Assembly: GCF_902713615.1 (NCBI RefSeq)
Contig: NC_052165.1
Location: forward strand, 19,162,522-19,226,521
Source of the DNA: Scyliorhinus canicula
Taxonomy: Eukaryota
Direction: 5' to 3'
Length of the DNA stretch: 64,000 bases
Shown: piece by piece, positions 1 to 64,000 of the stretch
Layout of the letters: every line of letters starts with the position of its first letter
Position numbering within the stretch: position 1 is the first letter of the stretch
Notes under the pieces: generated by a model
Seen by the model: the letters and a program-made list of their open reading frames with translations, nothing else
Told to the model about the DNA's origin: nothing
Databases searched by the model: none
Program-made: the position numbers and the translations under genes

Positions 1-994
1 GGTGGATTGAACATGCTAAATTGCCCCTTAATTGGAAAAAATGAATTGGGTACTCTAAATTTTTTTTTTAAAGTAGGAATTTGACCAGTGGTGATGATGG
101 AATTGCAAAATCTCCAAGTCTGTTTTGTGACTTGGAGTGAACTTGGAAATTATGATGTTTCCATGTACCTGAACCTCTTGTTCTTCTGAATGATGAGTTC
201 ACAGGTTTAGTGGGTGCTGCCGAAGAAACCTTGATAACTTGCCGCAGTGCATCCTGTAGTTGGAAGCACTGTAACTATGGTACTCAAATGGGGGAAGGAT
301 TAAACACCCAATCTGGTGATTGGAGGGCCAATCAAGCAGACTGTCCTGATGGTGCCGAGCTTCTTCAATTCTGTTGTTGCTGCACCTATCCAGGTAGGTG
401 GAGATCATTCCACCATACTCGTATATTGTGCCTTGCAGCTGGTGGAGAGGCTTTGAGTCATCACTTGCTAGAGAATATGCAACCTCTGACTTGCTGCAGT
501 GGGCATGGCATTCATGTGGCTGGTCCAGTTGAGTTGCGGTTTAACCGAGTATTCTGAATTTAACAACAGCAGACTTCTTTCAGTAACCTGTCAGGCTGAC
601 TAATACAAATGTACAGTAGGAAATGCGTCTTCCTTGAAACTGATAGGCTGGGAATGCTTTGATCAATGTAACTTAAGAGCCATGGGATAGGCTGGGAAGG
701 CTTTGATCAATGATACCGAAGAGCCATGGACAAATAAGAGGCTGCTACTCACAGTGCTGCTTCTCAGTGGCTGGCATTCTCCATTCCCTGCTGCTGTGAT
801 TGGGAATCCCGGTCAGGCGGAGAATGGATCTTCAGCTGAAAAATGGGATCGGCGATGGGCGGCAGTCCCATTCCCATTCTCTGCTTCCCTACTGCCGGCC
901 ATTGTGTGCTACCCACCCTGCACCACCAGAAACATGCAAAGTGTTGATTTGGATGCATTAGTAGCATGCAATTAATGGGCTGGAGCCCGCTCTC

Positions 995-1040
<46 letters not shown>
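995..1040. repeat. Poly-C tract (others at ~4764-4788 and ~31307-31347)
   Basis: Read directly from the sequence. Confidence 0.9.
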
Positions 1041-4000
1041 ATGTGTTGTTCCAGCCCCCACACTAGGAAATCCACCCGGCAAGCTTTGGTGTAAGTATGG
1101 CCAAGCGCAGCCCTGGCACAGTGGACTCCGAGGTCAAGGGGGTCATTACATAGCTAATAAGCAGTCCAGTCAGTTCAGTGAAGAATCGATGCAGGAAGAC
1201 TTTCCCTTTCATCACATCTGCTCCCTCAGCCCTATGCCTTTAGAAATTGCAGATTTTTGAAGTGTCAGAGGCTTCCTTGAAAGCCCACAACACTTGAAGA
1301 GACTTCAAATCCCCTGAGATCCTTTGAATTGCTAAGCGTCCAATCAATTTCACAGAGCAGTACCTTTCACTAGCTTGTGATTGACAGCTTAATTGTTCAG
1401 ACACAGCTCCTACGGTTTTGTTTATTTATCTTTCCCTTTATGCTTGAAGCGTCTCAGGTACCCTCCATTGATGCTACCCACAATGTTTATAAACACTCTT
1501 GTTATGATTGACAGATGATGACTACATCAAGGCTGCTAAGTGCTTTCTGAAGTGAAAGCACCAAGAGTAGCTAATCAGCATCTCTAACTGGATACAAAGC
1601 CCATGTGAGGCACATTTCCATGGTGATGGTCTTTGAATTAGGAAGGGTACAAAGGAAGCTATTGTGATAGTGGGTTACAGGATTTCCTAAAATATTGTGG
1701 TGAGATTAGCCGACCAAACTGTGAGAGAGTAACAAAAGGCTGAAATGTCTCTATGGTTCATTATATTGAAAACCGGCATTTGCACAGATTTTCTGTTGCC
1801 TGCTGCTGGTAGCAGGTTTCCCGATCCAGCAGAAAATGGAGTGCCAGAAAATGGAATTGGCGGTTCTGATCCTCCAGTCCCCCAGCGCCGGCAAGCAACG
1901 GGCCATACTGGCGGCAACATAATGGGTGTGAAGCCCAATTCTCCAAGGCCTCTCATCTGGGAGTCATGCAGTCGTGAATTAGTTTAAGTGTTTTAAAGCA
2001 TGGCCCTGATGTGATGGATTCCTGCATTGGGTCAAGGGGTCAGTGCATGACGGAGTTGCCCCCCTCCCCAAAGGTCCACCAGAAGACCCTCTTCTCCCCT
2101 CAATGCAAATACTGCCCCCCTCAGCCCAAACACCTAACCCATCAGTGCTTTATTTTTAATAAATTTAGAGTACCCAATTATTTTTGTCCCAATTAAGGGG
2201 AAATCTAGCATGGCCAATTTATCTATCGTGCATATCTTTTCAGATTATGGGGGTGGGACTCATGCAGACATGAGCAGAATGTGAAAACTCCACAAAAACA
2301 GTGACCCGGGCCAGGATTGAACCTGGGTCCCCAGTGCCTTGAGGCAGCACTGCTAGCCACTGCGTCACCTTACCAGCCCTTCATCTGTGCTTTCTGCTAT
2401 GAAAAAGAGGAAATCAAAGCACTTATCTGCTTTTGATGTGGTGAGGAACTATCAATTATAGCAAGAGTGTTTATAAACATTATGGGTAGCGTCAAATCAA
2501 AGTACTTCAGATCCATTCAAGCGTGAATGGAAAGATAGCTCAACAATCCACCAAGCAGCTGTCTCAGCCGTAATAAAACAATCAATCACTGGCTAATGCA
2601 ATATATTGCTGTATGAAATTGAATGGAATATTTACATTTCAAAGGCTGTCAAGGGATTTGAAACTCTCTGATGTATGTTTGGCTTTCGAGGAAGCTTCTG
2701 ACACTTGTAACAGTTGCTGTTTTCGTGAAAGGGTGATTTTGGGGGTCTCTGATTGTAGTGTCTGTTGGGGGGTTCTGATCGGGGTCTCTGTTGGGGGGGG
2801 GGTCTGATGGAGGCCTTTTATTTTGTTGCAGTAAATGTATTAAAATGTGAAGTCTTGTTGAGTCATCCGTTCAGCAACTAACTGGAATTTCTTTCCGAAG
2901 TTACCAGTCTACAGGAGTGACCATACTTTCCATTGCTATGGTTGCTGCAGCCTCAAAGATCAATGTCCAGTTGAACGGTTCTAACCCAAGCTGGTGTCCT
3001 TTTAATTGGAAACCCTTCCTTTGACATATTTGTCCCACCCAACTGATTAATCGGGAGAACCCAAGAGCAGGATTTTAATGCCGTGGCTCATCCAAAGACC
3101 TTGACAAAACCCAGTCTTGACTGTCAGCGAGTTTACAGCCGTTGATGGCCACTTCATTTTGCCAGAGACCAAGTTCAGCAAATACCACTAATGTTTCAGA
3201 GCGATGAATTTTCATTAGAATTTACAGTTTTGCCTTGCAACAAATATCAATTCATCTACCCTACTGTCAGTTATTGCTGTGAGAAATGTAACGGCCTCTT
3301 CTGACATGGAGGTTTTTTTGTTTATTTTCTGTTATCCTAATTCATTGCTGTAAATTACTCAGCAATGTATGCACTATTTTACTGTACTTATATGAATAGA
3401 CTCCAATAAAGGTTCATTTTCTCTTCAAGCAATTAGATGGGAAAACATTTCAAGCAATTGGATGCCCCCAAAACACTGCTTCAATTATCGAGCACATGCA
3501 TTTAGGATTGGCCGCAGCGGGAAATATATATATTTCTCTGGTTGTAAGGGTTAATGATCTTGTAAATTGACTTTGTCGACCATTGTTTCACCTCTAAAGA
3601 GCACAGCCTAGTGGTGGCAAGTGCTACTACGTATTTTTGCCCAGCAGCAAATAGTATGGGCTGGATTCTGCGCCACGCCACTTTTCAGCCCCGACCCACC
3701 AGCGGGATTCTCCGTTACGCCAGCCGGTCAGTGGGGCTTCCTATTGTGGGGCAGCTCCATGCCGTTGGGAAACCCCCGGGCGCTGGCAAAACGGAGATGC
3801 ATCCCACATACAATGTATTTATTTTGTTTAAAATTGCATGTGTTAAAAATGTTAACAGATCATAGGGTTGAGATAACATCCTAAACTCTGAGAGTGATGC
3901 TGAAGTTGCTTAATATGCATCCAACCTCATACATGGGACAGAAATTGTTCTCTCAGGCCCTTTCCTAACATGATGTTGGAAACGCAATTTGATGTTTCTC

Positions 4001-5517
4001 GTACGTTTCTTTGTTTTATTGCTGCTGGTGAAATCACACTTGTGGTAAGTTATTAACACCTATGTTTGCAGGTAAAAATATTTTTTATTTGAAAAGTGTT
4101 AATGTCACATTTACAAGAGTAATTTCCTTAATGTGTGTTTTTTTTTAAGAAGCGGTTTCCAGAATTCAACCCTGGTTACCAATGATTCTTTTAACAATTA
4201 TTTATAAACATCCATAATAAGAGAAATATATATTTATTTAAAAAATTATTCTGAACTCTTGCACACATTTCTTTTGGCTAGAATAACCATCTTCATTGTG
4301 GGGGAGAATTGGACTCTGTGGATGTGCACTTTCACCTGTCTGCAGTCTGTTTCTTTCCCGAAGTAGATCAATACTTGATCATAGAATTTACAGTGCAGAA
4401 GGAGTCCATTCGGCCCATCAAGTCTGCACCGGCTCTTGGAAAGAGCACCCTACCCAAGCCCATACCTCCACCCTATCCCCATAACCCAGTAACCCCACCC
4501 GACACTAAGGGCAATTTAGCATGGCCAGTCCACCTAACCTGCACATCTTTGGACTGTGGGAGGAAACCGGAGCACCCGGACGAAACCCACGCACACACGG
4601 GGAAAACTTAGTGATCTAAGCACCAACAATAGGAACACGAGGGCTGGGATTTTCCGCTCCCATTTACATCGGGCGGGTTTGGTGGCGAGAGGGGAAAATA
4701 TCACTAGATGGCCAAAATCGCATTTCATGTCAGGCTTAAAGACCGTAGCGATCGTCCCTTACAGCCCCCCCCCCCCCCCCCCCCCCCCAAAAACCCCCTT
4801 CAAAGTTCTGAACCTCATTGTAACACGTCATGCTTGGGCCCATACGCCAGAATCATCCCCCAGTGTCAAATAATTCAAATAATAACAGCGACGGACATCT
4901 CCTCTCCAAAGACTTGCAGCTGACGAGTGATACACCGAGGGAAGCATGGCAGCGTGTGCAGTGCTCTGATGGCCATCTTTCCGACTATAATATATTTGAT
5001 ATGTTCTTTTTACCATTCCGAGTTCATTTTAATAGTGGCAGTGGGGTAAGGGAAGGGGGCATGTTTGATTGGTAGCGGCATAAGTAGTTATCAGCAAAAT
5101 TGTGTGAATTGAGGTATTCTATTGATCCAAGCAGCTCTCTTCAAAAGTACACCGCACTAATATCACTTCCCTAGTATTAAACCTATTTTCATGGTACCAA
5201 TCATAGTGGCAGGGCAAGTCACCCATGAAAATGATATTGTATTCACTGGTCTATAATCCTGGTTCAGGGCTCAGGTTTTGAATAGCATTGACGTTGTACT
5301 AAGATGATCATTTTCATTGGATTCCTTTTACTGGTACACCCCTCTCCAAAATATTCATTATTCTTGTTAATGAGTTTTAATAAGGGAGACAACAGATGAC
5401 TATCCACTTTTACAAACATCAACTGTGTTAATAACAAAGTGAGTGGAATATTGATTTATCTAGAATGCAGATTTTAATCTGTTTTATTAAAAGATTCTTT
5501 GTTCTGTTATTTTGCAG

Positions 5518-5581
5518 TTAAGATTCTGGACAATGACTGCAAGGAAATGAACCGCAACAATCTGGGGAATATTGTGGTTAA
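5518..5581 (+). CDS. ACSS3: ACSS3 internal coding exon (first in window): (V)KILDNDCKEMNRNNLGNIVVK
   Basis: Acceptor ttttgcag, donor gtaagt. Matches recalled ACSS3 segment VMILDDNMQKLKARCLGNIVVK. Phase joins the next exon (AA|G). Confidence 0.9.
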
Positions 5582-6231
5582 GTAAGTGAGAATGGAAACA
5601 TACCAACAATAGCTATTCCAAGATGTAATCAAGATTATTATTCCTTTTAAATCAACAGATTGCATCTTTCTTTTATTACGTAGACTATGCAAATCAACCT
5701 CTGAAAAGGTATTGATCAAACCTTTTCAATCCAACCCAGACCCATGAGGCGCTGTGTCATTGTTAGGATGAAGAATATTTTTTCAAGTGAGGCTATCACC
5801 TTTTTATTGATATATTGGGCACGATTCAAAGAAAACTTTTCAAAATGTGGTTTTGGGCACATTTGGTGTTTCACGGCGGCCACATTGACGAGATCGCGGA
5901 CCGTATTCAATGGCCATTTCGAGCCAAAAATGACCCACCCCCCTCAAAGTCCATGCTTTGGTTTAGCTGGTTTAGCTCACTGGGCTACATCGCTGGCTTT
6001 TAAAGCAGACCAAGCAAGCCAGCAGCATGGTTCGATTCCCGTACCAGCCTCCCCGGACAGGCGGCGGAATGTGGCGTCTAGGGGCTTTTCACAGTAACTT
6101 CATTGAAGCCTACTCGTGACAATAAGCGATTTTCATTTCATTTCATTTTCATGAGATTCTCGATATTACTGACTGTCTCGCCGTCTGATGCACCCAACCC
6201 GTGTCTCAGCACTCCCAGTCAGCATGCAAGC

Positions 6232-6447
6232 ATGGTAGCGCGTTGACCCGCTCCTCGCTTTGAGGATGGCAACCTCACAATTCTGCTTAACATTGTGGAT
6301 GAGAGGTGGGGCCACCCTGTTCCCCCGAGGGGTCGGAGGACAAATGAAGGGTCAGCATTGGTGGTGGCTGTCAGTGCAGGTAGCGTGATCAGGAGGACCA
6401 TTGTCCAATGTTGGACGAAGACAAACTACCTCCATCAAGCTGCAAGG
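6232..6447 (+). pseudogene. Harbinger Myb/SANT-like DNA-binding protein exon 1 (stop and frameshift)
   Basis: MVAR*PAPRFEDGNLTILLNIVDER...AVSAGSVIRRTIVQCWTKTNYLHQAAR followed by gtaagt. Fits the Myb/SANT-like pattern of Harbinger ORF2. Confidence 0.7.
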
Positions 6448-6523
6448 GTAAGTTACCACCTCCTAGCATCAGTTCTGCCTGACACCCCTCAAATTCCCAA
6501 TCTCTCCTCCCCCTCCCCCTCCC

Positions 6524-6526
<3 letters not shown>

Positions 6527-6562
<36 letters not shown>
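6527..6562. repeat. (CA)n microsatellite
   Basis: Read directly from the sequence. Confidence 0.95.
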
Positions 6563-6565
<3 letters not shown>

Positions 6566-7234
6566 TCACTGACTGACACCTCGCACCCTCCCTACATCCG
6601 ATCTTCATGCTTCTAAGGCATGGCTCAATCTGTGACAACCATGGCTGAGGGATTCGACATGTCCCAGTTGCTAAGGGACGTGCCCCAGATGCAGGTGGAC
6701 ATTCCCGAGGTGCTCCTGAACATGGCCCAGTCATTGAGGACCATGATGCAGACATTGGTGAGACTCCAGGACTGGCAATGTCAGAGGACTCCGAGGCCTG
6801 TGGAACTCACTCTAGCTGCCCGTCCATCCCATGGAGCCCCCCAGGGCCCTACGGGTACCAGCAGGGAGGGGGAAGTTCTGGAGGCCAACCCGAGACCTGC
6901 CACCAAAGAGACAACAGCGGTCTCCAGTTCTTCGAATTCCCCCCGATCCTGACTCTGGTGCATCTAAAGAACAGCGGGCAGAAAGTGCCACAGCGATGCC
7001 AGTGTCACCAATAAGTTGGCTGTGGAACCCTCTGGCTCCAGGCCTTCTAGGGGATGTCCGCTAAGGGCAGCAAAGGCCACAGGGCACGGAAAGCAGCAGG
7101 CTGCCTCCACTTCTGATCTGCATCCTGGGGAGACACCTAGACGTAGCATAGACCATGGAACATTACGAAGAGAGAGTGAACCCTATCTGTAGCCAGGGGG
7201 AATGGAAATCTATCACAGTAAAATGTTCACTATT

Positions 7235-7461
7235 TTTTTCTATAAATTTAGAGTACCCAATTAATTTTTTCCAATTGGGGGGCAATTTAGCGTGGCCAAT
7301 CCGCCTACCCTGCACATCTTTGGGTTGTGGGGGCGAAACCCACGCAAACACGAGGTGAATGTGCAAACTCCACACGGACAGTGACCCAGAGCCAGGATCG
7401 AACCTGGGACCTTGGGGCCGTGAGATGGCAGTGCTAACCACTGTGCCACCGTGCTGCGCCT
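7235..7461 (-). mobile_element. Short-tail HE1-like SINE with a 16-bp TSD (taaaatgttcactatt)
   Basis: TSD at 7219-7234 and 7462-7477. Same subfamily at 1-70, 2151-2379, 21620-21844, 22745-22955, 62395-62615. Confidence 0.9.
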
Positions 7462-7999
7462 TAAAATGTTCACTATTAAAACATGTCACACCTCATACGT
7501 GGGAAGCCTCTGTCACATTAATCTTCACAGCAGGCCTGCCCGCACCCTGACCCCCCGCCCCCCGGGCATAGTGGTCCAAGGTCTAAAGGATGGGCGTGAG
7601 TACATTGTCAGCAGAGAGATGGGTCAGACTTTATCAGAATCTGAGAAGGACCAGAGTTTTCGATAAAGCGAGTAGTCATGGTGACCCGCTGACAGTGCTG
7701 AGACTGGCCCAACACACTGGAGTGATGTTACACAGACCCTTTGAGGGTGTACTGGGTGGCCAGGGAGGGAGTGGTGTGATGGGGCACAGGGAATAGGGGA
7801 GGTGTTTGGGAGGGGGGAATTGGGGGGACGGTGGGGATTAGGGGAGAGGGAGGATTTGGGAGAGGGAGGGGAATGGGGTGAGGGGGGCTTGGGAAGGAGG
7901 GGAATGGTGGGAAAGGAGGGGAATGGGGTGGAGTGGGGTTTGGGAGGGAGGGAAGTTGGGGGGGGGGGTTTGCTGGTTTAGCTGATGGACACAGCCTTG

Positions 8000-8905
8000 T
8001 CCTAGGAGAATCTGGAAACAATGAGGGCCTCCCTGGTCCTCACAAGTCGGGCCCTCGCGACCGCATGTCCTCCACCCTCCGGCACCTCCTCGGGTTCGCA
8101 CTCCAACCTCTCCTCGGGCAGCCCTCCTCCTCCAGTGTGTCGCCCCGCTGCTGTGCCAGATTGTGAAGAGCACAGCAGACCAAACAAGTAGGAGACCCTC
8201 TGGGGAATGTACTGCAAGGCTGAACAGAACAGTCGAGGCATCGCAGGCCGATGCACCGCTCAATGAAAGCACGGGTGGCAACATGGACCTTGTTGTAATG
8301 GGTCTCCACCTCGTTCTCAGGTCTCCACACCGGCATCATCAGCCATGGCCTCAGCGGGTATCTGGTGTCCCCCAAGAGCCAACCAGTCATCTTGGGGTGG
8401 TTCTCAAAGACACCGGCTATCTCGGAGTACCCCAGGATGTAGCTGCCATACCCACTACCAGGGTAGCGGGCACACGTGCATGATTCTGAGGTGGCGGTCG
8501 CATACGATCTGACCATTCAGGACGCAGAACCGCTTCCTATTAATATAGGGAACTCCTTAATGCCCGGTGCTCGCAGTGTAACATGCGTGCCGTCGATTAC
8601 CCCCTGGACCTGGGGCATCCTGGCAATGGAACCGAATCTTGCAGCCCCGGATTCTTGGTAGATCTAGTCCAGTTGGAAGGTGATCTAGTTGGATACCCGA
8701 GCATACTGAGCATTCGTAACCTCCTGGATGCACCTGTGGTTGGGAGGATTGGGCTATGCCACACAGGTCCCCGTTCGAGCCCTATCTGTTGACATAAAGG
8801 TTCAGGGCTGCAGTGAGCTTCATGGCCACTAGGAGCAGGTGCTCTCTACGGGGTGCCATGCCCGTGAGGGCGTGGCACAGGTGCTGCATTGCCTCCCTGC
8901 TGAGA
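8000..8905 (-). pseudogene. Harbinger DDE transposase (HARBI1-like, DDE_Tnp_4), frameshifted
   Basis: Motifs QVQGVIDGTHV (~8583-8610), ARYPGS, GWLLGDTRYPLRPWLM and IERCIG. All three DDE residues are recognisable. Confidence 0.9.
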
Positions 8906-9756
8906 CACAGTAATCATAGAATCACAGAAGGAGGCCATTCGGCCCATTGAGTCTGTACTGACCCTCTGAAAGAGAACTCCACACAAGCCCATTTTCCACC
9001 CTATAGCAATAATATATCTTCTACAGCACATGGTGTCTCAGCTCATTGAATAACCAACAATGCCTGTACATCTTGGTCCGTCGCTGGCCTCCCCATCTAT
9101 GTCCCTCCTCCGCCTGATGGGCGGCCAGGTCTTCAGGGTGTGCGCCGGCCCCCTGCACATGGGATATAGCCTGCAGCTTGTGTTGGTGTTGCTGCTGTCT
9201 CTAAAATCTGCCGGCCTGGGCTGCCTGAAGCACAGCGAGGGCCGACTCCGCAGACATCTCCAGCAAACATCTGGAAGGAATTGGAGATTGAGAGACCAAC
9301 GATCAGATTGGGCTTCCACCCCGGAATTCCTCAAATCCCGCAAGCCTCCCCCACCCTTACCACGTCACGCTTTCTCTCACGAGTTGTCATCGAGCGAGCC
9401 AGTTGTGCTGGCAAACCTCGCTCTGCACACTCACCCCGGCCACATCAGGAGCCCCCAGACTCCGGCAGCAACATTAGGGAGGCCATGCTCAGCTGCCCTC
9501 TGCTCGTCCATACACTTACCCTGTGGCAGCTATGGCGCTGATGATCCTCGGGTTCAGGCACACTGTTTGGGCATCAACGTTTCCTGTACCTGGCAAATGG
9601 GCCTTCGAGGTGGCACTTGAGAGTTGAGGACTGTGAAGTCCTATCACAACTAACAAGACTAATTCCTCATTTGAAATAGCCTGCAGCTGTGAAGCTGGAG
9701 GCTGCTCACAGTCTAATGGAGTGAAATTGATTTCAGGATAGAAACCACAGCATAAT

Positions 9757-10115
9757 GGGCAGCACGGTAGCATTGTGGATAGCACAACAGCTTCACAGCT
9801 CCTGGGTTCCAGGTTCGATTCCGGCTTGGGTCACTGTCTGTGCGGAGTCTGCACATCCTCCCTGTGTGTGCGTGGGTTTCCTCCGGGTGCTCCGGTTTCC
9901 TCCCACAATCCAAAGATGTGCAGGTTAGGTGCACATTGGCCATGATAAATTGCCCTTAGTGTCCAAAATTGCCCTTAGTGTTGGGTGGGGTTACTGGGTT
10001 ATGGGGATAGGGTGGAGGTGTTGACCTTGGGTAGGGTGCTCTTTCCAAGAGCCGGTGCAGACTCGATGGGCCGAATGGCCTCCTTCTGCACTGTAAATTC
10101 TATGATATCTATGAT
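9757..10115 (+). mobile_element. Full-length HE1-like V-SINE with CR1-derived tail
   Basis: tRNA head gggcagcacggtagc...ggttcgattcc, V-domain gggtttcctccgggtgctccggtttcctccc, tail gggccgaatggcctccttctgcactgtaaattctatga. Confidence 0.9.
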
Positions 10116-10227
10116 AATGTGTCCTGAAAGTGTTTGGTAGGACATATAGTGAGTTGCTGCAGTGCACTGTACTTTATACACACGGAAGCCATCCTGTAGT
10201 GGAGAAGCGGTAGTTTAAGCAATTTAC

Positions 10228-10553
10228 GTAGAATTTACAGTGCAGAAGGAGGCCATTCGGCCCATCGAGTCTGCACCGGCTCCTGGAAAGAGCACCTTAC
10301 CCAAGGTTAACACCTCCACCCTATCCCCATAACCCAGTAACCCCACCCAACACTAAGGGCAATTTATCATGGCCAATTCACCTAACCTGCACATCTTTGG
10401 ACTGTGGGAAGAAACCGGAGCTCCCGGAGGAAACCCATGCACACATGGGGAGGATGTGCAGACTCCGCACAGACAGTGACCCAAGCTGGAATCGAACCTG
10501 GGACCCTGGAACTGTGAAGCGATTGTGCTATCCACAATGCTACCGTGCTGCCC
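10228..10553 (-). mobile_element. HE1-like SINE (inverted relative to the 9757 copy)
   Basis: Near-identical reverse complement. Other CR1-tailed copies: 4378-4606(-), 11417-11728(-), 15113-15443(-), 27340-27670(-), 40931-41280(+), 47540-47722(-). Confidence 0.9.
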
Positions 10554-13063
10554 TGAGTATTCCATCACATTCATGACTCCTGCCTTGTACGTGATGGAAA
10601 AGATTTGGGGAGTCAGGAGGTGAGCCACTCATGAGAGAATACCCTGCCTCTGACCTGCTGTAGTAACCACTCTGGCCCAGTTCCCATTTTGATTGTGGGA
10701 AGGATTTAGTGATAATCCCATTAAATATCAGGGGAGATGGTTGCGTCCCCTTGTGTTGGAGATGATTATTGCCTGTCACAAATGTTGCTCACTGTTTATT
10801 GGTAAAGCCAGAACTTGCTGCCTGCCCATATGGAATGCGCCGTCTTCTAAAGAGTTTTGAATGGAACAGATTGCTGAAATCATCAGCAAACATCCCAATT
10901 TGTGATGTTTTGGTGCAAGATAAGCCTTTGGGCATGAGATGAAAATATGGATGTTAGCCTGCGGACCTATTGCATTGATGTCCTGATGTGAGATGATTTG
11001 CCTCCTGCAATCACACAATCTTACTTTGTGCCTCTAGTCATTGAGAGTCTCTCCTCCCCCCACATCAATCCACTGATTTCAGTTGTTCAAAGGCTCCTTA
11101 GTTCGACACTTAGTTGAATATAACCTGTTGATTGGAAGTAATTTTTGGCTGAATTCAAAAACACATTATTCAGTCATTTGTATTGAACATTTGCATTCAA
11201 AGGTACAACATCTCCTTATGCACAATTCAAATTTGAATGATCAAGTGATTCAAATGTGAATTACCAAGTCATTCAGATTAAATTGCATTGAATAAACAGG
11301 AGTCGATTGCAATTTATAATGTGCTGTGGTTGATGCATAATTCATATTTAGTTGTGACTTATTCTAAAATGCAAGAAAACAGTTAACTGACAAATAATTA
11401 AATTAATATGTTGTACATAGAACAGAGAACATACAGTGCAGAAGGAGGCCATTCGGCCCATCGAGTCTCCCACTTAAGCCCTCACTTCCACCCTATCCTA
11501 ATAACCCCATCTAACCTTTTTGGACACTCCTAACCTTTTATTGCCATGGACAATTTATCATGGTCAATCCACCTAACCTGCACGTCTTTGGACTGGGAGG
11601 AAACCGGAGCACCCGGAGGAAACCCACGCAGACACAGGGAGAACGTGCAGACTCCCAGCAGGGAATCGACCCTGGTAGTCTGGTGCTGTGAAGCCTCAGT
11701 GCTAGCCACGTGTGCTACCGTGCTGCCCTAGAAATCAGTAAAATCAGTTGAAATTGCTATGCCACTCTTATCCAGAGGATATAACGTGTGGACACATTTG
11801 ATCTGTTTTAAGGAGTACAATAGATTGTCTTTGGTGTACAAAAAGGTCTCGTTTTTTCGTGATATATGGAATATAACTGGAGGGTAGTTTTTCTGTTCTC
11901 AGTAATTGTGGGCACTGGCTTGAAATAAACCATAGGGCTGGATAATTGTGTGAAAATCAATATTCAGCTGGCTTCCGACCTATTCTGTACAATGCACAAT
12001 GTGGATTTTTAAAAACAGGCTGAAGTTTTTCCACATAAAGTGTATAAATATTGAAATAAATGGCAATGGTGGTAAAATAACAGTGCAATTTTCTAATGTT
12101 TCTCGTGCAAAATGTACTTTGCGCAAGTAACTGTGAAAAAGGGAGAGTGATTGAAATTGGACTGCAGAGAGCACCAATCCTAAACAATTTTTACAGAGAT
12201 ATTTAGCAGCAACATCTTGATTGCTGCTGTAGCGGTGAATATCCCACATCTATTCTTACCTATTATCTGAGGGAAAACTGCCATTGGATGTAACAAATGC
12301 ATTTTCTTCTTCTAAATGAAGCTGACCTACATAATCTCCCTCGCATGGATGACAGTGCTCGTGGTTGCCACGGTCACCACAGCTATGGGTTTGTAAGCTT
12401 CAGGTTCATTTCAAGCTACTCCAGAGGTACCAGAAATTTAAGTCAATTTTCATGGAACAATTGCATTGCTCGCCAGGGTAAATATTTTCACACGTTTCTC
12501 CACGGGAAAACTGGCAGGAGAATTTGTCCAATGTTTTCACATTGTAGGCTTTCCCAAAACCAGAGCGTTACTATTGGCATCGCCATCTCCAGCCAGCCTC
12601 CTGCTCACACAGTCCTGTGACCTCATCGTACCACAAGGGGGCTCACTTCACCAGTACTCGGGTAAGTCAGTAAACCAGGACGAGCATGCAGGTCACGGTT
12701 TGTTTTCCAACAGAGGATAATGATTGGTTTGGGACACCCCTCCATTGTCCCGTCCACTTGAAGGGGAAGGCAGACAGCAACACTATCACTTAGGAAAGCA
12801 GGTTTACCTCTTTCTCCCTGGCCCATTAGCCAACTGATACAGTCACAAAGGTGTGAAGATGCAATGAGGTCCACTTGGCAAAAATAGTCATTAATGAATA
12901 TACTATATGCATCTTGAAGAAGGTTTTGACACGTCGGGGCCAGTACAGTGTTGCTAGGTTTTCTGAAAGTATTATAATCTATTGGCAGAGAATTTAGTTC
13001 AGCTTTATCAACGAGGAGAAATGTTGGGAGATCTGCTCCATTCCAAATTTAATCGTTTTCACC

Positions 13064-14590
13064 ATGCCTGTCATGGAACTCTACCCAGTAATGTAGAAAA
13101 TTGCCCAGGTGTGACCTGTATACAAGGAATAGGAGACATCCAACCCAGTCAATTACCGCCCTATCAGTCTACTCTCCATTATCAGCAAAGTGATGGATGG
13201 AGTCATCAACAGTGGTGTCAAGCAGCACTTACTCAGCAATAACCTGCTCACGGACGCTCAGTTTGGTTCTGCCAGAGCCACTCAACCCCTGACCTCATTA
13301 CAGCCTTGGTTCAAACATGGACAAAAGAGCTGAATGCCAGAAGTGAAGTGAAAGGACTGCCCTTGACATCATGGCAGCATTTGACTGAGTATGGCATCAA
13401 GGGAGCCCTTGCTAAACTGGAGTCCATGGGAATCGGGGAAAACTCTCTGCTGGTTAGAATCATACCCGGCACAAAGTAAGATGGTTGTGGTGGTTGGAGG
13501 TCAATCATCTCAGCTCCACGACATCACCGCAAGAGTTCCTCAGTGTGGTGTCCTAGGCCCAACCATCTTCAGCTGCTTCATCAATGGCCTTCCATCATAA
13601 GGTCAGAAGTGGGGATGTTGCGGATGACTGCACAGTGTTCAGCACCATCCGTGACTCTTCAGATAATGAAGCAGTCCGTGCCCAAATGTAGCAAGAGGTG
13701 GACAATATCCAGGCTTGGGCTGACCAGTGGCAGGTTACATTCGGGCTCCACAAGTGCCAGGCATCTCCCATCGTCCTTTGACATTCAATGGCATTATCAT
13801 CGCTGAATTCCCCACAATCAGCATCCAGGGGTTACCATTGATCAGAAACTGAACTGGACTCGCCATATTAATACTGTAGCTACCAGGGCAGGTCAAAGGC
13901 TAGGAATTCTAGGGCGAGTAACTCAATTTCTGACTCCCCCCTCCCCCAAGCCTGTCAACCATCTACAAGGCACAAAACAGGAGTGTAATCGAATACGCTC
14001 CACTTCTCTGGATGAGTGCAGCTCCAACAACATTCAAGAAGCTCGACACCGTACCAGCCTCCCCGGACAGGCGCCGGAATGTGGCGACTAGGGGCTTTTC
14101 ACAGTAACTTCATTGAAGCCTACTCGTGACAATAAGCGATTTTCATTTCATTTCATCCAGGACAAAGCAGCCCACTTGATTACTCCCCTTTCCACAAACA
14201 TTGAAACCCTCCTCCCAGCGACGAACAATGGCAGCCATGCGTACCATCTAGAAGGTGCACTGCAGTTACTCCCCAAGGCTCCCGAGACAGCACCTTCCAA
14301 TCTCACGACCACTTTCGCCTGGAAGGGAAAGAGCAGCAGATACCTGCGAACACCACCACCTGGAGGTTCCCTTCCAAGTCACTCACTATCCTGACTTGGA
14401 AATATATCGCCATTCCTGAATTGTCGCTGGGGCAAAATCCTGGAGTTCCATTTCTAACAGCACATTGGGTGTACCTACACCTCAGGGACTGCAGCAGTTC
14501 AAGAAGGCAACTCACTACCACCTTCTAAAGGGCAACTAGAGATGAGCAATAAATGCTGGCCTAACCAGCGACGCCCTCATCCCGTATATT
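13064..14590 (+). mobile_element. CR1-clade LINE type B, 3' 1.5 kb (RT remnant and 3'UTR)
   Basis: GKTLCWLESY, VVVVGGQSS, VPQ..VLGPTIFSCFIN. Tail gcaataaatgctggcctaaccagcgacgcc. Other copies at ~72-540(-), 10554-11115(-), 17283-17790(+), 49900-50110(+). Confidence 0.85.
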
Positions 14591-14751
14591 AATTAAAAAA
14601 ATTTTTTAAACCCCCAAAAGGAACAGGATTTCTACATTACCATGCTCCAGGCAGACTTGGTGTGGATTTATGGTCAGAAGTACATCTCCTGGTTAAATTT
14701 GGTGCCACAGTTGTGAACAGTCTGATTGATCCTCAGAAAGTTGCCAGGGAG

Positions 14752-14819
14752 AGGGATGGAGTCCGTTGCTAAGGGATGAAGTCCGTTGCTAAGGGATGGA
14801 GTCCATTGCTAAGGGATGG
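14752..14819. repeat. 20-bp tandem repeat, ~3.4 copies
   Basis: Unit agggatggagtccgttgcta. Confidence 0.9.
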
Positions 14820-15990
14820 CCCATGCTTGGCCGACGCCGGAATTGGGAAACACAATTGGGCAGAGAATTCGGTGTCAGCCGAAACTCGAGGTTTACGCCG
14901 AGCGGCAAATGCAAGGCCATGCTCCGGTGCCTCGATAATGGAGTGAATGCGTTCTCTACCGTACACCGGCCAGGGCATGCAGATTGTACAGTAAAATTTG
15001 TTGGCATATCATTAATGGGCCCGATCCAGCATTTTCCGAGCCTTCTGCAATGCTCCACCTCTGGCAGGATTACCTCTGGCATTACCAACGGTAAGTTTTC
15101 ACTCGTGGTATATCATAGATTATATCATAGAATTTACAGTGCAGAAGGAGGCCATTCGGCCCATCGAGTCTGCACCGGCTCTTGGAAAGAGCGCCCTACC
15201 CAAGGTCAACACCTCCACCCTATCCCCATAACCCAGTAACCCACCCAACACTAAGGGCAATTTAGCATGGCCAATACACCTAACCTGCACATCTTTGGAC
15301 TGTGGGAGGAAAACAGAGCACCCGGAGGAAACCCACGCACACACGGGGAGTATGTGCAGACTACGCACAGACAGTGACCCAAGCGGAATCGAACCTAGGA
15401 CCCTGGAGCTGTGAAGCAATTGTGCTATCCACAATGCTACCGTGATGTTGGAAAACCGGTGCCGTGGCTGCTGAGGGTGTGGGAGGGGGTACAAACAGTG
15501 TCCAACATCGCTATACTGGGCTGACAGTTGTGCCGCTGGCCAGGGGGATGGGGCAGGTGTCAGTCTTGACCGGAGGGGAGTGGCGGGGGGGGCGGCTAGG
15601 AGGTAGATCATGGGGTCAGGGTGGTGGGGCACGGACTGCCATTGCCGCAGCCTGCAAGGCGGCCATGCCACTGTGCATGCCACTGGTTGCCCACTGGGAA
15701 CTTAAAGTTACAGGTCGTATAAGTGCCCGCCCCAGGCCACCCCACTGGGTACCCTCTGACCTCAGCTGACCCGTCGACAGGATGGGTGTGCTCAAGCGCA
15801 ACCAGTGCCATCTTCTTGGCTGGGGTGAGCGTTGGCATCCATTACAATTGTGCGAATTCTACATGGTGCCTGTGTCAGCCCATTAACGGGACCTGAATCG
15901 ATCCAGGACTGGCACTGCTTTCGTCCACGTAGCACACTCGCAATTCACTCCCGGCATCAGCACATAGTCTCTCAGGCGGAAAATTCGCCC
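14820..15990. mobile_element. Older Harbinger-type non-autonomous element interrupted by a SINE
   Basis: Ends ggaaaattcgccc at 15990. GC-rich interior similar to the other MITEs. Confidence 0.5.
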
Positions 15991-16284
15991 CATGTCTTTT
16001 GTCAATATTTTGTTGGCAAAACATTCTGTTTATCCTGTTCGGGATGTTGGACAAGCAGTCAGATTGTTTCGGGAAGTGTGGGTATTGAGGGAAGTGACGA
16101 TGGGGTAGAATTGGATGTCAACAGCATACATGAGACAGGTGACATCACTGAGGGACCGCATGTAGACAGGAAATAGAAAGGCATTGATGCTAGATCCTTG
16201 GGAGACAGTGAAAGTAATGGAGTGGAAGCAGGAATAAAAGATTGATTCAAGAATAGAATTCTGACTTTCAAAGACTTTGGAGGG

Positions 16285-16970
16285 TGTAAGGGTCTTTCCT
16301 GTTTATTTCCTTTGTTCCCATTTTATTTTGATTATATTTGGTCCGTGGAACCATAATCGGAATGTGCCTTTAAGCAGTCAGGTGCTTGCTAGTACAGTGT
16401 GTTCCTAGGTTTTGTATTTTGGGGAAGAGCAACCAGACTCGTCAGCGCCGAGTGAATCGTAGGGACTGGTTTTGGAGGAATTGGCTACCTGGCAGCCTGT
16501 GGGTTGCCTAGGGACCGTGTTCTGTCTGGCAACAGTCAGCGATTGGTTCCTGTGTGATGCTTTCAGAGGGAGAGCCTGGCGGAAGAGAAGGAATGCTCTC
16601 TTGGTCTTGCCGAACAATTTCTTTATTGTTATTAAACCAGGGAGTGCCTGGCACATCTTTGCTGTCCACTTAAAAGGATCCTGAAGCTACAGAAACAATA
16701 GACAACCTTGCCAGAGAAAACCATCAGAAGCCTGAGCCTCGGAGGAAGAGGAGCTGTGTTTTCTCCCTCTCTCTGCTACCAGTTGCCTGCTGTCTCTGTG
16801 GGTCTGCAGTGAAGGTTATTACAAGATGAAGGAAAGGAAAGTACCCAACGAAAAGCCTAACCTTGAGAAAGAAACTAACTGGAAGACATCCACCTGAATC
16901 AAAGATCCTTGTTCTTTTATTTTATTATATTTTCCTTACCCTTTTCCCTCTGTGTTGTTTGTTTGTGTCA
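16285..16970 (+). mobile_element. Probable LTR fragment
   Basis: Begins tgtaag. Shares cccttt.ccctctgtgtt with 62060-62090. Confidence 0.35.
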
Positions 16971-17837
16971 ACCATTTATACTTTCATCAATATTGATGAA
17001 TAAGGACAATCTCTCGAGTAAGTGACCTATTTCCAATGCAAGTCAAAATATTGCAATAGTCTTGAATGTGTGTCTCCAATTGATAGTGGTACAATTGTAA
17101 ATTTAGTTTTCATTGGAACCATGTGTATTAGATCTCCTGTACATGGGCCATAACTGGTTTACCCACATCATTTCCTAATCTCTGAGAATGTCTAAAGCAA
17201 ATTCCAACATGGTTACAAATGTGATTTGTTGCATCTCCATTGCTTTAAAGTCAGATGTTCTGTGTTGCTGCACAGGATGCCCCCATTTACAAGGCACAAG
17301 TTAGGAATGTGATGAAATGCTCTCCACTTGCCTGGATAAGACCACTCAAGAAACTTGATACCACCCAGAAACAAGTGGCCCACTTGATTGGTACCCCATC
17401 CACCAACACCTTACTCCCTCCAGCATCGCACACAGTGGCAGCCGTGTGTACCATCTGCAAGATGCACTGCAGCAACTCACCAAGGCTCCAAATCCACAAT
17501 CTCTACCACCTAGAGGTGGTAGAAAGGCGAAAGGCAGCAGATGCATGGGAGCACCACCACCTCCGAGTTCTTCTCCAAGCCACACACCATCTTGACTTGG
17601 AAATATATCCCTGTCTTTTCATGGTTGCTGGGTTAAAATGCTGGATCTCCCTTCCTAACAGCACTGTGGGTGTACCTGTGCCACATGGAATGCAGCGATT
17701 GAAAAAGGTGTCTTACCATCACCTTCTCAGTGGCGATTGGGAATGGCTGAGCCAGTAACAACCACACCCGGTGAAAATATAAAAAACTGACTTTGCACAC
17801 TACTCTCCCTATTTTAACACCTTTGTTTCCTTTTAAG

Positions 17838-17919
17838 GTTACCTTTGCCTCCAGGTGCGTTCGCTACACTTTGGGAAAATGAAAAATTGTTCAAGGAGCT
17901 TTACTTCACTAAATATCCA
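17838..17919 (+). CDS. ACSS3: ACSS3 coding exon: (K)LPLPPGAFATLWENEKLFKELYFTKYP
   Basis: Acceptor ccttttaag, donor gtaagt. LPLPPG..LW.N...F...YF..P is typical of ACSS3/PrpE. Confidence 0.94.
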
Positions 17920-19744
17920 GTAAGTGTGATACTCCAAAAAGAAAAGGTCCCTTTTACTGTGAATGTAAGATGAGAAAACCGTTTAGCATTTGAGGATTTT
18001 TGGTGAATTATTATACTCCAAGTAAGGGCTGGCACCCCGGGTGTTTGGAATATTTTCTAATTTTAGCATCCAGAAGGAAATTTTAACATATCACCAGCTG
18101 GCAGAAACTATGTGGGCAATGAGGTAAAATACTCTGTGCAGCTTTCCCTCTGATCCTATTGTCTTAATCCCGCTATTAATAGGCAGGTTATAATGACAGC
18201 CACAGGATGGTAATAGTGTTCTCATTTAAATAGGCAAGTGGGACTTTAGTTAAGTCATTGAAATCTGCCTGCAGCCTGGATCAGATAGCAGAAATGCTGC
18301 TCCAGGCACCAAGACATAATCTTGGGCCTCTGCTGGTTGGGCTTTTTACAACCACCTAATCGCAATGCCGTTCCATCAGTATCAGGATATAAATATATAT
18401 AGTTGTGATAATAGCTGATCTCTGTCCTGGGTCACAAGCTTCTAACCTCTGCCTCTGAAAGTGGGCGGTGTAATGTTTTAGACCATAGTTGTGAAGTCTC
18501 TTTGTTCATAAACAACATGGCCGGAATTTCCACTGAGTCAGGTTGACTCATGAACCCTTTACCTCGGGAGCCCTTTAAAAATGGTGGGCAATCCCTGCTT
18601 CGGGGATTGTACGATTTCTTGAACCAATGAACACTATAGTACGTAGCCTAATGTGTGGGGAGGGGAGAATCTTTTAAAAAGTGAAATTCATTGAAAACTT
18701 TCTCCAACGTTTAATAAAAGCCTGAATTCCAAGCTAATAAAGGTGGCAATTATCCAGGCCCTTTAAAGCCTCAAAAAACATAAACCACAATCCCTTGAAA
18801 GCACGTAACTGTGTAAGCATACATTGTGGAATTGACAAGAGAGATCAGAGAGACTGTCAATAGAAAAACGATTCCTCTGGGGAGCAGGTGTTATAGTACT
18901 CTAATATTGAGGAGTGAGGGATGGAGGACTCTTGTTCTTATTTTAACATCCCCATGCCATTGAAGAAATGCCTTTTAAATAGCTCTCCTCTGCTCCTCTG
19001 TACTGCGCCTCTTCCTGGGTCGGCTGGCTCAACTCCAGCCCACACCAATCCCTCAACAGTGATGGCTCCACCTTTGTGAGCACTTTCTCCACAAGCAGTA
19101 ATTTTCCCAATTCCCCCTAACTACCTCAAGGATGTAAATCCAGGCCAATATCTCAACAATTAATGGATGGAATTCAACAAAACTTGATAAACAGATAGGG
19201 TATGACCCCTAAGGCAGAGCTTATTAGCTTTAGGTAAAGCTGTGGATCCAGAACCAGATCCTGGTACTTTTTTAATGGATCTGTTAACATTGGGAGATAG
19301 GACGAACTGAGGTTTTTTTTTAGAATGTTGTGGGTTGTTTTATTTAGAATGTTGGGAATTCTCCCAGCTATCAAAATGTGAGCAGAGTTTTCTGAGCAGG
19401 TTATTGTGTGTGCATTGACCTGGAGCCTCCTTGGTAAGATGGAAGCCTTTAATAAAATGACTTCTTTTTCAGCTTTGTTGTTAGAGTACCAGGCAGGAAG
19501 AACCCTCAAGCAAGAGCTTCATAATTGAGATATTATTGGGTCAACACGGTGTGATGGAGGTATCCGGTGTACTGAATGCCCTCTTCACCTGTATTTTACT
19601 GTATTTATCAGAGAAGTTGAGGTGATACTAAACAATCACATTGGGCATGATTCGGAAATTGTACTCCGCAATAAACGGAAAATTTGAATGGTTAAAGTAA
19701 ACCTGTCTCCATGATTTTAAATGTTTTCCTATATCTCTATCAAG

Positions 19745-19867
19745 GGTTATTACGATACCATGGATGCTGGCTATGTCGATGATGATGGATATTTGTATGT
19801 CATGTCACGGGTGGATGATGTAATCAATGTGGCAGGTCATAGGATTTCAGCTGGTGCTATTGAAGAG
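19745..19867 (+). CDS. ACSS3: ACSS3 coding exon: GYYDTMDAGYVDDDGYLYVMSRVDDVINVAGHRISAGAIEE
   Basis: ag/gt boundaries, 123 nt in frame. Contains conserved AMP-binding-enzyme motifs. Confidence 0.96.
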
Positions 19868-21140
19868 GTAATATTTTAATAACGTCTTATCGCCATTTCG
19901 TTTTCTTTTTCTCTTCACAAAATTGTTCCTCCGGCAGGTCGGTCTCGGGTGACCTGGGGAAGTGTTCTTCCAACTTTCTGACATCCTGCTGAGGTTCCCC
20001 ACCCCCTGTCATTCGAATGGGATGGTGAAAATATTGAACTCCCTCCCACAAAACAACTGTTAAAGCTGGGGATTAACAGCAAATTTTCAAACTGAAACTG
20101 GTGTTTTGTAAGCCTTTTGAGGAATATAAAACAAAAGTGAGTAAATGGAGTTAAAACACAGACCAGTCATGATCTCATTAAATGGCAGAGCAGCCATGAG
20201 GAAGAATGTTTATTCCTGTTCCTACATTCCAATCTTCCTTATCCTGGACTGAACAGGTTTTCAAATTCTTTCCCAGTCTGTACATGTTACCTGTTAAGTT
20301 AATTCCTCCATTCCCTCTTTACTGGGAGAAACTAAATCTGGAGGGAACGGAACAGAAAGGAGGTGTCTTCCTTTTGCTGACACCATTGTTCTCTCACTAG
20401 GGCAATCTCTGATCCTGAACTGGAATTCCACATACAACTCAGCTCCCAATAAATGCTGAGAATAATTGAAATATCCGATTCAAGCTGAAATTCCCAGTGC
20501 TCGAGGATAACCCCACTGCTCGTGTTCAGCATTGCACTATGGGATCAATTACGACAGAATGAGAGGGTGGACTTGTGACTGGATTCAAACCTAAAATCCT
20601 GTCAGCAATGACCTTTCAAATAAAGCTATTGGCTGTATGAAAACACAGCAGTTGGAATTCCTGCGTGACCATGAGGAAAGCTAGGAAGGTATTTCCAAAA
20701 CAAAATCCTTCAACTAAAACTTTACCTTCAATTCTCTTGAGGCCTAAGCAGGAGGGCAGTGTGATCCCATGACAGGAAACAAGAAGGGCCCATAAATCTG
20801 GTGCTGAGGCCCGACACACAAACGCCGCGACCCTTAACTCCGCAACCCTTCTGACGCCTGCCCGTGACCTACCTGCGGGTCGCGACTCTCACTCTGGAAA
20901 CCCTCGGTGCTGTTTGTGATAGCATCATATAGTTATGCTGCCCTATTGTGAATAGGCGGCCTGTCTTGATACAGTATCTTTCCTCTGGAGGGCACTGCTC
21001 TTGATGAATTTTAACAGTACTTTGTCACCAATTCCTTATTTTTTTTAATTAATCGAATGTAAGACTGCTATTAAAATGTTTGAGATGAGTTAATAAAAAA
21101 GTGAATAATTTACTGAATATGTTTGCTGACGTTCTTTCAG

Positions 21141-21240
21141 GCTATCATTACCCATCCAACTGTAGCAGACTGTGCCGTTGTGGCCCTCCAGGATTCCTTG
21201 AAGGGGCAGGTTCCGCTGGCTTTATGTGTTTTGAGGACTG
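21141..21240 (+). CDS. ACSS3: ACSS3 coding exon: AIITHPTVADCAVVALQDSLKGQVPLALCVLRT
   Basis: Acceptor ctttcag, donor gtgagg. Start of the AMP-binding C-terminal domain. Confidence 0.95.
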
Positions 21241-21338
21241 GTGAGGTCATTAATTTTTCCCATTAAATAGTGTTATGCATTGCCACTTCACATGTAAATA
21301 AATAGCTTCGTCAACTTTTATGAAAAATATGCAACCAG

Positions 21339-21514
21339 GTGTGACCGAGGAATTGGGAGACGTCGCAGAAAAGATTGTTAAAATTGTTCGCGACTCCATT
21401 GGACCAGTTGCTGCGTTTCGGAAAGTAGTTTTTGTGCCGGTGTTACCAAAGACTCGGTCTGGCAAAATACCTCGTTCTACACTTTCAGCTGTTGCAAATG
21501 GGAAACCCTACTCA
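21339..21514 (+). CDS. ACSS3: ACSS3 coding exon: (G)VTEELGDVAEKIVKIVRDSIGPVAAFRKVVFVPVLPKTRSGKIPRSTLSAVANGKPYS
   Basis: LPKTRSGK catalytic-lysine motif, donor gtaagt. Acceptor caaccag is weak (see findings). Confidence 0.93.
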
Positions 21515-24500
21515 GTAAGTTGGTGTTTTTACTTTATTTTATGGAGCAATGCATTTGATTTTTGAAAGTTGTCCTTTTGTTAATGACACCTTTGGTTTGA
21601 AATCAATGTGATCTCTATTTTTTTCAAATAAATTTAGAATACCCAATTGTTGTTTTTCCAATTAAGGGGCAATTTAGCATGTCCAATCCACCTACCCTGC
21701 ACATCTTTGAGTTGTGGGGGTTAAACCCACGCAAACAAGGGGAGAATGTACTAATTCCACACGCACGGTGACTCAGAGCTGGGATTCGAACCCGGGTCCT
21801 CAGCATTACAGACCCAGTGCTAACCACTGCGCCACCGTGCTGCCATGCGATGTCTTTATTTGACATATCTTCTTGCATGGGTTTATACAGGGGTATGATC
21901 CCCCATGGAGACTGATTCAAAAAAATGTAAACTTCCAGTTAATTTCTGAAAAGAACGACAGGACATGATTTCACGGTTTAAGATTTTTACTGTAATAAAT
22001 GGCCAGAAACACTATTAATTAAATACTATTTTTGCAGACAACTTGTAGTTTAACTTACGGAAAGGAACATTTTCTTTTATTTCTTTTTTAAATCCCATTC
22101 TTTAAGTTACAAAGCCAGTTCGCAGAGTGGACTGGACAAGCCCTTAATCCAGCTCATTGCTTGCTCCAGAAAACAATTCAAATTGAATCGAAATCATGGT
22201 CTCCACAAGAGAGACATACAAGATCCAAGCTGATGAGAAAAGGCATTATGCCTCATCTTGGTGTTGATCTGATGTTAGATCTTAGCCAAAAGGCTGAGAA
22301 GTGATAAAAAGTTTGCTTTTATACTTACCACACATCATACTCGCTACAGAATTACAGTCCTTATAGCAAACAGTTGTTCCAGCTTCCAACGCGGCTCCAT
22401 TTTCCCATTTCATTAAGCAGTAACTTTGTGGGATCATATCCAGGCGCTTCTCTCAGTTTTCCAAATCCGGTAAAGCCCGCTCCGATGAATCTGCTTATGC
22501 CCTGGCTATGCCGGGGGGAAGCTCCTGGGTTACGCAGATGGCTGAAAAATGGGCTTCAGTAGCTTGCAAAGAACCTGCAGCTCTTTTGTTTTTTCACCAT
22601 TTTCCTTTTCTCTTATATCCAAAGTTTGGAGTGGTATGTCTATTTATTGTCGGCCTTTTGTTCCCAGGTGTGACAGCTTCACCTTTCTCAGCGAGTCTCC
22701 TGACGTAGCCAAACTTGAAGTCAGGCCAGAGTTGAACTAGTAAGGGGCAGCACAGTGGCGCACTGCAGTCTCATGGCGCCGAGGTTCCAGGTTCGATCCC
22801 AGCTCTGGGTCACTGTCCGTGTGGAGTTTGCACATTCTCCCCGTATTCGCTTGTGTTTCACCCCCGACAACCCAGATGTGCAGGCTCGGTGGATTGGCTG
22901 GGCTAAATTGCCCTTTAAGTGGAATAAATGAATTGGGTACTCTAAATTTATAAAAGCAAAAAGAGTAGGAGTAGTCATATAACGGCCTTCACTTTAACTA
23001 AATTTAATGGCACAGTCCAATGAATTCATAATCATGGCAGTCTTCCACCTCCAGAGGACATTAGTGAACCAGATGGGTTTTAATGCCAATTGTTTCACGT
23101 TCATCATTGGACTTTATTTTTATTGGAAATCAAATTTCACCATCTGTCGTGGTGGGATCGAAACCTGGTTCCTGAGAGAATTACCCTGGGTCTCTGGATT
23201 ATTAGCTCAGTGACACCCCCACTATGCCACAGGCATATTGTTCGGCACATTCCAGTTCCTGTAACAACTAATTTGATGGGCTAAAAGTAAAACAAAACAA
23301 GTCAAAATTGAAGAAATATTTAGTATATGAAACATGGGAACAGTGGTTTGGAATGCCAAGAAACTAAAGGTACTTAAGAAAATCTTGAATGAGCGCTTAG
23401 GCGAACAAACCAGTAGAAAGCAAAGAATCAATGTCAAACAGTTCAAAATACGCACTGATAACAGCATCAAATGTAAAGTATTTCTCTAAACATAAATGAG
23501 TATATGCTTCGTATTTAGTTGGCCCATCTCCTCCAGTATTCTCTTTAGCTTCCAGCAGTATCTGTTTTTTTGTTTACAAAATGGTTGGAAGAGTGTCAGA
23601 GGGCAAATTGCAAAGTCTAATTTGAGTAAAGTTTATACCGGGTTTTCACGGGAATTTTCACTGAGAGAACTGGGCCAAAATGGTATCTTTCTTCATCTTA
23701 ATTTGAGTCTTTCCGCCCAAAACAAAAAGTTTGGTTAATCAAACGAAACATAGCAATTCAAATTGGTGACAACTTATACTGAGAGAGGCGGAGAGAGAAA
23801 GAGTCAGTGACCGGTGACGGAACAAAGACGTGAAGGCCGATACAAGACCGAGAAGACACCAGCTTATCACAAAATAATGAATTGAATGTTCAATTGTTTT
23901 AATTTAGACACCCACAGACTATTTCTGCCAGATCCAGGACCTTGTGCACTCTGTTTGGCCCATGCCCTATCCCTTTCTTTCAATGTTACAGACCCCAGGA
24001 AACTACCAATGAGGGAAAGCCCAAATTCTCTACCAGTGTGTGAAAGTCCAGTTCCAACAAACTTCTGATTGCGCTTCCACAGTCCTTTCACATGCCACAT
24101 TTCCCCTCTCTCTGGTGCCACATCACAGGCCCATGCCAATGAGCTGGGGCATTAAAGGAAAACCATTCCCTTAATGTAAAATGCCATTTTGATTAGTCGT
24201 CTTTTATATTCTCACTTACGCTGGCTCTGCTTTGGCATCATGCACTACAACATCTGATGTTAAAGGTGCGAGATCCCAGGAAAGACTGCAGACTATTGGC
24301 TGTTTATACTTGAAAGCTAATTGAGAAAACCCTGGGATAATATTTACACCTATCGGATGCCACAATAGTCCTTCTCAATTGATAAATGAAGATGGGCTGA
24401 TTATTTAATGTCCTTGAATAACATTCCCAATCATAAATGAAAACTGAAAATTACTTTAAAGCACTGGATTCTCACATTTCTAAATGTTATGGTAATATCT

Positions 24501-24743
24501 CTTGTCAACTCTTTATTGGTGTGGTTAATACATCAAAAGGCTCTACCCAAGATTGTCAGATTACACCGGACTGATACACTTGAAGCATCATGGTCAATTG
24601 ATTTTGGCATTTCTTTCTATCCTTTCATGGGTTAGCAGAATACAATTATTTTTCAATGTTTGATCGAGAAAACTGTGTTAAAATTGTTCTGGTAAGTTTG
24701 CTGTACATTCTGTTTCTATCGCCATAGTTAACATTGTCCACCT

Positions 24744-24830
24744 TGAGTATTGCTGAGAAAAAGAGACATGCTATCAAAGCTTTTCACCTTGCACCCATCA
24801 GGACAGTTCACTTTTTTTCAGCAATGCTCA
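24744..24830 (-). mobile_element. Penelope-like mini-fragment: 20-nt inverted arms around a decayed minimal hammerhead
   Basis: Arms 18/20 complementary. Minus strand reads tgtc-CTGATGG-gtgcaaggt-GAAA-agcttt-gata. Confidence 0.55.
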
Positions 24831-24874
24831 GGTTCTTTTCTACCAGTTGACTACTTTTTTACCTTCTTCCGTAG

Positions 24875-24952
24875 ATAACATCAACCATTGAAGACCCTCG
24901 TGTATTCACAGAAATTGAAGCAATTCTGAAGCAGAAAATCTTCTTACCTTAA
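24875..24952 (+). CDS. ACSS3: ACSS3 last coding exon: ITSTIEDPRVFTEIEAILKQKIFLP*
   Basis: Acceptor ccttcttccgtag. ITSTIEDP matches the ACSS3 C-terminus. TAA at 24950-24952. Confidence 0.94.
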   Translation: MTSTIEDPRVFTEIEAILKQKIFLP

Positions 24953-27900
24953 CATTTGCTCCCATATTATGAATTATGATTACTTCCTCCTTGGTGATCA
25001 ACAATGCTGTGTCCATATTGAGCATACCACTGAATACCACCAAATTTAAATTTCTGCCTTTATTTTCAACTTTATAGCACATAACAAACATTTATATCTG
25101 ATATGTGCATCATGAAAGGGTCAAATCCATAGCGTATGTCTTATCCATAATGTTACAAATTTAATTAATATTTAAAGCATTTTGCTTATTCGTTTCCGTC
25201 CGGGTATTATCTGTATGGTGAATAGGTCACATGTCTCTTGAAGAAATTAGTGAAACGGTTTACACGCCATTGCTAACTGGGGTCATTTTCCATTTTCCTC
25301 AAAAGATCATGGAATGAAATTAGAACTGCGGTCAAAGATTTTATGTACCGAATCAAGGGGCAGGAATTTCCACACCCCACACATGGTGTGTTTTGCGGCG
25401 GACGGAGATGGGCTTTCATTGGCGGGTGGCAGGATTGTTAGATCCCGCCGCTGCTAACAGGGTTTCCTGTTTTATCCCGCGGCGGGGATTCACCGTCAGC
25501 GGGATCGGAATATCTCGTGGTGGGAACTGCCAGAAAATTCCGACCAATGTTTAAAAAAACTGACTTGTACAGTTTTATTTTATATCTACCGTAACAATAA
25601 TTTTAAAGTTTTGCTCGTATTTAAGAAAGAATACCGAATATCAAATATTATCATGCAAATCGGAGCAAAATTGAAATCACACGCTTATGCTGGAAATATG
25701 TTTTACATTTCCAATTATTAAGAGAAATCCTTAAGGTATATTAAGCCAAAATGTTCAGGCCAATTTTGGGTAAAAATGTGTCGATAATAGATTTGGTCAA
25801 AGGATCAGCGTTGTTCCCATTACTTAGCAAATAAGATATATTTAAAATATAAACAGAAAATACTGGATAAACTCATCAGGAGTGGCAGCATCTTTGGAGA
25901 GAGAGAGAGACAGAGACGACGTTTCGAGTCTATTTTATCCTTCCACAGAGCTGATAAACGGATAGAAACATGAGGAATTATATACTTGGAGAGGGGGTAG
26001 ATGTATAAAGAGAGATGGTTAGAGTTTAATGGCCACTTCATTCAAAGGAGAAATCACCATTAATTCACGGCATCATTCCCTTCTATTGCTCTTTATTGGT
26101 CGTGGACCAATCAGCTGATTGCAAAGAACATAATTCATAAAATTATTTGGCTGGATGTTACATGGTAATCTAAACAATCTGTAATTATATTTGTAAAAAT
26201 ATACTAAAAGAAACAATATTTCAAATTTCTCTTCCTTCTTTGCTGCATCAAAATATTTTAAAGTCAAAACTTTGATTAAATCCCTTTCAAATCCACTTGT
26301 TGCAGTCGGAGAGACAATGTCTACCTTCTTACATTTTTTTGCACTTTCTGGAATTTGTGCTTCTGTGAATTTCCTATTAATGTGTATTTTGTACAGACTC
26401 CTGCAAAGAATAGGGTTAATTCTAAATGTATGCTTGCGACATATGGCTGTGTGACTTCAGTCAAATCGAAGTCACACTGTAACAGGAATTGATGGTGTTA
26501 GTGTGAATAGCAAAGAGGCAAGTGGGACAGATGGTCTAAACTATGTTACCAGTTGTGATCAAAGGGATAGGCTTTGAAATGTATACATCAGTGAACCTTG
26601 GAGCTGCATCTAAATGAGTAAGGGTTATTAATATAAAAGCAAAATACTATGGATGCTGGAAATCTGAATTAAAAATGAAGTTGTCGGTTTGGGAAATGGC
26701 TATACAGGAAAACGTTAGTGATGGGTTGTAATATGCTGAGGCTATCTCGTTCGGTCTATGACCATGAGACATTTGTCCACGACAAGTGAAAGACAAGATT
26801 AAAGCAACATCAGAACACAGCAAGACGCTGTAGAATACAAAAGAGTACATTTGGAGAGGATTGGCGTAGCAGACTTAAAGATGACACGTGAAGAGACAAG
26901 AGGCAAGGTGTCATGAAACAGCCATTGGAGTCATTGAGAAGCGAAGACCCACTTTAACTAGATACCATCTGCTTTCTTTTGTTAAGTATAAAATGTGTTG
27001 CTTAATAAAATCTTCTTTTGCCCCCTGCGTTAAGTGTCATCCAAAATTTATTGTCTGGTCTCAAAACTTCTTGCATAGGCAACACAATTTATGAACTTTA
27101 TCTTGGATATATGTTGTATCTGTAAATTGTAATATAGAAATATCAATTACAGGTTTAAATATTTGTAGAAATATTAAAAGCCATAAACAGTTATAGTTGT
27201 CAATGTAATCCCTGGAGACCAACAGCCAATACTTCAATTGTTTACCTGCGTTTGAAACCTAAAGTGATACCAGATTTAATGATTTTTCGTCATCATTTCA
27301 CAGACTCTCTTCTATTTCTCATATATTTGAGTTGTAACTTGGAATCATAAAATGCCTACTGTGCAGAAGGGGGCCATTTGGCCCATCAAATCTGTACCAA
27401 CACTCTCAAAGAGCCGTCTACCCAGGCCTACTCCCCTACCAAATCTGCCTTATCCCTGTAAGACCGTAACCTAACTTGCACATTCCTGGACACTTGAGGG
27501 GCAAATTAGCATGACCAATCCACCCACCTGAAAATCTTTGGACTGTGGAAGGAAATCGGAGTACCTTGAAAAATCCAGGCAGACAGGGCGAGAATGTGTG
27601 AAATCAACACAGTCACCCAAGGCTGGAATCGGACCTGGGTACCTGCCGCAGTGAGGCAGCAGTGCTAATGCTTCGTTTTAGGAACCCAATGCTGTTATCG
27701 GTTTAGTAGAAAAGTTAATTTGTAATTAATTTTTTACCCTTTTGTGCTGAGGACTAGTCTATTTATTTGAACTTCTGTTCATAAACACAACTCCTATTTA
27801 TTAAAATTCAAGAAGAGTTTAGCTTTCCATTATGCACTTTTGTTCACCGCACCAACCTCCTAAAATGGATAGTGTGGCATCTTAGCCATCTGCCGTAATG

Positions 27901-28070
27901 TGCCTCAATGTGTGATTTTGATTTATGATCCTGTGAAGTGCTTTTGGAACTTTTTAATAGACTAAAGGTGCCTTTTAAATGCCTGCTGTACCAACTTGAT
28001 TAACACTTTTACTGTGCATGCTTCAATCGCTTGTGGGAAATTATAATAAACCTTGCTCTTCAACAATAAA
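24953..28070 (+). other. ACSS3: Probable ACSS3 3'UTR ending at tandem AATAAA signals (28045-28050, 28065-28070)
   Basis: AT-rich, mostly unique sequence after the stop, with two AATAAA just before a TE-dense block. The true end cannot be determined from sequence. Confidence 0.4.
25358..25545. mobile_element. Short (~190 bp) Harbinger-type MITE in the putative ACSS3 3'UTR
   Basis: gggcaggaatttcc ... agaaaattccgacc. Related fragments at 3658-3800 and 53880-53980. Confidence 0.6.
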
Positions 28071-28491
28071 ACATTTCAGCCTCATTACAAGTGACTACAG
28101 GGCTAATTTTAACCCCTCCCACCAAACACACGGGTAAAGTTTAGTCATTCTCTGCAAGGTTGCCACTGTCCTGTTATTTAAATGAATGCTGGTATCAGTT
28201 CCTTCAGTTCACACAATCAGCTGAAATCCTAAATGCATAATGAGGCCAGGCAAAGACAATGTGACTTTTCTGAAGGAAAACCTGTTTGTGAGAATATTTT
28301 GAGAAAATAACAAACAAGGTGGATAAAGGGGAACCTGCAGATGAGGTGTGCTTGGATTTCCAAAAGGCATTTGATAAGGCGCCACATCAAATGTTAAAAC
28401 TCAAGGTAAGAGAACATTGTGTAAGGGTAACATATCAGGCCCGAACATCTGAGTATTGGTAGGAAGCCATGGCCCACCGACACCTAACCTC

Positions 28492-28850
28492 TGATACACC
28501 ATCAATAATACACGATGAGTGATAAACATAACTGAGGCTTTAATACACTAAACAGCAAGCCTCCTGCCTCTGGACCTGAACTGGGTCTAGAGGTGGAGAC
28601 TTGCCACTTTTACACAGAAGCCTGAGGGGAGGAGCCACAGGCGGAGCCAGTCTGGACAAGCCCAGGCATGTACAACACAGCACAGTGAATATAAAACAAT
28701 AACGTGCTTTACCACATTCACCCCCTGTTTAAAAAAGAGTCCAGCGGGGGTGAGGTGGTCTTACAGGTCAAGTCTGTTGGGGACCTTGACCTTCCGCTGT
28801 GACCGCCTTGATCCCGGCTGGTGTGGACGCCGGTGTCGAGACCTGTGCGT
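28492..28850 (-). mobile_element. Gypsy 3' end: pol C-terminus, PPT and a 225-bp 3' LTR (28492-28716)
   Basis: RRSQRKVKVPNRLDL* (stop 28763-28761). PPT AAACAGGGGGTGAA directly before TGTGG...TATCA. ATTAAA inside the LTR. Confidence 0.7.
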
Positions 28851-28990
28851 GCGGGAGCATGTTGACTTTTTCACCCAGATGTTTATGGGGATGGCTGAAG
28901 ACACGAGCGATCATCTATGTGGAGGTTGGTGCACGCTGCAGTGTGAGCATCCACCGGACCCCACCCGGAGGACCTGTCAAACATGAGTTA

Positions 28991-29154
28991 TTGTGATACA
29001 GACTGACCCATCCCTCCCACTGACCATGTGTTCATTGTGATACAGACTGACCCATTGTGACCCACTGTATCATTGTGATACAGACTGACCCATTGTGACC
29101 CACTGTATCATTGTGATGCAGACTGACCCATCCCTCCCACTGACCATGTGTTCA
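28991..29154. repeat. Four copies of a 20-mer with A-B-B-A spacers
   Basis: ttgtgatacagactgaccca at 28991, 29035, 29073 and 29111. Confidence 0.9.
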
Positions 29155-29715
29155 TTCTCCCGCAGGTCCTCCAGCTGATGGTGCCGCCCCATTCGGGGCG
29201 GCCCCCTCCCTTGCCTCCCATGAGACCACATCGGAGGAGAACTCCAAGGATGCCATGATCGTTGCGTCATAGCTCTCATCCCCACCCTCCACCAGCGCAG
29301 AGATACACGCCTCGCTGGACAATGTTAGTGGAAAGGCTTCGGGACCACAATCTGGTGAGTACCACACAGTTGCTGATGTACATCAAGTGAAGGCAGGAAC
29401 TCCCAAGCGAGGCAGCAGTCAGAACTGATGGAGGTTTCAGGGAACAGCCGGGACATTCAGGGGGGGATGTCAGCAACACTCTTGCAGATCCATAGCCGAT
29501 TGGAGGAGTCCCAGAGGCTATGGCGCAGGAGATGTCGCCGGCAATGCGTGGCACCAAGATCAATACTTCTAGGCTGGCGACGGCAGTGGAGAGCCGGCTG
29601 TATGATGTCAATATTAGGGGAGGTGTTCAAGTTGTAACTCAGTCAGTGACGGCCAAGCCTGAGGACCTTGGCAGATTGTCCGACTCGCTGGGAGACCCAG
29701 TACCAGGCTGACCTT

Positions 29716-29948
29716 GATTTTTGTTTGTGTAAATTTAGAGTACCCAATTCATTTTTTCCAATTCAGGGGCAATTTAGCGTGGCCAATCCACCTACCTTAC
29801 ACATCTTTGGGTTGTGGCGGCGAAACCCACGCAAACACGGGAAGAATGTGCAAACTCTACATGGACAGTGACCCAGAGCCGGGATGGAACCAGGGACATT
29901 GGCGCTGTGAGGCAACAGGGCTAACCCACTGCGCCACCGTGCTGCCCT
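29716..29948 (-). mobile_element. Short-tail HE1-like SINE with an 11-bp TSD (aggctgacctt) in the Harbinger remnant
   Basis: TSD at 29705-29715 and 29949-29959. Confidence 0.9.
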
Positions 29949-30415
29949 AGGCTGACCTTAATGAGGTTCTGCGGGACATGCCCATTCTCAGATGGGAATG
30001 GACCGATGTCCCAGGCGCTGCAGAGCATGTCCCAGTCTGAGGAGTATCGCTGAGGGCTTCAATACCATGGCGCAGATATTGGGGAGCCGCCAGGGCTGGA
30101 AGAGGCAAAGGATGAAGAGGCAGCCGGAGCTCGAATCAGCAGACTCTCTGTCCTGATGTGAACCCCAGGGTCCTATGTGTAGTGAGCGGGTAGATGGCGC
30201 GCAGGGTGGCAACTCGTTCCCCCGATAATCTGTGTCTCACGGCCAGCTGCAGGAACTGGGCGGCACGGCTGTGCATGTGCTGCCATCAAGTGAGCCGGGG
30301 CCCTCCGGCCCCAGAGCCCCCAGAGGACGCCCACCAGAGGCATCGAAGGCCATGGGACAAGGAAAGCAGCTGGCTTCCACCACCTTTGATACACCTAGGC
30401 GTAGTGGTAGAGCAA

Positions 30416-30607
30416 GGGGCTGGTTTAGCACACTGGGCTAAATCGCTGGCTTTTAAAGCAGACCAAGGCAGGCCAGCAGCACGGTTCAATTCCCGTACCA
30501 GCCTCCCCGAACAGGTGCCGGAATGTGGCGACTAGGAGCTTTTCACAGTAACTTCAGTTGAAGCCTACTTGTGACAATAAGCGATTTTCATTCATTTCAT
30601 TCATTCA
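30416..30607 (+). mobile_element. ~190-bp tRNA-derived SINE with a (TTTCA)n tail
   Basis: A box ggtttagcacactgg, B box ggttcaattcc, CTTTTAA anticodon-like loop. Other copies at 5957-6151 and 14048-14155 (5'-truncated). Confidence 0.8.
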
Positions 30608-31306
30608 GGAAAGCCAAGCATATCGAGGATCACTGAGAGAGCACTGGGCGGCGGCTGAGGAATCGTGTGTGCGTTGGGCGGGAGGGGAGGACGCATTGGG
30701 GGGGAGTGGGGATAGTGGGGCAGAACCGAGTGGGGCAGAGATGTGCAAGAAACATTAAAATGCCCTCACCACATCCGGAATGATGCCTCTGGCTCTTTGT
30801 TCCACAATGCGGGCTGACAACCAATCCCATGCCACTTGTCCCCCATCCAACCCAACACGCCATGCCCAGTGTGAACATGTACCCAGGGCTGGGGCCCATC
30901 CCCTGGGTGATTTAAGGTTGGCTGCTGCGTCTGTGGTGTTGCCTCCCGCAGTGTTCAAGCACAGTGTCCATTCATCAAGGTGTGATTGGGACACTAGACA
31001 ATGAGCCCCAAATACTACATGGTACGCCCACCCGTGGGATCCACTTGGGATGTGAAGTGCTCACTTAACCACGATTGCCAATTCCCATGAGTAATAGCTT
31101 AAAGCCGCACAGCCTGAAGTCTCCATGATCAGTTGGAGTTATGGGTGATTGTTGGACTAACAGGCAGGGACCAGGGTTGCCCCCGGAACGGGACCACGCA
31201 GTCCAGGGGTTGGTATGGAGGAACCCACCCCCCGGCACGGCCAACTGCCCCCCCCCCCATCAGTGCACCCCTCCCTCTCTTCCAGTGGAATCCCCTCTGC
31301 CCCAAT

Positions 31307-31349
<43 letters not shown>

Positions 31350-31684
31350 CTCACTCTCTGTGAGTGAAGATGGCCGCTCACCTCCTTGGCTCCCCGCAGC
31401 AGTTTATCTGCCAGATTCATGTTTTTGAAAAGGAGTACTAATCGGTGCCAGCGTGGCCACTTGCTGGGGAGGCTGCTGGATCGCGGGAGGCCATTGGACA
31501 TGGGATGGCTCTTGTTAATTGTATGAAAAAAGGGTTTATGTGGTGATAATTTGTTTCTTGCCGCGCTACAGTGAGATCTTGATTTTGCCTACGGTAGCGG
31601 GCCGATTGCATTGCAAACTGTTTGGCACCTGCCGCAGTTCTCGTTTTTGGCCTCTCCCGCTATTCACCAATCTTGTTGAGCACC

Positions 31685-32312
31685 TCCGCACCTTTAGGGG
31701 CTAGTCCCGCACCTTTAGGGGTTAGGCCTGCCTCGGAGTGGTTGGCGCCCCGCCGGCTGGCGTGGAAGGCCTTTGGCACCATGCCAGTCGAGGCCGAAGG
31801 GACTCCGCCGGCCGGCGGGGGTTCACGCATGCGTGGGAGCACCAGCGGCTGCTGACGTCATCCCCGCGCGTGCGCGAGGGGAGGGTGTCACCTACGCGTT
31901 GGCCATGGCGGAGGCTGATAGTCCGCGCGTAGGAAAAGAGTGCCCCCTCGGCACAGGCCCACCCACGGATTGGTGGGCCCCGATCGCAGGCCAGACCACC
32001 GTGGGGGCAACCCCCAGGGCTAGATCTCCCCGTGCCTCCCCAGGACCCCGGAGTCCGCCCACGCCGCCAGGTTCTGCCGGTAAGGGATCTGGTTCAATCT
32101 ACGGCAGCGGGATCGGCATAGAAGCAGCTGGACTTCGGCCCATCGCGGGCCGGAGATTCGGCGGGGCGGGGGGGGGGGCGGGGCAGACCGGCGCGGCACG
32201 ATTCCCGCCCCCGATGAATCTCTGACCCGAGAATTCTGTGGCTGGCGGGGGCGAGATTCACACCGCCCCCCCGCCGATTCTCTGACCCGGCCGGGGGTCG
32301 GTAAAACCCGAC
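31685..32312. mobile_element. Inverted, one-end-truncated copy of the 51866-type MITE
   Basis: Reverse-complement similarity (ccgcacctttagggg..., gctgacgtca, ggggtcggtaaaacccgacc). Confidence 0.7.
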
Positions 32313-32314
32313 CA

Positions 32315-32690
32315 TGGATTCTGCTAACTGCTGCACTGCCCTTGCGTCATCTGGAACCTGCACCAGGAGGTATGTCCGTATCAGCCTCCATATTACCCTC
32401 CTCCAACTCCTCCACTTCTGGTGGTAAGTCATTTTCTGGGTGAATACTCAGTCCACGTTGAAGGGAAAAGTTGGGCACAACACACTCCATGACTTTCTGT
32501 CATGACTTTCACCTTCACAATTAATGTAGGGTGGCAGTTAGAGTTTGGCTTCAGATCATCCTTCAACATTTCACAAAGATGTCCCAATGCTTCCTTGCTG
32601 AAGCACTGTCTTGTAGCACACATCTCCCCTGACATCGTTTCTATGACGTCCTTTGCCTGTGCGCTCTCAGGGGTGGATAATTGATTCACT
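32315..32690 (-). pseudogene. Internally deleted Harbinger transposase fragment (different subfamily)
   Basis: MSGEMCATRQCFSKEALGHLCEMLKDDLKPNSNCHPTLIVKVKV resembles the HARBI1 N-terminus. Confidence 0.6.
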
Positions 32691-33597
32691 TCCTCACCTG
32701 GCAGACATATAACCTGACTACAGATTTTGAATCTGCACTAGATTCTGCTATACCTGTCAGAGAGATAGTTCACATTGCTTACAAGAGGCTTGCATACATC
32801 AACTGATGGCTAGAAAAGGAGTCTAAGAAAAGAATACCAGTGATCTAGAGTCCAAGGACCGATCCCACCTACTGGAAATATCTGCCAAGTATGTGGTCAA
32901 AGACGCAACACTAGGATCGGGCTCATCAGTCACGCAAGGGCCCACAAAACCCATGACCAGTAACACGGAGTTTCTAGGTGGACAATCGTACTGGTTAGCG
33001 AGTGATCACCAAAGATTACAGAAACTCCATACTCATTCTATCCATTACGGTTCCTTTAAAGGAATTAACAGCCTCATGACAAACCAAAGTTAAAATAATA
33101 TATAGTTTCTTTCACTTCAGGTGCATTTTAAACATATTTGTAATCACTGTTATAAAACATTAACCCACCGAAAAAATTGTCTCCGATGTCTCCTGCCTCT
33201 GCTCGATCATTCTGGATTGAGAAAAAAAAGTGCAAATAAACAAGTTTAAAAATTTACCGAACATCCCGACAACTTGGCCAAGTTAGCGCTGTCCCGGTAA
33301 TTTTCATTAAGCCGGTTCAGCACAGAGCTTGAAGAAAAACAGGTCAAGTAAACTGGGTTGGTAGTTTTAGCGGGGCGCGCTTTACGCGCACATGGCCTTG
33401 CGTCAGGACTTCTGTATTGGCGCATGTGAGGCGGAGAATCTCTGTAACCCCAAAAAAGGAACGGAAGTTACAAAAGCATAGATAGAGGATTAGTTAGCTA
33501 ACAAGATGCAGAGAATCGGGATAATCTTTTTTTGCATTTGCAAGATATAACGCATGGCGTGCCACAGGGCCTTCAGTTATTTACAATCTACATTAAT

Positions 33598-33805
33598 GAT
33601 GTGGATGAAAGAAGCAAATATCGGGGAGCCAAATTTGCTGATGACACCAAGATAGGAAAGTAAGTTGTGCGGAGGTAGAGAGTCAGCAAAGGGATATAAA
33701 CGATGTGGATGAAAGAAGCAAATATCTGGGAGCCAAATTTGCTGATGACACCAAGATAGGAAAGTAAGTTGTGCGGAGGTAGAGAGTCAGCAAAGGGATA
33801 TAAAC
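33598..33805. repeat. 104-bp tandem duplication
   Basis: Two copies with one visible mismatch. Confidence 0.9.
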
Positions 33806-34086
33806 AGGTTAAGTGAAATGGCAAAAGCTCGGCACATGGAGTATAATGTGGGAGATGTGAATTTTTCCACTTTGGCAGGAATAATAGATATCAGTGTAGT
33901 GTTTAAATAGGAGGGATTGCAGAACTCAGTGGTACAGAGAGACCTGGGTGTACCAGTACATGTATCACAAATAGTTGGCAGGTAGAGCAAGTGATTAGGA
34001 AGGCAAATAGAATGTTATTGCAAGGGAAATTAAATATAAAAGTAGGAAAGTTTTACTGCAGCTTTACAGAGCCTTGGTGCAACCAG

Positions 34087-34533
34087 GGCCTGGATTCTCC
34101 GATTCTGGGGCTATGTCCGGTGTGAGAACGGTGGCGTTTTACGGCAGGAAAACTGGTGCAAAGCAGCCACTGTTCCCCCGTTTTGCTGGGGGCTAGCATG
34201 CCGGCAGCGTAGAGCACCTGGCTCTAGCTGTCAATATGCCCTGGAGAATTACAGGGTCTGTGGCCGCACATTTGCACGGCGGCGGCCTGCAGCGGCCGTG
34301 CTGTGCTTCATGGCGGAGGCCACTCGCGGACCCGGCCCACGAAATATCCCATCCTTCGGCTGGCTCGCATGCCCCTGACCCCCCCCCCCCATTGTGCCCC
34401 AGCCCTGAATAATGTCCCCCCCCTGCCAGCAGATCGGCCCTCCCCGACTGATGGTGCTGGACCAATTCGGTCGTAAACTTGGGATTCTCCGGCCGTTCGG
34501 CGAACGGGATTTCGGCGCCAGAGAATCCAGTCC
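34087..34533. mobile_element. Harbinger-type MITE inserted in CR1
   Basis: cag|ggcctggattctcc ... agagaatccagtcc|cac. Confidence 0.75.
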
Positions 34534-34782
34534 CACATTTGGAATGTGGCCGGAATTCTCCAGTCATTGGGATCCTCTATTCCCGCTGGTAGCGCACTCC
34601 TGCCCGTGGGTTTCCTGGCAACATGGGAGTTGCTTCCAGCAGTTCAGAGAGGGTTCACTCGACTCATTCCTTCGATTAAGGGCTTATTAAGGAAGGTGGA
34701 GGTTACAAGAATGAGAGGTGATTTTAGTGAAACACACATAGCCAAGATTTTCCACTCCCATTTGAGTTGGGTGGGTTGGTGG

Positions 34783-35895
34783 CAGTCAATAAGAGGGTCA
34801 TTTAGGAGTCTGGTGACAGTGGGGAAGAAGCTGTTTTTGAGTCTGTTCGTTCGTGTTCTCAGACTTCTGTATCTCCTGCCCGATGGAAGAAGTTGGAAAA
34901 GTGAGTAAGCCGGGTGGGAGGGATCCTTGATTATGCTGCCCGCTTTCCCCCGGCAGCGGGAGGTGTAGATGGAATCAATGGATGGGAGGCAGGTTCGTGT
35001 GATGGACTGGGTGGTATTCTCGACTCTCTGAAGTTCCTTGCGGTCCTGGGCCGAGCAGTTGCCATACCAGGCTGTGATGCAGCCCGATAGGATGCTTTCT
35101 ATAGTGCATCTGTAAAAGTTGGTAAGGGTTAATGTGGACATGCCGAATTTCCTTAGTTTCCTGAGGAAGTATAGACGCTGTTGTGCTTTCTTGGTGATAG
35201 CGTCGACGTGAGTGGACCAGGATAGATTTTTGGTGATGTGCACCCCTAGGAATTTGAAACTGCTAACCATCTCCACCTCAGCTCCGTTGATGCTGACAGG
35301 GGTGTGTACAGTACTTTGCTTCCTGGAGTCGATGACCAGCTCTTTAGTTTTGCTGGCATTGAGGGAGAGATTGTTGTCGTTACACCACTCCACTAGGTTC
35401 TCTATCCCTCCTGTATTCTGACTCATAGTTATTCGAGATCCGGCCCACTATGGTCGTATCGTCAGCAAACTTGTAGATGGAGTTGGAACCAAGTTTTGCC
35501 ACGCAGTCGTGTGTGTACAGGGAGTAGAGTAGGGGGCTAAGTACGCAGTCTTGTGGGGCACCGGTATTGAGGACTATTGTGGAGGAGGTGTTGGTGTTCA
35601 TTCTTACTGACTGTGGTCTGTTGGTCAGAAAGGCAAGGATCCAGTTGCAGAGTGGAGAGCCAAGTCCTAGGTTTTGGAGCTTTGATATGAACTTGGCTGG
35701 GATTATGGTGTTGAAGGCGGAGCTGTAGTCAATAAATAGGAGTCTGATGTAGGAGTCCTTGTTTTCGAGATGCTCTAGGGATGAGTGTAGGGCCAGGGAA
35801 ATGGCGTCTGATGTGGACCGGTTGCGACGGTATGCGAATTGAAGTGGGTCAAGGCGTTCCGGGAGTATGGAGGTGATGCGCTTCATGATCAGCCT
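34783..35895 (-). mobile_element. Rex1/Babar-type LINE, RT and C-terminal region, one frameshift (~35420), truncated at both ends
   Basis: [58 protein letters not shown]. Confidence 0.9.
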
Positions 35896-35896
35896 A

Positions 35897-37624
35897 TTGA
35901 ACTAATTCATAATCATCTGCCATTTCTGCTGCTAACCTCACAGTTTTAACCCTCTGCTCTTCCACATGAGTTCTCACTACATCAGTAATTGAAGTTTTAA
36001 ACTCCTTCAAAAGTATAATTTCTCTGAGAGCTTCATACGTTTGCTCTATTTTCAAAGCCCTTATTCACCTTTCAAAATTACTCTGTTTGAGCCTCTCAAA
36101 CTCCATGTATGTTTTACCAAATTCTTTCCTTAAATTTCAAAACCTTTGTCTGTAAGCTTCAGGCACTAGTTCATATGCACCTAAGCTGGATTTTTTCACC
36201 TCCTCATACGTCCCAGATACCTTCTCCGGTAGTGAGGCAAACACATCACTAGCTCTACTTATCAGCTTTGTTTGAATCAGTAATACCCACATGTCCCGTG
36301 GCCATTTCATTTGTTTAGCTACCTTGTCAAATGAAATGAAAAAGGCTTCCACCTCCTTCTCGTCAAATATTGGCAATGCTTGGACATATTTAAATAGATC
36401 CCCACCAAGCCTTTGACTATGAAGTTCTTTCTCACTATCCTCATCACTATCCTCCAACTGTATGTTTCCCTTTACATCTGCCAATTTTATATGACTTATG
36501 TTTCATAGCCTTTTTCTGAAGTTCAAACTCTCTCTCTCTTTCCCTTTCCTCTCTATCTCTTTCTTTGTTTCTTTCTTCTCTCTCCTTTTTGTTTTCCCTG
36601 ATCTGTATCTCCCTTTCTCTTTCTTTTTCTCTCATTGCATATTCAAGCTGCTTTAATTCTTTTTCATGTTCAAGTTGCTTAAGCTGCAACTGGATCTTTG
36701 CCATTTCTAATGAGTCAGACTGTATCTCAGGCAACTTTAAATGCTTAGCCACTGCCATAATTACCTCATCTTTTCGCATTTTGTTAACTGCAATGATTTT
36801 GCCAAATCAAACAGTCTGCTTTTAGACTCTATCCATAAGGTACTGCGTGTGACTGTCTCCACACCCAAAAACTTCAGAGCCTCTGAAAGAGCCATTTTCC
36901 ACAACACATGCCCCACTTAATCTAAAATACCACACCTGAAAATCAACCACGATATGCTCACCCCTCACTGTCTTTAAGTTCACTAAGCCAATCCAATAGA
37001 TAGACTTTTATCGACCACGAGCCCCCAATTTGTTATGTGCCAGGGTTTAGAGAACCCCAAAGTGTATCATGGAGTTCACCTGACCCACAACGTTTAATAG
37101 ATTGTGGTATGGGGAGCACATGGCCCACTCTACAGCTGGAAATGTGAAAGTATTTTTTTAAAGCAAAACAATGTTTATTCTATTAACTCAAGTTAAACTT
37201 TTTAAACCATACAGTGAACATCTTAGCAACCATTAATTCAAATACAACCCCCAAAGACTACAACACTAAGTAATCCTTTAAGCTTTCCAGTTAACATCCA
37301 TAAGACTTAAAAACAAAACCTTTAACAGAAGCACATAAGGTTAAAGTCACTACTGAGAACAGTTATTAGTTTTAAATCACCAAAGGATCAATTTACAGTT
37401 TTTTGATTACAGAGAGAGAGACTAATACCCCTTTTGGCTGTGACTGCAGCTATCCAGCTCTGAAACCGAAACTAAAAAACACCCTGCAGCAAACAGCCTT
37501 AAACAAAAATAAAAAGCTGACAGACAGTCCAGCTCCACCCACACTCTGACATCACTGATAAACACTCATTTCTTAAAGGTACATTTCTTAAACACCCATT
37601 TCTTAAAGGTGCTCTCACATGACA
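35897..37624 (-). mobile_element. Gypsy (Gmr1/SCAN-gag-like) LTR retrotransposon 5' part: LTR 37031-37624, PBS, frameshifted gag
   Basis: LTR TGTCA...TAACA on -. PBS TGGGGGCTCGT (tRNA-Pro-like) 3 nt after the LTR. Gag motifs FDEKEVEAFFISFDKVAKQMKWP and AYELVPEAYRQRF. Confidence 0.85.
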
Positions 37625-37999
37625 CAGTGCAATGAAGTTGCTGCAAAAATCCACTAGTCGCCACATTCCAGCACCTGTTCGGGTACACTGAGGGAGAATT
37701 CAGAATGCCCAATTCACCTAACAAGCACGCCTTTCGGGACTTGTGGGAGGAAACCAGAGCACCCGGAGGAAACCCACGTAGACACGAGGAGAACGTGCAG
37801 ATTCCGCACAGCCAGTGACCCAAGCCGGGAATAGAACCCGGAACCCTGGTGCTGTGAAGCAACAGTGTTAATGCAGGGACAGAGTCTGCAATGGTGTCCA
37901 CGGGGGCACAATGTAGGCCGCTGGACTTGATTGGGCAAGGGGCTATGCACCATGCTACATGTCATCCTTTCACCCCCTGAACACAATGAATATTTGAAT

Positions 38000-38760
38000 A
38001 CAACCAACAATGGCGGCCTTCCTGCTAGTTGCCGCAGTTCAGGGGGGTGCACTGCTGTGTATGAGCTGGAGCTTCTCGAGGAAGAAGAAGCTGTAGCAGC
38101 GGGGGCATGCCCCAGAGGAACAGGTGGCAGCCACTGAGGATGGAGACCTGGCCGCCCTACAGGCCGAGGAGGAGGTGCAAAGGAGGCACCACATGAAGAT
38201 TTGTGTGTACCGGCACTGTCTGTCATTCGAGGACCTCCCAGCCGGACCAGGCATGCCGTCGAAGACTCCGGCTGAGCAGGGGGACTGCGATATATCTGCC
38301 AGATGATGGGGACTGGGGGAGGACACCCACCTGCAGTTGCTGTCAAGGTGACGATTGCCCTGAACTTCTTCACCACGGGCCCTCCCATGTGCTGAGTGGG
38401 GACCTGCCCGGTATCTCTCAGAGCTCGGTGCACAGGTACATCCGTGCAGTCATAAAGACCATATATGTCCAGTTGGCACAAAACATCCATTGCAATGTGA
38501 ACTGAGCCCACTAGGGTGCCCAGACAGCGGAGTTCACTGCGATCAGTAGATGCCCCACGTCCAGGTGGGGATCGACAGGATGCATGTCGCCCTGCAGATG
38601 ACAGGCCATTCAACCAACCCGCTCCAGGATTCCCACCTGCTGCACCACGTGGGTGCGAGCCCTGGGTTGGCAGTAACAGCGGATATGGTCCACGGGATGG
38701 AGGATGATGATAATCCGCTCTGCGATGATCTCTGGTGCACCGTATCATTTGACAACGTCT
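38000..38760 (+). pseudogene. Harbinger transposase N-terminal half, frameshifted
   Basis: VYRHCLSFEDL, CRRRLRLSR, VAVKVTIALNFF, GDLPGISQSSVHRYIRAV and VQVGIDRMHVAL in successive frames. Confidence 0.8.
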
Positions 38761-38764
38761 GACT

Positions 38765-39518
38765 CCTGCCCATGGTTACTGAAGAGAGAGAGAAAATCCA
38801 GGGCAGGACAGAGCACTGCTTGTTTTAGCTCTGTACAGAGCTCCAGGTTCTCTGGGTCACAACCTATACACAAGTAACTTAACTTGGGAACAAAGCAGTA
38901 TGAAGATGATTTTGTGAGGTATGGTTTTGTCAATTGTGTCAAAGCAAATAAGGATGCAAAGTCCATGTGTGTTATATGCAGGGAAGCACTGGCAAATGAG
39001 AAGAGAAGTTTCAGATTTTGGAAGAGAAGAGGTGGGTGAAAAATTCCTTTTGAGTTTGAGACCCCAGAATCAGTTATTAACTTGCAGCTGATTCCAAATG
39101 CGAAGACTACACTGCTGTACCTTGCCTGTGACAGCACACTAAAAACACACCAAAAGCTTACGGGACTGTCAGCATTGTTGAGTAACATCTCCCATGAGTA
39201 GCCAATGCTAAATAAAACAAGCATTTTGTTACTATTGCATTTCACGACAGCCTACATCTGTGAGGTTAGATTTTCCATTCTCACAAAGGTGAATACGGCA
39301 CAAATTAACTGGCCGAAGTCTGCACCTGATATGCGCATTACCCTCTCCTCTTGTGAATCTGATTAGAGTGAGATCGCGAGGACCAAGCAGGCTTCCTTTC
39401 ACATTAACGGTAACTGAAGGTCAGCTGGCATAGGTCACGAAGGTCGCCTGGCGTGGGTCGCGAAGGTCAGCTGGTTGGCAAAAGTGGGCCCCAGTGGAAA
39501 AAAGTTTGAAAAACACTG
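38765..39518 (+). mobile_element. Internally deleted hAT-Charlie/Buster DNA transposon
   Basis: N-terminal KQYEDDFVRYGF...CVICREALANE (BED-finger-like). C-terminal LHFTTAYICEVRFS...DMRITLS...KQASFSH*. Right TIR ...tttgaaaaacactg. Confidence 0.8.
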
Positions 39519-40467
39519 ATTTAGGCTACATTGCTCATATACCTGCAGTTGATTTGATTTGCTTTAACACTTTAGTTAGTGTAAATGCAGCCTGAAGCTC
39601 GCACAGGGACCAATTTAATACTAGAACCAAGCTGAGTGAGTAACATACCTGTAACTGTATCTCAAGTGCAACACACGAGGTCAGATCATGTCCTGGATGA
39701 TTTGGTTTAGGATTCATTTCGGGCCTTCGATACCATTTACATTTCAAATTTATTGTCAGCACTGTTGGTTCCGTGCAGCTGCAGCTGAAGAAGGCAAATG
39801 CATCTCTGGATGGGAAAACTGACTCGTTTCAGCATTGTCCACTGCCATGCATTGTAACATGCGTGACTATATTAATTGCTACTTTGAACCTCTATCTCTC
39901 TCTTTGAGTAAAAATAGCACCGGTAAATTGAAATAAGTTTATTCTTGGGTCATCAAATTTGTGATACTAGCTACTTGACTTTAGAGTTGAGAAAATTTGC
40001 GTTCTTTGGAGATTTTTGAAGAGAGTTTCTGTTTCAACATTTCCCTTGTATAACTTTCCTCTTCCACTAAAGTTTTTATCTGATTTGCTCAGATCCTTTA
40101 GAAGTTCCAATTGGTGTAGATATTTTCATAGTCCAGAGGGGCTTTTCAGTGAGAACTTGAGACAATTAACTTCCTGACATTGACATTCAAACAAACAATG
40201 ATGAATTTATATGGTGGAAATACATTGTTATATCACTTTATCATGTAAAATTCAATGATTAATTTCAGTGACCAAGGGTTTATTCCAGGAAATATGGGTT
40301 TGGCTTTAATTACTTCTTTGTTTTGGAGATTATTCACTGATTGAACTGTTCATACCATATTGAGAAAACAATTTCATGAAAAAATAATTGGATTTTCAAA
40401 TGAAAAATGTCAAAATAATAAGATTATAAGTAATGTCATGAGGTAATGTTATGAGGTATGCCATGTG

Positions 40468-40775
40468 CGGCCCGGTAGCACAGTGGTTAGCACTGTTGCT
40501 TCACAGCAACAAGGTCCCAGGTTCGATTCCCGGCTTGGGTCTCTGACTGTGTGGAGTCAGCACTTTTTCCCCGTGCCTGCGTGGGTTTCCTCCGGGTGCT
40601 CCGGTTTCTTTCTACAAGTCCCGAAAGACGTGTTTATTAGGTGAATTAGACATTCTGAATTCTTCCTCTGTGTACCTGAACAGGCGCCGGAGTGTGACGA
40701 TTAAGGGATCTTCACAGTAACTTCATTGCAGCGTTAATGTAAGCTTACTTGTGACAATGATAAAGATTATATTAT
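40468..40775 (+). mobile_element. Chimeric SINE: HE1-like head and V-domain plus the tail of the 190-bp SINE
   Basis: Tail gaacaggcgccgga...ttcacagtaacttcattg...gtgacaat. Second copy at 37625-37870(-), tail-only copy at 59890-59955. Confidence 0.75.
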
Positions 40776-42399
40776 ATTTTGCAGAATTGAGTTATGTTTG
40801 AACAAATACATACAAATTGTTTTTCTCAATTAAAAGCGAGAGTTGTTTTTAACTTATAAATACTAAACATTTCAAGAATTAATTTATTTTCTCATGATAG
40901 ATGGATTACAGACTAATCCATCTATCATTTGGGCAGCACGGTAGCATGGTGGTTAGCATAAATGCTTCACAGTTCCAGGGTCCCAGGTTCGATTCCCGGC
41001 TGGGTCACTGTCTGTGCGGAGTCTGCACGTCCTCCCCGTGTGTGCGTGGGTTTTCTCCGGGTGCTCCGGTTTCCTCCCACAGTCCAAAGATGTCCGGGTT
41101 AGGTGGATTGGCCATGCTAAACTGCCCGTAGTGTCCTAAAAGGTAAGGTTAATGGGGGGGTTGTTGGGTTACGGGTACAGGGTGGATATGTGTGTTTGAG
41201 TAGGGTGATCATTGCTCGGCACAACATCGAGGGCAGAAGGGCCTGTTCTGTACTGTACTGTTCTATGTTCTATGTTCTATGTAATCCTATACAAAGTTGG
41301 AATGAGGTATTGGGAGCCATGTAATTCAGTGGTAATTCAATGAGGTTCTATATCCACCGCGACACTTTGATTTTCCTCCATTCTGTGTTGGAAAATGAAT
41401 AGAGAGGTTCACTTTGTGGTTTAGCAAGATTCTAGGTGGAGAGTAGGAACAGTCAGTTTCATACGAATATACAAAATAGGAGCAGATGTAGACCATTCAG
41501 TCCCTCAAGCCTGCTCCGCCATTCAATAAAATTATGGCTGAACTGTTTGTGTTTCAAGTTCCACATTCCCATTTACCTTTGATTGCTTTGTCTGACAAGA
41601 ATCAATCAACTCTGCCTTAAGGAGAGGACCCCGGTGCCACCGGCTTCTGAGGCATAGAGTACCGTTGTTGCACACCCCTCAAGAGAAAGAAGTCCTCCCA
41701 ATCTCTGTTCTAAAGGGTAACCCCTAATTTTAAAACAGTGTCCCCTCGTTCTCAGCCCCCCCCCCCGACACGAGGAAACATTGGGTGCAACTGAAGGGTC
41801 TCGTCGCACCTGACTTGGTGTTGAGATGAGGTCATTGAATCTCACAAGAGGTCCCTACTGGGCGTGATCCAGATCTGGATATTTAAATGAACCATTAGGC
41901 TCATTTAAATATGCGTTAGCGGGATTCCCCTGGCACTGGGGATCTAACGGCTGCGGCTGGGAGACCTCGCCAGGATGCCGTTTAGCGTTTAGTACTGGTT
42001 TCCACAAATGTGGACTAGCCATAGTGGCACCTGGGGGAGTCTCCAAGGCCAATACGACCACTGAATGGTCGGGGAGAGGTCAGGGTGGTACCCCAGCACT
42101 CCCTCTGGCACCCAGGTTCCTCAGCACTGCCAGTTTCGCAATGTCAGGGTGCCTGGCTGGCAGTGGCAGGCTGCCCAGGTGCAAGGTTGACACTGCCAAG
42201 GAATCACCCCCCCTCCCCCCCGGGGGGGGGGGGGGGGGGCCTGAGCAGGTGGAGGGGAGGTGAGGGGGTCAGAAATGTTCCCGTGGGCTTTCTGAGGTGG
42301 GGGGGGGGGGGGGTGGAGGTCAGAAATGGAGAGGCTGAAAAAGGGGGGGGGGGTGAGATCGGGCAGACAGACAAAATACACAGCAACATCCATAGAAAA

Positions 42400-45150
42400 T
42401 ATGCCCTGACCCCACCTTCCCCCATATCTCTTGATCACCATAGCTCCTTCTTGAAATCACACAACGTTTTAGCCTCAACTACTTTCTGTGGTGGTGAATT
42501 CCACAGATTTACCACTCTCAAGGTGAAGAACTTTCTCCACATCTCAGTCCTAAAAGGTTCAAAGCATATCCTCAAACTATGACCTCTAGTTCTGCACTCC
42601 CCCACCATCGGGAACAATCTTTCTGAATCTACCCTGTACAATCCTGTTGGAATTTTATAAGTTTCTTTTCATAAAATGTTATAATTTTAAAAAATATCCC
42701 CTCTCACTTTTCTGAACTCCAACGAATATAATCCTGACTGCTTCAGTCTCTCCTCGTGTGACATTCCCGCCATCCCAGGAATCAGCCTGGTAAACCTTTG
42801 CTGCACTCCCTCCATAGCAAGAACGTCCTGTTCTGTGCTGTACTGTTCTATGTTCTATGTTCTATCCTTCCTCAGATAAGGACACTAAAACTGCACACAA
42901 TATCCAGGTGTGGCCTCACCAATGTCCGAAACAATTGCAGCAAAATATCTCTATTCCTATACTCAAATGCTTTGAAGGCCAACATACCATTTGCCTTCTT
43001 TACTGCCTGCTGTACCTGCACGCTTACTTTCAGCGACTGATGCGCAAGGACACCAAGGTCTTGCTGTGTATACACCACTCTCAATTTACACCCATTCAAA
43101 TAATAATTCCTGGGAGGTATTCTCCCCCACCTCCCACCTGCCGGGTGGGAGAATCGCCGGGGCGCCGCACGAATTGCGCCACACTGCCCCGAGCCCCGCA
43201 CGTGATTCTCCCACCCCCCTTGAAACCAGCGCCGCGCGAATCGCGCCGGGCTGCTCGGAGAATTGCCGCAAATGGCGAGCGGCGATTCACCGGCCCGATT
43301 GGGCCAAGCAGCTGGCGAAAAAAGTGACAGTCCCACCGGTGCCATTCTAACCTGCTCTCAGGCCGCTGGACCTGGGGCTTCAAGGGCCAGGAGTGGCCTG
43401 TGGGGGTGGAGGGGGGTTTCTAACCCCGGGGAGGCCCTCCAAAGTGGCCTGGCCCGCGATTGGGACCCACCGATCGGCGGGCTGGCCTCTCTGCTGGCGG
43501 GCCTCCTTTCTTCCGACATTTTTGTGCGGGCCGGCCTGGAGGAGGACGGCCACCGCGTATGCCTTAGTTGGCGCAGGCCCAACTGCGCATGCACGGAACC
43601 AAAGGCGTCGCGTCTTTTACGTGGTGCCGGGTCTCTGACTACACGCCGAGGCCCCGTCCCCGTAAATCACGCGACGTTCCTTCTAGCCCCACGGAGGGCG
43701 GAGAATAGCGGTTTGGGAACAGGCGCCGACCCCGGAGTAAAACACTCCGGTTTTTACTCCGGCGTCGGCACTTAGACTCCCGTTGGGAGAATCCCGCCCC
43801 CTATTTTTGCCACCCAAGTGGATAATCTCATATTTATCCACATTATACAGCATCTGACTTGGTATATGCCCACTCACTCAGCCTGTCCAAATCCTGCTGA
43901 AGCATCTCTGCATCCTCTTCACAGCTCACCCTCCCACCCAACTTTGTACCATCTGCGAATTTGGAGATACATTTAGTTCCCTCGTCCAATTATATAATGT
44001 GAACAGTTGGGGTCCTAGCACAGATCCTTGCAGTACTCCAGTAGTCACTGCCTGCTAATCAGAAAAATACCCATTTATTCCAACATTTTGTTTCTGTTTG
44101 CTAACCAGCTTTCTGTCCATCTCAAGAGACAACCGTAATCCGATGCGCTTTAACTTTACATATTAATCTGCTATGTGAGACCTTATCGAAGCCTTCTGGA
44201 CGCCTAAATAAGCCACATCATATGGTTCTCCCTGGTCAACACCACTAGTTACATCTTCAAAGAATTCTAGTAGATTTGTGAAGCATGATTTCCCTTTCGT
44301 AAATCCATGCTGACCTGATCTGATTTTACCACTGCTTTCCAAATGAAATCCTTGATAATGGACTCTCGCAACTTCCCTACTACCGACGTTAAGCTCACTG
44401 GCCTATAGTTCCCTGTTTTCTCTCTACCTCCCTTTTTGAATAGCGAGGTTACATTCGTTACCCTCCGATCTGGAGGAACCATTCCAGAATCCAAAGAATT
44501 TTGTAAAATGACCACCAATGAATCTACTTTTTCTCGGGCCATTTGTTTAGTACTCTGAGATGAAGATGATCAGTCCCTGGTGATCTGTCTGCCTTCACTC
44601 CTGTTAATTTCCCCAAAACCATTTCTTTACTAATACTAATTTCCTTCAGCTCCTCACTAAAACTTGTGTTTCTCCGAATCTCTGGTACATTATTTATGTA
44701 ATTTCACCCTTCTTTATCAATACCTTGGTCTGCCTTTGCTGAATTTTAAACTGTTCCCAATCCTCAGGTCTATTGTTTTTCTGCTAATTTATATGCCTCT
44801 TCTTTGAATCCGATACTATCTCTAATTTCTCATGTAAGCCATGGTTTGGCCACAGTTCCTTTTCTATTCTTATGCCAAATAGGAATAAACATCTTTTGGA
44901 GTTCACATATTTGTTCTTTGAATGCCTGTCATTGTCTGTCTGCTGTCCTTCCTTTCAGTAATGTTTCCCAGTCCATCATAGCCAGTTCATGCCTCATACC
45001 ATCATAGTTACCTTTACTGAGGTTCAGGACCCTGGTCTCAGAATCAACTACCTCACCATTTACTTTGATAAAGAATTTTACCATATTATGGTCGCTCATC
45101 CCCAAGGATTCTCTCACAATTAGATTGACAACTAATCCTTTCTCATTGAC
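42400..45150 (-). mobile_element. CR1/HER1-like LINE (ORF2 remnant)
   Basis: LFKKGGREKTGNYRPVSLTSVVGK, LVRPHL, RTRGHSL, FFTLRVVNLWNS, LGMSDHNMV. Confidence 0.9.
43112..43799. mobile_element. Harbinger-type MITE inserted in a CR1 LINE, TSD CCT
   Basis: cct|gggaggtattctcc ... ggagaatcccgccc|cct. CR1 sequence continues on both sides. Confidence 0.85.
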
Positions 45151-45704
45151 TAATTTGAATCATCTAATCTGTACGCATCAAGTTTAATACCCTGATCCCG
45201 CCTTCCCCAATGGGGCCCTGATCTGCGAGGAGTCTTTCCTGATGGGCTTGCCAGCAGGAAATGACTCGTGTGCGGCCTTGGCGGAGAGAAACTCCCAAGG
45301 CCAAAATAAACGGCAAAGTGCTGTTGAATAACAAGGCGTTTCTCGGCACTGCAGCCCAAAAATGGACACAGATTTTTTTCCTCATTGAACTGTGCCCATT
45401 GTATCAACATTCACCTTGTTAAGACCATTCAAGATCTTATATACTTCAATCAAGTAACCCATCACTCTCCTAATCCCCAGTAGAAAGAAGCCCGGTCAGT
45501 TTAACCTATCCTCTCATAAGACAACCTGCTCTTTTCAGGTATCAATCCAGGATCCCTCCTCTGAACTAACTCCAAAGTATTTACATCCTTCCTAACATAA
45601 GGAGACCAAAACTGCACACACCTTTGGAGATGTGGGCCGTAATTCTCTGGCTGCTGCGATTCACTTTTCCCGCCGGCACCGCCCACTGAGCATAGAATCC
45701 CGCT

Positions 45705-47330
45705 GCCATTCAAACTGGCTGCTTTGTTCTGAATGGTGTTGAGCTTCTAGAGTGATGTTGCAGCTGCACTTATCCAGACAAGTGGAGAATATACCAACAC
45801 ACTCCTGACTTGTGCCTTGCAGATGGAGGTTAGGCTTTGGGGAGTCAGGAAGTGAGTTACTCGCCACAGGATTCCTACCTGCTCATGTATCCACAGTTTG
45901 TATATGACTAGTCCAGTTCAATGGTCAATGGTAACTCCCCTGATGTTGATAGTGGGGATTCAGTGATAGTAATGCCATTGAATGTCGAGGGCCGATGGTT
46001 AGATCCTCGTTTTCTGAGATGGTCTTCGTCTGGCACTTGTGTGGTATGAATGTCACTTGCCACTTAGCAACTGAAGCTTGGATATTGTCCGGGTGTTGCT
46101 GTATACGGACATGGGCTTCTTCAGTATCTGAGGAGTTGTGACTGGTGCTGAACATTGTGTAGTCATCAGCGAATATCTGCACTTCTGATCTTATGAAGGA
46201 AGGAAAGTAATTGGTGAAGCAGCGGAAGATGGTTGGGCTTAGAACACTATCCTGAGGAACTCCTGAGGTGATGTCCTGGAACTGTGAAGATTGACCTCCA
46301 ACCAACACAACCACCTTCCTTTGTGACAGATATGACTCCAACCAGTGGAGGTTTCCCCCCCTCCGATTCCCATTGACTGCAGTTTGGCTTGGGTTCCTTG
46401 ATGCCATACTTGGTCACCTCAGGAATTCAGCTCTTTTGTCGATATTTCAACCAAGGCTGTAATGAGGTCAGGAGCTGAATGACCCTGGTAGAAACCAAAC
46501 TGGGCATCAGTGGACAGGGTATTGCTCAGCAAGTGATGCTTGATAGTGCTATTGATGACCCCTTCCATTACTTTATTGATGGCCGAGAGTTGACTGATTA
46601 GGCTGTAATTGGGCATGTTTGAGACCTATCCAATTCAGCATGGTGGTATTGCCACACATAATGGAGCACATCCTGAGAGTGAAGACAGGTGTGGTGAACG
46701 CTCTTACTGTTACTGTAATGAACAGATGCACCTGCAACAGGTAGGTTGATGAGGTTGAGGTCATGTATGTTTTTCTCTCCAGTGGGTTCCCTCACCAGCT
46801 ACCGCAGTCCCAGGTCAGCAGCTATGTCCTTTAGGACCCAGCTAGCTCGGTCTGTGCTGGTATTACCAAACCACTCGCTGATGGACATTGACGTTCCCCA
46901 CCCAGAGTACCTTCTTCATCCTTACCACCCTAAGTGTTTCCTTCATGTTGTGTTCAACATTGAGGAATATTGATTTATCAGCGATGGGGTTATGGCGTGT
47001 AATAAGTAATCAGCAGGATGTTTCTTTGCCCATGTTTGACCTGGTGCCATGAGACTTCATGGGGTTCAGAACCGATGTTGAGGATTCCTAGCACTGGATA
47101 CCACTGTGTTGCCACCTCTGCTGGGTCGATTCAGTCAGTGGATGATGGTCGTGTCTGGGACATTATCTGTAAGTGTGCACCTGTGAGTGTGTCTATGTCA
47201 GGTTGTTGCTTAACTAGTCTGGGGGACAGCTCTGCCAGTTTTGGCACAAACCCCGAGAAGTTAGTCAGGTTGAGTCTGAAGGGTCGACATGGCTTGGCTT
47301 GTGCCATTGTCCTTTCTGGTCGCCGAGATG
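45705..47330 (-). mobile_element. CR1-clade LINE type B fragment
   Basis: WLESYLSQRKVVVLVGGQSS...GVPQDSVLSPTIF..FADD. Confidence 0.85.
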
Positions 47331-48175
47331 GTCAGTTGGTCCATTCGGTTTCATTCCTTTTTGTTTTCTTTATCGCGGTTGGACACAACTGAGTGGCGTG
47401 CATGGCCACTTCAAAGTGCATTTAAAAGTCAACCATATTTCTGGAGTCTGGAGTCACATGTAGGTAAGATCAAAAGGTTTCCTTCCCTGAAGGACATTAG
47501 TGAACCAGTTGGGTTTTTATGACAATAGATAATGGTTTCATCATAGAATCCTATGGCCAAAGGAGGCCATTCGGCCCATCAAGTCTGCACCGGCCCTTGG
47601 AAAGAGCACCCCAGTTAATCCCAAGCCTCCACCCTATCACCATAACCCCACCTAACCTTTGTTTTTGGACACTAAGGGCAATTTAGCAGAGCCAATCCAT
47701 CTAACCTGCACATCTTTGGACTTTTTCATGGCCATGGTCATCTAATCATGGTCATCATTAGACTTTCAATTCTAAATATTAAAAATTGAATTTAAATTAA
47801 TTTAATGATGGGATTCGAAGCTGGATCTCTAGATTATTAGTCCAGCAACAATGCCACTGTACCACCCCCTCCCCGTCTCATCAACATCCTGTAAAACTGA
47901 AAGATGGCTTCCTTCCTTTTATTTTCAATTCCTCTCATAATAAAGGATAGCATACCTTTAGCCTGTTTGATTCCATGCAGTACTCACATACTAACCTTTT
48001 GTGACTCATGCATGAGTATCCTACATCGCTCAGCACCTCAGAATTCTAGTTTTTCTCCATTTAAGTAATACTCTGCTGTTTATTCTTTGCATTTTCCAAC
48101 ATTATACTCCATCTGCTAGCCTTTTGCTTACTCACTCACTCACTCAACATATTTATATCCACCTGAAAACTCCTT

Positions 48176-48932
48176 GGGTGGAATTTTTTCATCTGGGGAC
48201 GACGTCTTATGGCAGGGGTAAGAACATGGAATATTTTCTGCTGTGCAGGCTGGCAGGAAAACATGCCAAATCTTCTGACCCCAAACTAATTAATTGTGCA
48301 ACTGGGTGCTTTGCACCATATTCTGTGGCAGGGCTGGTCTGATGGCACATAGTCTGCCGTCCTTTTTGGGCACCAAATTGAAAAGGCGCCCAACGTGATT
48401 GATCCACTCTTGATAGTGGATCTCCTGAAAATGAAGATGGGTCTCTGGGAGCACTCTGAGACTGGAAAGTGGATCTCCTGAGAAAGAAGATGGAACTCCT
48501 GGAACAATCTGAGACTGGAAGATGGACCCCCTTCAGGACACATAATCTGGAAGATCCAACTGTAGATGCACCCCCGAATCCTCTTCTGTGGTTTTCCGGG
48601 GTCCAGGTTCCAGCTTGAATTCTGCAGGCATTATTAGGTGAATTTGACATTTGCACGCCACGTTATTCCAACATGTTTCGCACTGGCATATTTCCCTGCT
48701 GGTTCCACGGTAAATCAGGTGTAGGTGGTCGCATCTCCCCCTGCATCCCATTAGCAAATCAGTTTTGCACTTACCTCCATAAGGTTTCCTGATCTTCCAT
48801 GGCAGGCACCAGAGGAAAACCCTGCTGTAAATTCATGTTGGCGTAAACCTGATTTTTGGGCCTCTGGCTGAATTCTCCGCTCCCCCCACCTGTCATTGAA
48901 TCTGTTGGCAGGGTTTGGGAGAATGACGTCCC
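48176..48932. mobile_element. Older Harbinger-type element with internal ~53-bp repeats, inserted in CR1
   Basis: gggtggaattttttc ... ggagaatgacgtcc, with CR1 on both flanks. Confidence 0.5.
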
Positions 48933-49554
48933 TTATCTCTTCTTCACAATTTACTTTCCTAAATATCTTTGTGTCATCTGCAAAATAGCTACCATGCTTT
49001 ATCTCACCACATCTACTTTATTGATGTAAACTTCAAAACGTTGAGGCCCTAGCACAGACCCCTGAAGGATTTTGTTTGCCACAGCCTGCCAATCAGAAAA
49101 TTAACCATTTATCTTTTGATTCTGCAAGCTATCCAATCTTCTATCCACGCTAACGTGTTACTTTCTACACCATGAACTTTTATTTTCTACAATAACCTTT
49201 AATGTGGCACCTTATCAAATGCCTTTTGGAAACCCAAAAACAGCACATCTACAGGCTCCCCTTTATCCACAGCACACGCCTCTCCTTCAAAGAGTCCCAA
49301 TAAATTGGTTAAACATCATTTCTCTTTTCCTTTCAGATTGGGCTTGTTTACCTGCCCTTGCATCTCTCCAATGTCACTTAAATGCTATAGATGGGCAAGG
49401 TTTGGTGGTTTAGTTCACTGTTGAGGGTTAGTTTGTATGGGCATAGAGCAAGAGCTCTGGCAGGTGCAAGGCCTTTAGTACAAACTGGGCCTTGGCTAAT
49501 GGCTTGGGATCAGGTTAGTTGGAACGCATTTCATTCCAGGCTAGGGAGGCAGTG

Positions 49555-49870
49555 GAGTGGTGGCATTGTCGCTGGACTAGTAATCCAGAGGTTCAAGCTA
49601 ATGCTCTGGGGGCAGGGGTTTCAAACTTTAATTCAATAAAAATCTGGAATTAAAAGTCGAATGACCATGAAACCGTTAGCGATTGTCGTAAAAATCCATC
49701 TGGTTCACTAATGTCCTTTAGGGAAAGAAATCTGCCGTCCTTACCTGATCTGGTTTACATGTGACTCCAGATCCACAGCAATGTGGTTGACTCTTAAATG
49801 ACCTCAGGAATGGGTAATAAATGCTGGACCACCCAGCGACGCCTGCATCCCATGAACAAATAAAAAAAAA
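49555..49870 (+). mobile_element. tRNA-derived SINE sharing its 3' tail with CR1 type B
   Basis: Core ctggttcactaatgtcctttaggga...gtgactccag, tail aataaatgctgg..ccagcgacgcc. Copies at 58165-58545(-), 47390-47870(-), 23030-23230(-). Confidence 0.75.
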
Positions 49871-50862
49871 AGAATTCCTGATACTGGAACAGTTCATGCC
49901 TGCATGATGCAAGCCATTGATAACATTCAAACTTGGCTGCTAAGTGGCAAGTAACATTCATGCCACACAAGTACGAGGCAATGACCATCTCCAACAAAAG
50001 AGAATCTAACCTTCTCCCTTGAGATTCAGTGACATGAATATCCCACCGTCAATATCCTGGGTGTTTCCATTGACCAGAAAATGAACTGGACCAGCCATAT
50101 GTACCATCTAGAAAATCAGCAAGTTGCCAAGGTTTCCTCGACAGCAACCTAGTTGCGTCTATGAGTGTGTTAATGAAATTGGCAAATACTTCCATATTGC
50201 TCTGTCAATTTGGTGCCAGACTTTTTCATGCCCCTTAACATTGACTATAGACTTTCTGGCAAGCCTGCTAATTTACCACGTATTTTGTGCACGCCAACCA
50301 ACTTTCTTCTGTAGGCTGTCCCATCTAATCCTTCAACTGAATCCACTCCAGCAGAACTCTTTCTTGACCTCACCCTTCAAGGAACTGGTATCTTTATCCC
50401 TGCCTAGGCTAGGCGCAGGCCACTTCGCTATGTGCAAATCCTGACTTTTAGCTATCCTCTAAAGCAGTTCATAAACTTTGATGATTGAAGTGTCCCTTTT
50501 CAAATAAATTAGCGATCTTGAAATTCCACCCCCCCCCCCCCCATCTGAATTATACCATAATACAAAAGTACTGCACGTAAAGAGAGTTTAATAAAACTTC
50601 TTAAAAAATAGATATTTACATATAGGGATCAGTGAAATAGATATGCAGGTCACTGAATTTGTCTATCCTTGGCAGAATCACAGTGAGAATTAGGATTGAG
50701 GGAGTATAAATTAAGTGAACAATACGGGAATAGGGTGGGAGGGAGATCATGATTACGGAGGAAGCACAGCAGGGAGTTAGCAGATCTACGGGGAGAACAG
50801 AATGCCAGAGAAAGTGGGTATTTGGAGCGAGCAGAAAACCGGAGATAGCTAAATCCCGGATA

Positions 50863-52870
50863 GAGCTGGATTCTCCGTTCCGCGACATCCGAAGTGCGTT
50901 TCTTGATGGGACAGAGAATTGGATGTCGGGGGAAAATCGGGATCGGCGCCCACATGCTCTGATCCTACTCACTGGTGCCAAAGTCCATCTGAGGGCTTCC
51001 ACCAACAGTGCACTACCTGCCCACGCGTCCCCTACCAGATACCCCCACTGAAGGAACCCCCCCACAGAGACCCTCTAACTAAAGGGACTCCCTACTGCAA
51101 CCTCCTAACTAAAGGTGCCCCCCACAGGGACTCACTAACTGAAGGAATCCACCATAGGGATCCCCTAACCAGAGGGACCCCCTCAGAGACCCCTTAAATA
51201 AAGGGGCCTCCGGACTAAGGAACCCCCCACAGGAGTCCCCTTACTGACGAAACCCCACAGCAGCGGGTTGATGGAAGCTGTCAATCACAGTCCACTACTG
51301 GAAAGGAATGAATGGCTTGCAGTTAATGAATCAGTAGGGTTGAAACAGAGGTCACAGCTGTTTCCCTTCCAGGAATAGATATGTGGAGCTTCAAGATAAG
51401 TGTTAAAGCTGTAATTCGTCTCACTACTCCTGTCTGGGGTCTCTTTATTGGAGGGTTGGTCCCCGTATAGAGATCCCTGGGGATCTGCCTATTTCATGGC
51501 TCCCTGGAGGGTCCCTCATTGCAGGGGGCCCTATGGAGGGTCTCCTTATTACAGGGGTTGTTATGGGGGGTCTCCCTATTACAGGGGTCCCTGAGTGGAG
51601 GGCGGGGGAATCTGATAGAGGGGGTGTGGACAGGAATGCATTGTGGGGGGTGGTGGTGTCTTTCGGTGGGCTCAGATGATCTCTACCAGCGTGGCCCTGG
51701 CATGGTGGACTTTGCAGGGATATCTCATTGAGGTGGGGGGGGGGGGGTGTTGCCCCCATGCCCCATTGCAATGTCCACCAGAAGAGAAAAGAAATGATCC
51801 ATGCCCACGTGATACCCGGCTGCGGGGACTGAAGAATCACGGCGGGCCTGAGCATAGGGTACCAGGGGCGAAATTCTCCGACCCCCAGCAGGGTCGGAGA
51901 ATCGCCCGGGGCCGCCGAAAATCCCACCCCGCCGTGGCAGAAATTCTCCGCCACCCGGCAATTGGCGGGGGCGGGAAACGCGCCGCACTGAGCGGCGAGC
52001 CCCCTGCGGCGATTCTCCGGCCCGCGCTGGCCCTAAGTCCCGCCGCTGGGAGGCCTCTCCCGCCACCGAGGTTTGGACCACCTCTGGTGGCAGCAGGATC
52101 GGCAGCGCGAGCAGGCCCCCGGGGTCCTGGGGGGGCGCGGGGCGATCGGACCCCGGGGGATGCCCGCATGGTGGGCAGGCCCGCGATCGGGGCCCACTGA
52201 TCGGCGGGCGGACCAGTGCCATGGGGGCACTCTTTCTCTTCCGCTGCCGCCACAGCCTCCGCCATGGTGGATGCAGAAGAGAATCCCCCAGCGCGCATGC
52301 GCCGGTGGTGACGTCAGCGGCAGCTGCCGCTGACGTCACCACCGGCGCATGCGCGAACCGGCGAAGGCCTTTCGGCCAGCCCCGGCGCCGGGCGTCAAAG
52401 GCCACTGGTGCCGGTTTTGGCGCCAGTCGGTGTGGTGCCAACAGCTCCGGCGCGGGCCTAGCCTCTCAATGTGAGGGCTTGGCCCCCAAAGGTGCGGAGA
52501 ATTCCGCACCTTTGGGGAGGCCCGACGCCGGAGTGGTTGGCGCCACCCCGCTGCGCCGGGACCCCCCGCCCCGCCGGGTAGGGGAGAATCCCGCCCCAGG
52601 TCTGCGAAATGGATGCAAACGGATCATTAAGACAAATTTGCATTAGTTTACATGCTCCCGTTGGTGTGCAGCATTGACCTCAATCTCGGGGGTCAGAGCA
52701 TCGCGTTTGGGTCGGCGTGCGTGTCGATCTCTATTTTCCCCTTGCATCTGATCTCTGACCCATCAGGGAACGGACCCCTCATCTCAATTCCTCTCCACTC
52801 CTGCACTGAGGCTTCCATTGAAGCACGGGGAAATCATAGAGCTTGCTTTCTGACAGAGTGAAAATTTTCA
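50863..52870. mobile_element. Large older Harbinger-type element that hosts the 51866 MITE and a ~30-bp minisatellite
   Basis: Starts with TIR-like gagctggattctcc. GC-rich subtermini surround an AT-richer core. Confidence 0.45.
51866..52596. mobile_element. Young GC-rich Harbinger-type MITE (731 bp), TSD CAG
   Basis: cag|gggcgaaattctcc ... ggagaatcccgccc|cag. Central 64-bp palindrome. Confidence 0.85.
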
Positions 52871-52898
52871 GTGTTCACCAAGTTAAATTCAGTTTGAG

Positions 52899-53131
52899 GG
52901 GCAGCACGGTGGCCTAGTGGTTAGCACAACCGCCTCACGGCGCTGAGGTCCCAGGTTCGATCCCGGCTCTGGGTCACTGTCCGTGTGGAGTTTGCACATT
53001 CTCCCCGTGTCTGCGTGGGTTTCGCCCCCACAACCCAAAAAAAATGTGCAGAGTAGGTGGATTGGCCATGCTAAATTGCCTCTTAATAGAAAAAATAATT
53101 GGGTAATCTAAATTAAAAAATTTTTTTTTTT
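52899..53131 (+). mobile_element. Short-tail HE1-like SINE with a 16-bp TSD (ttaaattcagtttgag)
   Basis: TSD at 52883-52898 and 53132-53147. Confidence 0.9.
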
Positions 53132-53387
53132 TTAAATTCAGTTTGAGAATGATTGCCAGCATTTTCTCCAACCATAATTGCATATTCCAATTACGATGTG
53201 GAGGCTTTCTTTAAGTTTACTTGTGTTAGCCTCTCATTGTTTGGCATCTTCTGCTCTGACGGGCAGCCGCTCAACAGCACATTTCGCACAAGCTGCATCT
53301 TTCAAATTAAAAGGCAACTCAAAGTTTCCTGGCTGTCTGCATTGAATGTAATGGTCTAAGGTGAAACCTCTGCTGGTGGGACTCTCT

Positions 53388-53875
53388 GGGCGCGATTCTC
53401 CGCCCCCCACGCCGGGTGGGAGAATAGCGGGAGGGCCTCCCGACATTTTTCACGCCCTCTCGCTATTCTCCCCCTCCCACGCCCGACTCACGCCACGAAA
53501 AACGGCGAGCGCCGATTCCCCGAGGCCGATGGTCCGAGCGGCGGGGTCTTCGCGCCCGTTTCAACACGGCAGCAAACACACCTGCTTGCTGCTATCGTGA
53601 AACGGGCACCAGATGCCCATTTGGGGCATCTAGAGGCCCGATTGGCACGGCAGTACCACGGCCGTGCCAAGGGGGGCATAAGCCCGCGATCGGTCTTGGC
53701 CCACATCTTGCGGGACGGCTGAGGGAAAAGCCGCCGTGACGCATGGGGCCGCGCTCCTAGCCCCGCCCGGGGGGGGGGGAGAATCGGCCCCGGAAGTAGG
53801 CGTGAAGGCTGCCGTGGGTCACGACCTGTCCCACAGCAGCCTTTACATTCTCCGCATTTGCGGAGAATCTCGCCC
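53388..53875. mobile_element. Harbinger-type MITE, TSD TCT
   Basis: tct|gggcgcgattctcc ... ggagaatctcgccc|tct. Confidence 0.85.
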
Positions 53876-54464
53876 TCTGTTTCGCTTGCAATGCAACCCC
53901 ACCCCGCGGTTTTTCCAGCGGCGTGAAGTGGTCACAATGGGAAATCCCATTGGATGGCGGCAGGGAGAATCCTGCTGCCAGTGATGGCACGCCGCTATGG
54001 AACACATGGCTGAGGAGGCTGAGAATTGTAGGATCTCTCACTGTGACCTTCATTATTGTAATCGTCTGTCTATTTTCAATGATTTAGATAAAAATTATAC
54101 TTTAAAATTAATCTGAATTTCTCCATATTTAATTGCTAGGTTGTGATGATCTAATTAATTTAAAGTGGTATAATTATATGCTTGGCTTAAACAAAAATTG
54201 TTCGCCAGAATTCTTTGATTCCATCAAATCTGTTTGGTGCCTGAAAGTTGACTATGTGTCCTGCCTCTGCAGCCTGCCTCACCTGTTTCGTATCAGATCT
54301 CGGGCTAAGTGGGACCAGAAAAGTGCAGAAGGTGCATTTTTAGGCCCTATCCATTGCTGGAGAATAATCATGGTGTCACACGTGTGCAGATGAAATTGAG
54401 GGAAACGCAATCTTTGCCATATTTCCCATGATTTAGCCACATTGAATTTTGGTTAGAATCCAAA

Positions 54465-55287
54465 ATCCAGAGTTTATGCCATGCTGCACAGTGGCACATT
54501 TTGGCCGATAGAAGCTGGGAGACTCCGCTCCAGGGATCTACCTGACCCTTAACACCTTGTGAGATCTAACGCGATATCATGAAAATTGCAATGTAAATCC
54601 CGTCCACTGTGGACAGGATCACGATTGACAAATCTGCATAGTAGAGCGAGACAGCTGGTCTCATTTTAATGTGCAGATTTCTAAGGTACCCGAGGCTTTG
54701 GGATCTATCCCCTTTGCCTCGGAGACCTTGGCGATACCGTTCAGAACTGGTCTCCACAAATGGGGACCAGATGGAATGGCACTCATAGGGGTCTACTAGG
54801 ATTTCAGAGGCCCCTAGTTGCATGCCCTTTGGGAAGGGTGGTACCCTGGCACTGCTAGTACCAACTGGGCACCCTGGCCGAGCCACCTGGGTGCCAACCT
54901 GGCAATGTCAAGGTGGCACTGCCAGGAGGGGCACTGCCATGGTACCAGGTAGGCACTGCCAATGTCCCAAGCTGGCAATTTTAATGTGGCGGTGATTGGG
55001 CCAGGGATGCTCTGCGCAGGTCTTAGGGGGGGATGCCGGGTGGAGGGGGGTTGTGTCGGGGGCTACCGATCTCTGCTACACTGAGAAGTTCCGGTGAGCA
55101 GAAAGAGCTCCTTAGTGCAGAAAATGGGGCTACATGCGGCCTCGGCTGCCCATCCCCCGCTGAGGCCCCCTATCTAACCTGGGTGATGTTTAATAGTGTT
55201 GTGTTTCTCAACGCTGTGAGCATTGGGAAACATGCGGCTAAACATGCCCCCTGTGGGACTTGGTTTCCATTTAAGTAAATTGAGCCC
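54465..55287. mobile_element. Harbinger-type MITE (related copy at ~41785-42370)
   Basis: Shared internal blocks (gagatc, ctcatt..aat.tgc, gggatcta, ctggtytccacaaatg.ggac, ggcactgcc repeats). Ends gtaaattgagccc. Confidence 0.55.
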
Positions 55288-55699
55288 TAAATGTCAGCAG
55301 AGGGGATCCCAGATTTTCCCTCAAGAAAGATTGATAAAACATCCCATTTCCTGATGAACTTTATAAAAGACAAAACTGCTCACATTTCAGTAATAAGTTA
55401 GTCCAAATTTGCTAGTTCTCTCACTTAGTCAGCATAGACAGAAAATTAAAGTGGAAAATATAATTGTTCAACTGACGACAATTGTTGTTCTATCCTTGAG
55501 ATCCAGATACAATGTCGTAGCAGAATACAAACATCTTTACATGAATTTGTTGCCAAAAAGTAGAAAAATATTCTGAGGAACAGAATTGGCATTGGATTCC
55601 TTGATTTCCCACTTTAACTTGGGCTTAACTTCTGGAATTCCACCATACAAAGAAAAGCTGAGAGAAGTTGAACAACCCACCGCAATGGTTCATTGAAGT

Positions 55700-57115
55700 G
55701 ACTTTGAAGTAGTACTTGGCAGTAGTACTCTTTATTAACAGTGCAAAATAACTGCATCACCATTAGCTATGACTGAAATCAGGCAATAAACAAACCTAGA
55801 ACTAAACAGAAAGTGTTTGATCATACAAAACAGCAAAAGAACAACAAAGAGAAATAACTAAAAGACAATTCATAAAGCTGAAGTCAAAGCAGCTGTAGCT
55901 TGCAACTAGAATATTAAAGCTACCACAATTTCCCCCATTTTTTTACAATTAAACAATATAACAAATAATACCACAGCAGGCAATAAATCTGATCAAATAA
56001 CAAACATTTTATACTCTTTATTTTGCATAACATTCTGTCTTTCAGTTATTTCTTCTAATAAAGTGAACTTAACAGTACAAAGTCTTTACAAGGCAAGCTT
56101 GGCTGTAGCTTGCAGACAATCTGAGAGAATTCAACAAATGTCTAGTTATAAAGACTGAAGATTTGTCATAAGTGGCAACACCAAATATACTAGGTTGCAA
56201 AATTTTGGCACACAACTTGAGATCATGATAGCACGATTCTGACGAAAGCTGAAGAGTATAACTTGGTCCACAAGTCAAATTAGTAGTGGCCTGCAGAATA
56301 GAGTCCAGGAACAAAGTTCACCATCATGTCTTGTAAACAGCAGTTTAGCAGAGTACCATCACAATGCCTTTCTGCCATCTGTATACAGTTTCATCACTTT
56401 AACTAGGCCTGGAAGGAAGTTTATTCTGTAATGTAAGGTTTTCAGATGTTTAACATCTGAATTGTGGCAGGATTCCAGCTTCAACTGCATGTTAGAAAGT
56501 TAGGACGATAACTGAAACTACAGTCCAAACCGCAATTGTTTACTAAATTCTTGTAAAAGTGATTGTTTCCTATTTATTAAATATCACAAATTCTATGGTA
56601 AACGGTGAGGTACAAACAGCAGCATTATTTGACAATGAAGTGTATTCTGATTAAACCCACATGTAAATTCTGTGTAGTTTTTGTTTTTAGAAAATATTTA
56701 TATTCATTTACATACAACAAACATGGATATAAAGAAATACATACACAGTACATATGTTCAACCAGTATTATACAAGACCCTTTTTTATAGAAACTGAGAG
56801 TTGGGAACAAATGACAATGATAGATGGTGCTAAAACACCACCATTACCACACTGTAATGTCTGAAAAGGTGAGTGCCGTACTTTTGTCAAACATTTACTG
56901 AATAATATCAACTCAGTTGATTGTGAAATATATTAAATTGACATCTAAAAATCATAACCCTTACATATACCAATATTTTCACAAGAAAAGTCTTTACACT
57001 TTGAGACTGTTCCTCGCGATCAGCAATATCCAATTCAGCAAGCTGGCGAATTGCTGCTGGTTATGTCAGTCTTCAAAGGCAATGGATGTGTTTCCATACA
57101 GGCATCAGGAATATG
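55700..57115 (-). other. PPFIA2: Candidate terminal 3'UTR exon of PPFIA2
   Basis: TE-free AT-rich block. Minus-strand acceptor ttgttgtctttcag (AG at 57117-57116). Minus-strand AATAAA at 56022-56017 and 55736-55731. Confidence 0.45.
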
Positions 57116-57379
57116 CTGAAAGACAACAAGTTGATTGTTATGCAATGGAGTATTGTGACTAACCATTTCTTCTTTAGGTTTTGGGTTCCCTGCTGCCACC
57201 TCTCAGCACCCTATATACCCAATATAGTAGTGTGCCTATGTCATTTTCTGCCTTCATATCCCATCAGTGGAGTTCTCAGAATGAATAAGATTTTTTTATG
57301 CATGTTAGGATACCTCAGTTAACCTCATGATAAATCATGGGAAGCATGGCAAATGTTGCATTTTCCTCAATTTAATCTG

Positions 57380-57520
57380 CATCTCGTCTCTCACCTGAGA
57401 CAGAAGGTTACGGAATCCAAGCCCCATTCTAAGGAATTAAGCACATAAGCACATGAAGCTGACACCTCAGTGAAAGTGGAGTACTGAGAAGTGCTGTGCA
57501 TTGTCACAGATGATAGTATT
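57380..57520 (+). mobile_element. DeuSINE (SacSINE1-like) 5' part
   Basis: ctgagacagaaggtt...gcacataa...gctgacacctcagtg..gtactgagaagtgctg..cattgtc matches the recalled SacSINE1/Deu consensus. Confidence 0.6.
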
Positions 57521-57524
57521 TACA

Positions 57525-58125
57525 AAGAACAATACAGGCCCACCAAGCCTGTACCGGTTTGATCCCTTAGCCAAAATCCTCAGCACTACCTTGTGCCGTA
57601 TCCCTCTATACCTATCCTATCCACGTATTTGTCGAGATGCTTTTTGAACATCGTTAATGTATCTGCTTCCACAGCCTCCCCCGGCAATGCATTCCAGGCA
57701 CTCGCCACCATCTGTGTAAACAACCTGCCGCAGACATCTCCTCTAAACTTTGCCCCATGGATCTTAAAGCTATGTGCCTGGTGACTGACCCCTCCACCCT
57801 GGGAAAGAGTGCCTGCCCATCCACTCTATCCATGCTTCTAATAATCTTGTAGACCTCTATTAGGTCGCTCCTCAACCTCCGTCATTCTAATGAAAACAGT
57901 CTGAGTCTATTCAGGCTCTCTGCATAGCTAACACCCTCCAGGCCAGGCAACGTCCTGGTATGCCTCCTGTTCACTCTCTCCAAAGCTTCCACATCCTTCT
58001 GGTAGTGTGGCGACCAGAATTGTGTGCAATATTCTAAGTGTAGCCTTACCAAGGTTCTATACAACTGTAGCATGACTTGCCAGTTTTTATACTCGATGCC
58101 CTGTCCACTGAAGGCAAGCATACCG
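57525..58125 (-). mobile_element. CR1/HER1 LINE 3' end
   Basis: MLQLYRTLVRLHLEYCTQFWSPHYQKDVEALERV, RSDLIEVYKI. Further CR1 pieces at 28270-28440, 41460-41780, 45410-45635, 47870-49320, 59010-60225. Confidence 0.85.
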
Positions 58126-59576
58126 TATGTTTTTTTGATTTAGGTGAGAAGTGAAACCACCCCAGTTTTTTTAATTTATTTTTTTGTGGGATGTGCACAT
58201 CACTGACAAGGCCAGCATTTGTTGCCCATTCCAAATGGCCCTTGCACTGAGTGGCTTGCTTGGCCATTTCAGAGGGCAGTTAAGAGTCAACGACATTACA
58301 ATAGATCTGGAGTCACATGTAAACCAGACTGGGTAAGGGTGGCAGATTTCATTCCGTCGAAGGCATTAGTGAACAAGAAGCGTTCTTACGATAATCGATG
58401 ATAGTTTCATGATCACCATTACTGAGACTAGCTTTCAATTCCAGTTTACTTAAATTTAAATTCCACCAACTGCCATGGTGAGATTTAAACCCATAATCCC
58501 AGAGCATTAGACTGGATCTCTGGATTGCTACTCCAGTGACATTGGGCGCGACTCTCCCAAAAATGAAGTGTCATTTTGGATGGGTTTTGCTGGATGTTTC
58601 CCACCGACCTTTTGGGTGAGATCAAGACCTGGGTTCACCCTTACTTAGTCATTTTTTGAGTCTTGTGGAGTTTCTTCCCGGTCTAGCCCACACCTAGAAA
58701 TCTTTTCAGCAGTGGGGAGCTGAAGTTGTCGGCGAGAATGGTTCCTCAGAGTTCGGGCCGCTCATTTTGAAACCCCAATCTCTAAGTAAATTTGAGAGTC
58801 CCCACACCCACGGGCAATGCCACCCCCTGCAGACATAGGCATTATCCTCCCCACCTCCCAAGCGAGAACACCCCACTATTGGGTCTCTGAGGACCACCCA
58901 CCTCTCTTTTCCAGGGACCCCTTCACCTCCTACTTCTATGAAGCCCCTTCATACCCCCATATACTAGTCCAGTGATAATACCACTATGCCACAGCCTGCC
59001 CCTAATACCCTCCCTTTTATTGACTATTTCCTTGCTCTGTTTGCCCTCCCCAAATGCATTACCTAATATTCCTCTGGATTGAATTTAATTTGCCTCTTTT
59101 CACGCACTCAACCAAACCATCCTGGAGGCAGTAGCTTTCCTCTTCACTATCAACTACATGGTCATCTGCAAATTTCCCAATCATGCATCCCACATTTAAG
59201 CACACATATTTCTACAACAAACAGCAGGAGATCCAACACTAAGCCCTGTGGAATGCCAGTGGAAACTGCTTTCCATTCGCAAAAACATCCAGCGACCATT
59301 ACCCTTTGTTTCCAGTTGCTAAACCAATTTTGAATCTAAATTGCCACCTTCTCTTCTATCCCATGAGATTTCATTTTTTTGATGTCTGCCATGTGGAAGA
59401 CTTGTCAAATGCCTTTTTAAAATCCTTCCAGGAAGTTACGTGAAAATATTATAAGACACTTGTTTGGCTTCCAATTTCAGAAGGATGTGAAGGTATTGGA
59501 GAGGGTACAGAAAATCTTTACGAAAATGGCTGCATGGATGAGGGGTGTCAGTTATGAGGCTAGATTGGAGTAGCTG

Positions 59577-59800
59577 CGTAAAAACAAATTACTGCCGATG
59601 CTGGAATCTGAAACCAAAATAGAAAATGCTGGAAAATCTCAGGGGGTCTGGCAGCATCTGTAAGCAGAGAAAAGAGTTAACGTTTCGAGTCCAGATGTCC
59701 AGCTTTGACAAAGGGTCACCTGGACTCAAAAAGTTAGCTCTTTTCTCTCCTTACAGATGCCGTCAGACCTGCTGAAATTTTCCAGCGTTTTCTCTTTTGG
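59577..59800. mobile_element. Penelope-like inverted-repeat fragment with a decayed hammerhead ribozyme, 12-bp TSD
   Basis: ~86-nt inverted arms at 59612-59697 and 59717-59802. TSD ttggagtagctg/ttggagaagctg. Confidence 0.65.
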
Positions 59801-60689
59801 TTGGAGAAGCTGGGGTTTTTCTCCTGAGAGAGGAACAAGATTGAGAGGAGGTTTGATGGATACGTTCAAAATCCTGTGGGGTCTAAATAGATTTTCGCAG
59901 TCACTTCATTGCAGCATTAATGTAAGCCTACTTTTGACAATAAAGATTATTATTGAATAGAGTAGATAGGGAAAAACTTTTCCTATTGGCGGAAGGTTGA
60001 GAACCAAAGGTTACTAATTTAAAGTGATTGGAAAACGAAACAGGGACAATATGAAGATAAACTTTTTTTATTGTAGCGAGTGGTGCACTGCCTGAGAGCT
60101 TTCTGCCTTTGAAAAGGGAATTAGAAAATTATTTGAAGAGAAAGAAAATACAGCGCTACGGAGAAATGACAGAGGAATGGGGGGTACATGAGTTCCCGCA
60201 GAGAGAAGGCACGGACACAATAGGCCAGTTCTGATGAAATCGTTGATCTGAAATGTTGACCTGTTGGCTTGACCTTTAAAATAGCAGGTGGAACCTGATT
60301 CTGGGATTTCCAACTCTATTCTCAGGTAATTAATTTTCGGGAGTACCTTCAAAGGATGTGGGCTGGTTTCTGTCAGAAGTCTGCATCTGGCACTCCCGAC
60401 CTTATCGTCTCCATCATGGAGATAGATGCCTCCTACTCCTCTGCAATTTTCATGGAGTCGGACCAGGTTTTTAAATACCCATGGTCTTAGAGGAGTGATG
60501 AACCCCAGTGTGCATGAGGGGACCTTTTAAAGGTTAAGTTTAAAAAGACCCCCTCATGCTCATGATGCCAAACTCTGCCCTTCCACACATCCCTCCAGGT
60601 CCTTATTGCCCCCAATACCAAGCTCTGGCACTTCAATACCCACTGACCAACTGTACACTTTCTAGAACCAATGAACACCACAGTGCATA

Positions 60690-62373
60690 GTGGGTGTGTA
60701 AATGAAGCTTTGCAAAATGTAATTCATTGATAAATTTTTGATCCATGGATGATTAATGGACATGTATCTTTGAGGCAGAATTCAGAAGTGAGCAGAGGAA
60801 ACACTCTCTGGTAGTCTCTGCTGGTTTGAACAGGAGTGGCAGACTTGTCGACATCAGAGAAAGAGATGGGGTGAGACTTGGTTTGATTGATTGGCTGGTG
60901 GCTAATAAATTGGCCTCAGAGGCCCTACACTGCCCGGTAATAGGTGTTGATTGGCTCCTATCCCAGTGGAATTATTTTCAGAGTTCCGAGGAGTTTCAGT
61001 TTTATCCTGGCAGCATTGAGACGAGGGGCGGGATTCTCCGACCCCCCACCGTGTCCCGAATTCTCTGCCACCCGAGATTCGGCGGGGGCGGGAATCGCGC
61101 CGCGCCGATTGGCGGGCCCCCCACGGCGATTCTCCAGCCCGCGCTGGGCCGATGTCCCGCCGCTGACATGCCTCTCCCGCCAGCGTGGATTAAACCACCT
61201 ACCTGACCGGCAGGAGCAGGCGGCGCGGGCGGGCACCGGGGTCCTGTGGGGGCGCGGGCCGATCTGACTCTGGGGGGTGCCCCCATTGTGGCCTGGCCCA
61301 CTATTAGGGCTCACCGATCGGCGGGCGGGCCTGTGCCGTGGGGGCACTCATTTTGTTCCGCCTTCGCCATTGTCTTCACCATGGCGTCAGCAGCCGCTGA
61401 TGCTCCGGCGCATGTGCAGACTTACGCCGGTCGGCGAAGCCCTTTCGGCCCTGGCTGGCGTGGCACCAAAGGCCGTTCATGCCAGCCGGCGGAGCGGTAA
61501 TCACTCTGGCGCGGGCCTAGCCCCTCAATGTGAGGGCTTGGCCCCTAAAGGTGCGGTGACTTCCGCACCTTTGGGGAAGCCCGACGCCGGAGTGGTTCAC
61601 TCCAACGCGCCGGGACCCTCTGCCCCGCCGGGTAGGGGAGAATCCCGGCCAAGGTCCTGCTACTCTCTCTCCTCCGATTTTTCTCCAGAAAAGCTGGGAG
61701 TACTGTATTTCTTAACTTGCAGAGAATCTGAATGAATCAATCTACAGGAAAACCATTACAGGCTGCAAACAAAGATCAGAACCTGCTATCTCTCCAGAAA
61801 GGCCCTTGAGTACTGTAATTCTGAAACTACAGAGACCTAAATGAACCTACAATAAAGTCACAAACTGAAACCATAGTTTGAAGAGGAGTGAAGTGCTGTA
61901 AACCATGAATCCTGCCCCCGCCGTTCTCCCAATTCCGCACCTTTGGGGCGGCCCAACGCCGGAGTGGTTCACGCCACTCCGTCCCAGCGGAACCCCCCGC
62001 CCCGCTGGGTACGGGTGAATCCCGCCCTCTTTTCCCCCTCATGATTTACTTATGATTTTCTATCCCTTTCTTCCCCTCTGTGTTTCTCTGTCTTGTGTGT
62101 GTGGGTGTGGAGGGTGAAGGCAAGTTAAAGCGGGGAATTTGGAATTAGATAATAATTAACCAATTGTACTTGCTGCATATTTCATTATAGTTCTTTTCAT
62201 AAATAAAAAGTAATTATGTTTACATTTAAAATCTGGTAGCTGGAATTATTGGTCAGCCAAGGACCAAAGAGTTTGAATATTTTTCTAAGAATTTTTGGTT
62301 AATTCATGGATGTGTTGCGACTCTGGATCAAGAAGGGCTGGAATTGACTGTGCACTTGCCAGGGTGTCAGAAC
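60690..62373 (+). mobile_element. Probable solo LTR interrupted by two MITEs
   Basis: CCAAT-like gattgg boxes, AATAAA, ends gggtgtcagaaca. Similar in composition to the LTR-like 16285-16970. Confidence 0.45.
61026..61650. mobile_element. Harbinger-type MITE, same family as 51866-52596
   Basis: gag|gggcgggattctcc ... ggagaatcccggcc|aag. Collinear with 51866-52596. A partial sister copy lies at 61920-62027. Confidence 0.8.
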
Positions 62374-63732
62374 ACTGATAAAAGTGTCAATCTTCGGCAG
62401 CACGGTGGCTAGCACAGCTGCTTCACGGTGCTGAGGTCCCATGTTTGATCCTGGCTCTGGGTCACTGCCCATGTGAAGTTTGCACATTCTTCCCGTGTTT
62501 GTGTGGGTTTCCCCCCCACAACCTAACAAATGTGCAGGCTAGGTAAATTGGCCATGCTAAATTGCCACTTAATTGGAAACAAAATGAATCTAAATTTCAG
62601 AAAAAAGTTTTTTAAAAAGTGCCAATCGTTTGAAAGACGTTTGAAAAATCACAAACCCTTGAAACCAACTAACTTGTGTCAACGAACTTTATGAAATCCA
62701 GTGATTCAGGGGGAGATTTACTCCAATATTGGCAAACGGTGATTTCGTAGGGAAAAAGCGCCATTTAGGTCAACAATGACAATGGCAACTTATTCTGCCA
62801 TATAGTGCAAAATGAAGACAGGCATGGGTTCCATGCCATATCACTGGTGGGTAGCCTCTGATTCGCCTGCCCCGCCATCAAGTTAGCGAATTGACGATCT
62901 GGACACCATATTTAAAGACCACCACAGTGCACAGTAAGCACACCAGGAACAAATCTTCATCCAGGTGCACATTCTGGCACCCCTGTCAATACCCTGTCAT
63001 TACCTGGCATCAAACCGGCACACCCTTGAACCACCCTGGCACCTCCTGGCATGACTCTCTCCTTACTGAGTGCTGCACTCACCCCTCTGAGCTTCGCTGG
63101 AGTACTTCTCGCCAGATGCAGGCCTTCTGAGACAAGTTGTGCTTCACGCCGTTCTGACATTACATTACTGTTGATGTGTTATTTGACGTAGGGATGTGAT
63201 TCCAGTTTATGGGCCTGATAATGAGTTGCTAATTTATTACGAGCTTCCCAATTTTGAAAGGTGTGAAACACAGCTGGCCACTGATGGAAGGAGGACATGT
63301 TTTTATGTTGACGTGAAACACAACTTCGGCCGTCTCACCAAATTTTTTTCTCGTCACCAAATGGGAACGGAAAATCCCAGCCGTTGACCTGTCAATCAAA
63401 CCATGTTTCCTCTGGGGGGAAGGTGCTCTTGTATTTTAATAGCTATCTGGGCTCTCAGCCAAGTGTACAGAAAATCAGAGCTTGCTGGTACATTTATGAA
63501 CTTGCACCTATTAACTTAATCAAGTTGAAGCCCTTGTGTATACTAAGCTAAATTTAGGTTTATGCAAACTGGTGACAGGTATTTGCTCATACTTTTTCAG
63601 TTTGCAAACTCATGCATATAAATGGTTGATCTCCCAATAAAATACATACAAATATAATTTTATCTTGTTAACATTAAAAAGGTAAAGTAAGGTAGTTACC
63701 TCAAAATAGTGCTGTTCCAATATCTCTGGCTG

Positions 63733-63791
63733 TCAGCAAGAGTAAGTCCGAATGGTGGAGTTATCTATCCTTTGCATTCCTGATGTGCCAA
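63733..63791 (-). CDS. PPFIA2: PPFIA2 (liprin-alpha2) stop-codon exon: (V)GTSGMQRIDNSTIRTYSC*
   Basis: Minus-strand acceptor ttctag. The liprin-alpha C-terminal PDZ-binding motif RTYSC* matches recalled PPFIA2 QRLDNSTVRTYSC. PPFIA2 converges on ACSS3 in other vertebrates. Donor gag|gtaact 33 nt after the stop (exon ends 63700). Confidence 0.85.
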
Positions 63792-64000
63792 CTAGAATTG
63801 CACAAGTTATCAATTAATACACAAGTGATCTTGTCTTTTAACTTATATAACCATTGTGCTTTGCTCTATTGAAATAAACATATTTCAACATTGAATATAA
63901 ATTAAAGAACTGATGATTTACTTATTTTGCTTGTGTGATGCTTATTTGTTACAATTTTCTTTTCACCAGTGTCGGCTTGAGTTCAAGAGCAGTTGTTCTC

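What the first reader, a model, noticed from the sequence alone, without database searches (positions are those of the whole stretch)
52292..52355. Perfect 64-bp palindrome NRF1-CRE-Ebox-CRE-NRF1 inside a young CpG-rich MITE: a possible portable, methylation-switchable promoter cassette
Seen: cgcgcatgcgccggtggtgacgtcagcggcag|ctgccgctgacgtcaccaccggcgcatgcgcg is a spacer-less perfect palindrome. It contains GCGCATGCGC (52293-52302, 52345-52354), TGACGTCA (52309-52316, 52331-52338) and a central CAGCTG. Sister copies keep parts: TGACGTCA at 31853-31860 flanked by NRF1-like words, decayed sites at 61382-61417, and paired NRF1-like words at ~43556-43592. Known: NRF1 and CREB/ATF sites typify CpG-island promoters and binding to both is blocked by CpG methylation. 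Inference: this MITE family may scatter bidirectional CpG-island-like regulatory modules or cruciform-forming sites through the genome.
Basis: partly seen in the sequence, partly recalled or inferred. Interest (0 to 1): 0.7.

Follow-up and report, generated by a model that had tools for sequence, protein, structure and literature searches.

The report
Transposon palindrome perfected by template switching
A flawless 64-base DNA palindrome in a shark genome is real, but it is a one-off copying accident that tidied up and lengthened a shorter, imperfect palindrome carried by thousands of copies of a small jumping gene; nothing here shows that it switches genes on.

Summary
Window 52292-52355 is a spacer-less, 32+32-nt, 100% complementary palindrome with two GCGCATGCGC words, two TGACGTCA words and a central CAGCTG.

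It lies in a ~735-bp non-coding, GC-rich (72%), CpG-rich (o/e 0.86) element with 15-nt terminal inverted repeats. Word depth on the element in two DNA runs is 10^3-10^4 times that on the flanks.

The perfect 64-mer does not look like the family's state. Two older in-window sisters and the read-derived consensus carry a ~54-nt quasi-palindrome. Its left arm has a 4-nt bulge (GTGA) that completes the only full CRE, and its centre is shorter.

In this copy the left arm matches the family. The right arm is the exact reverse complement of the left, with a net gain of 10 nt and a second CRE. That is the signature of a template-switch mutation on a quasi-palindrome, a known mutation type.

The copy is not young. 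It has at least 34 differences from the family majority, yet none between its arms.

The NRF1-CRE-NRF1 cassette is family-wide, and this scan has already noted it on other DNA of this genome. Promoter or methylation-switch function is untested: one oligo-dT RNA run shows no starts there. Whether a few other copies share the 64-mer could not be checked.

The parts
52292..52355 (.). Perfect spacer-less 64-bp palindrome
   Evidence: I1: 32+32 nt, 100%, 0 nt apart. (DNA hairpin -48.1 kcal/mol, z -14.4).
52292..52323 (+). Left arm, which keeps the family's sequence and is the inferred template. It holds the NRF1-type word 52293-52302 and the CRE 52309-52316.
   Evidence: 26 of 32 columns match sister c31k by my hand count. 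Positions 52300-52321 equal the first 22 letters of the read-derived consensus (table 7, place 52340).
52324..52355 (+). Right arm, the inferred newly copied strand. It holds the second CRE 52331-52338, new in this copy, and the NRF1-type word 52345-52354.
   Evidence: Sisters and the read consensus have a right arm 10 nt shorter, without the TCAC that completes a CRE. About 15 of 32 columns match c31k by my hand count.
52321..52326 (.). Central self-complementary CAGCTG, the likely switch point
   Evidence: Sequence. A family variant reads A at 52327, in 17-24% of depth in the DNA runs and the majority in X14, together with a 10-nt gap at 52330 (tables 3 and 4).
51865..52597 (+). The host element: a ~735-bp non-coding, GC-rich transposon copy with terminal inverted repeats (51865-51879 and 52583-52597, 13 of 15 complementary)
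   Evidence: Word depth jumps from 40-85 to 10^5 at about 51866 and falls after about 52597-52603, with heterogeneous loose ends there. No Pfam family in its ORFs. GC 0.725, CpG o/e 0.86.
52484..52517 (.). Second family hairpin (15-nt arms, 4-nt loop), one of about nine palindromic modules in the element
   Evidence: Also present in c61k and in the fragment at 61931.
31684..32317 (-). Sister copy c31k with the short quasi-palindrome (one CRE at 31853-31860)
61024..61656 (+). Sister copy c61k. It has the short right half; the left NRF1 word and most of the CRE are deleted.
43106..43800 (+). Distant relative c43k with decayed paired NRF1-type words
61931..62027 (+). 3'-terminal fragment of a further copy
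   Evidence: (D16)

Best explanation
The 64-bp palindrome is a derived, locus-specific or at most rare version of a ~54-nt quasi-palindrome. That quasi-palindrome belongs to the consensus of a very abundant non-autonomous DNA transposon of a shark genome.

The family form reads: NRF1-type word, full CRE, GC-rich centre, half CRE (TGACG), NRF1-type word. Its left arm carries four extra bases (GTGA).

In this copy, or in its immediate progenitor, a DNA polymerase switched template within the quasi-palindrome, probably at the self-complementary CAGCTG found in a family variant. It copied the left arm as template and returned in the shared outer NRF1-type word. One event therefore replaced the right arm by the exact reverse complement of the left. 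It added a net 10 nt, created a second TGACGTCA and made the palindrome perfect.

Shown: the two states, which arm is conserved, and that the new letters are the exact inverse of the neighbouring letters. Inferred: the replication or repair mechanism, the switch point and the timing after insertion.

The result is a duplicated CRE and a cruciform-capable site. No regulatory activity is shown.
For: - The palindrome is perfect with no spacer.
- Sisters c31k and c61k share the same shorter right side, TCAGCAGCCGCTG(G/A)TGCTCC..CGCATG, with no second CRE.
- In two independent DNA runs, 83 and 67 contigs break at 52340. Their loose letters agree at 0.81-0.83 on a form lacking 6 nt at the centre and TCAC in the right arm. 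A 10-nt 'left out' at 52330 and the variant 52327 C>A are also seen. None of the listed pieces spans the palindrome without gaps.
- The left arm matches the family and the right arm does not.
- The copy differs from the family majority at 34 or more of ~670 other positions, 12 of them CpG-to-TG/CA changes. There are 0 differences between the arms and 0 against the family consensus over the 22 letters (52300-52321) it covers. My estimate for no change in 64 nt at that rate is P about 0.04.
- Template switching that homogenises and expands imperfect inverted repeats, and can duplicate a transcription-factor site, is documented (PMC13100816; PMC7202029, PMC7954356 and PMC8794818).
Against: - The ancestral allele at this very locus was not seen. 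The short form is known only from paralogous copies.
- Read depth over 52307-52337 does not drop. Contigs can lie on either arm of a perfect palindrome and most rows of the tables were not shown, so a minor subfamily with the 64-mer cannot be excluded.
- That the A-variant (GGCAGCTGACG) is the progenitor rests on a row for 52322 being absent from a truncated table.
- No read-level confirmation of the 64-mer at this locus could be separated from family reads.
Confidence: 0.75

Rival explanations
1. The perfect 64-mer is ancestral, at least to a subfamily master. The common 54-nt form arose from it by deletions that stabilise a palindrome, and this copy simply inherited and kept it.
For: - Perfect palindromes are deletion-prone (general knowledge).
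- The 6-nt central difference is flanked by a GCTG direct repeat, which would allow slippage.
- Depth over the right arm does not visibly drop.
Against: - The more diverged in-window copies already have the short form, and so does the read consensus.
- This route needs two deletions plus a base change, against one base change plus one switch.
- A copy with about 5% private change elsewhere would have to keep 64 CpG-rich bases untouched.
- At most of the places listed in the read table, the copy's own letters make up under 10% of the family's depth (under 1% at several), and 10-43% at the rest. So they look mostly like private changes and not subfamily markers.
Confidence: 0.12
2. The palindrome is an assembly or polishing artefact, and the real locus has the 54-nt family form.
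For: Locus-specific read support could not be isolated. GC-rich hairpins are hard to sequence.
Against: - The artefact would have to insert exactly the 10 nt that make 32/32 symmetry while both flanks continue in normal family register.
- Fold-back artefacts of long reads are usually far longer (general knowledge).
Confidence: 0.04
3. Whatever its origin, the cassette works: a portable, bidirectional, methylation-gated NRF1/CREB promoter or CpG-island seed. This copy, with a doubled CRE, would be a stronger version.
For: - The motif words are far above chance and inherited by the family.
- All copies meet sequence criteria of CpG islands and keep CpG o/e 0.85-0.90 despite 26-51% divergence.
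- NRF1 and CREB1 are methylation-sensitive factors acting on mouse IAP elements (PMC12420836; PMC9729108).
- Inverted-repeat perfecting can change promoter output in yeast.
Against: - One RNA run gave 392 reads in 15 million, 1-4 over the palindrome, and no place where reads begin. Most reads run on into unlike sequence, so they come from other copies inside transcripts.
- The NRF1-type words in three sister copies are all mutated.
- No gene start was found beside it in the window.
- No methylation, chromatin or binding data are available.
Confidence: 0.12

Closest known systems
Quasipalindrome-associated template-switch mutations (Ripley model; inverted-repeat homogenisation and expansion)
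   Same: An imperfect inverted repeat becomes perfect and longer. One arm is conserved and the other is rewritten as its exact reverse complement. A cluster of changes is explained by one event, and a transcription-factor site in the conserved arm is duplicated (PMC13100816, PMC7202029, PMC7954356, PMC8794818).
   Different: Here the ancestral state is inferred from paralogous transposon copies and a read consensus, not from an orthologous locus. The substrate is a transposon's internal module in a shark. With 32-nt arms and no spacer, it is at the long end of reported short-range events.
Methylation-gated NRF1/CREB1 sites in mouse IAP and LINE1 promoters
   Same: A transposable element carries CpG-containing NRF1 and CRE-type motifs whose binding is blocked by methylation (PMC12420836, PMC9729108).
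   Different: Those are promoters of autonomous retrotransposons with shown binding and transcription. This is a non-coding DNA transposon that needs no promoter, and no binding, methylation or transcription data exist.
MITE families that amplify transcription-factor binding motifs (for example plant MITEs)
   Same: A high-copy non-autonomous element spreads a motif cluster through a genome (PMC5950925, listed).
   Different: The host is a vertebrate, the motifs are of the CpG-island type, and the element is much more GC- and CpG-rich than typical AT-rich MITEs.
Earlier notes of this scan on the same family in the same genome (s1-237858, s1-203737, s1-231821, s1-249269)
   Same: Same cassette: a ~53-base palindrome with two NRF1-type words, plus a CRE, inside an abundant element rich in palindromes.
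   Different: None of the notes shown describes a perfected 64-bp version or its origin by template switching.

Membership tests
Template-switch (quasipalindrome-correction) mutation | The derived state is a perfect inverted repeat where the earlier state was imperfect | tested here: met
   Perfect 32/32 here. The imperfect ~54-nt form is in sisters c31k and c61k and in the read consensus. The earlier state comes from paralogues, not from the orthologous site.
Template-switch (quasipalindrome-correction) mutation | All clustered differences are explained by copying the adjacent arm in inverse orientation | tested here: met
   The right arm equals the reverse complement of the left arm at every base. 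Against the A-variant short form, one replacement (3 nt by 13 nt) accounts for everything. The A-variant itself is inferred.
Template-switch (quasipalindrome-correction) mutation | One arm is conserved against the ancestor and the other is rewritten | tested here: met
   The left arm matches about 81% of columns in c31k and is identical to the read consensus over 22 nt. The right arm matches about 47% and is 10 nt longer (hand counts).
Template-switch (quasipalindrome-correction) mutation | The pre-event allele is seen at the same locus in an outgroup or another individual | not testable with these tools
   The single read-laying run could not separate this locus from thousands of family copies. 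No relative's assembly is at hand.
MITE / non-autonomous DNA transposon | Terminal inverted repeats | tested here: met
   51865-51879 against 52583-52597, 13 of 15 complementary. The same termini occur in c61k and c43k.
MITE / non-autonomous DNA transposon | Short, non-coding and high copy number, with sharp ends and unrelated flanks | tested here: met
   ~735 bp with no Pfam hit in its ORFs. Depth of 10^5 against 40-85 on the flanks, with low-agreement loose ends at both ends.
MITE / non-autonomous DNA transposon | Target-site duplication | tested here: inconclusive
   No clear duplication flanks 51865/52597. 'CCA' is possible on both sides but may be part of the terminus, because other copies also have CCW there. 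No empty site in the window.
PIF/Harbinger superfamily (as earlier notes of the scan call it) | 3-bp TWA target-site duplication, and an autonomous partner with a DDE transposase and a Myb-like ORF | tested here: inconclusive
   TTA or TAA is not evident at this copy's ends. No autonomous partner in the window. The superfamily is left open here.
CpG-island-type, methylation-gated bidirectional promoter | CpG-island composition with NRF1 and CRE motif words | tested here: met
   GC 0.725 and CpG o/e 0.86 over 741 bp. Motif words at 8-10 times chance. This concerns sequence only.
CpG-island-type, methylation-gated bidirectional promoter | Transcripts start at or beside it, in both directions | tested here: inconclusive
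   One oligo-dT RNA run gave 1-4 reads over the palindrome and no clustered starts (tables 2 and 6). The library is 3'-biased and the reads are multi-copy.
CpG-island-type, methylation-gated bidirectional promoter | Hypomethylated and bound by NRF1 or CREB, with activity lost on methylation | not testable with these tools
   No methylation, chromatin or binding data. Indirect hints point both ways: CpGs are retained in old copies, but the NRF1-type words in the sisters are mutated.

The most novel reading that the evidence does not exclude
The family's NRF1-CRE-NRF1 quasi-palindrome is a working, methylation-gated regulatory module, a mobile CpG-island seed that stays hypomethylated in the shark germ line. 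This would explain why even old copies keep CpG o/e near 0.9. Template switching within it would then be a recurrent way to make stronger, symmetric double-CRE versions or cruciform-prone fragile sites at individual loci.
Probability: 0.1. Interest if true: 0.65.

Novelty: new member of a known kind. Interest (0 to 1): 0.3.

Why it matters
As it stands, this is a clean vertebrate example of a known mutation type. One template switch turns a transposon's quasi-palindrome into a perfect 64-bp palindrome and duplicates a CRE. It is useful as an illustration and as a caution: the most striking copy of a repeat need not show the family's design.

The wider question belongs to the family, not to this palindrome. 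It asks whether an extremely abundant, CpG-rich shark transposon spreads NRF1/CRE modules that act as methylation-sensitive regulatory elements, and why its old copies keep their CpGs. That question needs methylome and transcription-start data. If such data were positive, this locus would offer a natural 54-mer versus 64-mer comparison.

Tried and rejected
- Two pattern scans of metagenome contigs for other copies, one for the cassette with a variable gap and one for the family's second hairpin, both found nothing.
- The word-based protein search with the spurious ORF across the palindrome, meant to reach other copies through called ORFs, found nothing. I did not repeat it with the minus-strand ORF because of its cost.
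- A search for an empty insertion site or flank homologues in the window, to define a target-site duplication, found none.
- An Rfam scan of 51000-54200 gave no family.
- Pfam on three ORFs inside the element gave none, so coding readings were rejected.
- A paper search for the NRF1-type word together with 'transposable element' gave 0 papers. A search for catshark, Harbinger and MITE gave nothing specific.
- The scan's notes by sequence and by place near the window gave nothing beyond the finding itself.
- I considered the strand flip of RNA reads near 52120-52150 as a sign of divergent transcription. I rejected it because the reads carry high-agreement loose ends, so they come from a few other loci, and the flip is not at the palindrome.
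- I considered the whole element as a fold-back. I rejected this because only about 15-20 terminal nt are inverted and the palindrome is off-centre.

Full report
**Observation**

The window reads a spacer-less palindrome at 52292-52355. The repeat finder gives arms 52292-52323 and 52324-52355, 32 nt each, 100% complementary, with nothing between them (letters).

It holds GCGCATGCGC at 52293-52302 and 52345-52354, TGACGTCA at 52309-52316 and 52331-52338, and CAGCTG at the centre. Both words are enriched in the window:
- TGACGTCA has 3 matches against 0.35 expected.
- GCGCATGCGC with at most 1 mismatch has 5 matches against 0.46 expected.

As single-stranded DNA the 64-mer folds into one 30-bp hairpin at -48.1 kcal/mol. 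Shuffles average -17.9, giving z = -14.4. The corresponding stretches of two sister copies fold no better than shuffles (z -0.28 and -0.21).

**Host element**

The palindrome lies in a GC-rich block with GC 0.725 and CpG o/e 0.86. The window as a whole has GC 0.464 and CpG o/e 0.48.

I laid contigs of two DNA runs from different samples and studies on 51780-52680. Word depth is 40-85 on both flanks and 10^5 to 4x10^5 on the block. It rises at about 51866 and falls after about 52597-52603. The loose ends there agree poorly (0.38-0.5), which means many different flanks.

The ends, 51865-51879 and 52583-52597, are inverted repeats (13 of 15), and the same termini are seen in other copies. ORFs across the block have no Pfam family, and Rfam finds nothing.

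The block also contains about nine short palindromic modules, including a 15-nt-arm hairpin at 52484-52517. So it is a very abundant, non-coding transposon copy with terminal inverted repeats, and 'MITE' is a fair label.

I could not define a target-site duplication, and there is no empty site in the window. I therefore leave the superfamily open. Earlier notes of this scan call the family Harbinger-type and the genome a catshark's; I did not verify either.

**Is the 64-mer the family's form?**

The window holds three further copies and a fragment:

| Copy | Coordinates | Identity to this copy |
|---|---|---|
| c31k | 31684-32317 (-) | 69% |
| c61k | 61044-61656 (+) | 73% |
| c43k | about 43106-43800 (+) | distant |
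| fragment | 61931-62027 | (3' end only) |

c31k has the left NRF1-type word, one CRE, then a right side 10 nt shorter with no second CRE. c61k has lost the left word and most of the CRE by deletion. It has the same short right side as c31k.

The reads agree. In the two DNA runs, 83 and 67 contigs align only from 52340 rightwards. Their unaligned letters agree at 0.81-0.83 on a sequence equal to this copy from 52300 to 52321. After that it lacks six bases at the centre and the TCAC of the right CRE (table 7).

A 10-nt 'left out' at 52330 and a variant 52327 C>A (17-24% of depth in the DNA runs, the majority in X14) are also reported. None of the listed long pieces crosses the palindrome without 14-22 gap letters (tables 3, 4, 8).

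The family form is therefore a ~54-nt quasi-palindrome. Its outer arms, with the NRF1-type words, pair. Its left arm carries a 4-nt bulge (GTGA) that completes the only full CRE. Its centre is GCGGCCGC, or GCGGCAGC in a variant.

**How the 64-mer arose**

Relative to the family, this copy's left arm is unchanged. Its right arm is the exact reverse complement of the left. By my hand count, the left arm matches about 26 of 32 columns in c31k and the right arm only about 15 of 32.

Starting from the variant with the CAGCTG centre, a single replacement gives the 64-mer. Three bases between CAGCTG and CACCGG are replaced by 13 bases copied from the left arm. This is the signature of a template switch at a quasi-palindrome. 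The nascent strand re-pairs at a self-complementary site, copies the other arm, and returns in the shared outer repeat.

The mechanism is documented:
- It homogenises and expands imperfect inverted repeats, and it can duplicate a transcription-factor site carried by the conserved arm (PMC13100816).
- It was worked out in E. coli (PMC7202029).
- It is seen in great-ape and human genomes (PMC7954356 and the human study listed).
- It can create and maintain hairpins (PMC8794818).

The step from two observed states to this mechanism is inference. So are the choice of the A-variant as progenitor and the switch point. The A-variant rests on one contig in X14 showing the 10-nt gap and 52327A, with no listed change at 52322 in a table that is truncated.

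**Age**

The copy is not young. At 34 or more positions outside the palindrome the majority of family reads carry another letter. Sixteen of these are G>A or C>T in this copy, and twelve of them fall at consensus CpGs by my reading of the context. That is at least about 5% divergence.

In contrast, there are no differences between the two arms, and none between the left arm and the family consensus over the 22 letters (52300-52321) that the consensus covers. At 5% per site, the chance of no change in 64 bases is about 0.04. So the arms were most likely made identical after much of the copy's decay, or they are kept identical by repeated correction.

**The rival that the 64-mer is ancestral**

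This rival is not excluded. Palindromes do lose bases, and depth over 52307-52337 does not fall. However, contigs of the left arm can also lie on the right arm: 1153 contigs fitted two places.

Against it:
- The more diverged sisters and the read consensus have the short form.
- Its uniform structure shows inheritance, not recurrent deletion.
- This route needs more steps.

I give it 0.12. An assembly artefact gets 0.04, because the inserted letters are exactly those that give 32/32 symmetry and both flanks stay in family register.

**Function**

What the sequence shows is that the family carries two NRF1-type words and a CRE, and that this copy gained a second CRE.

NRF1 and CREB1 are methylation-sensitive factors, and NRF1 activates unmethylated IAP elements in mouse germ cells (PMC12420836; PMC9729108).

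Nothing here tests it:
- The oligo-dT RNA run gave 392 laid reads out of 15 million. Of these, 346 lay only partly on the stretch and 78% ran on into unlike sequence.
- Only 1-4 reads covered the palindrome, and there was no place where reads begin.
- The library is 3'-biased, so this is weak evidence either way.

In the three sister copies every NRF1-type word has been hit, several by CpG-to-TG/CA changes. No gene start was seen nearby. The only protein domains found in the window belong to a LINE remnant at about 34.6-35.9 kb.

**An unexplained point in the family's favour**

All four in-window copies keep CpG o/e 0.85-0.90 although they are only 49-74% alike. This copy and c61k share 45 of 72 CpGs at 74% per-base identity, so CpGs are lost no faster than other dinucleotides.

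Either most differences are differences between source copies, or these elements are little methylated in the germ line. Nearly all CpG-island-like stretches of the window are elements of this kind.

**What failed**

Two metagenome pattern scans found no further copy. A protein search with the spurious ORF across the palindrome also found none. A census of the 64-mer across the genome therefore remains the decisive missing computation.

**Verdict**

The feature is real and striking. It is best explained as one instance of a known mutation type acting on a transposon module that this scan had already noted on other DNA of the same genome. The regulatory reading is open at family level and unsupported for this copy. 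Interest 0.3.

Noticed in passing
window 31684-32317, 43106-43800, 51865-52597, 61024-61656: All copies of the family keep CpG o/e 0.85-0.90 (window mean 0.48) although they are only 49-74% alike. This copy and c61k share 45 of 72 CpGs at 74% base identity, so CpGs are lost no faster than other dinucleotides. This suggests either subfamily differences or low germ-line methylation.
   Followed up: partly
window 53390-53980: A second, different CpG-rich element (o/e 0.8-0.97) has related termini (GGGCGCGATTCTCC ... GGAGAATCC) and its own 19-nt-arm hairpin at 53418-53472. It lies 800 bp from the first, with a tRNA-derived SINE (52890-53100) between them.
   Followed up: no
window 51866 (left end of the element), from reads: Loose letters of family contigs just before the left terminus end in AAAGAYCTT in two runs (agreement 0.39-0.5). 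Part of the family may sit in a preferred target or inside a longer element.
   Followed up: no
window 51842-52616, RNA run X22: The strand of RNA reads flips near 52120-52150: the left half is mostly '-' and the right half mostly '+'. The reads carry high-agreement loose ends (0.93-0.96), so they come from a few expressed copies elsewhere.
   Followed up: partly
window 34644-35886 (-): LINE remnant: an RVT_1 reverse-transcriptase domain (35380-35886) and an ALKBH8_N-type domain (34644-35426). Longer ORFs at 37714-39245 (-) have no Pfam match.
   Followed up: partly
window 981-1040, 4760-4790, 31305-31350, 51740-51752: Long homopolymer C or G runs, up to about 45 nt, recur at several places in the window.
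   Followed up: no
window 52221-52643 (+) and 51728-52441 (-): Because of the palindrome, spurious ORFs on both strands encode the same 20-residue peptide (HAPVVTSAAAAADVTTGACA). This is a curiosity with no sign of coding.
   Followed up: yes
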